64,000 nucleotides of DNA from Sphaerodactylus townsendi (Eukaryota): NCBI RefSeq assembly GCF_021028975.2, contig NC_059437.1:31930001-31994000 (forward strand), given 5' to 3'. The notes below the pieces were generated by a model that worked only from the letters and a program-made list of their open reading frames with translations, was not told the origin of the DNA and searched no databases. Shown here one piece after another: positions 1 through 64,000 of the stretch. Made by a program: the position numbers and the translations under genes. How positions within the stretch are numbered: position 1 is the stretch's first letter; each line of letters opens with the position of its first letter.

Positions 1-299
1 ACTTGCTCTGGGCACCATCTTCAGAAGATATGCCACTGTTCAGCACATCTCCCCTCCATCATCTTCTTTTCTCCAGGTGAGAGAGACATAGTTCCTTCAG
101 CTTTTCCTCGGAGGATTTGTGAGTGGTTTGAGGGAAATTACAACTGATCTTTATAAAATTATTGAAGTCGTAAGGAGTGATATTTTTTCTTGGTCTCCCT
201 CAGCTCTATAGTATAGTTCCAACAGGTCCCAAGACTGGTAAACATGAAAGGTGTCCAGAGGCAGTTTTGGGATGATTGAGAAGCCTAATCATGGCAAAA

Positions 300-1600
300 C
301 AGAGAAGCTACTGGTGGTGTGGATAGTCTGACCTAGGAACTGGGATATCTATTGCCTGCTATGGATGGGGTTGCTCTCCCTCAAAGGAGTGGGCTTGTAG
401 CTTAGGGGTACGACTAGATCCAGGACTGCTGTTGGCTAAATGAGTGACAATAGTAGCCAGAGACACCTTTAATCAGCTTTAGGTGAAAAGACAGCTGTGG
501 CCATTCCTGTGCAGGAAAGATGTTGCTGCACTGCAGTTGATGTAAATACCTGGATTAGATTGTGACAATGTGTTCTATGCGGGGCTGCCCTTGAACATTA
601 TCCAGAAGCTATAGCTACTACAGAATGGTGACTGCAACAGATTGTAGGACCCATAACATTTCATTTATATTCCATTTTTACTGGTTCCAGTTAGCTTGTG
701 AGCCTGACTTAAGGTGCTTCTATTGACTATTAAAGCCTAATATCACTTGGGTAAGGGACACCTGAAGGACAAGGTAGTCCTAGATCAGTGTTGGCGAACC
801 TTTTCGAGACCGAGTGCCCAAATTGCAACCCAAAACTCACTTATTTATCGCAAAGTGCCAACATGGCAATTTAACCTGAATACTGAGGTTTTCGTGTAGA
901 AAAAACGGTTGGCTCCAAGACGTGCGTTACTCCGGAGTAAGATTGGTGGTAGTCGCTGTCTTTGCTTTGAAGCAACTGTGCAACTCTTCCAACGGGTGAA
1001 TCACGACCCTAGGAGGGTTTACTCAGAAGCAAGCCCCATTGCCAGCAACCGAGCTTACCCCAGGTAAAGGATCACGCTTTAGTTCTTCGCATGAAAAGTT
1101 TAACAGCGCTTAACAGGGTTGCCTACACTGCTTCCACAAAACTAGATCTTAGGTTTAATGCTAATAATTGAGCCCAGTGGCCCAGGCCAACCTAGATGTG
1201 GGGGGGGACACACTCTGTTTGCGTGTGCCCACAGAGAGGGCTCTGAGTGCCACATCTGGCACCTGTGCCACAGGTTCGCCACCACTGTCCTAGATTAACG
1301 TGTCTGACCACTCTAGTAATCTTTGGAGGACCTGCTTTGGGTGCCTGTGTCATCTGAGCTAGAAGGGTAGTAACCCAAAAAGGCATCAAAAAGGCACCAA
1401 AAACTCTGGAATGCCCACTGCAGGAAGGTTTATCTATCCCCTATTGTTTTGCTTACCATTCCCTCACTAACTCTAATTAGCCCTTCTCATTGTTGTATGT
1501 TTATTTGATTTAAATATTTTATATGTATTTAAGTTTTAAGTGCTTTTTAATGTCTGAAATGCTTGCCAACTTAGAGACTTTGAAGCAGGCAGAAAAGTGA
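300..1600 (+). mobile_element. Decayed L2-like LINE 3' portion, interrupted by a hAT MITE
   Basis: Degenerate L2-type ORF2 end (..LDCDNVFYAGLPL..QKL.LLQN..) that continues after the 786-1287 insertion. Confidence 0.55.
786..1287. mobile_element. Non-autonomous hAT DNA transposon (502 bp)
   Basis: TIR CAGTG(T/G)TGGCGAACCT, 15/16 match; perfect 8-bp TSD TCCTAGAT (778-785 and 1288-1295). Confidence 0.92.
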
Positions 1601-1814
1601 CAAAAAAGTTTTCAAATACAAGCATTCTAATCTATGTCCAAAATAGGAGGTTATCTTGTCACAGGAAGTCAAAAACCCTTCTATGTGTATCCCTTTCCCA
1701 ATTTGGCGGGGGCACCACGTTTTTTTTTCATGAAGTTGGTTAAATGTCTTGATTTCAGAGAACACAAAGAACATCTCCTGTCACTCATTGCTGGAGTTAG
1801 TACCAAAGAGGCAA

Positions 1815-2113
1815 GGCAGCAGTGGCGCAGTGGTTAAAGAGCAGGTGTACTGTAATCTGGAGGAACCGGGTTTGATTTCCCGCTCTGCCGCTTGAGCTGT
1901 GGAGGCTTATCTGGGGAATTCATATTAGCCAGTGCACTCCAACACATGCCAGTTAGGTGACCTTGGGCTAGTCACAGTTCTTCTGAGCTCTCTCAGCCCC
2001 ACCAACCTCACAGGGTATTTGTTGTGAGGGGGGGAAGGGCAAGGAGATCGTCAGCCCCTTTGAGTCTCTCAGAGAGAAAGAGGGGATATAAATCCAAACT
2101 CTTCTTCTTCTTC
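1815..2113 (+). mobile_element. tRNA-derived squamate SINE (Squam3-like) with (CTT)n tail
   Basis: Box A AGTGGCGCAGTGG, box B GGTTTGATTTCC, GGTGACCTTGGGC core; second copy at 39973. Confidence 0.85.
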
Positions 2114-3886
2114 CTTGCACTTGGTACATGTACTAAAGCCCAATGGTGGGAAGTTTTAAGCTACCAGAAAAAAACAGACAGGAATGACACTTGCATCTAT
2201 TCTCTATTTGCACCTTTGATGGGTCTTCCAGGCACTCTCCCACTGGGGCTGGGCCCTGCTTAGCTTAACATACCAGCAATGAGCTATGTTATATTCTGCT
2301 GTCTTCAAATTAAAGGATTTCCTTTGCTACGCAGAACACTTGGTTGGGGGGTCACACTGCCATCAGCTCACCCCAGCCCTTAGCCACTACTGCTGCATCT
2401 CAACTCCCCAAGAGACAGACAAGACCAAGCTGGCTCCGTGTCAAACAGTTATATTTATAGCAAAAATAGGCTTTTACTTTCTTCCCCATACAGTGTTCTG
2501 TCCCCCACCCCCTCCCCAAAAACATTTACACAGTAAACAGGTTAGCTGATGCCCTGTGTGACAAGCCCACTCCCCACTTTGCAGTGACCCTCTGGCATCC
2601 CTCCGCCAGGCCCCTACACCCCCCAAGCCTTCCAAGAGATGCAGCTTCCGTGCAGTGATCCAGGCGATGTGCATACACAAATACCCAGAAAAAGGGTCGC
2701 CACTGCAGCATGCCAGCCAGGGGAGTATTCTATTGGACTTGCCGAGTGGCACATGCCAGCTTTAAAAATAGAGCACCAGTCTTCCCCCCCTCCCACCCGC
2801 TTCTCTGCTAGCAGAGAGCTCCTAGCAAGAGCACAGATTACAGGAAGCCATCACAGATGTAGCTTATGTCATCACAATGGACCCCTTGGAAGAAAAAAAA
2901 ATCATTGGGGGCACATATTCAAACCCTTGGACACCCCCTGTCCCCTTGCTGGCTCATGGAAGTACAGAGAAGCCATGAAGAAAAGCCAGATTGGGAAGGG
3001 TGTTCATATCAAGTAGAATGGAGGAGGGTTGGGGGGAGGGGGGGTCTGAAGCTGCTCTCTCCAACCACCACTCAAACAAAAATGAGCTTTGTAAGGGTTA
3101 AAGGAGTGGGTGCTGAGCAAGTGGGGGACTTTGGCCAGAGGAAATAGCTAGTAAGGAGAACAGGTAGGAAGACTCTAGCCAGGGAGAAAAACTGTGCAGA
3201 GTGAGGAGCCGGAGCTCTCACAGGCAAACAATACAACACGTTTCCTCCATGCACACACATATGTACCTTATCTTAGGCCAGAATAAGGTCTAAAAAGAAG
3301 ACAGACCTCACCAAGCCCTACCAGGACCTCCACCAGAAGCAAGAAATCACGCCACCTTTTCTTCCCGCTTTCCCCAACAAGAGAGTGTCCAAGAGCAGGC
3401 TGAGTCTTTCCCAGGAGTGGGTCGAGTTGGCACAACAATAAGAGTCAAGAATAGAGTGGGGAGGCAGAGAGAGGCCCACCTAATACTGTAAGGGATGTCT
3501 CAGTAGACAGAGCTACTGCCACTGGATCAAGGTTGGAGGAGATTGCACTGACTACCTTGCCCTGTATAGCGAAAAGTGTGTGTGTGTGGGGGGGGGGGGG
3601 TCAGTTTGTGGCCAGCCACTCTCTTCAGCAGACAGAGCTGCCCACAGGGATGGACAGCAGGAAGGGAGTTCAACTTCCAACACTGCTAAACTGGGCACAA
3701 ATGTCTTTGCACACAACCTTCGAATATCTTCCCCCTCCGAGTCCCAGTTTGGAAATTGCACATGAAAAGGGGTGTTTTGTCTCTCCTCACACCCCACAAG
3801 GGAAGGGAATGTTGTCAAGTAAACATGGTGGGTGAATGCCATGGCGCATGAGTCCTCTGCCCCAAAGGGGGTCACCAGCACCCCTT

Positions 3887-3976
3887 CTAGGAGACCATGT
3901 AGTGAGTAATCGCACGAAGAGCATACAACAGTTCTGCTTGAAGCCTGGCTTCCAGGATGAGAAGGTTCACGTGGAC
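3887..3976 (-). CDS. SESN4: Sestrin exon 9 ([29 protein letters not shown])
   Basis: 90 nt ending in TAG; canonical sestrin C-terminus. Confidence 0.95.
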
Positions 3977-6900
3977 CTGTGAAGGAAAGAGGAGAAGTCT
4001 GAAGCATCCTAACTGTCTGTGAGAATACACACATCTATACACTTGGCATCTTCAGGTATTAGCCCTGCTCTAGGTCTCTCTCCTGCCTCACCCAACTGCA
4101 ATTGAACAATAACTAACTAATAGGAAATAAGAGTCAGGCTGCATCAATTTCTAAAAACCCCTTTAGATGGTGTTACACATTATGTTAGACTTCTGGACTA
4201 AGCTCTGGGAGACACAGGTGCAAATTCCCACCCCACTGCGGAAGATCACTGGGTGACCTTGGAGTAGTCCTTCTCTCTCAGCTTGTCCTAAAATGGAGGA
4301 AGGAAAAACAATTTTGTAACCCTTTCGGGGGAGAGGTTGGTGGAAATAAGGTATAAATAAATAAAATTTCCTCCCACGCTGTACTGTTTTGAAATAAAAC
4401 ATCACATTGAACATTTCAAGGACTATGATCAAATACAGTATTTTGGTTAGGAGAGAGAAAAACTATCCCGCACTTTGCTCCAAAATTCTCAAACCCCAAG
4501 GCACTTGGGGGCCCCTTAGTTCAGGGGGAAAATGGGCTAAAAATATTTTTTAAAAGGAAAAAAAAACCATTCATAGACATCAATTCCCCCCCTCCAGGCC
4601 AAGGTCTTTAAAATAAAGCCAACCTCTTAAGGGAAAAAAACCCCATGAATTAAAGTCTTTGCTAAGCAGAACAGTGAGAGCCACAGAATTCATAGAAGGG
4701 GCGGGGGCGGGGAGGAGGAATTAACATTGCAGAACCAGAGTACAATGGGCATTGAAGTCCAACATGCTTAGCTATTAAAAGCAAAATTGTATGGCCTGTG
4801 AAGGGATGAGTACCACATGCCCAGTTCTCTGAAAGGACCGCTTCTTGTCTACTCCCATTCAAGGAAACAGCGCTGCTTTAATGTTTGGCCAGTTTGGCTT
4901 TCCGCTTCTCCTGGCATTCCCATGCAGAAGACTAACCAACCAGGAGGCATTCTTCAGCTGCTACAACAGAGTTGTCCCCCATCACATATCTGGCATGAGC
5001 TTACTCTCCTCTGCCTCTCACACTCACCCAATCTAATTAGAGTTTCTATTCACTTGGTGTGGCCGCAGTATTCCCCAATAAATACTGAAACATCAGTTCC
5101 TGTTTTAGGAGAGTGATGGTTAATTACTGCTTCTTTCTTTTCAGCCAAAGTAATTGCAGATGAAATTTTGCTCCTTTGATTTACAGCTGCTTCACTCCTT
5201 AGTTCCCAGTTGCTTATAGTAACTGAAGCATTCTTGAATTGAACTTTACCTGCAGTGGCATACCTAGGGGGTTGATACCCAATGTGGCTGTTACATGGGG
5301 GGCTCCTGCCCGCCAGAGGAGGCCAAGCAGCTGCACCACCACTGAGCTGCCAGTCGGCTGGGCGTGATAATGCTGCATTCTCCGGAGTCTCTGCTGCTGC
5401 CAACCAACACCATGCCACACCACATGCTGGCCACAAAAGCAGGCAACGTGTGGCAGCAAGTGAGAAGGCGAGCGCGCCTTGTATGCTGCCTCAGGCAGGG
5501 GCGTACCGCTTATAGGGACATGGAGTAATGACTACACGGGCAGTAGACCTGGACGCAGGTGTCAGCTCTGAGCAGTACACCTGGATGCCGGTGTGAGGTC
5601 CAGGCAGTAGACCTGGATGTTGGGCAGTAGACCTGGGCACCTGTGGAGGGGGTGTGTGGAAAATTCAGATCCCCAGGCTCCATTTTTCCTAGATATGCCT
5701 CTGGCCTGGGGCTCAGCCACCTGCCAATGATCAGCGCCACAGAGGATATGTCCTTCTGGTCACTTGAGGGAGATGCTGCCACTGTTGCTGCTGTGTGCAC
5801 ATCCAAGAAGAACCAGTTGACAGGTGGGCAAGAGGGAGGGCCACAGGGTGTGGTGGGGCACCTGGTGACTGTTCCACAAGGAGGTGGCAGGTGGAGGGGT
5901 TGAGTGCAAGCCGGATGTGTGGCCGGGGGCTTTGGGCAGAGAGTAGTAGTTAACATGCTTAGCAGTCACTTTGATTGCAAAGTGAATTAGTATCTCATTC
6001 CCTTATAACCAAGAATTGGTCATTACAAAGTGATTTCTAAGTAAGGACTGGTTCAAGAATGCTACATCCATTTGAAGGGGAACAGGAGTGAGTTAAGCAG
6101 CTGTGAAGAAGAGGAGCAAAATTTTGAAGGGACAGTTTGCAGGGAGAAGCAGAATCTTAGCTGAATAGTACATCTGAATAAACACAGTAAACGGATGTTT
6201 TGTTGGGGGCTTTCACGGGCAGAATCAACAGAGTGTTGTGAGTTTTCCCAAGTGTTCCATGGTCTGGTAGTTTTTGCTTCAGAGAATGCCAGGCATAGAT
6301 GTGTGCAAAATGCTAGGAGCAAAAACTATCAGACCGTGACTACAAGTCTGAAAAACGCACAACATCTACAGTAAACTGAATAAACATGGGCTTTACCGAT
6401 GGGACCTGGAATCGCAGAAAGGAGCATGTGTGCAAAACATTATGGTATTATGCAAATCCATTCTTAATTCTACTTGTAGCATTTTACAGAACAGTAGCGG
6501 CTGAAATGGGCCAAATGGGCCAGGTGTGGATGCCACCTTGCTGGTTGCTGCTACTGTTCCATCACCTTTGCAATGGTCACTTCCATATTCTGGAAACTGC
6601 TGAGAAACAAATTCATGGCACCCACAGTCCTTGCCCACAAGCCTCTGCCCACTGTAAATTGTGCACCCACACACACCTTTTCACTGTGCTTAAACTGTTT
6701 CCAGAAGCGTTCAAACATTTCAGGATTCAGCTTCTCTGGAGAGCAGGTCACAGTTTTTATGTAGAGCTTGAGTATGCGTTCCAGGAGATGGTTCACCTCT
6801 GCGTAGTCATAATCATCGTACCTGCAGAGTGAGTGACAGGAAAATGAAGCCCCTGCTCTTTTTGTAAAAAGGCACACGTGAGCACAGCTGCAAACTAGAC

Positions 6901-9900
6901 TCTGAAATGCTGAGACCCGCACAGGAACACTGCCTGTCTCTTTTTCAACCAAAGCTCAGGCAGCTCGGGAGAAGTGTTCACTTGAGTTCAGCAACAGAGA
7001 AACTTTCATACTTCCTGTCTCTGAAAGGGGCCTGGCTGTCCCTCCCCAGCCAAGGCACACAGACAAGCTCTTATTTCCCCTCCACCCACTGCATGCAGCA
7101 GATGCTAAAATGACTGGGACGGAGATGTGATGAAGGCAAGTTAGCCCATTGCCTAACCCTGCTTGCAGAGTGACTCTTGAGCCAGCCAGTGTTACTATCA
7201 AAACAGCCATTCGCAGCTTTGTAGATCTGAATATCATGGATTGTCAGGGCAATAGTGACAGTCTAGGCTTGTGCCTCTCTAAGACGTAGGTGGTTGTGAG
7301 GGGTCCTTTTCCAATGTTACAAGCTGGCAAGTCATTCAGAGTTTCTAGGGAGCTAAATCTGACTTTCCTCCCTTCCAACTCCACAATCACCCCCAGAAGA
7401 TGGAGAGGCAAGTACCTGATGCCAAACATGCAGTGGATATAGTTCCAAATCCCACGCTTAAACGTGGCATGTTCGCAGCCCTGCCGCTTTGCCATTGCAC
7501 AGCTCTGGAGGCCATCAACCTTCCGGAACTTCTCGTCTAACAGATGCCCAATATCCGAGTACAGCCTGTTCACCAGGGAGAAGCCATGATCTTCCCAGGA
7601 GTAATCCTGCCAAGAATGGAATGCAGGAAGAATGAGGGAGAAGATCAAAGAAGGAGAAGGCCAGGTTGGAACTACAGTGCGTTGAGGAAAGAAAGGTCCA
7701 GGTAAAACCAGATTCATCCCTTATCTCTCCCCCCACCAACTCATACCATGGCCCTCCTAAGCAGGCAATAGTGGCAAAACCCACCTGGACACGGAAAATC
7801 TGTGTCTGATTCTCGTCACGCTGAGCAAAGTCCTGGTATCCAAAGCTGGGGTCTTGAACGTAACAGGAGAGATCTGCAGGGCCCATAATTTCTTCATCAA
7901 AACCTAGAATATACACACAAGCAAAAGGCAGGTTGGAAAGGAAAAAGACACACCACAGCACTTAAGTACGCACCCACAAAGCATTGCTGTTCATGCTCTG
8001 CAGCCTCAAAGAAAGATGCAACAACCCAGGAAACAAAGGTTTTCCTTTTATTCTTTTTTTTTTTACTTTTTCCTACCTCTAAAATGGTGTAAATTAATGT
8101 TAAGGTAGCATGGGGTGCAACGTGTTTGCGGCACCCTCCCTCATTCTAATATTAGACCTTTTTTTTCCCTACAAGAAACACTGGAAATAAAAGGCATTTA
8201 TTTTTTCAATTTCAATAAATACACCAATTAATACCATTTTATATATTCAAGTGCTAAATGATACATTTCAAGTTGTCAAAGCAGAAAAAAATATGTATAG
8301 GTTTGATGAAGTATTCAATATAATCTGATCCACCCCGCCCCTCAAAATTTGAGGAGGTGAAAAAGGCCTTCAAAACTTCCAGAAATGTTTACCTCTCCGG
8401 CCCCAAAGATCTCATGAATTACCTTCTTCCCTCTCTGGCAGCCTCATCTCTTCCCGGGTCTCACTCTCCACCTGCAGCCTGTGAATGCGCCCACGTAGAG
8501 ACTCCAATTCCACACAGGAATCCAGCGACTGGAGAACAGAGAAAGCGGCAAAGCGCCATTCACTAATGAGCCCTGGCTACTGCCCCTGGCCCTGCAGCCC
8601 AAAAGGGCCACTGCATCCCACGACCTGACTCTGCAAAGATTGCCAGTCACGCCGACAGCTCCTCCCCTTCCCAGATCCCTAAAACGTTCCTCAGAAATGA
8701 CAGACCCGCTTGCGGTTGAGATGCAGCAGGTCCTGGCTGTAGCCATTGCCCACTTCACAGAAGCAGAGGCTCCCTGGGATGGTGAGCTTCAGCAAGCCCC
8801 TTCCCTCTGGACACACGTCCTGTTCACAGCCACAGCCAAAAGCAAAGCTGGCCAGCGCGTGGTAGTGAGCGAGCAGCACAACCGCGTGGACTAGTTCTGC
8901 CAGGGACCAGCTCTGTTCGCTGATCTTCAGTAACTTCTAGAAAGAGACACAGAAAAATGCTAGCACCGAGCCCGCAGCCAGACCAGTCCAGCCCCCCCCC
9001 CCCCTAATTCTGGACCTAGATAAAATTCAGATTTTGCAGCAGTGAACACAAAAGCAACTTCCCTGTGCCCACTCCCAGCAAAGGCGCTGGAAAACTGCAC
9101 AGCCAACAGAATATATTAACACAGAATCTAACTCTGTTAACTCATAATTTTACACAGTAGATTTTTGTCTAGATCCTCCATGGCTGCTACACAAAATCTG
9201 CCTAAATTTGGGGCAGTGGTGGTTAACAGCCGCCTTTGAATCTCTCAGATGAACCCACAGCCCAGGCAGCCTAACAGGACAGAGAAAAGGTGTGCTCCCC
9301 CGACTGTCCCCGGTCCCTTCCTGCTTGGCTCGCAGCCATTACCTCTATGTGCTCCTTGCCTACGAGCCATGGCCGATGTGCCAAGATCTTGTTAATCTCG
9401 CTGAGCTTGCGGAGTTTGGGGGGGATGCAATCCAGCCCCCTCAGCCACTGAGGGTCACCGCCAACCCGCAGGAACTGCAGCATGTGTAGATTCACCAGAT
9501 ACTGACACCGGTGCCGGGCAGCTGCCTGCAAGAGAGGGGTGAGACCCACCATGCCCGTGACCAAAGAGGAAAAGTATCCTGAACAAGCCTTTTTGCCCAG
9601 GATAGTCTCATCCACCCTTCCCATGCAGGCCAGCTCAGCGACTTCTTCTCTCTCTTGTGGTGTAGTGGACAGTGTAAGGCTAGGATCCGGGAGACCCAGG
9701 GCTGAACCCCCACTTTGACATGGAAACTTGCTGAGTGACCTTGGGCCAGTCACACACACTTATCTTAGCCTACCTCATAGGGTTGATATAAAGCTAAAGT
9801 GGTGGAGAAGAGAACAGCGTAAGTTGCTTTGGATCCTCATTGGGAAAAGAGGTGGGGTGAAGCACATTTTAAAAGAGGTGAAGCACGTTTTTAATACATA

Positions 9901-12900
9901 TATATATATATATATATAACCACTATTTGAAAGACAGAGGAATCTCTCTCATGGACACCCTCTGAGGTGACTGAAAAGAGAGCTGGCACGCATGACCCAG
10001 TTACTGCCAGACGCCCTCTGTCACCTGATGCCTTGGAATGTTTGCCTACTTAAGAGGTTTGGATTCAGAACGGCTTCCAAAATGGCAACGGTGGACAAGG
10101 GACAACGTTTGCAGCAAGCAAAAGGAAAACAGTATCATGCACATAGCTTGGATGGGGGCGGGGAGCAATAAGCTGCCTGTCCAGTGGATGGCCTGGCTTT
10201 GGTTCAGCTCTTGAAGAGGCTCCTCTCGTGGAAAATCCTGGCACTCACCATGATTGCAATGTAGTGACGGCAGTCAAAGGGCAAGGGGCCATCCATGTGC
10301 AGCAGGTAATGCTGCATCCGGAGGAAACTGTCCAGATAGTGCGGGTGGTAGCCCATCTGCTGTGTGATGGCCTCAAGTCGCCCCCTGCTGGCCAAGGCCT
10401 TCACAAAGAGCAACTGGGGAGCCCGCTCCTTGTCGCTCGCACTCATCTTTGCCACCTGTTGGGGTAGGGAGGAGAAAGAGAGAGAAAGGTTTTTTCTTAC
10501 ACCTTTCTTCCTTGTGTGGAGGAAGTGTCCAAAGGGTAACCAGTTTGTATCAGGGAGGCCTGACCAGAAGGCGAAGTGGCATACAGCAAGCTTGGGGAAC
10601 ACGGAAGGTGGTAGCAAGGAATGGTCTATATCTGAAAGGAACATCTGACATGGGAAAGTGCAGCGAGGAAGCGGGTGTTCCTGCCCTGGGCTATGCGTAT
10701 TCTGCAAAACAGCTGCTCCAGAGACCTTTTGGACCAGCGTGGGCAAAGGGGAAATACCCAGCTAGTTCGTACACGTTGTTTTTAGTTTTGTTTTTAATGT
10801 GCAGTACCACAGTGTTTGTTGTATTAAATCAAGAGTGTCCAACTCTGGTGCCCCAGACGTTTCATGGACTACAATTCCCACCAGTCTCGGCCAGCATGGC
10901 CTATTAGCCATAATGGTAGGGGCTGATGGGAATCTTAGTCCATGAACATCTGGGGCACCAGAGTTGGACATCCCTGCATTAAATCACTTCGTATTGTTTT
11001 TACATCGGCGTTACCCACCTCGGGTCTGGGATGCAGGGAAGAAAGAAAGATAAAGAAATGAATACATGCTGAGCTGGAATCTGCACAAAGTGAATTCAGA
11101 TTCTGCGCTATCAAATCTGGGATTCTAGCATAAGCATTTATTGTCATTGTGCACGCACAACGAAATTTACAGCAGCATTCCTCGATGCACACAATTTCAG
11201 ACTCATACCCCATCCTCACTTTCCCCTTCCTCCACCCATCCCTACACAGCCCCAAACACATCAACACGAAGAATTCAGAATTGGAGTGCTCCCTTTCCCC
11301 TCTGTTATAGGGATATCATTTCTGGTGTGATTCCATCTTCCTGAAAGGATGGGAATCTACATCTACATCCTGTACAAGTTATAAATAACATAGGTATAAT
11401 TTATTGCATATGCAAGTTTGGGAAGAGTTGTTGGAGCAGTATTTTAAAAAGTTCTGCATATAAATGAAACAACTGTGCTCATTTGCATTCAGGCTATGCT
11501 GCTTTCATTAAGGAGAGGAAAAGGGTAACACACCACATTGAACCGTCCCTGCTCAGGAGGAGAAACAAAAACCCCTTGCCAAAAGCCCTGTGCCTCAACC
11601 CCCAGGGTCATGTTCGGGTGCCTGCACCCCACTTCCCCCTCATCATCCTTACAGTTGGTCTTCTCAAGCTCAATGGGGACTGGCTCACATCCACTTGGGA
11701 GATTTCCAGGGCAGGGTCTGAGCCCCATGCGGCACTCCAGGGTCACCTCTAAGCTCCATAACAAGTTTTTCTGCCCCGGCATCAACTGCCTGGAAATGCC
11801 AAAGTCATGCCAAAGGCAGGTGCCACTCTCTGCAGGTCATGGATTGTATGCTCCAGTGGGTACCAGCAGAGGGCAGCTAATAGGGCATTTGACTCTTGCA
11901 CAGACCTAGGCCAGAATAAAAGCCCACCAAGGAGAATTAACTTCCAGCAGCCTGCCCCACTACACTACTGGCATTGACAGAAGCCTGCCATCCTTCCTGG
12001 CCAAGGATAGGAAGTTGCTGGTAATAGCAAGTCGTCTCTTACTTCACTCTGTGGGGGGCCAAAGCACCAGTGCATCTACCTCAACTCCTCCTCCCTCCCC
12101 TTTCTGTAATTTTCCTTATAAGCATTTTCCAAATGATTTCCACACTGAAGGAATCTCTGGCTCATGAAAGCTCCTATTGAAACAAAAGGGGCTATGCGTT
12201 AAGATGCAGCTAGACTTTTGCTTTATTTGCAACATTACAGCCATCCTCATTCACTGGAGATTTTCCACAAGGTCCCTGCACCGCTCCTCAAGTTCCCTTT
12301 TCTTAGCTATCTGCTGGCCCTGGGACTCTCTCTAGGAAAGGGGGAAGATAGTGAAAAATCATTCTATTCCACTTATCAAAGCAGTCGGCCCCCTTCCACT
12401 CCTTAAGACTCCACAGGGCCTTCAGACAACATTCCTGAGCTCTGAACTAACACAAGCTCGGGAAGCCCCAGAGCATGGGCATTCAGCTACTTCAGAAACG
12501 GTCACCTAGTCTCCCAATACCAGCCAGGAGAAATCCCCTGCGATTCCAGCTGTGCAGCAACACCTGCTGTGCCAAGGATTATTGCAGTGCCAAAGTTCTT
12601 GACTAGGAGAGCTGTAGGGAACCTTCCCCCTTCCCCCAATTTCTGCACTGTTTTTCGTCTCCAGAAAACACTCACCACCAACAAACACTGCCTTTTGCAA
12701 TTCTGAGCAACTTTCCTCATTTCAGTATAGTATGCCCTAAAACAAAACATGGGACTGGGAAGTAAATATTCCCTTTTCCTTCTGTTATAGGGATATCAAT
12801 TCTGGTGTGATTCCATCTTCCTGAAAGGATGGGAATCTTCAAAACCAGGTGCAGATTAGAGACAAAGAGTAATAGGACCAAGGTACAGTAAAAGAGATTT

Positions 12901-14434
12901 CACCGAAACATTAGGAAGAACTTCATGATGGTCAGGGCTGTTTGAAAGTGGAATATGCTGCCTCGGAGGGTGGTGGAGGTTTTTAAACAGAGGTTTGATG
13001 GCCATCTATCAAGGATCCTTTGACTATGTCTTCCTGAATGGCAGGGGGGTGGACTTCATGGCCTTGTGGTTTCTTCCAACTCTATGATTCTATGATCCTA
13101 TTCTATGACAAGGTGGGCACTTTCGTTACTTTTACAACTGAGCACTCCAATTCTAAACTGCTTTCTATCCTACACACAGGTAGGATTAAACTTTGCAAAA
13201 AAGACCCACTTATTTGAGGTGTGCTGCCAGGACCATCCCATGCAACTTCTGTGTGCCTCTCTGGATATATGATAGGGAGGGGGGAAACAGGACAAAACCA
13301 TCATCCAACAGGGGAGGGGATTTTCACTCTGGAAAATAATGTTCTAGGGTTCCTAGACTTTGGGGGGCGAGGGCTATAGGCCCTGTCCCAGAAGAAATTT
13401 GGAGCAAAAGAAAAAAAATAAAGAAGAATGAAAAAAGAAAGGGAACAACCACACCCCCTCTTCCATGCAGAAGGGGCAGCCGACCCAATAAAGAGGCGAG
13501 CAAGTCAGCCCGGTGCCGGTCCATTGTCTCCCCGCGCCCCCCGCCCCCGCCAGCTGCAGAAGGCGAACCGCAGCGCCCCCTAGCCGCGCAACCGCCGAAC
13601 CGCAGGAGGAAAGAGAGAAAAACAACTTTGATTGGCAGGGCGGGGAGGAGGAGGAAGAGGCTGGAGCATCCCGCATCCCCGCTGTTGCTGCTGCCTCGGA
13701 CAGGACAAAGGGAGCGCAGGGCGAGCGCGCAGAGGCAGCGTTCCGGAGCCGGACCGCGCAGCTCTCGCAGCAGGGGCGCGTGCACGCACCCCGACTGCAC
13801 CCCCAAAGTTTCCCTCAGGGCCGGTTTAGCTACTGCAGCCCCCCCGCCCCTGCAGCTTCCCTGGAGCAGCAAAGGGAAGGAGCCTTTCAGCAAACCCCCC
13901 CGCCCCCCGGGATACAAAACCCACCTTCTGTTCACCCAAGAATATGGACAGGGAGCACCAGGTATTACTGCAGGACTTGCAAGCGGTTATGCTGGCGCGG
14001 GGGGGGGGGGGGGAGCCTTAGCAGGACTGGAGAAGCGAAGGGGGCGTGCTGCTAGACCCGATGCCTGTTCAGGGAGAAGCAAGCGCCATGCAATTAATTC
14101 AGTGGGGTGCAATTAATTCAGTGGGGTGGCTTTTCTTCCGTGCAAAAGCGCAGGGCTACAGACGAAGGAGCCGGGGGGATGGGTTTGAGGAACAGAATAG
14201 ACGTGCTGAAATTTGGGGACGGGGGTAAAAGGAGAGTTTGTCGGTGGTTTCTTACAGCAGCTTTTGCCTGGAAAGAAGCTGGGGTGGGGGGAGGATCGAC
14301 TGAGCCCCTGCCTTGTCCGGGGTCCATTCGTTTTGCTGGCAGCACCCGGTGCTTTCGCCGCCGGTTGGGCTTACCTGCAGCCTCTGGCACTGTTTTCCCC
14401 GGGGGTGCTCCGTGCTCTGGGGGCAGAGGATCAT
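3887..14434 (-). CDS. SESN4: Sestrin-family protein, divergent fourth paralogue (sestrin-4-like / 'sestrin-3-like'); 9 coding exons, 443 aa
   Basis: Exons 14434-14375, 10455-10249, 9525-9343, 8936-8706, 8528-8423, 7903-7785, 7606-7416, 6821-6677, 3976-3887. All GT-AG, phases consistent, total 1332 nt. Contains hallmark sestrin motifs [88 protein letters not shown]. Family call is certain; the paralogue name is inferred from divergence and synteny. Confidence 0.9.
6677..6821 (-). CDS. SESN4: Sestrin exon 8 (YDDYDY...FKHSEK)
   Basis: 145 nt, DD motif. Confidence 0.95.
7416..7606 (-). CDS. SESN4: Sestrin exon 7 ([11 protein letters not shown]...HCMFGIR)
   Basis: 191 nt, AG/GT bounded. Confidence 0.95.
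7785..7903 (-). CDS. SESN4: Sestrin exon 6 ([26 protein letters not shown]...FRVQ)
   Basis: 119 nt, DP.FGY.DF motif. Confidence 0.93.
8423..8528 (-). CDS. SESN4: Sestrin exon 5 ([23 protein letters not shown]...)
   Basis: 106 nt, AG/GT bounded, linker-helix similarity, phase 0->1. Confidence 0.85.
8706..8936 (-). CDS. SESN4: Sestrin exon 4 ([15 protein letters not shown]...LNRKR)
   Basis: 231 nt, [15 protein letters not shown] motif. Confidence 0.93.
9343..9525 (-). CDS. SESN4: Sestrin exon 3 (AAARHRC...KEHIE)
   Basis: 183 nt, carries the C-x-Y-x4-H redox motif and LAHRPWL. Confidence 0.95.
9899..9918. repeat. (TA)n microsatellite
   Basis: About 10 units. Confidence 0.9.
10249..10455 (-). 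CDS. SESN4: Sestrin exon 2 ([10 protein letters not shown]...RHYIAIM)
   Basis: AG/GT bounded, 207 nt, MDGPLP motif. Confidence 0.93.
10830..10976. mobile_element. Palindromic hAT MITE (147 bp)
   Basis: Self-complementary; 8-bp TSD TATTAAAT/CATTAAAT. Confidence 0.85.
12860..13108 (+). mobile_element. Older CR1 3' fragment
   Basis: CR1-like 3'UTR ending TTCCAACTCTATGATTCTATGA. Confidence 0.8.
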
Positions 14435-14870
14435 TTTCACCAGCCTGCCGGGTTACCCCCCTCCCCCTTCAGTACATAGACAGCAGGACCGACTACCGGC
14501 CTCGGAGCTGCGACTAACCGGCGAAGCTCGCAAGTCCGGACAGCCCAGCCAGAGTCAAGCCGTCAGGGGGCGTGGTACCTTCGCGCGACCAGCCAACCAC
14601 TTCAAAGGGGCGGGGACGGGGGAGGCTCCCGACCAATCAAGGGCGAGGGGCCGGGCTCATGGAGGCTTGCGGCAGGCGGGTTGCAAGACCACGTGGGGCC
14701 GAGCGGAAAGTTACCTGCCTGTCAACGGGAGAAAGGTCCGCCCTTTTCAAGAGAAAGGGGTGGACCGAAAGGTCCAGCGTGGTGTCCCTTGACAGCTCTT
14801 AAAGGAGCCGTGTCCTATTTTTTAAAAAGTATTTAGTTTTTATCCGGGAAGCGGGTCGTCAATTTCTGAC
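13480..14870. promoter_or_regulatory. CpG island / promoter and 5' region of the sestrin gene
   Basis: High GC/CpG density around exon 1; GC boxes (GGGGCGGGG ~14607), CCAAT (~14633), E-box CACGTG (~14690), Ets-like GCGGAA (~14703). Confidence 0.75.
14375..14434 (-). CDS. SESN4: Sestrin coding exon 1 ([20 protein letters not shown])
   Basis: ATG in CpG island, 60 nt, CAG|GTAAGC donor, phase 0 fits exon 2. Confidence 0.75.
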
Positions 14871-17226
14871 GAGTGTTTGGTTCCTGTTGAATAAAAATGT
14901 GCATCAGATCTCGGCCTCCAAAAAAGAAGGCCAGGTTGTAATAACCAAAACACCTCCCCTCGTTCAGCAAGAGGTGTTTTGGTTATTTTATATGTCCCTG
15001 TTTATGTGTTATGCATGTGATACATGCTGTTGTTTTTGATTACAGCATATATTACTGTAATTGTATATGATGCATTCAAAAAAAGCCAAAATATTGGTGT
15101 TAACCTGAGCATTTTAGTAGAAGATACTAAATTCATTTGGGGAGGTATTTGCCTCCCTTTCCAGGATCCTATCACCAGCAGCAAAATAGAGTGATAGTTA
15201 CTTTAACCTCCCCCATTTCTCTCTGTGCTTATAGCCCTTAAAACATTCAATTGTGAGGGAAAGAATAATGCAAGACTTTCAAAAGACAATTCCAATGTCA
15301 GAGCCCAAACCTCACCTGGAAGCTTAGTTTCTAAGTACAAATCCACCTGGACTGCCTAGTCTAGGATGAAAGCACTCTACAAGTGCACAAAGGCTCTGAC
15401 ACTCAATTCAGGCTTTGCTTCTGGATCTGGGAAGTGCCTTTAATATTCTCTGGCACTTACAATCCTTGCCCATAGGGAGTCCTCCTCACCTGCTCACCCA
15501 TTTTGAAGTAAAGACAGCAGCAAACAAGCTTTGATTTTCTCCTGGAATTACACTGAGGAAGGTACAGAACTATAGCTTGTTATAACATGACAAAAATCCT
15601 TTACATGAATTATTACAAAATGCTATTTATATAATTGTAGAGCCAGCAGATAAGGCAGGTGCAATTTGCATAATCTCCTTTGTTCTTTGTAAGTAAACGT
15701 TTAAACTACTAGGTGGCAATACACTATGTACCCTCTGTCTTAATCACTCATGCAAAAGATTATGTTTGCATCAGACTACATGCTGCTAAAAATATTAAAA
15801 GCAACATTTTTTTAAAATACACTGAACTTAATGGCAATATGTCCCTGACCACTAAAATCTGATTTGAAGACATCTGGCAACTGGGGCAGACGTAATCCTG
15901 ATTCAAATCGTGGTGCAGTGCAGTGCACTAAACTTACCCATAGCGACTGACAGCTCTACTGATGTGGACGGACTGAGGATTTCTTAACCCAGCAGCCATT
16001 GCAGCAATGCCTTGTTTGAGCCCATTAGTCTTCTCTCTACCTTCCTGTGTGTTTTTGGGGATGTCCCACAGCATTTGAGCCAGTTTCAAACTGGATAGGA
16101 GCTTGCCTGGGAGTGTTGTCTGCCGCCATGCACAACTGTACCATGTTTGCAGCATGAACCTGTAGTCATTAAAGTTTTTTTTCTAAAGAAGGAAAATAAG
16201 GGCCCTATTAAAAAGCAGAACAAACAGATCCCTACCCCTTTGCCCCTGTGGAATGACGACCCAATTTTAAAATTCATAACATTGTAGTATGCAAAGAAAA
16301 TCCAGCATAAAAGTGGAAATGCAGACTGTCAATCCCATTACGTGGCCCCACTACATCATTTATCTTGTTGCATCATCAGATAACCAACCATGCTAAGGCA
16401 GGGTTCCTGTAAATTACACAGACATATCTAAACATGCAGAAAAGCTCTGCATAACCTGAAAGCTTGCATCCAATATTTTAAAATGCCCAGAATCTTACAA
16501 TCATCCCATGTATGTTGTTTTCTCTTTCTGTGAAAACCAAGATAGAGGGTCCTGACTTAATGCTACTGTATCTCTTAGAGCTTAATTCTAATTTTAACTG
16601 GCCTCTCATATTCACAGAGTCTGATCTCAATATTCCTTTCAGGGCACCACAAATTGATACCGCTGCCTGATCTACTACAGCAAGGAAATCACCAACAGCA
16701 TTCCTGCTTTTGCTGCATTCTAATCCTTTATGTTGTTTGCTGTCCCCCCTGCCTGACATCTAAGGCACTGGAAATCCAAGCCCTCATCACTTACACTTTT
16801 CTTATGATGACCCAGCAAATGCCACTAGATTCCCCTGACTTTTTTTCCAAAGAGGAAGGGCTACCAAACAACCAGCTCAGAGGGTGTGCATCAAAGGGAG
16901 GAAGGAATGCACAAGTCTGCACAGGCCTTGCAACTGCCCATCAATGCTCCCCCCACCCCCCACCCCCCCACACATAACAGTGCTGTTTGCTGAGAGCTTC
17001 TTTTCACCATGTTCTGGCAAATCCACTTTCTGCTGCAGCTTCCCTTCAGAGCTTCCAATCAGAAGCCTCCCTGGTGACATCAGCTTTAAAAACAGAAGGG
17101 CTCCAGCTCTGAATGCAAAATGGGTTCAATAGATAAGGCAGCTGCAATCCACTCTCCGCTCCAAAGTGCTTTTTTTCCCAGCATCCCAAGAAAGACAGGA
17201 GGCCTGAACACTCTTGTAGCCAAGTG

Positions 17227-17232
17227 TTTATT
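17227..17232 (-). terminator. Polyadenylation signal AATAAA of CXorf65
   Basis: TTTATT on + strand about 100 nt past the stop codon. Confidence 0.7.
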
Positions 17233-17329
17233 CAAGCACGGGGCAGAATGGCAGTGAGCTCTGCAGGTCCAGTATCTGGGGCCCCACAGACCCTTCCTGG
17301 CTCCCTCTGGCCATAGTTTCAAGCCTTTT

Positions 17330-26232
<8,903 letters not shown>

Positions 26233-26432
26233 GCCCCAGCTGCCTTTTGCACTGCAGGACAGCTCTCTGCATGTTGAGCAGCCCCGGAACCATTGTGACA
26301 TCTTGTAACTCCACACTCTGGAACAGTTAGTGAGGTCAACAATGACACAGTTTCTTCAGACATTCAGATCTGGCCACTGTAAGGTACAACAGTTGGACCT
26401 TGTTGGGAGCAGGATGGCTTAAATCAGACTCA

Positions 26433-26573
26433 GGCTCATTCCGCACATGCAGAATAATGCACTTTCAAACTGCTTTCAGTGCTCTTTGAAGCTGTGCAGA
26501 ATAGCAAAATCCACTTGCAAACAGTTGTGAAAGTGGTTTGAAAACGCATTATTTTGCGTGTGCGGAAGGGGCC
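26433..26573. mobile_element. MITE with 3-bp TSD (PIF/Harbinger-like), 141 bp
   Basis: Imperfect terminal inverted repeats GGCTCATTCCGCAC...GTGCGGAAGGGGCC; TSD TCA; second copy at 33814. Confidence 0.8.
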
Positions 26574-28205
26574 TCAGAGTCACGATGCAAGAAGGATATG
26601 TAGGAAAGGAAGCCATAGGTGGTTTGTGGCTTAGCTATAGGCATCAGAGTAAAGATAAGAATGCTAAGAGTCCCAGCTTTACCAGGGCAAACCAAACCAT
26701 GATTAAAGACCTTGAAAGCAGAAGATGTGCACTGGAAGCAAGGCAGGATATTGAGGATGAAAAGTACTAGGCCAATCTACTTGCAAAGGTGAACTTGGAG
26801 CTTGAAAATATCTGGATGGGAGATCTCCCTGCCACTTGCTTAAGTTCCAACAGCAGGTAGGTGTCAGACAGTGTCCCATGCCACATGCCCTACCCTATGG
26901 AGTCTGTCACATCCCACCAGGGATTTTTATGTGGCCAATGGGTTGGTAGGGAAGGGACTGGGGTTCTGGTTTGGTCTCCCCATTGGCATGCCACTTAAAC
27001 AACCCTTCTAGGGGCTTGGGTGCTTAGGCTGAGGTTGTACCAAAGTGGGAGCTTCTCTCCCTCTTGTAGTGGCACCCAATGGAGCTGTGCTGATGATTTT
27101 GCTGATACAACCTTGGGCCCAGGAAAGGGGACATTCTTGCACCCAAACTGCTCAGGGAGCCACATCTAACCATCCCTGACCCCAGGAATGGCCATTGCCC
27201 CCTTTGGCACTGGCACAGGCCCCTGCACCTGGGATACACCCACACATGGCTGCCACACAGCTGTGCTGATGTGGATTCATGGTGCTGCTGCCACATACCA
27301 GCACAACTGTCCCCCTTGGCCAGCATAATTGGCCTTGCGGTAGCATGAGGGCCATCAGCACCAGAATAGGGGTCACACTGCTCCCTCTGCCCTTTAGCCT
27401 CCTAAGACTGTACTGCAAGTCTCCCTTTAAAGAAGGCGCTGATTAAAGATCTCCCGTCATAAGGTGCCAGTAGATACCAAATTTTGACAGCAGGGCTACT
27501 ATAGCAGTTTGCAGACACAGAAAACTGTTAGCCTGGCCCCTGGTGCATCTCTGCTGTTGGTGGCTGAAAGATGCACGACACATTTCAGCCCTGCAGAATC
27601 AGGGTGGCCTGAAGAGCCAGATGAGTCTCCTCTATCTTTGGGGATTTCCTGATGTTGACCTGACTAATCAGTCTCAGATTAGGCAGTTTATTGTTCCATT
27701 ACAAATTAAACTGCTTCCATTCTGCCTGAATGACCAGCTTTCCTCTGGGCTGTCACTTAGGTGTCAAATTCACGGCCCTCCAGATGCTATGGACTACAGT
27801 TTCCATCATCCCCTGCCAGCATCATGCAGGTGGTAGCTGGAAATCTTCCTGGGATTGTAACTGACATCCAGGTGATAGAGGATATTTGGAGATACTTGGA
27901 AAAAATGACTGCTTTGTAAGGTGGACTTTATAAGCATTGAAGACCCATCTCTCCGCAAAACCCACATGTACGGAGAGATTCTCTCCTGCATCCAATTAGA
28001 GGACTACAACATATTTTTAAAGGCTTTCTCTGTGCAGAACTGTTTAAAAACAAGAGTTCTCCATGAATTATCAATTAAAGGGGAGGGCGGTATACAAATC
28101 GAACAATACAATACAATACAGTTCTGATAATACAAAAAGTAAGGGGGTGAATATGACCCTTTGAACTATTAACCAACAAACCAGACACAATTCCTGTAGA
28201 AACTT

Positions 28206-28211
28206 TTTATT
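28206..28211 (-). terminator. Probable IL2RG polyadenylation signal AATAAA
   Basis: TTTATT on + strand about 490 nt past the stop, after an AU-rich UTR. Confidence 0.6.
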
Positions 28212-28694
28212 TTTTACTGAGATAAGAAATTATTCTGTGTATTGAGAACAACAGGAAAAAAATTACAGGACTAAAAAAGTTAACCCCACAATCATTGTGA
28301 AGATAAATGCTAAAATTATAAAAGTTCCAAGTACAGATTCCATCAAAATTAGGTCCCCCTGAAGTCACTATATAAACACCTCTGAACTTGGAAGAAATGT
28401 CCCACAGAGATAATTATGACAAACCTGTTCATTCTTCATATTGTGAGATTTAGTTCTGGGCATAAAGCCACTAATTCATAGTTATGTTTCTCAATGATGT
28501 AACAGCGAGTGCATTACTGAGAAAAAAAGCTAATAGATATTTTCTAGAAATTATCAGGCCTGCTTTTGTTTAACCATCTAAACCATTAACACTCAGAGTA
28601 AGTGACTGCAGCAGTGTGAGGAAAGTGTGTCTGCTGTAACACAAGCTCCAGCCAGGAAACACTCCACACTTATAAGCGGCTGGTCTGACTTGCT

Positions 28695-28880
28695 CTATTC
28701 AACGTCAATCTTGAGGACAGAGTCCGTGGAGACTGCAGGCACCTCTCCGGCTCTGCCCAGGATGTCATTGCCCAGGGGCAAATATCCTCCACCAGGAACC
28801 AATTCTGTGACATGGCAGATGCTTTCACGGTAGCTAGACTTGAAGCTCTCCACAGCATCCTTGGGGACTCCAGCCCATTC
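28695..28880 (-). CDS. IL2RG: IL2RG exon 8 (EWAGVPKDAVESFK...KIDVE*)
   Basis: 186 nt, W.GV.K...ES and C.V.E motifs, TAG stop. Confidence 0.92.
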   Translation of the reverse strand, partial: EWAGVPKDAVESFKSSYRESICHVTELVPGGGYLPLGNDILGRAGEVPAVSTDSVLKIDVE

Positions 28881-31800
28881 CTGGGAACAGAAATGGCATA
28901 TTGAGAAGAACACGCCTCTCCTTACCCCCTACGGATCCCCCAAGGATCCGGATCCCCCAAGGATCCGTATTGGGACCAGTGCTCTTTAACTTATTCATAA
29001 ATGACCTGGAAGTAGGGGTGGGTAGTGTGGTGGCCAAGTTTGCAGATGATACCAAATTATGTAGGGTGGTGAGAACCACAAAGGATTGCGAAGAGCTCCA
29101 AGCGGACCTTGATAAATTAGGTGAGTGGGCTCAGAAATGGCAAATGCAGTTCAATGTAGCAAAATGTAAAGTGATGCACATAGGGGCAAAAAATCCAAAC
29201 TTCACATACACGCTACAGGGGTCAGTGCTATGGTCTGAATAGAGGAAGAGAGGGATTTGAAGCGTCTTAGTTGATAGTTCCATGGGAATGTCAACTCAAT
29301 GCATGGCAGCTGTGAAAAAGGCAAACTCTATGCTGGGGATAATTAGGAAAGGAGTTGATAATAAAACTGCAAAGATTGTCTTGCCCTTATAAAAAGCAGT
29401 GGTGCGACCGCACTTGGAGTACTGTGTTCAGTTCTGGTCGCCACATCTCAAAAAGGATATCGAAGAGATAGAAAAAGTGCAGAGAAGGGCAACGAGGATG
29501 ATTGATGGATTGGAGCACCTTCCTTATGAGGAGAGGCTACAGCATTTGGGACTCTTTAGTTTGGAGAGGAGACGTCTGAGGGGGAATATGATTGAAGTCT
29601 ATAAAATTATGCATGGGGTAGAAAATGTTGACAGAGAGAAATTTTTCTCTCTTTATCACAATACTAGAACCAGGGGGCATACATTGAAAATGCTGGGGGG
29701 AAGAATTAGGACTAATAAAAGGAAACACGTGTGATTGGTGTTTAGAATATGCTGCCATAGGAGGTGGTGATGGCCACTAACCTGGATAGCTTTAAAAAGG
29801 GCTTGGACAGATTTATGGAGGAGAAGTCAATCTATGGCTACCAATCTTGATCCTCCTTGATCTCAGATTGCATATGCCTTAGCAGACCAGGTGCTCAGGA
29901 GCAGCAGCAGCAGAAGGCCATTGCTTTCACATCCTGCATGTGAGCTCCCAAAGGCACCTGGTGGGCCACTGCGAGTAGCAGAATGCTGGACTAGATGGAC
30001 TCTGGTCTGATCCAGCAGGCTAGTTCTTATGTTCTTATGTTCTTAAGGTATCCCCACCTCACTCTCCTGGAAGTTTCCTGGTTCTATCTGTTCTGTGGAC
30101 TGGCTGATTTTTCCCCTACATGCTGGTTCTTCTTTTCTTTTTGCCTTTTGTCCAGTTGCTCAGATGATGTGTGACACAGAATCCTGCTCATGATAATATG
30201 GAGACCCAGGGCCTAACCAGATGGGATGCTGGGAATTCTGTGGCTGGCGCTCCCCAAGCAGAGTTGCCAACCTACAGATAGGGCCTAGAGAATTTTCCTG
30301 GAATTACAACTGACCTTTCAAGAAAATAGCAGCTTTGGAGGCTGGACTCTGTGGCATCACATCCCTCCTGAGGACTCCACCATCCCCAGGGTCCACCCTA
30401 AAATCTCTGTGCATTTCCCAACCAGAGTTGACAACCCTATCCCCAAGCATACTTTCTTTGTAAACTCAGTTCAAGGCTATGGCTCAGAACAAGGGGCTTA
30501 ATCCTTCCCCAACACACACAAGCACACAGTGCTGCCTTGACACCCATGGTCAATCCGAGCATCACACCAACAGAATTCTCTTTGAAACTTGTTCTGAATC
30601 GTTCTTAAGCAAGGCATGCTCTGACCTAGATGACCCACATTGACCCGAACTCGTCAGATCTTGGAAACTTAGTAGGCCCAGCTACGGTTAACACTTGGAC
30701 AGGGTATCACTAAGGAAATCCAGGATCTCTATGGAGAGGTAGGTAATGGCAGAGTCAACTATAGTTTGGCAGCACTTTACCACCGCCTACATAGGGAACA
30801 ATTCTCTACTTTTGGACATGATACCATCAGAGGTTCTTACTGAAAAATTGCCCTGGTAGGCTGTGAAGAGCTCTTCAAATTTGTGGCTGGGATTGGGGAT
30901 TCTGGGCATCAGGACCACCCATACCCTGTAAGAAGAGAAAGTGGGTTAAGGGTGGCAAAGCTGCAGGGTTTGCACTGTAGAGCTTGCAAGGGCTTATCAA
31001 CCTCCCTGTGAAAAGACCTCATCCTGCATACAGAGGCTAATGGAAGCATGATTCCCGAGTGATTATTCACAGAGAAACTATATTACTGATACATCTAGAG
31101 AATCATTTGTTAGAGCAAATTCACAAAAACCAGTTCTATCCATTTATCAAACAGTAATTTGCATTTTTGTCACAGGGTCAGATTAGTTTCCAGTCCATGA
31201 TGGGATGCATATGGAAACAGCTACCTCTTCACTTATGAAAAATCATCTTGGTTGAGTGGCAGAGCAGATGCACATCTCATGTGCTTGGGTCCCAATGGAG
31301 TTCCTGGCCTATCAGGGCCCAGTTTTTGGTCTTGTGGTCAGCCTTTGATCTGCCTCAGGACAACCCAATCCTCTACTGTTCATTCTCCTTAATACCTTTC
31401 CATTTCTTTATATGGATTTTCAAATTACCTTTGGAATTGTCCTCTTGAATGAAAATCTAAACTGAGCATCTTCCATTTGTACTATCTCTATGCACATGGT
31501 TCTTGGCAGCCATTTCCTACAGGTAAATGTCTGTGAAATTCTAGACAATTTTAATTTGTGCTGTTACATATATAAAATAGCATTTTATTACACTGTTCTC
31601 TAATCCTGTGATCCTGCTTTATTGTACATGCTGTGTTTAGTACATCCCTGTGTAGGTTCATAATCCAGTATCGCTGTGTTGATTTATTGCATATAACATT
31701 CTGTGTTCTATGTAATCCACTTTGAGTCTCAGGAAGAATAGTGGACTATAAATGAACAAATAAATATATCAGTCAGGCCTGTCCTGGACATTTTAAAATC

Positions 31801-34800
31801 TTAGTCCTAGCAGTTCCATCCTGGAACATCACCTGCCCCGGATCTGGTCAGTTTCATTCACTCACCTCTCCATACGCATCAGGATGAAGATGAGCAGGAG
31901 CAGGAGCAAAAGGGAGACAAATGGGATCAGAACATTCTGGATCCAGAACCACATGGACTTAACCTCTTCTTCAGGGCCTGCAAAGGACAGCCACCCAGAG
32001 ATTATTCGAAACAGGGCGAGCCTCACCTGGGGATTTCTGTCTTTTGCAATCTCTGAAAGGATGCTGGCTGTACCAGAGTCTGTGATGTTTCTGTACTCTA
32101 CCTTGCTCTATACCAAATAAATATAAAAGAACAGTAGCCACGGGGTTGCACTCCTGAAACTCCCATCTAAATATTTGCAGCAGGGCTCCTCACTGATTAA
32201 TTCTGGTCCCACCAGCTCAACAGCATAAAAATCTTTTTAATTCACCAGTTCAATTAATGATGCTGAAAACACTGGCACAGGCTAGCCATATAACAAAATT
32301 TCTGGGGAAAACCCTGCTTAGAGTGAAAGCCATGAGGTCCCACTATGGCCTAGTCCAGCAGAGCCCTTTGGCTACTTACAGCATAGAAGCTGGTGCTTCC
32401 ATCGCCAGCTTCTATGCCTGAAATATGATGACAGCTTGCTGTTTTTCTTTTTGCAGTTTCTGAGAAAGACATCCTTTGCCCGCAAACAATAAACAAACAG
32501 GGATCTATCATTCAGGGACTCAGAGATGGATCGTAAAGTTGCACACTCTGCATAGCCCCAGCAGGTGGAGATGGTTCTATCAGACAAGTCATTCAGAGTA
32601 CATGCACCGGGAAGTTCCATGGAGGCAACTCTGCTTAGTATTTGACACATAGCTAAGCCAGGGTAAAGGAAATGCTGACAGTGACACACGCATTACTCTC
32701 TGGGGTAGAACTCTCCTTCCCATCATTCTGCAAAGGAGTGGAAGTGTGCAATCACAATAAAAACCTAGATTAAAAATATTATCAGCAGGCTGCTACCGTT
32801 TGTGGGGTTTTTTGCAACCAGCTCCTACCAAAGGAAGGTTGTTTGGCATTATCAGAATGTGTCAAAACCACATGAGAAAAAAGCAGCACGAAAAGCAGTC
32901 CTTCGTGCAAAGGTCATCACATTTCCTCCCGCAAAGGCCCTTTTTTGCTGAGCCTCCCCATCCCGGCAGCCTCTCTCGCTGTCTCCTCCACCCCTGGCCT
33001 GCATGCTTTGTTCTCTCCCTGCCTGGCCTTTCTGCACACAACACTCCCACGTGTTGGAGTGTGCCTCGCTGCACAAGCTCAGTTTCCATCACTGATTTGA
33101 AACAGCCCCAGAGCAGCTAATGCTGTACAGCATCAAGTGCTGAAAGAGTGGCTGCAAGTATAGCAGTAGGGCAAGGCACTGAACACTCCCCAGTAAACCG
33201 TTTGAGAGCAGCAAGTGGCCCTAAGTTCACCTAGCAAATCCTCTTAGTCTGATCTGGGACTGTTTGCCTCGGCCTTAGCAAATCTGTGTGCGCACTGTGA
33301 TAACACTGCATTCCTTACAGTACCAACAAATGTCTCTGAAAATGCAGTCCTATGGTTCTATGCCATCTGGAGAGGATTGGGACAACAACCAAGGACCACA
33401 GACTGGTGCATCTTGGAGATATGTCACTGTATTTTTACAAGAGAGTGGAATGTTACAACAGCATATCTCTGAAATTGGCACAATTCTGCCAACGCAGGGG
33501 CCAGAACTGGGTGAAACCAGGGGGTGATCAGAGGTGCACTAGCACTTAGTATACTAAGCTCTCTACAACCCAAATTCCATCTCTAACTTTAGCTTATTGT
33601 CGTGCTGGGGAAAGCCAAAGTATTCCCACTGAACTCAATAAGTGGGAAAAACAACTGCTCTCTCCGCTGCCTCTTACCCACTTGTACAGCCATTATTGAG
33701 CACTAGATTCTAACTCTGCAGTCAGTCATCATTCATTTATATAACTGGATAAATATTCTAGCCAGGACAGCCACCAGATGAGAAGGTGAGGTGTATGGCA
33801 TACAGCTCTCTTGGGCTCATTCCGCACTTGCAGAATAATGCACTTTCAAACTGCTTTCAGTCCTTTTTGAAGCTGTGCAGAATAGCAAAATCCACTTGCA
33901 AACAGTTGTGAAAGTGGTTTGAAAGTGCATTATTTTGCGTGTGCAGAAGGGGCCTAGGCCTCATGTTATAGAAACTTCAAACCATCAAGAAGAGGCTTTC
34001 CTGTGATAGGAAATTTAACCGAAGAGAATGGATACTTGGCATAAACAGCCAAGGCTCCACCACATTTGGGGAGTTTTAATCCCCTGAATTTTTAAAGAAT
34101 TCAGAGTTTTCTTGGGTCTTTCTTCAGATCAGTAAGCAAGTGCCCCCTCTATCCATCCCTAGCTCCCTTTTATGGATCTATTAATCCACATTCTGCCGGG
34201 TTCAGAATTAGATACGAAGTGTGAAGTGCACTGACTATTAAAAGTGCTAAGTAAAGGGCAAATATTGCTAAGGCTGATATATAACCTCTTTTCCTAGGGT
34301 TGCCAACTTTTACATCAGTCCCTCTAGCTGTCCTTTTAATATCACTTTGATCTGCAGCAAGTTCTAGGTGATGTTATTTGCAACCTTGTCGTGAAAAACT
34401 TCACGTGCCCATTCAAATAAACACGTCTCGCCTCTATTGGAAAGATACTACAGTTCTCTTTAGAGTCTAGACCCATTGGCAACCCTACTCCATGAGATGC
34501 ATACGAACCTCAGTCTGTCTGTGCCTTTTAGAAATCTGGCTAAGAATTATTTACATGAAATCCCCAGGACTCATAGAAATGCAAGTGGGCTCCACTTGGA
34601 CACTTGGAAATGTGCCTGCCCTGCTCCCACCAGAGAGGAGGACAAAACAGATTCTCAACTGCACACATCATTCCACACTGTGCCATCTTACTGTGACATG
34701 CCTTTGAAGATGCCAGAAACAGATGCAGGTGAAACATTGGGAGCTAAAACCACCAGGTCACAGTTCACAGCTCAGAAGACCCACAACAGTCAATTATATA

Positions 34801-37800
34801 TATTTTCTTTGCACTCCATAAAAGACCTTCATACCTTTCCTGGTGATATTTGGCCCCCAAAAGACAGGGCCTGCTGTCAAACTCCAAAGCTCAGTGGTCC
34901 CACATTGAGAGTCTATTTTACTCTTCACATAGAAGGCATAGCGTTTCTCTGGATCCACACTGGGTAAGATGAACTTCATCTCTCCTGTTCGTGAATTCTG
35001 GAAGGCAATATAGAAGAGGTATGGAAACAGTGGTTACCTCTATCAGCCCAGCTGATTAAGCAGTCAGGTGACCTCAGTTCTTTAGAAGGGGAATACCATG
35101 TTATGTCCTGACCTGCTCTTTGACCTTTACTTGCTCTGGTCTGCAGTACATTATGGGTGTTTGAGATAATAATAATGAGATGATGGCAGGTAAGAATATG
35201 AAGGCTTTATGGGGTGTTACAGTTGTAAAAGGCCAAACTATTTCCTGATAAATATGGAGCAGGGAAATGCTAAAGAGAAGCCACAAATACTATATTTGTT
35301 GGGGGACACTGAACGGCAACATTAGAGATGTACTCTTTTTTTTTTTGAAACAACGAAATCACAGAAAAATAACTCCCCAATCTGTGATCTGAAAAGCAAA
35401 ACAAAACACACAACTGGAAATTTGGGCAAAAGTTGAAGAGTATGTAGCATTGACTTGCTGATCAATACCCAACTTAGCTGTGACCTTTCAGCTCGGAAAT
35501 ATCAGATATTTAATTCTGAACTTGGCCTTTGAGTACAAATCAAAACTTCCACATAATGGAGCCAAGCACAGAAAGACAAGAAGTTTCTTCAAACTTGGGA
35601 AAGCCCCCAGATTTGCAGGAAAATCCTCAAACAAATAAAAAAGAAGGTGGGGGGACTCAAAGTCTTGTGAGACTCTTCTGTTGCACCCTGGACAGAAGTA
35701 GCTGGGGGCAGAAAGTGTGCTTCCATTGCAAGTATCCCTCCATCAGCTGGAGGAGGGCTCAAGAAGGAAAGCACATCTGGAACACTGTTTGCTCCAAGCC
35801 AAGTTGCCTGATTAGATGTCTGGAGCTATCTGGAGTAGGGAGGCTTAGAGGAGAACATGGGATGTTCCCTCCCTAGCAAGTATTCACAAGATTCCTGGTG
35901 GTTTTGTGTAGCAGCAGACTCAGCTACAAGAACATAGATGCTTCTGGGAAGTTCAGTTACATTTGAGAATCAGTATCCCTCCAAGATCAAGATTCTGTCA
36001 AACTCCAATTATTAGAGGTTACAGAATAAAACACAAGTGCAGGGAGAGCCCTGTGCCTTTCTGAAAGTTTTCCATATTTTCCCAGGTCACTCTCTATAAC
36101 CTACAGTGGAAAAGCCAAGAACGAACGCTGCCAACTTCAGGTTGGGTGGAGCTTGGGAAGATAAGATTTGGAGAGGCCAGGAACCTTAGCAGGCTATAAT
36201 GGCATAGTCTATCCTCTGAAACAGCCATTTTCTCCAGGGGAGAAATGGAGATCAGTTGTAATTCTCAAAAATCTCCTGGCTCCACCTGGAGACTGACAAC
36301 CCCAGGGTTGGAGGCATTTGTGCTCGCTTCAGACCCAGTGGGTGTTGGTTGCCCAATTAGAAAGCTGCCACCTACAGTAACAATATCATCCCTTCACCAC
36401 CCTGAACTGTTCTCAGCAGGACAAGGAGAAGAGCCAGTACCTTCCGTTCAGTGTCTGTGTTGCTCTCGTACTCCACCATGTGCTCCAGACAGTGTGTGGC
36501 TTTGTATGTTGAGCCCCAAGTCACAAGCAGCTGGTTGTTTCCTAAATTCTGGACGGTGAGGTTAACAGGTGGATTGGGTTTCACTAGAAGAGAAAAAGGT
36601 GGGCTGTCTAGATTCTGAGGTGCTTTTGACCATGCCTTTTGGTATTGCTACTTGGAATTTCTGGGTTTCCCTCCTTGCCACCTAACCCTACTGCAACATA
36701 CATTGCTTTTTCATGGAGCTCTTTCTCCACACTCCCTCCCAAATGGCAGCAGATGTAAAATTACAGTTTCTACATGAGATTATCACACTTCTGCCAGCAT
36801 TCTGAGTTTTCCTCAATTCTGCTGTAGATAGGGTTGCCAACTCTGAGTTGAAAAATTCCTGGAGATTTGGGGATACAGCTTGGGGAGTGCAGAGTTTAGG
36901 AATGGGAGGCACCTCCAGTGGTGGGATTCAAATTATTTATGTAGCCCTCATCTCCTATTAGCTCCCATTGGAAACAATGGGGGATGGGGTCCCCCTTTGG
37001 GGGTCCATATATTTGGACCCCCTCAACCAAACTTCACCAAACCTGGGTGGTATCATCAGGAGACTCTCCTACTGATATCACCCAGGTTTGGTGAAGTTTG
37101 GTTCAGGGGGTCCAAAGTTATGGACCCTCAAAAGTGTATCCCCCATCTCCTATTAGCTCCCATTGGAAACAATGGGGGATGGAGGCACCCCTTTTGGGAG
37201 TCCAAAACTTTGAACCCCCTGAACCAAACCTCACCTAACTTGGGTGGTATCATCAGGAGGGTCTCCTGAAAAATCCCTGAAATTATGGTGCTGCTAGTTT
37301 AAAAACTGCGCCCCCTGCTGGCCAAAAACTGAAAAAACACTAAAATACAAAACACACACAAATGAACCTGAAATTTTTGCGCCTTCCATTGGGGGGCGGG
37401 GGGCGCATGGGGACATAGGGTACCCCATGTTCCCTAGGTAAATACGCCACTGCATAGAAGTGCTGGCAACCCTAACTGAAGCTTAATGAGGAAGGTGCAA
37501 AGTGGACAGAGGGGTGAAAGGAGTTCTTCAGCCAAGGTGCCACTACAGAGAATGCCCTGCTCAACAGGGGCACACACCAGATGAACTCTGAAGACGTAGA
37601 CCTGAATGTTCAGGCACCAGTTGTCCTAGCTTACTGTCCAGTAACATTCCGGGGGGGGGGGTTCTCCCCTCTTTTCCTGCTTTGCACCTGGGAAATCACG
37701 AAGGAAGTGCTATCTTAAACCAAGTAACCATAAGCCTTTGGAGTCTGTACCTATGCTTGCTGTATTTAGCATGGCTATCAACCAGAATCTCCAGTAACAG

Positions 37801-40522
37801 TAAGTTGCTATGCCTTAGCTGTGACTTGTGCTAGACTCCTGTCCTAGAGAGAGAATCCAAATGGTTTAGCGGCTAACCTTTTTAGGGATATTTGTGTCAG
37901 GGATGCTTTTAAGATATGGAAGAGAGTTTGTCACCTTGACAGAAGGCCCCAGTACAGCAGGGCCGTGATTTTGTGTCTCATTCCTCTAGAGCTATGGGCC
38001 ATGTTAGAGTTTGGTCCTCTAGGACAACATACCTAGGTTGAGCAGGAACATGGGGCTTCCGCTGGAGAGGCTGCTGCCATCGTTGCTTGTATTGACATAA
38101 ACATTGAAGGACATATATTGAATCTGGCTTCTGTTGAACCAGCATCCTTTGTTAACACCATCACTTTGGAGGTAATGCTTGCACTCCACCATTGGATTTT
38201 TTGCATACCTAAGTAAAAAAGATAAGAAGAAAGAGGGTTGGTGTGAACCTTCCTATGCTGTTCTAGGGAGCCTGCAGAGATCCCCATCTACAGGGCAACA
38301 GTCTTGCCCAAGGAGGCTGCAGCTTCCCAGCAATCTCCACGGTCAGCTCTGTCTCAGACAAGGCCAGGGGAACCTAACCTTGTTGAATCTGCAGGCATTT
38401 TTAGAATTTAAAGAAAGGCTAGTGGGCACCACCATAAAATGGCTGACATGGGGATAGTGAGTCTGGTCACAAAATGCTGCCTCCTTTTGTTGCTCCTGGC
38501 ATTATTTTCACTGTGGAAATAATTTGGTCTGATGTAGGTTCTCCAACCAGGGAGACTACTAGGGACAACATTCAGTGGTGGAGCTACAAGGGGACGGGGG
38601 GCATTGCACCCCGCCCCTTTCCCCCTCACCCTGCCAGGCCTGGCCCTGCCCCACCAGCCTGGCCCGTTTTCAACTGGCAGAAAGCTGTTTTCTGCCGGCT
38701 GGAGAAGGTAAAGGGGGCCCCTGCAGGGGGGCGGAAAAAATGGAGTGGTCACACTCCTGCCCAGCTACGATTCTGACAACTCTGCAGAGGAAGGCCATGG
38801 CAAACCACACTTGCTTCTCACTTATCTTGAAAGCTCCTTGCTGGGGTCGCCATAACTTGCCTGCAGTTTGGGTGGCACTTTATACACACCCACACCCACA
38901 GATTCTCCAACCACACTAGCACTTTGAAGGCAGGTTTTCAAACTCATAAGAAAATGTGTGTCTCTGGCCAAGCTGAAGGCGCATGGCTGTGATGTGCCTG
39001 ACTGATAGGAGCTCCGCTTTTTGCTACTCAGCCAACTGGCAGGGAACCGTCTGAAGCTCCCTCGTTTATTTCTTTTATGCTCAACTCTAGACCCTGTAGA
39101 TTTTATCACCAAGACTGAAAAAGCAAACGAGTGCCAGAAGATGATATCAGGCACTGTGGTACCCATGGGCGCCATCTTGAGGAGTTGTTGTACTAGACTA
39201 ACTTTGAAAACCTAAGCTAAACAAAACAAAAAGAGCTCAAGGGACATTAAGCAGAGAAAATGCAGAGGAAAATGTTCCAGCCACTGTGCAATCAACCAGT
39301 ATCTGAGCAACCGAAGACTTTTCAGTGGTTGGAAATCTCTCGCACAAAGAATGTGGACAGGTATAAATTCTCCAACCACAGAAGCCTCAGGAAGGAAGAA
39401 GTTCTACCTGCTGTTGTGCTGTTGAATCTGGCAACCATATCGGTGCTGAGGCACCCCAATCCACATCAACAATGATCAAAGCCACCAAGGATCAGTTCCT
39501 TTAATGTATCTGCTGATCCCAGTGATCACTGACACTTTGTGATCCATAGGTGCATAGCACGTTCTATGCAAAGCCTGCCATCTTTCCCCAGAGATCACCT
39601 GTACCAATGGCATTGTTTATGTTCTAGGGGAGACTCTAACCCAGATGTGGACATGTGGCTGTTGGTTGGTTACCAAAGAAGTTTGCTGCACAATCAGAAG
39701 AAATGCAGCCAAGGTGGGGGAGGGCTGTTGGATCTGGGGGACAGGCAAGAAGAAGGGGTCCCTCGGGCAATATGGCAAAAGGGGCATACCAGTAGTACAG
39801 AGAGTAATTCATGGCTGGTTTCTGGCTGCTGTCCCACTCACAGATCATGTAGTCATCATTATAGACTATGCAGTTCACATCTGTAAAAAAGAGCCCAGAA
39901 GGCCTAAGTGAGTTTCTTTCTTTTGTTTCTATTTTTTTATTTTCTTTCAATGCACTGTGCAGCTGGATTTTAGAAGAAGAAGAAGAAGAAGAGTTTGGAT
40001 TTATATCCCCCCTTTCTCTCCTGCAGGAGACTCAAAGGGGCTTACAATCTCCTTGCCCTTCCCCCCTCACAACAAACACCCTGTGAGGTAGGTGGGGCTG
40101 AGAGAGCTCCGAGAAGCTGTGACTAGCCCAAGATCACCCAGCTGGCATGTGTGGGAGTGCACAGGCTAATCTGAATTCCCCAGATAAGCCTCCACATCTC
40201 AGGCGGCAGAGCGGGGAATCAAACCCGGTTCCTCCAGATTAGATACACGAGCTCTTAACCTCCTACGCCACTGCTGTTGAATAGGCCCATGTCTAAGAGT
40301 TTGTGGATGTGCTCAAATAAAAACTCCAAACCTTTGCCAGGTGAGGTTCCTTCACTATCCACCCTTCTGCCTTCTCTGTGAGCTGCTTGGAGTGGTGGTG
40401 GGGGGGGGGAGGGGGGAGGGATGTTTACCTTGAGGCTTAGTTGTGGCTGCATTTCGCTTGCTCAAGCTCACGAACAGCAAGGCCAGCATCAGAAACATCT
40501 TGGGTTCCTTGCAGACATCCAT
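28695..40522 (-). CDS. IL2RG: Interleukin-2 receptor common gamma chain; 8 exons, 349 aa
   Basis: Exons 40522-40429, 39880-39790, 38208-38033, 36583-36441, 34997-34835, 31977-31866, 30925-30841, 28880-28695. All GT-AG, total 1050 nt. Signal peptide, C-x9-C-x-W cytokine-receptor motif, VKP.PP.NLT, LPSVD..K.Y.F.V, TM segment, Box1 MPRIP. Head-to-head with MED12 as in human. Confidence 0.93.
28933..30046 (+). mobile_element. CR1 LINE, 5'-truncated (RT C-terminal half plus 3'UTR), in IL2RG intron 7
   Basis: PQGSVLGPVLFNLFINDL...KFADDTKL RT motif, VRPHLEYCVQFWSPH, (GTTCTTAT)n tail; several stops/frameshifts. Confidence 0.95.
30841..30925 (-). CDS. IL2RG: IL2RG exon 7 (Box1, VWVVLMPRIPNPSHKFEELFTAYQGNFS)
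   Basis: 85 nt, AG/GT bounded. Confidence 0.93.
31866..31977 (-). CDS. IL2RG: IL2RG exon 6 (transmembrane)
   Basis: 112 nt, VLIPFVSLLLLLLLIFILMRMER. Confidence 0.92.
33814..33954. mobile_element. Second copy of the 141-bp Harbinger-like MITE
   Basis: Near-identical to 26433-26573. Confidence 0.8.
34835..34997 (-). CDS. IL2RG: IL2RG exon 5 (LPSVDPEKRYAFYVKSK...WSLTAGPVFWG)
   Basis: 163 nt, WSXWS-position exon. Confidence 0.93.
36441..36583 (-). CDS. IL2RG: IL2RG exon 4 (VKPNPPVNLT...CLEHMVEY)
   Basis: 143 nt, start of second FNIII domain. Confidence 0.93.
36829..37474. mobile_element. TAGGGTTGCCA-TIR DNA element with a nested CAGTG...CACTG element (36916-37452) containing a ~195-bp internal tandem duplication
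   Basis: Outer TIR TAGGGTTGCCA/TGGCAACCCTA; unit ATCTCCTATTAGCTCCCATTGGAAACAATGGGG occurs twice. Related TIR elements at ~18218-18424, ~30262-30440, ~36126-36305. Confidence 0.65.
38033..38208 (-). CDS. IL2RG: IL2RG exon 3 (YAKNPMVECKHYL...GCWF...)
   Basis: 176 nt, second Cys pair. Confidence 0.9.
39790..39880 (-). CDS. IL2RG: IL2RG exon 2 (DVNCIVYNDDYMICEW...NYSLYYW)
   Basis: 91 nt, conserved Cys pair and Trp. Confidence 0.93.
39973..40276 (-). mobile_element. tRNA-derived SINE, same family, in IL2RG intron 1
   Basis: Reverse complement of 1815-2113, (GAA)n tail. Confidence 0.85.
40429..40522 (-). CDS. IL2RG: IL2RG exon 1 (signal peptide)
   Basis: MDVCKEPKMFLMLALLFVSLS..., G|GTAAAC donor; the true start could be the second Met. 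Confidence 0.8.
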
Positions 40523-40599
40523 TCCTTTTGTACTGGGCCCAACGTGGTAAGAGAGGAGGGTGCTGTGCAGAAGAGCTTCATGCGCAGAATGGAAGGCCA

Positions 40600-40680
40600 A
40601 GCAGGAGGGATGTGGTTTTGAGGCTGATCTTGGGCTCAATGATACTCGACTTCCGCCTATCATGGCTTCCTGTGAAAATC
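40600..40680 (-). promoter_or_regulatory. IL2RG proximal promoter with Ets (GGAA) and RUNX motifs
   Basis: TGTGGTT at 40611, ACTTCCG at 40649 and CTTCCTG at 40666, about 90-150 nt upstream of the ATG; the mammalian IL2RG promoter is Ets-dependent. Confidence 0.5.
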
Positions 40681-41380
40681 CCCAGCCTTTTGCTGTGAGA
40701 AGTTTTTGATAGAGGGACCGAAGACTCCTGAGTCAGCAGATAAAATCTCCCAACAGATTTGGGCAGGCCACATACTAAAATACCTGTTCTAGGAGACAAT
40801 ATAGCCAATGGCCAGAGTGAAGGAATGTGACGACACTGCTTCTCCCACTCTCTTTCAGGCACCACCATATTGTGCTTTTGGGTCAGTTATTGATGATACA
40901 GGTACCTCAAGTGCCACGTCACTGTGGAGCATCCAGCAGGAAAATGACCTTGGCTGGAGCTGTCATGGGGTTTAGGGTTGTCAGCTGCTGGCTGGCAACC
41001 AGAGAGCAATAGTGGGGTTGGGGCCTGGCTGACCACCAGAGGGTGATGGAGGTGAGGTAAAGGCAGGGCTGTAGAGTTTCTGGTGATTCCTAGAGCTGTG
41101 TGACATGACACCATGTATACCACTGGCAATTTATTTTCTCCCACCAGTGCTTGGAGCAGCGAAGGGAAGAAACGTTTGCCATCAATAGGTCTCCCTGTGA
41201 TAGGAGACCTGGCGACCCTTGGTGACCAAGTCCCTGCCCAAAGATCCGGCCTCTTCTATTATCTTGCAGAATTTCCTCTACCTGCACAATCCAATGTAGC
41301 AGCTTCATTGTTCCCAACAAGGTCTGTTGTCCAGATCTCCTTATCTAAGATCCATTGAACAGCTGCCCCATGTGGAACAG

Positions 41381-41781
41381 TGTTGGATATATAGTTACAG
41401 GAAATGCAGAGTTTGCGCAAATAAAGAAGAAGAGTCAGTTGCTTTAAGGTTAATTACGTTTACTAACTATAAAAGGGAAGGGTAACTGGGGTTTAAAACA
41501 ACAAATTACTTTCTAACTACCTAGCCACTTAAGCTAGCAACTTCTAGGTATCACATGGTATACTATAGGACTATGATCAGAGCATGATCAGGACTAGGAC
41601 TAACAAACAAAAAGGCAGATTCACCTATATCACCTTTGTTGGACATGCAGTCCATCATTCAAGCCATGCTGGATATCACTGACCAATTGATTGGTCACTC
41701 ACCTCCGTTAACTAATTGGCATGCATAACATTAACTCCTTCATTAGTGGATTGTGTGATTGGCACTTGCCAAATACCAACA
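41381..41781. mobile_element. Solo LTR (401 bp)
   Basis: TGTTGG...CCAACA inverted termini flanked by 5-bp TSD AACAG (41376-41380 and 41782-41786). Confidence 0.8.
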
Positions 41782-44525
41782 AACAGCCTCCAGCAAGAGG
41801 ACAGAAGGAAGATGATACTAAACAATGCAATTATTCCAGAAAACTGATTATTCCAGAAAACTAAATTTTAAAAAGACCAACTGAACCATTTGACTAAATC
41901 AACAGAAAGCACAAGATGACTTTAATAGGTTATGAGTGGAACAATCAGATTGTCTTGTTTCCTGACGGTTGTTTGTTCTGATAATTATCAGCAGGTTGGC
42001 ATCAATTCAGCATGAACTGCTAACTGTAGATCAAGGAACAGCTACAGTGATGGGTTCAAGAATCGGCAGTCCTAACTGTCATCCTTCTACTTGTGGGTTG
42101 GAGCCGGACAAACTGAACCCGAGGGACTGTGGAATGCTCTAAGGAAGCTGGAGACTTTCCTTGCAGGTTTTTTTTTCATTGCTGCATGATAAAATGCACT
42201 TGTCACTTCTGTCTCCCAGTGTGATAAATGATTTAATTTGTACCCAATTACAGCTCCATAGTGAATTCAGCTCTTGGAGTGTTAAAGCGTCATTAGCTGA
42301 ACACAGCTGCAGAAGCCCCAGTTAGGATCTACAAAGCAAGACCTCTGAGAAATATTGCAATGAAATATTATAAGTCAGACATCAGATCATTTGCCAGCAG
42401 AACAGACAGAGAGCTTATCTGGGTTAATGATTTTATTTAAAATAAAGCATAATTCTTTATATCAGGAAGGAACCTGACAAATATAAACAGGTGCAAATTA
42501 CTCCTATATATCCAGAAAAATGCATACAGTAAAAATAAGATATCCTAATATTTCTTAAACTTACCATAGCTAGATAATCATTACAATTCCCTAAGATTAT
42601 GGCAGATCAGGTTTTAAACTGATAGGCAGGATGTTGTGTAAAATGGGAAGCCCAGCTCACAAGATATGCATATCCAATGTAAAGTCTCCTTTTGCTAGAA
42701 GCCCCTATCAGAAAGGCAATTAGACTCTTATATGACATTTTTATACAGACAGTGACAATTAGGAACAGAGATAAATCTATTTAACTTTAACACATGTCTA
42801 ACAATTGGTCTCTAAATGGATGATGCAAATTAGTAGTACCAGGAAAACTAGGATACCTCTTGACAACTCTCATTAAATTCTCAAAACAAAGTTATGATAA
42901 AAATACTAATGTTCATAGCAAGAGAACAATAAGTCTATTGTTTCTTCAGCTACAGTAATGAACTGGCTGAGACACAGCCCTGAACTTGGGGTACTTTGCC
43001 CAACCAGTCGCTCAATCTTACACAGGTCATAACACTCCATAAGAATCCACAGGTTAACGTATCTACATAAGATTAAAATCATGACTGAGATCAGGCTAGG
43101 AATGGGATTGCCATGTTGTTCTTCCAGTATTTGCTCTTTAGCCTTTAGCAGAATCTGACACACTGATTATTAGAAGACTAAGCTTTTCCTAGCATGGTGG
43201 GAACAGTAATGGGAGAAGGATACATGACAGGTACAGGAGTGAGGCTAGCAGAAAGAGTTGGTATCCGTGCGCACAGCAAGAGCAATTGGCTGCTGAGAAT
43301 TACCCACTAGATGCCCTGCTCTGGAACTATCAAAAGGATGGATATACAAGTATATGCTTGAATTGAAGAAACTCTGCTTACATGGAATCTCTCTCCACTC
43401 AAGTACATAATTCAGCATCTGCAGCACAGAACAATTCCCAGGACTTCTACAGAGAGTTTTGGAAACCAGCAAGAGTTCACCAAATATCTCCAAGCTATTA
43501 TCCTGTTTAACAATCCTCTCTTAATTCTAAAGAAAGAACCAGTATATCATATATCAATAAATGCAAATAAAACACTTCTTCAGCCTACTGCAGCAATTTG
43601 CAGACTTTGCTTATTTTCTCTGAGACCTACTTGGAAGCATTCTCCCTAGTATTTACCAGTGTCTCCAGCCCACTCTCTTCAACAAGCTCTCCTGTATTAA
43701 TATGTGGGAGGCAGAACACTGGCCTCAATTTATGGGCACAAACACAAGGAAAGTGGTTGTGTTTTAATAGTAATAGCTTGTTTAATTGTTGATATTTAGA
43801 GGTTTGACCCATTAGGGAGACCATAGTGTGCTGCTGGACAGAATAGACTCGTTGATACTGAAAGGAAAAGACTGAATGGCCCAGTTGAGAGAATGAATAG
43901 AATTGTGTGTGTGCATGTCGCAGCCAACCCAGGGTGACCCCATAGGGTTTTCAAGGCAAGTGATTAAGCAGAGGCAATTTTCCACCAAAGTACCCTAAAA
44001 TCCCACAGACCATTCTAGAATCCAGTAGGATTCATTAGTCCTGATAGCTTCTAGGAGCTTCATGTTTCAAACTCCCAGCACAACCTCAACAGGCTAATCA
44101 TTTTGAATTCCAGAATGTCCCAGTGATTCTGGAATCCGATAGAATCTGAGTCCTTGTGAACCCTCTCCTATGGAATGTTACGACTACATTCATCCTTGTC
44201 TTGAATAGATATAGATGAGAGCATTGTACAGGGCAAACCTCTCTCCTCATAACCAAGAGTCCGTGCAAAAAATTAGGTCCAAAGTGTGACCTTTTTCATG
44301 TGTTGGGCCTGCCATGATTTGAAAGAGGCCCATAGCAGCCAAAGAGACCGGGGTAATATTGACTTTTTGCCATATAATGAACATCTGGCCTCCCATGGGT
44401 ACAAGTAAGGGGGAGGGGTGTGGGCTGAAGCCAACTGTAAGTTATAATGGTTCTTATTAATCGGATATTGGTTTTGTTAATTGTTTTAATGGCTAATGTT
44501 GGACACCACCCTGAGCCCTTTGATT

Positions 44526-44588
44526 AAACAAACAAACAAACAAACAAACAAACAAACAAACAAACAAACAAACAAACAAACAAACAAA
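44526..44588. repeat. (AAAC)n microsatellite
   Basis: About 15-16 perfect units. Confidence 0.97.
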
Positions 44589-45040
44589 CCCCGTAGGCCA
44601 GCCCTGGCAATGAATCCTTGGGTGTGAATGTTGAAATCCCACAGAACATTCAGTCTAGTTGTCTCCAGTAGCATCCATTAGCACAGCCATTTCAGACAGG
44701 GTGCTCACAATGGAATAAGGCAGTCAGTCGACCAGAAGAATGCCTAGTTTATCCTTAGACCCCAGTATGAAGTGTCAATGACACTGATAGCTTTCACCAG
44801 GAGACTGTCAAAGGGGACTCACAGAGGATGACAGTCACCTCCCAACCCTCCAATGAGGGATTGATGAAGGACTGCATAATCAGGCAGAGTTAACTGGGAC
44901 TGACATGCCAGGTCACCTTCTGTTAACCAAGTAAGTTTCAGTTATGCAAGCCAGGTCAATGTTCTCTTCCTTAACATCACTGATTTGGAACTGCCCAATA
45001 TTAAAAAGTTGAATAACAGGGGCCCTTGCCTTGAAATGCT
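44589..45040 (-). mobile_element. Decayed LINE (L2-like) AP-endonuclease fragment
   Basis: Translation LLETTRLNVLWDFNIH resembles the GDFN motif. Confidence 0.55.
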
Positions 45041-45449
45041 ACATAGATTAGATAAGCAGCAAGTATTCCATTTTAGAGAATTCTCATCCCCATATCTACA
45101 AGCTTCCATCTACACCCAAATATCACCTTCACCAAACATCCTGCACCAGGTAAAAAATTCAAATTGCCATTAGAACCACGAAGAAGCCACACATTTTTTC
45201 AGCATGCTACTTTCCACAGAGAAGCCATAAAGCAATTCCAGGCTAACTGCTTGATGCATTACAGTTAGTGCTGTTCAACAGGTGCCCTTTAGTGTTTATT
45301 TTTATTTAGTTATTGTTCATTTATTTATTTGATTATTTCATTGGCTTTGACATTGCTGTATAGTTTTGAACATTCCGAAAATGTGCAAGCAACCATTAAA
45401 ATACAAAAACCCCAGGAAGCCTGTTGATCTACAGCGACTTGAAAACCCT

Positions 45450-62736
<17,287 letters not shown>

Positions 62737-62869
62737 GTGAGTGTGCTTGTCTTTGGGCCTCTCTCTTCCCATGCACTGGTACAGATGATAAGTCACAGCT
62801 GCATCTATGTTGGGCATCTCTGAAAATACGTATTATGTCTCTGGAAGTGAGTGGAGCAAGGGACTATTC

Positions 62870-64000
62870 TTAAGAACATAAGAACAAGCCAGCTGGATCA
62901 GACCAAAGTCCATCTAGTCCAGCTCTCTGCTACTCGCAGTGGCCCACCAGGTGCCTTTGGGAGCTCACATGTAGGATGTGAACGCAATGGCCTTCTGCGG
63001 CTGTTGCTCCCGATCACCTGGTCTGTTAAGGCATTTGCAATCTCAGATCAAAGAGGATCAAGATTGGTAGCCATAAACCGACTTCTCCTCCATAAATCTG
63101 TCCAAGCCCCTTTTAAAGCTATCCAGGTTAGTGGCCATCACCACCTCCTGTGGCAGCATATTCCAAACACCAATCACACGTTGCGTGAAGAAGTGTTTCC
63201 TTTTATTAGTCCTAATTCTTTCCCCCAGCATTTTCAATGAATGCCCCCTGGTTCTAGTATTGTGAGAAAGAGAGAAAAATTTCTCTCTGTCAACATTTTC
63301 TACCCCATGCATAATTTTATAGACTTCAATCATATCCCCCCTCAGCCACCTCCTCTCCAAACTAAAGAGTCCCAAACGCTGCAGCCTCTCCTCATAAGGA
63401 AGGTGCTCCAGTCCCTCAATCATCCTTGTTGCCCTTCTCTGCACTTTTTCTATCTCCTCAATATCCTTTTTGTTGAGATGCGTGACCAGAACTGGACACA
63501 GTACTCCAAGTGCGGTCGCATCTTCACTGCTTTATATAAGGGCATGACAATCTTTGCAGTTTTATTATCAATTCCTTTTCTAATGATCCCCAGCATAGAG
63601 TTTGCCTTTTTCACAGCTGCCATGCATTGAGTTGACATTCCCATGGAACTATCAACTAAGACGCCTAAATCCCTTTCCTGGTCTGTGACTGATAGCACTG
63701 ACCCCTGTAGCGTGTATGTGAAGTTTGGATTTTTTGCCCCTATGTGCATCACTTTACATTTTGCTACATTGAACTGCATTTGCCATTTCTGAGCCCACTC
63801 ACCTAATTTATCAAGGTCCGCTTGGAGCTCTTCGCAATCCTTTGTGGTTCTCACCACCCTACATAATTTGGTATCATCTGCAAACTTGGCCACCACGCTA
63901 CCCAACCCTACTTCCAGGTCATTTATGAATAGGTTAAACAGCACTGGTCCCAAAACGGATCCTGGGGGACACCACTCCCGACATCTCTCCATTGTGAGCA
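62870..64000 (-). mobile_element. CR1 LINE, same young subfamily, in MED12 intron 26; runs off the window
   Basis: ORFs 63450-63992 and 63058-63444 carry RT motifs; highly similar to 28933-30046. Confidence 0.95.

Follow-up and report, generated by a model that had tools for sequence, protein, structure and literature searches.

The window (the whole 64,000-nucleotide stretch of Sphaerodactylus townsendi DNA analysed here) contains an intact sestrin gene of nine exons and 443 aa on its minus strand, immediately left of CXorf65 and IL2RG. According to a 2024 review, vertebrates have three sestrins (PMC11429811). The locus raises two questions: which sestrin is this, and does it answer to leucine? 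We refer to the gene as SESN4; its features and those of its neighbours are as follows.

2655..3886, minus strand: SESN4 3′ untranslated region, at its minimum length, from a spliced RNA contig (pieces 2655-3011, 3335-3666 and 3739-3974)
3976-3887, minus strand: exon 9, coding part with TAG, in the same contig (X1 record 1)
6821-6677, minus strand: exon 8, with D368/D369 (= D406/D407 of human SESN2) at 6812-6817, W406 (= W444), and E413 (= E451) at 6680-6682
7606-7416, minus strand: exon 7, with GATOR2-face residues E307, L313, L317 and D326, and the replaced leucine lid
7457..7507, minus strand: replaced leucine lid, Q336-K352, from a gap-free alignment to human SESN2 342-403
7903-7785, minus strand: exon 6, transducer segment, R300/Q302 (= R338/Q340)
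8528-8423, minus strand: exon 5, linker helix L1 and L238 (= L261), lacking the RFExEK helix L2 motif of SESN1-3
8936-8706, minus strand: exon 4, GATOR2 motif WSLAEL, S161 (= S190)
9525-9343, minus strand: exon 3, AhpD-like peroxidase site C96/Y98/H103 (= C125/Y127/H132) at 9484-9507
10455-10249, minus strand: exon 2, H57 (= H86) and D75 (= D104)
14434-14375, minus strand: exon 1, ATG and 20 aa, with an RNA joint skipping 3919 nt (7 reads)
13501..15000, no strand: CpG-rich stretch over the promoter and exon 1 (CpG observed/expected 0.72, 0.54 and 0.85 in three 500-base bins)
18922-19047: probable further CXorf65-type exon, lacking a Pfam match
22984-25562, minus strand: CXorf65-type gene, two exons matching PF15874
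28773-39923, minus strand: exons of IL2RG (common gamma chain)
45991..64000, plus strand: MED12, start codon at 45991, continuing past the window

The coding exons sum to 1332 nt, that is, 443 codons plus TAG, with no internal stops, and all eight introns are GT-AG. RNA of related organisms supports every intron: seven coincide with RNA joints of exactly the predicted sizes, and intron 8 appears as abutting pieces of one contig. The complete, uninterrupted 443-aa sestrin described in an earlier note on this DNA is therefore borne out. All four exons scanned (2, 3, 4 and 7) passed the curated cut-off of Pfam PA26 (PF04636). The translation carries the sestrin motifs WSLAEL, DDYDY, LAHRPW and HSEKVH along with the C125/Y127/H132 triad, and matches the 443-aa gecko model P0423 with 94.6% identity across 443 aa, P0423 being an orthologue scoring 601 bits against the PA26 profile. 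In relatives, exon 3 is left out of some annotated isoforms (P0001). Two candidate additions were rejected. An extra GPSxFIP exon in intron 1 had neither a motif nor a tblastn match, and reads splice exon 1 straight to exon 2; a CxxC-like frame at 13925-13990, considered as an alternative first exon, has no in-frame start codon and no listed RNA joint. An Rfam scan of the window plus 20 kb to its left gave no matches.

CXorf65, IL2RG and MED12 follow in this order to the right of SESN4, in agreement with the neighbourhood claimed earlier. The accompanying claim of linkage to FOXO4 held, with one correction: FOXO4 is on the left and on the same strand, but it is not adjacent in the gecko, lying about 194 kb (roughly 200 kb) from the SESN4 stop codon, behind a likely DLG3-FOXO4 inversion. 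In sturgeon and bird gene models SESN4 is fused with CXorf65 or IL2RG, and it must therefore have the same neighbours there. No further sestrin remnant turned up when 334 kb of contig C13 were searched (best stray match, E 4.3).

The gecko genome has four sestrin loci in total, SESN1, SESN2 and SESN3 being on other contigs (C1, C6 and C4, respectively). In a 62-row tree SESN4 formed a separate clade, extending from sharks to birds, with 100/100 support. The same support was obtained in a 44-row tree built without the lid, linker and N-terminal columns. Nesting of gecko SESN4 with squamate SESN3 was rejected (AU p=4e-5), so that by both trees and this test the gecko protein falls outside the SESN1, SESN2 and SESN3 clades. 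Its identity is 50-56% to gecko-type SESN1/2/3 and 72% to coelacanth SESN4. Fish proteins named 'Sestrin 4' belong to the same clade, and three of the four guide targets for zebrafish sesn4 translate to clear SESN4 motifs, which upholds the proposed identity with fish 'sesn4'. Of the 25 differences listed for SESN4, 19 are synonymous, against 23% expected; judged from these, the gene is under purifying selection. We are nearly certain that SESN4 is intact and spliced and that it belongs to a fourth sestrin clade of jawed-vertebrate age, which we take to be over 400 million years.

As to its origin, quartets of sestrins from the same genome favoured SESN3 and SESN4 as sisters by 9:3:2, and this grouping was not rejected (p=0.24). 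SESN3 is thus the probable sister paralogue. A FOXO gene is on the same contig for three of the four gecko sestrins (at 185 kb, about 200 kb and 3.7 Mb), the exception being SESN3, and the topology of the FOXO quartet agrees with that of the sestrin quartet (95%). The four paralogues are older than the split between sharks and bony fishes and lie in paralogous blocks, as ohnologues do, in a tree whose outgroups comprised insects, a snail and other rows. Because of the age of the clade and the matching FOXO quartet, SESN4 would appear to derive from a vertebrate whole-genome duplication. In mammals the gene seems to have been lost, judging from established knowledge and its absence among protein matches: none of the 11 mammal-named proteins from three protein searches were classed as SESN4.

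The most conspicuous change in SESN4, one that the earlier note passed over, concerns the lid of the leucine pocket. In the gecko, Q336, S337, A339, H348 and K352 stand in place of human SESN2 T374, Y375, T377, T386 and R390. T374, Y375, T386 and R390 are each kept in 0/217 SESN4 rows, a count that includes isoforms and many birds and stands for one ancestral event. By comparison, T374 and Y375 are kept in 101/102 SESN1, 21/21 SESN2, 30/30 SESN3 and 14/14 invertebrate-type rows. The helix L2 motif (F287, E288, K291) is present in 0/201 SESN4 rows versus 99/99 SESN1, 15/15 SESN2 and 29/29 SESN3, although this count rests on a poorly aligning linker and the motif is also found in 0/4 readable invertebrate rows. 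Thus, gecko SESN4 is devoid of the SESN1/2-type leucine-sensing features, namely the TYNT lid, T386, R390 and, with some ambiguity in the linker alignment, the helix L2 motif. The paralogue itself is not new, as 'Sestrin 4' is already named in some fishes; what is new here is the clade-wide loss of the lid. The 2024 review reports 7-8% non-conserved lid rows (PMC11429811).

Experiments on SESN2 indicate what such changes may mean. Mutation of T374 or T386 abolishes leucine binding (PMC11429811), Y375F does so while leaving GATOR2 binding unaffected (PMC10938194), with E288A or K291A leucine no longer triggers release, and E451Q, which is leucine-blind, stays bound to GATOR2 constitutively (PMC12507694). 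On the other hand, SESN3 binds leucine weakly although its lid is intact (PMC11429811), and leucine response is therefore imperfectly predicted by sequence.

The GATOR2 face tells the opposite story from the lid. Contacts are kept almost without exception (D406 210/210, D407 211/211, D364 217/218, S190 214/222, L351 217/220), as are L355 (217/220), E345 (215/221), Q340 (213/218) and D104 (215/217). SESN4 therefore likely binds GATOR2 and inhibits mTORC1, as far as residue conservation can tell. The AlphaFold model of the orthologue P0007 (mean pLDDT 67) has two AhpD-like helical lobes and matches human SESN2 best (E 4e-25; target-normalised TM 0.79-0.91), with AhpD-like proteins next. The lid is modelled there as a short helix, which we set aside given the 27-sequence alignment and a linker pLDDT under 50.

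Since the pocket lid has been lost, SESN4 is likely a growth brake that leucine does not switch off. We consider it fairly probable that SESN4 is a leucine-insensitive, stress-induced mTORC1 inhibitor that holds GATOR2 with or without leucine. The proposed course of events starts from the gene, its clade and its kept and lost residues as described above. A FOXO-sestrin gene pair would have been copied in the vertebrate whole-genome duplications, giving rise to SESN4. By analogy with SESN2 mutants, SESN4 would dock on WDR24-SEH1L via D368/D369, D326, E307, S161 and L313, and in the absence of lid closure and helix L2 leucine would be unable to trigger GATOR2 release. Stress transcription through p53, as seen in zebrafish, may set its level, making it a transcription-controlled brake alongside leucine-controlled SESN1/2. 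Mammals would have lost it, perhaps as weakly leucine-binding SESN3 covers the role.

Data on regulation come mainly from one zebrafish paper, the only place in print where we found SESN4, as a p53-induced gene. In irradiated zebrafish its log2 fold change was 1.5 after 1 h, reaching 2.6 after 3 h, with no rise in p53 mutants; a G0 crispant screen in that paper included guides against sesn4, but the three genes that rescued cell-cycle arrest were others (PMC12145846). A turkey 'sestrin-3-like' gene (LOC104912103), a candidate SESN4, is described as cold-induced. In our gecko scan, p53 sites were not enriched (16 versus 26 expected), and FOXO sites were not above chance (6 versus 4.9).

Could the pocket instead have changed its specificity? 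SESN4 might bind GATOR2 and sense another amino acid or metabolite via E413 and K352, with the remodelled basic, cysteine-bearing loop as lid. The pocket base is present in the gecko (E413, W406, L238 and H57), half of the pocket is retained across the clade (E451 215/215, W444 213/216, L373 207/217, L261 202/208, H86 201/202), R338 and R404 are kept in most rows, and position 390 is Lys in 213/217, which could still hold a carboxylate. Moreover, sharks, coelacanth, lungfish and tetrapods, birds included, all share the substitute loop in conserved form, so that it does not reflect simple decay. However, tetrapods have the full-length loop, whereas in ray-finned fishes it is 3-8 residues shorter, and gar, bowfin and teleosts have changes at F447/H449/S450; both observations count against a single conserved ligand. 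The missing helix L2 motif also speaks against it, and retention of E451 and W444 may serve the fold. We regard this possibility as unlikely, if worth keeping in mind.

Less probable still is that SESN4 is chiefly a peroxidase or a redox/autophagy scaffold with a minor GATOR2 role. The triad is well kept (C125 191/207, Y127 and H132 207/207 each), and the N-terminal GPSxFIP exon is missing, with no true matches and a divergent form in 4/224, all rays. Yet the best conserved part is the GATOR2 face, and in 16 rows of cartilaginous-fish SESN4 the catalytic cysteine is serine; therefore, peroxidase activity cannot be a function retained clade-wide. It is more doubtful again that SESN4 is an ordinary, redundant sestrin responding to leucine at lower affinity. 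While the retained pocket base and the conservative R390K change would allow this, and the sestrin of Drosophila, with other differences, detects leucine at about 100 uM (PMC11429811), T374, Y375 and T386 are all replaced, single changes, even Y375F, abolish leucine binding by SESN2 (PMC11429811, PMC10938194), and invertebrate-type rows keep these residues (14/14). Finally, the names 'sestrin-3-like', 'sestrin-1-like' and 'Sestrin 3' would suggest that SESN3 or SESN1 was duplicated in reptiles or geckos alone. This reading is refuted by the AU test, by the closer identity to coelacanth SESN4 and by trees whose SESN4 clade takes in sharks, and deserves practically no credence.

Returning to the leucine-insensitive brake, we think a broader account reasonably likely: following the vertebrate genome duplications, one sestrin copy exchanged the lid over its leucine pocket for a different loop, since conserved, and turned into a GATOR2 inhibitor that is permanently locked or else into a sensor responding to some other nutrient or a redox signal. 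Fish, salamanders, reptiles and birds would then possess an mTORC1 input which mammals, and perhaps also frogs, have given up, and which the label sestrin-3 has concealed. SESN4 is found in most vertebrate lineages, often so labelled; chicken SESN4, for example, is called sestrin-3 (XP_420203.4). The earlier suggestion that it is annotated as 'sestrin-3-like' is upheld for tetrapods, whose entries read sestrin-3-like, sestrin-1-like or Sestrin 3; some fish entries read 'Sestrin 4'. In the accessible part of a lungfish preprint only 'Sestrin 1/3' is named, and three SESN4 terms are absent from the possibly incomplete supplement text of the 2024 review (PMC11429811). Consequently, expression and comparative data on non-mammalian SESN3 may mix two genes whose nutrient control is predicted to differ, a matter relevant to how mTORC1 is regulated in poultry and farmed fish and in animals that fast or estivate. 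On its own, apo-SESN2 is unstable, and its structure is unsolved (PMC12507694); SESN4, as a natural stable leucine-free sestrin, or a lid chimera would therefore make the lid-release mechanism directly testable.

How does SESN4 compare with known systems? The gecko gene shares its clade and its replaced lid with zebrafish sesn4 (si:zfos-80g12.1) and the UniRef 'Sestrin 4' proteins of coelacanth, elephant shark, gar and reedfish, the ray-finned forms differing in their shortened lid. With human SESN2, the leucine sensor upstream of mTORC1 (PDB 5DJ4, 9DX1, 9LWF), SESN4 has in common the fold (P0007 model), exon phases, GATOR2 contacts and peroxidase triad, but the five lid residues are replaced in the gecko protein, and the helix L2 motif and GPSxFIP exon are absent. 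Mammalian SESN3, which binds GATOR2 and leucine only weakly, has F349, V195 and V352 in common with SESN4, and a similar leucine-independent output is predicted for the two; unlike SESN4, it retains both the TYNT lid and helix L2, and the loci differ. The closest functional analogs may be the engineered leucine-blind SESN2 mutants E451Q and Y375F, whose constitutive GATOR2 binding is also predicted for SESN4, with the difference that SESN4 is natural and under purifying selection.

In the window (G000:C13:31,930,001-31,994,000), the SESN4 coding sequence comprises nine minus-strand exons running from 14434 to 3887 and encodes 443 residues followed by TAG. All eight introns (8/8) have GT-AG boundaries and there are no internal stops, so the intact 443-aa sestrin claimed in the earlier note is borne out. 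The protein shares 94.6% identity with a 443-aa model from another gecko, 80% with chicken P0039 and 72% with coelacanth P0094; against gecko SESN1, SESN2 and SESN3 the figures fall to 50%, 53% and 56%, respectively. RNA evidence came from four runs (organisms coded A and C), which represent relatives and not this animal, because the runs differ from the window. In this RNA, the joints of introns 1–3 are covered by seven reads, one read plus a contig, and four reads plus a contig, and those of introns 4, 5, 6 and 7 by 7, 18, 7 and 9 reads; exon depth is low, about 1–3. For intron 8, the flanking pieces abut in a single 2474-base contig from X1, the source of the spliced contig, which we guess to be RNA. 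Among the exon differences from this contig that were listed (at least 25), 19 of 25 are synonymous (23% expected), and the crude dN/dS, a measure listed among the earlier note's checks, is 0.09 from the same differences. Several squamate annotations (P0001, P0003, P0006) include an isoform skipping exon 3, an in-frame loss that takes out both LAHRPW and the peroxidase site; such skipping was not seen among reads from the relatives' four runs. Intron 1 contains two nearly identical copies of a segment about 65 bases long (11286–11360 and 12766–12840).

A genome-wide search returned five candidates that reduce to four sestrin loci, and all 26 exon matches fall at these four; the sestrins on C1, C6 and C4 are SESN1, SESN2 and SESN3. 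In a 62-row tree, the gecko gene lies inside a 20-row SESN4 clade (support 100/100) with chimaera, ray, bichir, paddlefish, gar, bowfin, teleosts, coelacanth, lungfish, newt, turtle, alligator, birds and squamates. All four clades hold, SESN4 again at 100/100, in a reduced tree of 44 rows and 294 columns, built after dropping 18 rows that were long, partial or redundant, together with the columns of the lid, the linker and the N terminus. A constraint uniting the SESN4 and SESN3 of squamates fails the AU test (p-AU 4e-5). The gene is thus a fourth sestrin, as had been proposed. A sister grouping of SESN3 and SESN4 is not rejected (p 0.24). Of the four clade stems in the 62-row tree, that of SESN4 is longest (0.37 vs 0.14–0.16). 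Lacertid SESN4 (P0012, Podarcis) has a long branch, 0.26 in the 62-row and 0.18 in the 44-row tree; in lacertids this block lies on the Z chromosome, in therian mammals on the X.

Within the gecko genome, the sestrin quartet splits SESN1+2 from SESN3+4 by 9:3:2 sites. The FOXO quartet splits the genes on C6 and at C1:122 Mb from those on C13 and at C1:171 Mb with 95% bootstrap, its informative sites being near-even (17:14:11). Three of the four sestrins, SESN3 being the exception, have the matching FOXO gene on the same contig; the three gecko FOXO genes other than the one on C13 are presumably FOXO1, 3 and 6. These data, sampled from jawed vertebrates, are consistent with a FOXO–sestrin pair quadrupled by the vertebrate genome duplications.

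To the right of SESN4 lie CXorf65-type exons (PF15874) and IL2RG, the adjacency described in the earlier note, followed by MED12. Genes to the left are as follows.

Genes left of SESN4 on C13, called by a coding-bias scan and then checked against Pfam or PDB
31.713 Mb, plus strand, GDPD gene
31.727–31.740 Mb, minus strand, FOXO gene (best PDB match AFX = FOXO4, 110.5 bits vs 107 for FOXO1)
left of SESN4, plus strand, SNX12
left of SESN4, amino-acid permease gene
left of SESN4, minus strand, DLG gene (best per-length match SAP102/DLG3)

FOXO4, sought to the left of the window, is matched by the FOXO gene there. We take the permease gene to be SLC7A3, the DLG gene to be SAP102/DLG3, and the human order to be GDPD2, DLG3, TEX11, SLC7A3, SNX12, FOXO4, CXorf65. 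Relative to this order, we infer that the gecko DLG3–FOXO4 block is inverted (G000:C13:31,725,000-31,930,000; stretches L045 and L009–L028, no N in the region). With the inversion undone, FOXO4 would stand tail-to-tail with SESN4, like the FOXO gene and SESN1 on C1, which are tail-to-tail with 185 kb between them. The permease gene lies on the strand opposite to that predicted by a single simple inversion. Between it and DLG3, a minus-strand exon of a nuclear cap-binding protein 2 (CBP20) paralogue, perhaps NCBP2L, occupies L016:5232-5348. Long open frames also occur in two CpG islands (L011:1905-2666 and L028:7400-8300), which gave nothing over the Pfam cut-off and no Rfam match; the latter lies about 6 kb past the SESN4 stop, close to the putative inversion breakpoint. 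Judged from gene models fusing SESN4 with CXorf65 (goose P0032, sturgeon P0541) or IL2RG (swallow P0068, kiwi P0059), these species have the same neighbors as the gecko.

We asked how widely SESN4 occurs using two protein searches with SESN4 queries. Within the best 120 of 227 and best 120 of 1434 matches, SESN4 rows end and are followed by SESN3 rows from mammals, frogs and caecilians. Among proteins named in three protein searches, SESN4 was found in 0/11 from mammals, 0/18 from frogs and 0/2 from caecilians. Judged from these protein matches, mammals may well have lost the gene, and there is a hint that frogs lost it independently; a copy that evolves fast could, however, stand further down the ranking, as happens with teleosts. 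Salamanders have SESN4, yet none appears for frogs or caecilians among the matches listed; amphibian lineages may have lost it separately.

In UniRef, the proteins of coelacanth, elephant shark, gar and reedfish bear the name 'Sestrin 4'; those of tetrapods are called sestrin-3-like, sestrin-1-like, Sestrin 3 or SESN3. In the literature searched, which leaves most subscription papers outside its scope, sesn4 appeared only in PMC12145846 (zebrafish), spelled-out names for a fourth sestrin gave nothing relevant, and sestrin loss in mammals was not mentioned; no title on sestrin synteny across vertebrates concerned SESN4. The paralogue is thus already in databases and, as far as searched, unstudied in print. 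PMC12145846 reports p53-dependent sesn4 induction within 1 h of irradiation. The zebrafish guide targets translate to motifs of the SESN4 clade (3/4 clear), in agreement with the proposed identity with fish 'sesn4'. In the gecko, site scans put neither p53 nor FOXO sites above chance.

A distinctive feature of the clade concerns the lid of the leucine pocket (T374, Y375, T377, T386 and R390 in human SESN2). SESN4 exon 7 gives a gap-free alignment to human SESN2 342–403, in which human T374, Y375, T377, T386, L389 and R390 correspond to gecko Q, S, A, H, F and K. Among 555 stored proteins classed by best match, 236 are SESN4 (224 of at least 250 aa). T374, Y375, T386 and R390 are each kept in 0/217 SESN4 rows covering the site, and T377 in 24. 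Since T374 and Y375 are kept in 152/153 SESN1–3 and 14/14 invertebrate-type rows, having the lid is the ancestral state and SESN4 shows a derived loss; the SESN4 rows are not independent and record a single event before the shark/bony-fish split. L389F is not diagnostic, F also being present in 11/14 invertebrate rows. The linker motif RFExEK (helix L2) occurs in 0/201 SESN4 linkers, 143/143 SESN1–3 linkers and 0/4 readable invertebrate rows. In ray-finned fish SESN4, the lid loop is 3–8 residues shorter. Squamate SESN4 carries C338 and C346 in the replaced loop (window 7478-7507), C346 being shared by sharks, lobe-finned fish and tetrapods, and the loop may be redox-sensitive. Pipefish SESN2 (P0276, P0487-P0490; five rows), in which T377 is replaced by R and N376 by H, represents a second, partial lid change.

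The GATOR2 contacts of SESN2, as listed in PMC12507694, are kept in SESN4 or replaced by the SESN3 residue (F349, V195, V352). Elsewhere in the protein, the catalytic cysteine is serine in cartilaginous-fish SESN4 (16 rows: P0124, P0125, P0522-P0535), and some ray isoforms (4/224) retain a divergent form of the N-terminal GPSxFIP exon that other SESN4 lack.

According to PMC12507694, leucine shuts the SESN2 lid, helices L1 and L2 form, and R404/R338 are pushed at WDR24 R46, causing release; the E288A and K291A changes prevent it, and the E451Q protein is a constitutive binder. A review (PMC11429811) states that mutation of T374 or T386 abolishes leucine binding, and PMC10938194 that Y375F does so with GATOR2 binding unharmed. 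Because its docking face is kept while the lid and helix L2 are absent, SESN4 is predicted to be leucine-proof: it would dock GATOR2 and remain bound at any leucine level, its output tracking its amount. Judged from alignments, clade-wide lid loss with the GATOR2 face kept appears to be new, and it offers a testable point.

The invariance of E451 across SESN4, the K at position 390 (213/217) and the conservation of the substitute loop from sharks to birds leave room for another ligand in the SESN4 pocket. The prediction of leucine-proof binding also has to be set against SESN3, the only sestrin described as 'leucine-insensitive' in the literature searched: as this counter-case indicates, lid sequence alone does not determine the leucine response.

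Follow-up and report, generated by a model that had tools for sequence, protein, structure and literature searches.

Can a sestrin lacking the residues with which its relatives hold leucine still act on mTORC1, and what would control it? mTORC1 nutrient sensing is known almost entirely from mammalian SESN1/2, CASTOR1 and SAMTOR. The question arises at a locus in a 64,000-nucleotide stretch of Sphaerodactylus townsendi DNA (contig NC_059437.1, positions 31,930,001 to 31,994,000; hereafter the window), where the original prediction recognised a sestrin paralogue with a remodelled leucine pocket but intact GATOR2-binding surfaces. We find that the locus is the squamate member of the SESN4 orthologue group, SESN4 being the fourth sestrin paralogue of gnathostomes, and that the gene is intact, spliced and expressed. 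Nine coding exons, read from the sequence, span 3887-14434 on the minus strand and comprise 443 codons, with all introns GT..AG:

14375..14434, minus strand: coding exon 1, with the ATG at 14434, 20 codons and a GT donor at 14374; placed by tblastn with orthologue N-termini and by reading of the sequence
10249..10455, minus strand: coding exon 2, 207 nt, encoding H86 and D104; pyrimidine-rich tract with AG acceptor, and GT donor
9343..9525, minus strand: coding exon 3, 183 nt, encoding the C-x-Y-x4-H motif; placed from frame, splice sites and the joint 8936>9343 (run X4)
8706..8936, minus strand: coding exon 4, 231 nt, encoding WSLAEL (S190, L191) and, at its 3' end, a basic N-R-K-R
8423..8528, minus strand: coding exon 5, 106 nt, encoding helix alphaL1 with L261, after which alphaL2 is missing; placed from the joints 8528>8706 and 7901>8421 and from alignments
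7785..7903, minus strand: coding exon 6, 119 nt, encoding the transducer segment and ending in R338 and Q340
7416..7606, minus strand: coding exon 7, 191 nt, corresponding to SESN2 341-403, with the remodelled lid and the GATOR2 contacts E345, F349, L351, L355 and D364
7454..7510, minus strand: lid-coding segment within exon 7, corresponding to SESN2 373-391, with the lid-tip motif A-K-R-Q-G-C-E
6677..6821, minus strand: coding exon 8, 145 nt, encoding R404, D406, D407, W444, F447 and E451
3887..3976, minus strand: coding exon 9, 29 codons and the TAG stop (3887-3889), encoding H454, V455 and L472; joint 3974>6675 (run X4)

The reading frame is intact over the 443 codons, the splice sites are canonical, and the junctions from exon 2 through to exon 9 are all backed by spliced contigs from a public run of the same organism (X4, a run of unstated kind, there being no RNA runs on record for this organism), at a depth of 500-970 compared with 12-65 in introns. 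Read support starts at exon 2, the 3' end of which is seen as the loose end that a spliced contig leaves at 9526, and the junction between exons 1 and 2 lies outside the read-covered stretch. The lid exon had been numbered the seventh, and both the exon model and the spliced contigs (joints 7605>7784 and 6817>7412) agree. Exon 7 alone matches Pfam PA26 (PF04636) at positions 306-369 (E 6e-29) and aligns without gaps to human SESN2 340-403 (PDB 5dj4; E 1.8e-18), and a full-length Lerista orthologue matches profile positions 17-445 of 445 in PA26 (E 8.5e-174). We note that the window exons were searched singly, and that full-length orthologues (P0151, P0197 and P0270) served as proxies in whole-protein analyses. 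The conserved sestrin motifs WSLAEL (exon 4), DDYDY (exon 8) and HSEKVH (exons 8/9) are all present in the window. The sole exonic variant among those listed is synonymous, at 8526 (17 further variants are not among them). Scanned for p53 response elements, the window gave 2 matches against 3.7 expected by chance, and thus no added evidence.

The ungapped alignment of exon 7 to SESN2 that underlay the original prediction holds, with 7454-7510 corresponding to exon codons 33-51 and to SESN2 373-391, and in this register we see all six of the substitutions it listed (T374>Q, Y375>S, T377>A, T386>H, L389>F and R390>K). What it described as retained is also there: exon 3 carries C-x-Y-x4-H, exon 4 WSLAEL (S190) and exon 8 YDDY (D406/D407), and W444/F447/E451/H454/V455 straddle the junction of exons 8 and 9. 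H86 and L261 are conserved too. The lid threonines have not merely been shifted, as the anchors G383, [E/D]385, F389, K390 and R391 hold their register with no gap; the window lid has a single Thr, at position 388, which varies among SESN4 orthologues (V19 T8 A7 G1). The proposed check by alignment across the clade shows T374, Y375, T377 and T386, the lid threonines and latch tyrosine, to be replaced in 23 of 23 SESN4 rows and retained by almost every SESN2, SESN3 or invertebrate row. Position 375, the former latch, is Ser in the window and S, G or N across the SESN4 clade, while its partner H86 is kept. E451 is present in all 23 rows and position 390 is Lys in 22 of them, keeping the charge of R390; W444, F447 and L261 are likewise retained, apart from a change of the pocket floor in ray-finned fishes, which also delete 3-8 lid residues. 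The remodelling of the lid is common to the SESN4 clade and ancient. Mutation of T374 or T386 alone abolishes leucine binding by SESN2 (PMC11429811). L389F is not diagnostic, because invertebrate sestrins also carry F389 and fly Sestrin binds leucine (Kd about 100 uM; PMC11429811), and we discounted both L389F and T327A as signs of lost leucine sensing, A327 being found in SESN3.

SESN4 forms a single clade (SH-aLRT 100), separate from SESN3 (99) and SESN2 (99), whose internal branching, sharks to birds, agrees with the species tree; together with the lid residues, the tree upholds the claim of a separate paralogue with a remodelled leucine pocket. The tree was built without SESN1, no full-length named SESN1 having been found among the SESN1-/SESN2-like fragment clusters, and it does not settle the branching order of SESN2, SESN3 and SESN4. 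Certain unnamed lid-exon fragments we provisionally assign to SESN1. The separation of SESN4 from SESN1 rests on these fragments and on the fact that zebrafish sesn1-4 are distinct genes (PMC12145846). SESN3 and SESN4 co-occur in coelacanth and chimaera in the tree, and lizards and birds have separate sequences for each. An IL2RG-type receptor gene and MED12 adjoin SESN4 both in chicken and in the window. Members of the group share the lid pattern and one extra C-terminal residue, which exon 9 carries, and are present from sharks to birds under the database labels "sestrin 4", "sestrin-3-like" and "sestrin-1-like". The gene itself is not new, since sesn4 is already annotated in fish, where the zebrafish gene is p53-induced (PMC12145846); a 2024 review gives vertebrates three sestrins (PMC11429811).

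The fold and the surface that SESN2 presents to GATOR2 are kept. An AlphaFold2 model of P0151, the Lerista SESN4 orthologue and not the window's joined protein, has two AhpD-like lobes with cores at pLDDT above 90, and its top Foldseek matches were all SESN2 (E 1e-27, TM 0.82-0.92, target-normalised). Cryo-EM defines the contacts with WDR24, SEH1L and MIOS as D104, S190, L191, I195, Q340, E345, Y349, L351, I352, L355, D364, D406, D407 and L472 (PMC12507694). We find D104, S190, L191, Q340, E345, L351, L355, D364, D406, D407 and L472 in all or nearly all SESN4 rows, and R338 and R404 likewise, two squamate SESN4 sequences having Cys at R338. The departures from SESN2 in the window (Y349F, I195V and I352V) are the SESN3 residues, are found across the SESN4 clade too, and thus match a protein that binds GATOR2, reportedly in a constitutive manner, whatever the amino acids present (PMC5618232). 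The surfaces claimed to be intact are indeed so by this measure, and SESN4 would be expected to bind GATOR2.

A further difference from SESN2 lies outside the lid. In each SESN4 row the segment that forms helix alphaL2 in SESN2 (F287/E288/K291) has been deleted or replaced, although L261, R404 and R338 are kept. This helix is the only described route from the lid to the GATOR2 interface, and E288A/K291A mutants of SESN2 are not released from GATOR2 by leucine (PMC12507694). The case that leucine does not release SESN4 is strengthened because a helix needed for leucine release of SESN2 is missing. With an identical input alignment, AlphaFold2 forms an alphaL1-alphaL2 pair in lizard SESN3 and just a six-residue, low-confidence helix in Lerista SESN4, a structural contrast that is weak because confidence in the linker is low.

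We suggest that SESN4 binds GATOR2 and restrains mTORC1, that leucine gives no release, and that control is mainly by abundance, a joint reading to which we give roughly an even chance. SESN4 would dock on GATOR2, and so restrain mTORC1, because it has kept both the two-lobed fold and the surface, acidic and hydrophobic, that is the WDR24-SEH1L dock of SESN2. The leucine-release machinery of SESN1/2 is gone, as the lid threonines and latch tyrosine are replaced and alphaL2, which passes lid closure on to R404/R338, is deleted; SESN4 is accordingly predicted to be insensitive to leucine. Its effect would then be set mainly by the amount of protein, compare the stress- and p53-induced sesn4 of zebrafish. 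Such behaviour would resemble that reported for mammalian SESN3, and the original prediction of a leucine-insensitive branch absent from mammals stands only in part: SESN4 is missing in mammals, but mammalian SESN3 is reported to be a constitutive GATOR2 binder (PMC5618232) and a very weak binder of leucine (PMC11429811). Residue lists predict behaviour imperfectly, because SESN3 has all the canonical leucine residues yet binds leucine poorly.

One set of observations sits uneasily with this proposal. The lid tip, A379-K-R-Q-G-C-[E/D]385, has been nearly invariant outside ray-finned fishes for ~450 million years, and constraint on the lid is turned round: positions 379-385 and 389-392 scarcely vary in SESN4 while 374-377 and 386-388 do, the reverse of what canonical sestrins show. 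This invariance and the retention of E451, W444, F447, L261 and a basic residue at 390 count against the proposal, since a pure constitutive binder does not obviously need them. SESN4 could instead be a regulated sensor with a different input, acting through a relay independent of alphaL2, which we consider unlikely. The input may be some other small molecule that E451/K390 bind within a tighter pocket, formed by F389 with W444 and F447, or it may be a redox or post-translational signal, received through Cys384 and the Lys/Arg of the lid tip or through a basic site, R-[K/R]-[K/R]-S, that precedes alphaL1, is conserved across the SESN4 clade and is missing in SESN2/3. In keeping with such an input, the lid tip matches the remaining C-domain in conservation (0.87 vs 0.86), E451 and K390 are kept, and ray-finned fishes have lost the lid-tip motif together with a change in the pocket floor (F447L and an altered HSEKVH). 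However, that last link is one lineage event and has no statistical weight, the lid tip may be conserved for structural reasons or because it contacts a protein, and the loss of alphaL2 takes away the sole described lid-to-GATOR2 route. A narrower version, in which the GATOR2-bound SESN4 of sharks, lobe-finned fishes, salamanders, reptiles and birds would sense a non-leucine input (metabolite, redox or phosphorylation) via A-K-R-Q-G-C-[E/D] and the E451/K390 pocket, seems to us slightly less likely still.

It is also conceivable, if improbable, that the main roles of SESN4 lie elsewhere than in the GATOR2 branch, for example in antioxidant, AMPK or mTORC2-linked functions, with its surface serving another partner. 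Several functions have been reported for sestrins (PMC11429811) and bony-vertebrate SESN4 retains C-x-Y-x4-H in its N-terminal AhpD-like lobe, but the most strictly kept residues are the contacts with WDR24 and SEH1L (PMC12507694). Moreover, chimaera and ray SESN4 have Ser in place of the redox Cys, so a redox function is not clade-wide. Retention of E451, basic 390, W444, F447, L261, R338 and R404 could mean that SESN4 is still a low-affinity leucine sensor, working through backbone contacts of the new lid. In the 2016 crystal-structure paper on SESN2 some of the contacts between lid and leucine reportedly run through the backbone, which we count in favour of this idea. We nevertheless hold it to be very improbable: SESN4 has none of the three lid threonines nor the latch tyrosine, where a single T374 or T386 mutation suffices in SESN2, alphaL2 is missing, and ray-finned fishes delete part of the lid. 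Finally, conservation over the entire lid is lower than over the remaining domain (0.66 vs 0.86), as might be seen if the gene copy were decaying or the assembly at fault, an explanation that we all but dismiss. Pseudogene and artefact alike are ruled out by the intact frame, the abundant spliced transcript, the identical exon sequence in three samples and conservation since the shark-bony vertebrate split.

By pairing an intact GATOR2 dock with a ligand lid that has been replaced and a relay helix that has been deleted, SESN4 offers a natural experiment on the allosteric model put forward in 2025 (PMC12507694). What is new here is the loss of alphaL2 in SESN4 and the near-invariant lid-tip motif, both as read from the alignments, in a protein conserved for ~450 million years and found in chicken, lizards, salamanders and fish. 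If SESN4 binds GATOR2 constitutively, it shows a sensor turning into a pure brake, controlled by expression. Should the lid tip read another signal, it would represent a new mTORC1 input in non-mammalian vertebrates, one that mammals lost, with relevance to poultry and fish growth biology.

SESN4 is like the human SESN2/SESN1 leucine sensors (PDB 5DJ4; GATOR2-bound 9LVJ/9LWF) in its PA26 fold and GATOR2 contacts, and shares with SESN2 the R338/R404 pair, the pocket floor W444/F447/E451, L261 and H86. Unlike SESN2, it has Thr374/377/386 and Tyr375 replaced, Lys in place of R390, no alphaL2 and no N-terminal GPSAFIP segment, and it has a new conserved lid-tip motif and one extra C-terminal residue. 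Teleost sesn4 (zebrafish si:zfos-80g12.1; coho salmon 'Sestrin 4') belongs to the same orthologue group and also lacks the lid threonines and alphaL2, but its lid is 8 residues shorter, without A-K-R-Q-G-C, and its pocket floor carries F447L. In the well-aligned N- and C-domains SESN4 is equally or more similar to vertebrate SESN3 than to SESN2, with ~77% identity to SESN3 outside the lid within one species and F349, V195 and V352 in common. Although SESN3 is a distinct clade at a different locus and keeps the canonical lid and alphaL2, its reported behaviour, constitutive GATOR2 binding and very weak leucine binding, is the behaviour that we predict for SESN4.

The minus strand at 7416-7609 translates into a 64-residue peptide that matches Pfam PA26 (E 6e-29) and aligns with residues 340-403 of human SESN2 (E 1.8e-18; PDB 5dj4/9lwf), free of gaps as originally claimed; by codon count from the exon model, 7454-7510 corresponds to SESN2 373-391. 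All six changes that had been claimed in the leucine-pocket segment, or lid (T374Q, Y375S, T377A, T386H, L389F and R390K, in SESN2 numbering), are found in this register. Beyond the lid exon, numbering came from aligning SESN2 with a full-length orthologue from a gecko, which keeps H86, S190 (whose GATOR2 role is known from mutagenesis), L261, R338, R404, D406, D407, W444, F447, E451, H454 and V455. The window's own exons hold the same residues, and the retention proposed for D406/D407, S190 and W444/F447/E451/H454/V455 is thus present in both.

We modelled the gene, SESN4, from tblastn of orthologues together with inspected splice sites and reading phases; exons were searched singly, and full-length orthologues served as proxies for whole-protein searches and folds. 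All introns are GT..AG, the phases are consistent, and the 443-codon frame contains no stop or frameshift.

Coding exons of the window's SESN4 gene (tblastn with splice-site and phase inspection), with exon joints seen in X4, a public sequencing run of unrecorded type from the same organism
Exon 1: 14434-14375, minus strand
Exon 2: 10455-10249, minus strand
Exon 3: 9525-9343, minus strand; X4 joint to exon 4
Exon 4: 8936-8706, minus strand; X4 joints to exons 3 and 5
Exon 5: 8528-8423, minus strand; X4 joints to exons 4 and 6
Exon 6: 7903-7785, minus strand; X4 joints to exons 5 and 7
Exon 7 (lid): 7606-7416, minus strand; X4 joints to exons 6 and 8
Exon 8: 6821-6677, minus strand; X4 joints to exons 7 and 9
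Exon 9: 3976-3890, stop codon 3889-3887, minus strand; X4 joint to exon 8

No RNA runs are on record for S. townsendi. When contigs of three runs were mapped to 3880-9600, those of X4 were spliced, at a depth of 500-970 versus 12-65 in introns, and their joints coincide exactly with the boundaries of exons 9/8, 8/7, 7/6, 6/5, 5/4 and 4/3; at 9526 a loose end runs on into the end of exon 2. These contigs show that SESN4 is transcribed, with splicing that follows the model and includes the lid exon. Of the variants listed for the three samples, 8526 alone is exonic and is synonymous by codon reading; 17 others lie outside that list. We note that annotated isoforms of the Heteronotia (P0197) and Hemicordylus (P0192) orthologues skip exon 3 in frame (183 nt, carrying the C-x-Y-x4-H motif); the form seen in S. 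townsendi spliced contigs includes it (9343-9525). A ray SESN4 isoform (P0238) has an extra N-terminal segment, missing from other SESN4 models, that is homologous to the GPSAFIP exon of SESN2 and SESN3; the corresponding location in the window is the 3.9-kb intron 1 (10456-14374). In intron 8, contig depth in the DNA runs reaches ~6900 at 5599-5789 and 6172-6362 versus ~40 nearby, with many loose contig ends at 5671-5706, which indicates a high-copy interspersed repeat.

Searched against 1.84 billion representative proteins, the lid exon has three close matches (92-95% identity), after which identity drops to 64% or less. Homologues of one of these are annotated variously as "sestrin-3-like", "sestrin-1-like", "Sestrin 3" or "Sestrin 4", and SESN4 homologues occur in squamates, birds, turtles, crocodilians, salamanders, lungfish, coelacanth, sharks, rays, chimaera and ray-finned fishes; true SESN3 from the same groups scores just 52-56% identity. 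No mammal or frog falls in the SESN4 identity range among the 120 matches listed, which is weak evidence of absence. A maximum-likelihood tree of SESN2, SESN3 and SESN4 sequences, which left out full-length SESN1 and does not settle the order among paralogues, places SESN4 in one clade (SH-aLRT 100) apart from SESN3 (99) and SESN2 (99); its internal branching matches the species tree, and salmon "Sestrin 4" sits inside it. Zebrafish sesn1, sesn2, sesn3 and sesn4 are separate genes (PMC12145846).

Chicken SESN4 (locus L001) adjoins an IL2RG-type receptor gene and, beyond it, a 2167-residue gene of MED12 size, and the window has the same order. Here an IL2RG-like cytokine-receptor exon lies at 39639-40031 on the minus strand (Pfam CRLF2_D1/IL6Ra-bind, with marginal scores near the cut-offs), and a MED12-type gene at ~45990-53200 on the plus strand (N-terminal exon near 46.0 kb; Pfam Med12 match at 48989-49312) is directed away from SESN4, ~31 kb off. 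IL2RG and MED12 are neighbours on human Xq13.1, where no sestrin is known. A goose model (P0157) fuses Il2rg and PA26 domains in one gene. Reverse transcriptase fragments at 28844-29731 (plus strand; RVT_1, E 3e-12) and 63061-63998 (minus strand) have closely similar protein sequences and probably derive from a LINE-type retroelement.

Lid exons of SESN4 spanning sharks to birds (35 distinct, with ray-finned fishes treated apart) were compared with 68 canonical sestrin lid exons. At the positions that formerly contacted leucine SESN4 varies: Q/H/K/R at 374, S/G/N at 375, A/S/T/V at 377 and P/H/S at 386. Constraint has instead moved to A379, K380, R381, Q382, G383, C384 and [E/D]385, which form the lid tip, and to F389, K390, R391 and G392, all invariant or nearly so. 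Canonical sestrins show the reverse, with T374, Y375, V384, D385, T386 and R390 fixed and 380-383 freely variable. Mean pairwise identity among SESN4 sequences is 0.66 in the lid, 0.87 in the lid tip and 0.86 in the rest of the C-domain, and between SESN4 and SESN3 of one species it is 0.30-0.35 in the lid and 0.77 in the rest. We conclude that the lid was rebuilt once, early in jawed vertebrates, with constraint acting on another part of it ever since, and we reject decay of the lid. Among ray-finned fishes, sturgeon-like and gar-like species delete three lid residues and teleosts eight; all have lost the tip motif, and the pocket floor is also changed (F447L, altered HSEKVH).

A 2025 cryo-EM study of GATOR2-SESN2 found that release starts with leucine compacting the lid, after which the linker helices alphaL1 (L261) and alphaL2 (F287, E288, K291) can form; F287 displaces R404, R404 displaces R338, and R338 clashes with WDR24 R46, breaking the D406 salt bridge, and leucine does not release E288A/K291A, R404G or R338A mutants (PMC12507694). 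With the exception of P0047, a gappy and unassigned sequence, all SESN2, SESN3 and invertebrate rows of our alignment contain alphaL2 and its R-F-E-x-E-K core. SESN4 of sauropsids, amphibians, lobe-finned and ray-finned fishes lacks the segment through deletion (~14 residues in the sauropsid and ray-finned sequences), and shark and chimaera SESN4 has unrelated sequence in its place; alphaL1 with L261 is kept, as are R338 and R404. Loss of alphaL2 is a second loss in SESN4, beyond the lid changes originally described. AlphaFold2 models built from the same 66-sequence alignment give lizard SESN3 two linker helices (273-290, 298-313) and a beta bridge in the lid, and Lerista SESN4 just a six-residue linker helix and a coil lid; because linker confidence is low in both, this predicted contrast agrees with the alignment and adds nothing to it. 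Directly before alphaL1, SESN4 carries a basic motif, R-[K/R]-[K/R]-S-[L/V]-D-[S/Y] (8706-8717 and 8520-8528, minus strand, at the exon 4/5 junction), which SESN2 and SESN3 lack and which is conserved all the way from sharks to birds. It resembles a site for a basic-residue-preferring kinase, and regulatory phosphorylation could occur near the L261-bearing helix.

The surface that docks on GATOR2 had been predicted to be intact, and we find it so. The SESN2 contacts are D104, L191, I195, Q340, E345, Y349, L351, I352, L355, D364, D406, D407 and L472, and SESN3 occupies the same site (PMC12507694); in the window and nearly all 23 SESN4 rows each of these, and S190 too, is identical to SESN2 or is the SESN3 residue (V195, F349, V352). 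A predicted model of Lerista SESN4 superposes on leucine-bound and GATOR2-bound SESN2 (TM 0.82-0.92, normalised to target). With this surface intact, SESN4 is likely to bind GATOR2. Mutation of either T374 or T386 singly abolishes leucine binding (PMC11429811), and since SESN4 has lost all three threonines, the tyrosine of the latch and alphaL2, canonical leucine-triggered release is very unlikely. We therefore favour a reading in which SESN4 would bind GATOR2 and hold mTORC1 back, would not be let go by leucine, and would have an effect set by how strongly it is expressed. In zebrafish, sesn4 ranks among the genes most induced by p53 (PMC12145846), and a turkey "sestrin-3-like" gene, a candidate SESN4, responds to thermal stress. 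The main rival is that SESN4 may sense something other than leucine, a reading supported by the cysteine and two basic residues of the invariant lid tip, by the retention of E451 and K390, and by the basic R-[K/R]-[K/R]-S site that SESN4 alone conserves before alphaL1.

SESN4 is already annotated in databases; by name it occurs in a single searchable paper, and a 2024 review of how sestrins evolved gives vertebrates three of them (PMC11429811). No account of the remodelled lid, missing alphaL2 or new lid-tip motif turned up in the literature searchable here, whose coverage is incomplete, so that prior work is possible. The behaviour we propose for a leucine-unreleased SESN4 brake is that reported for SESN3, which binds GATOR2 irrespective of amino acids (PMC5618232), and the suggestion of a nutrient-signalling branch absent from mammals accordingly holds only in part. 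SESN3 is also reported to bind leucine very weakly despite a canonical lid (PMC11429811), which warns that lists of residues predict sestrin behaviour imperfectly.
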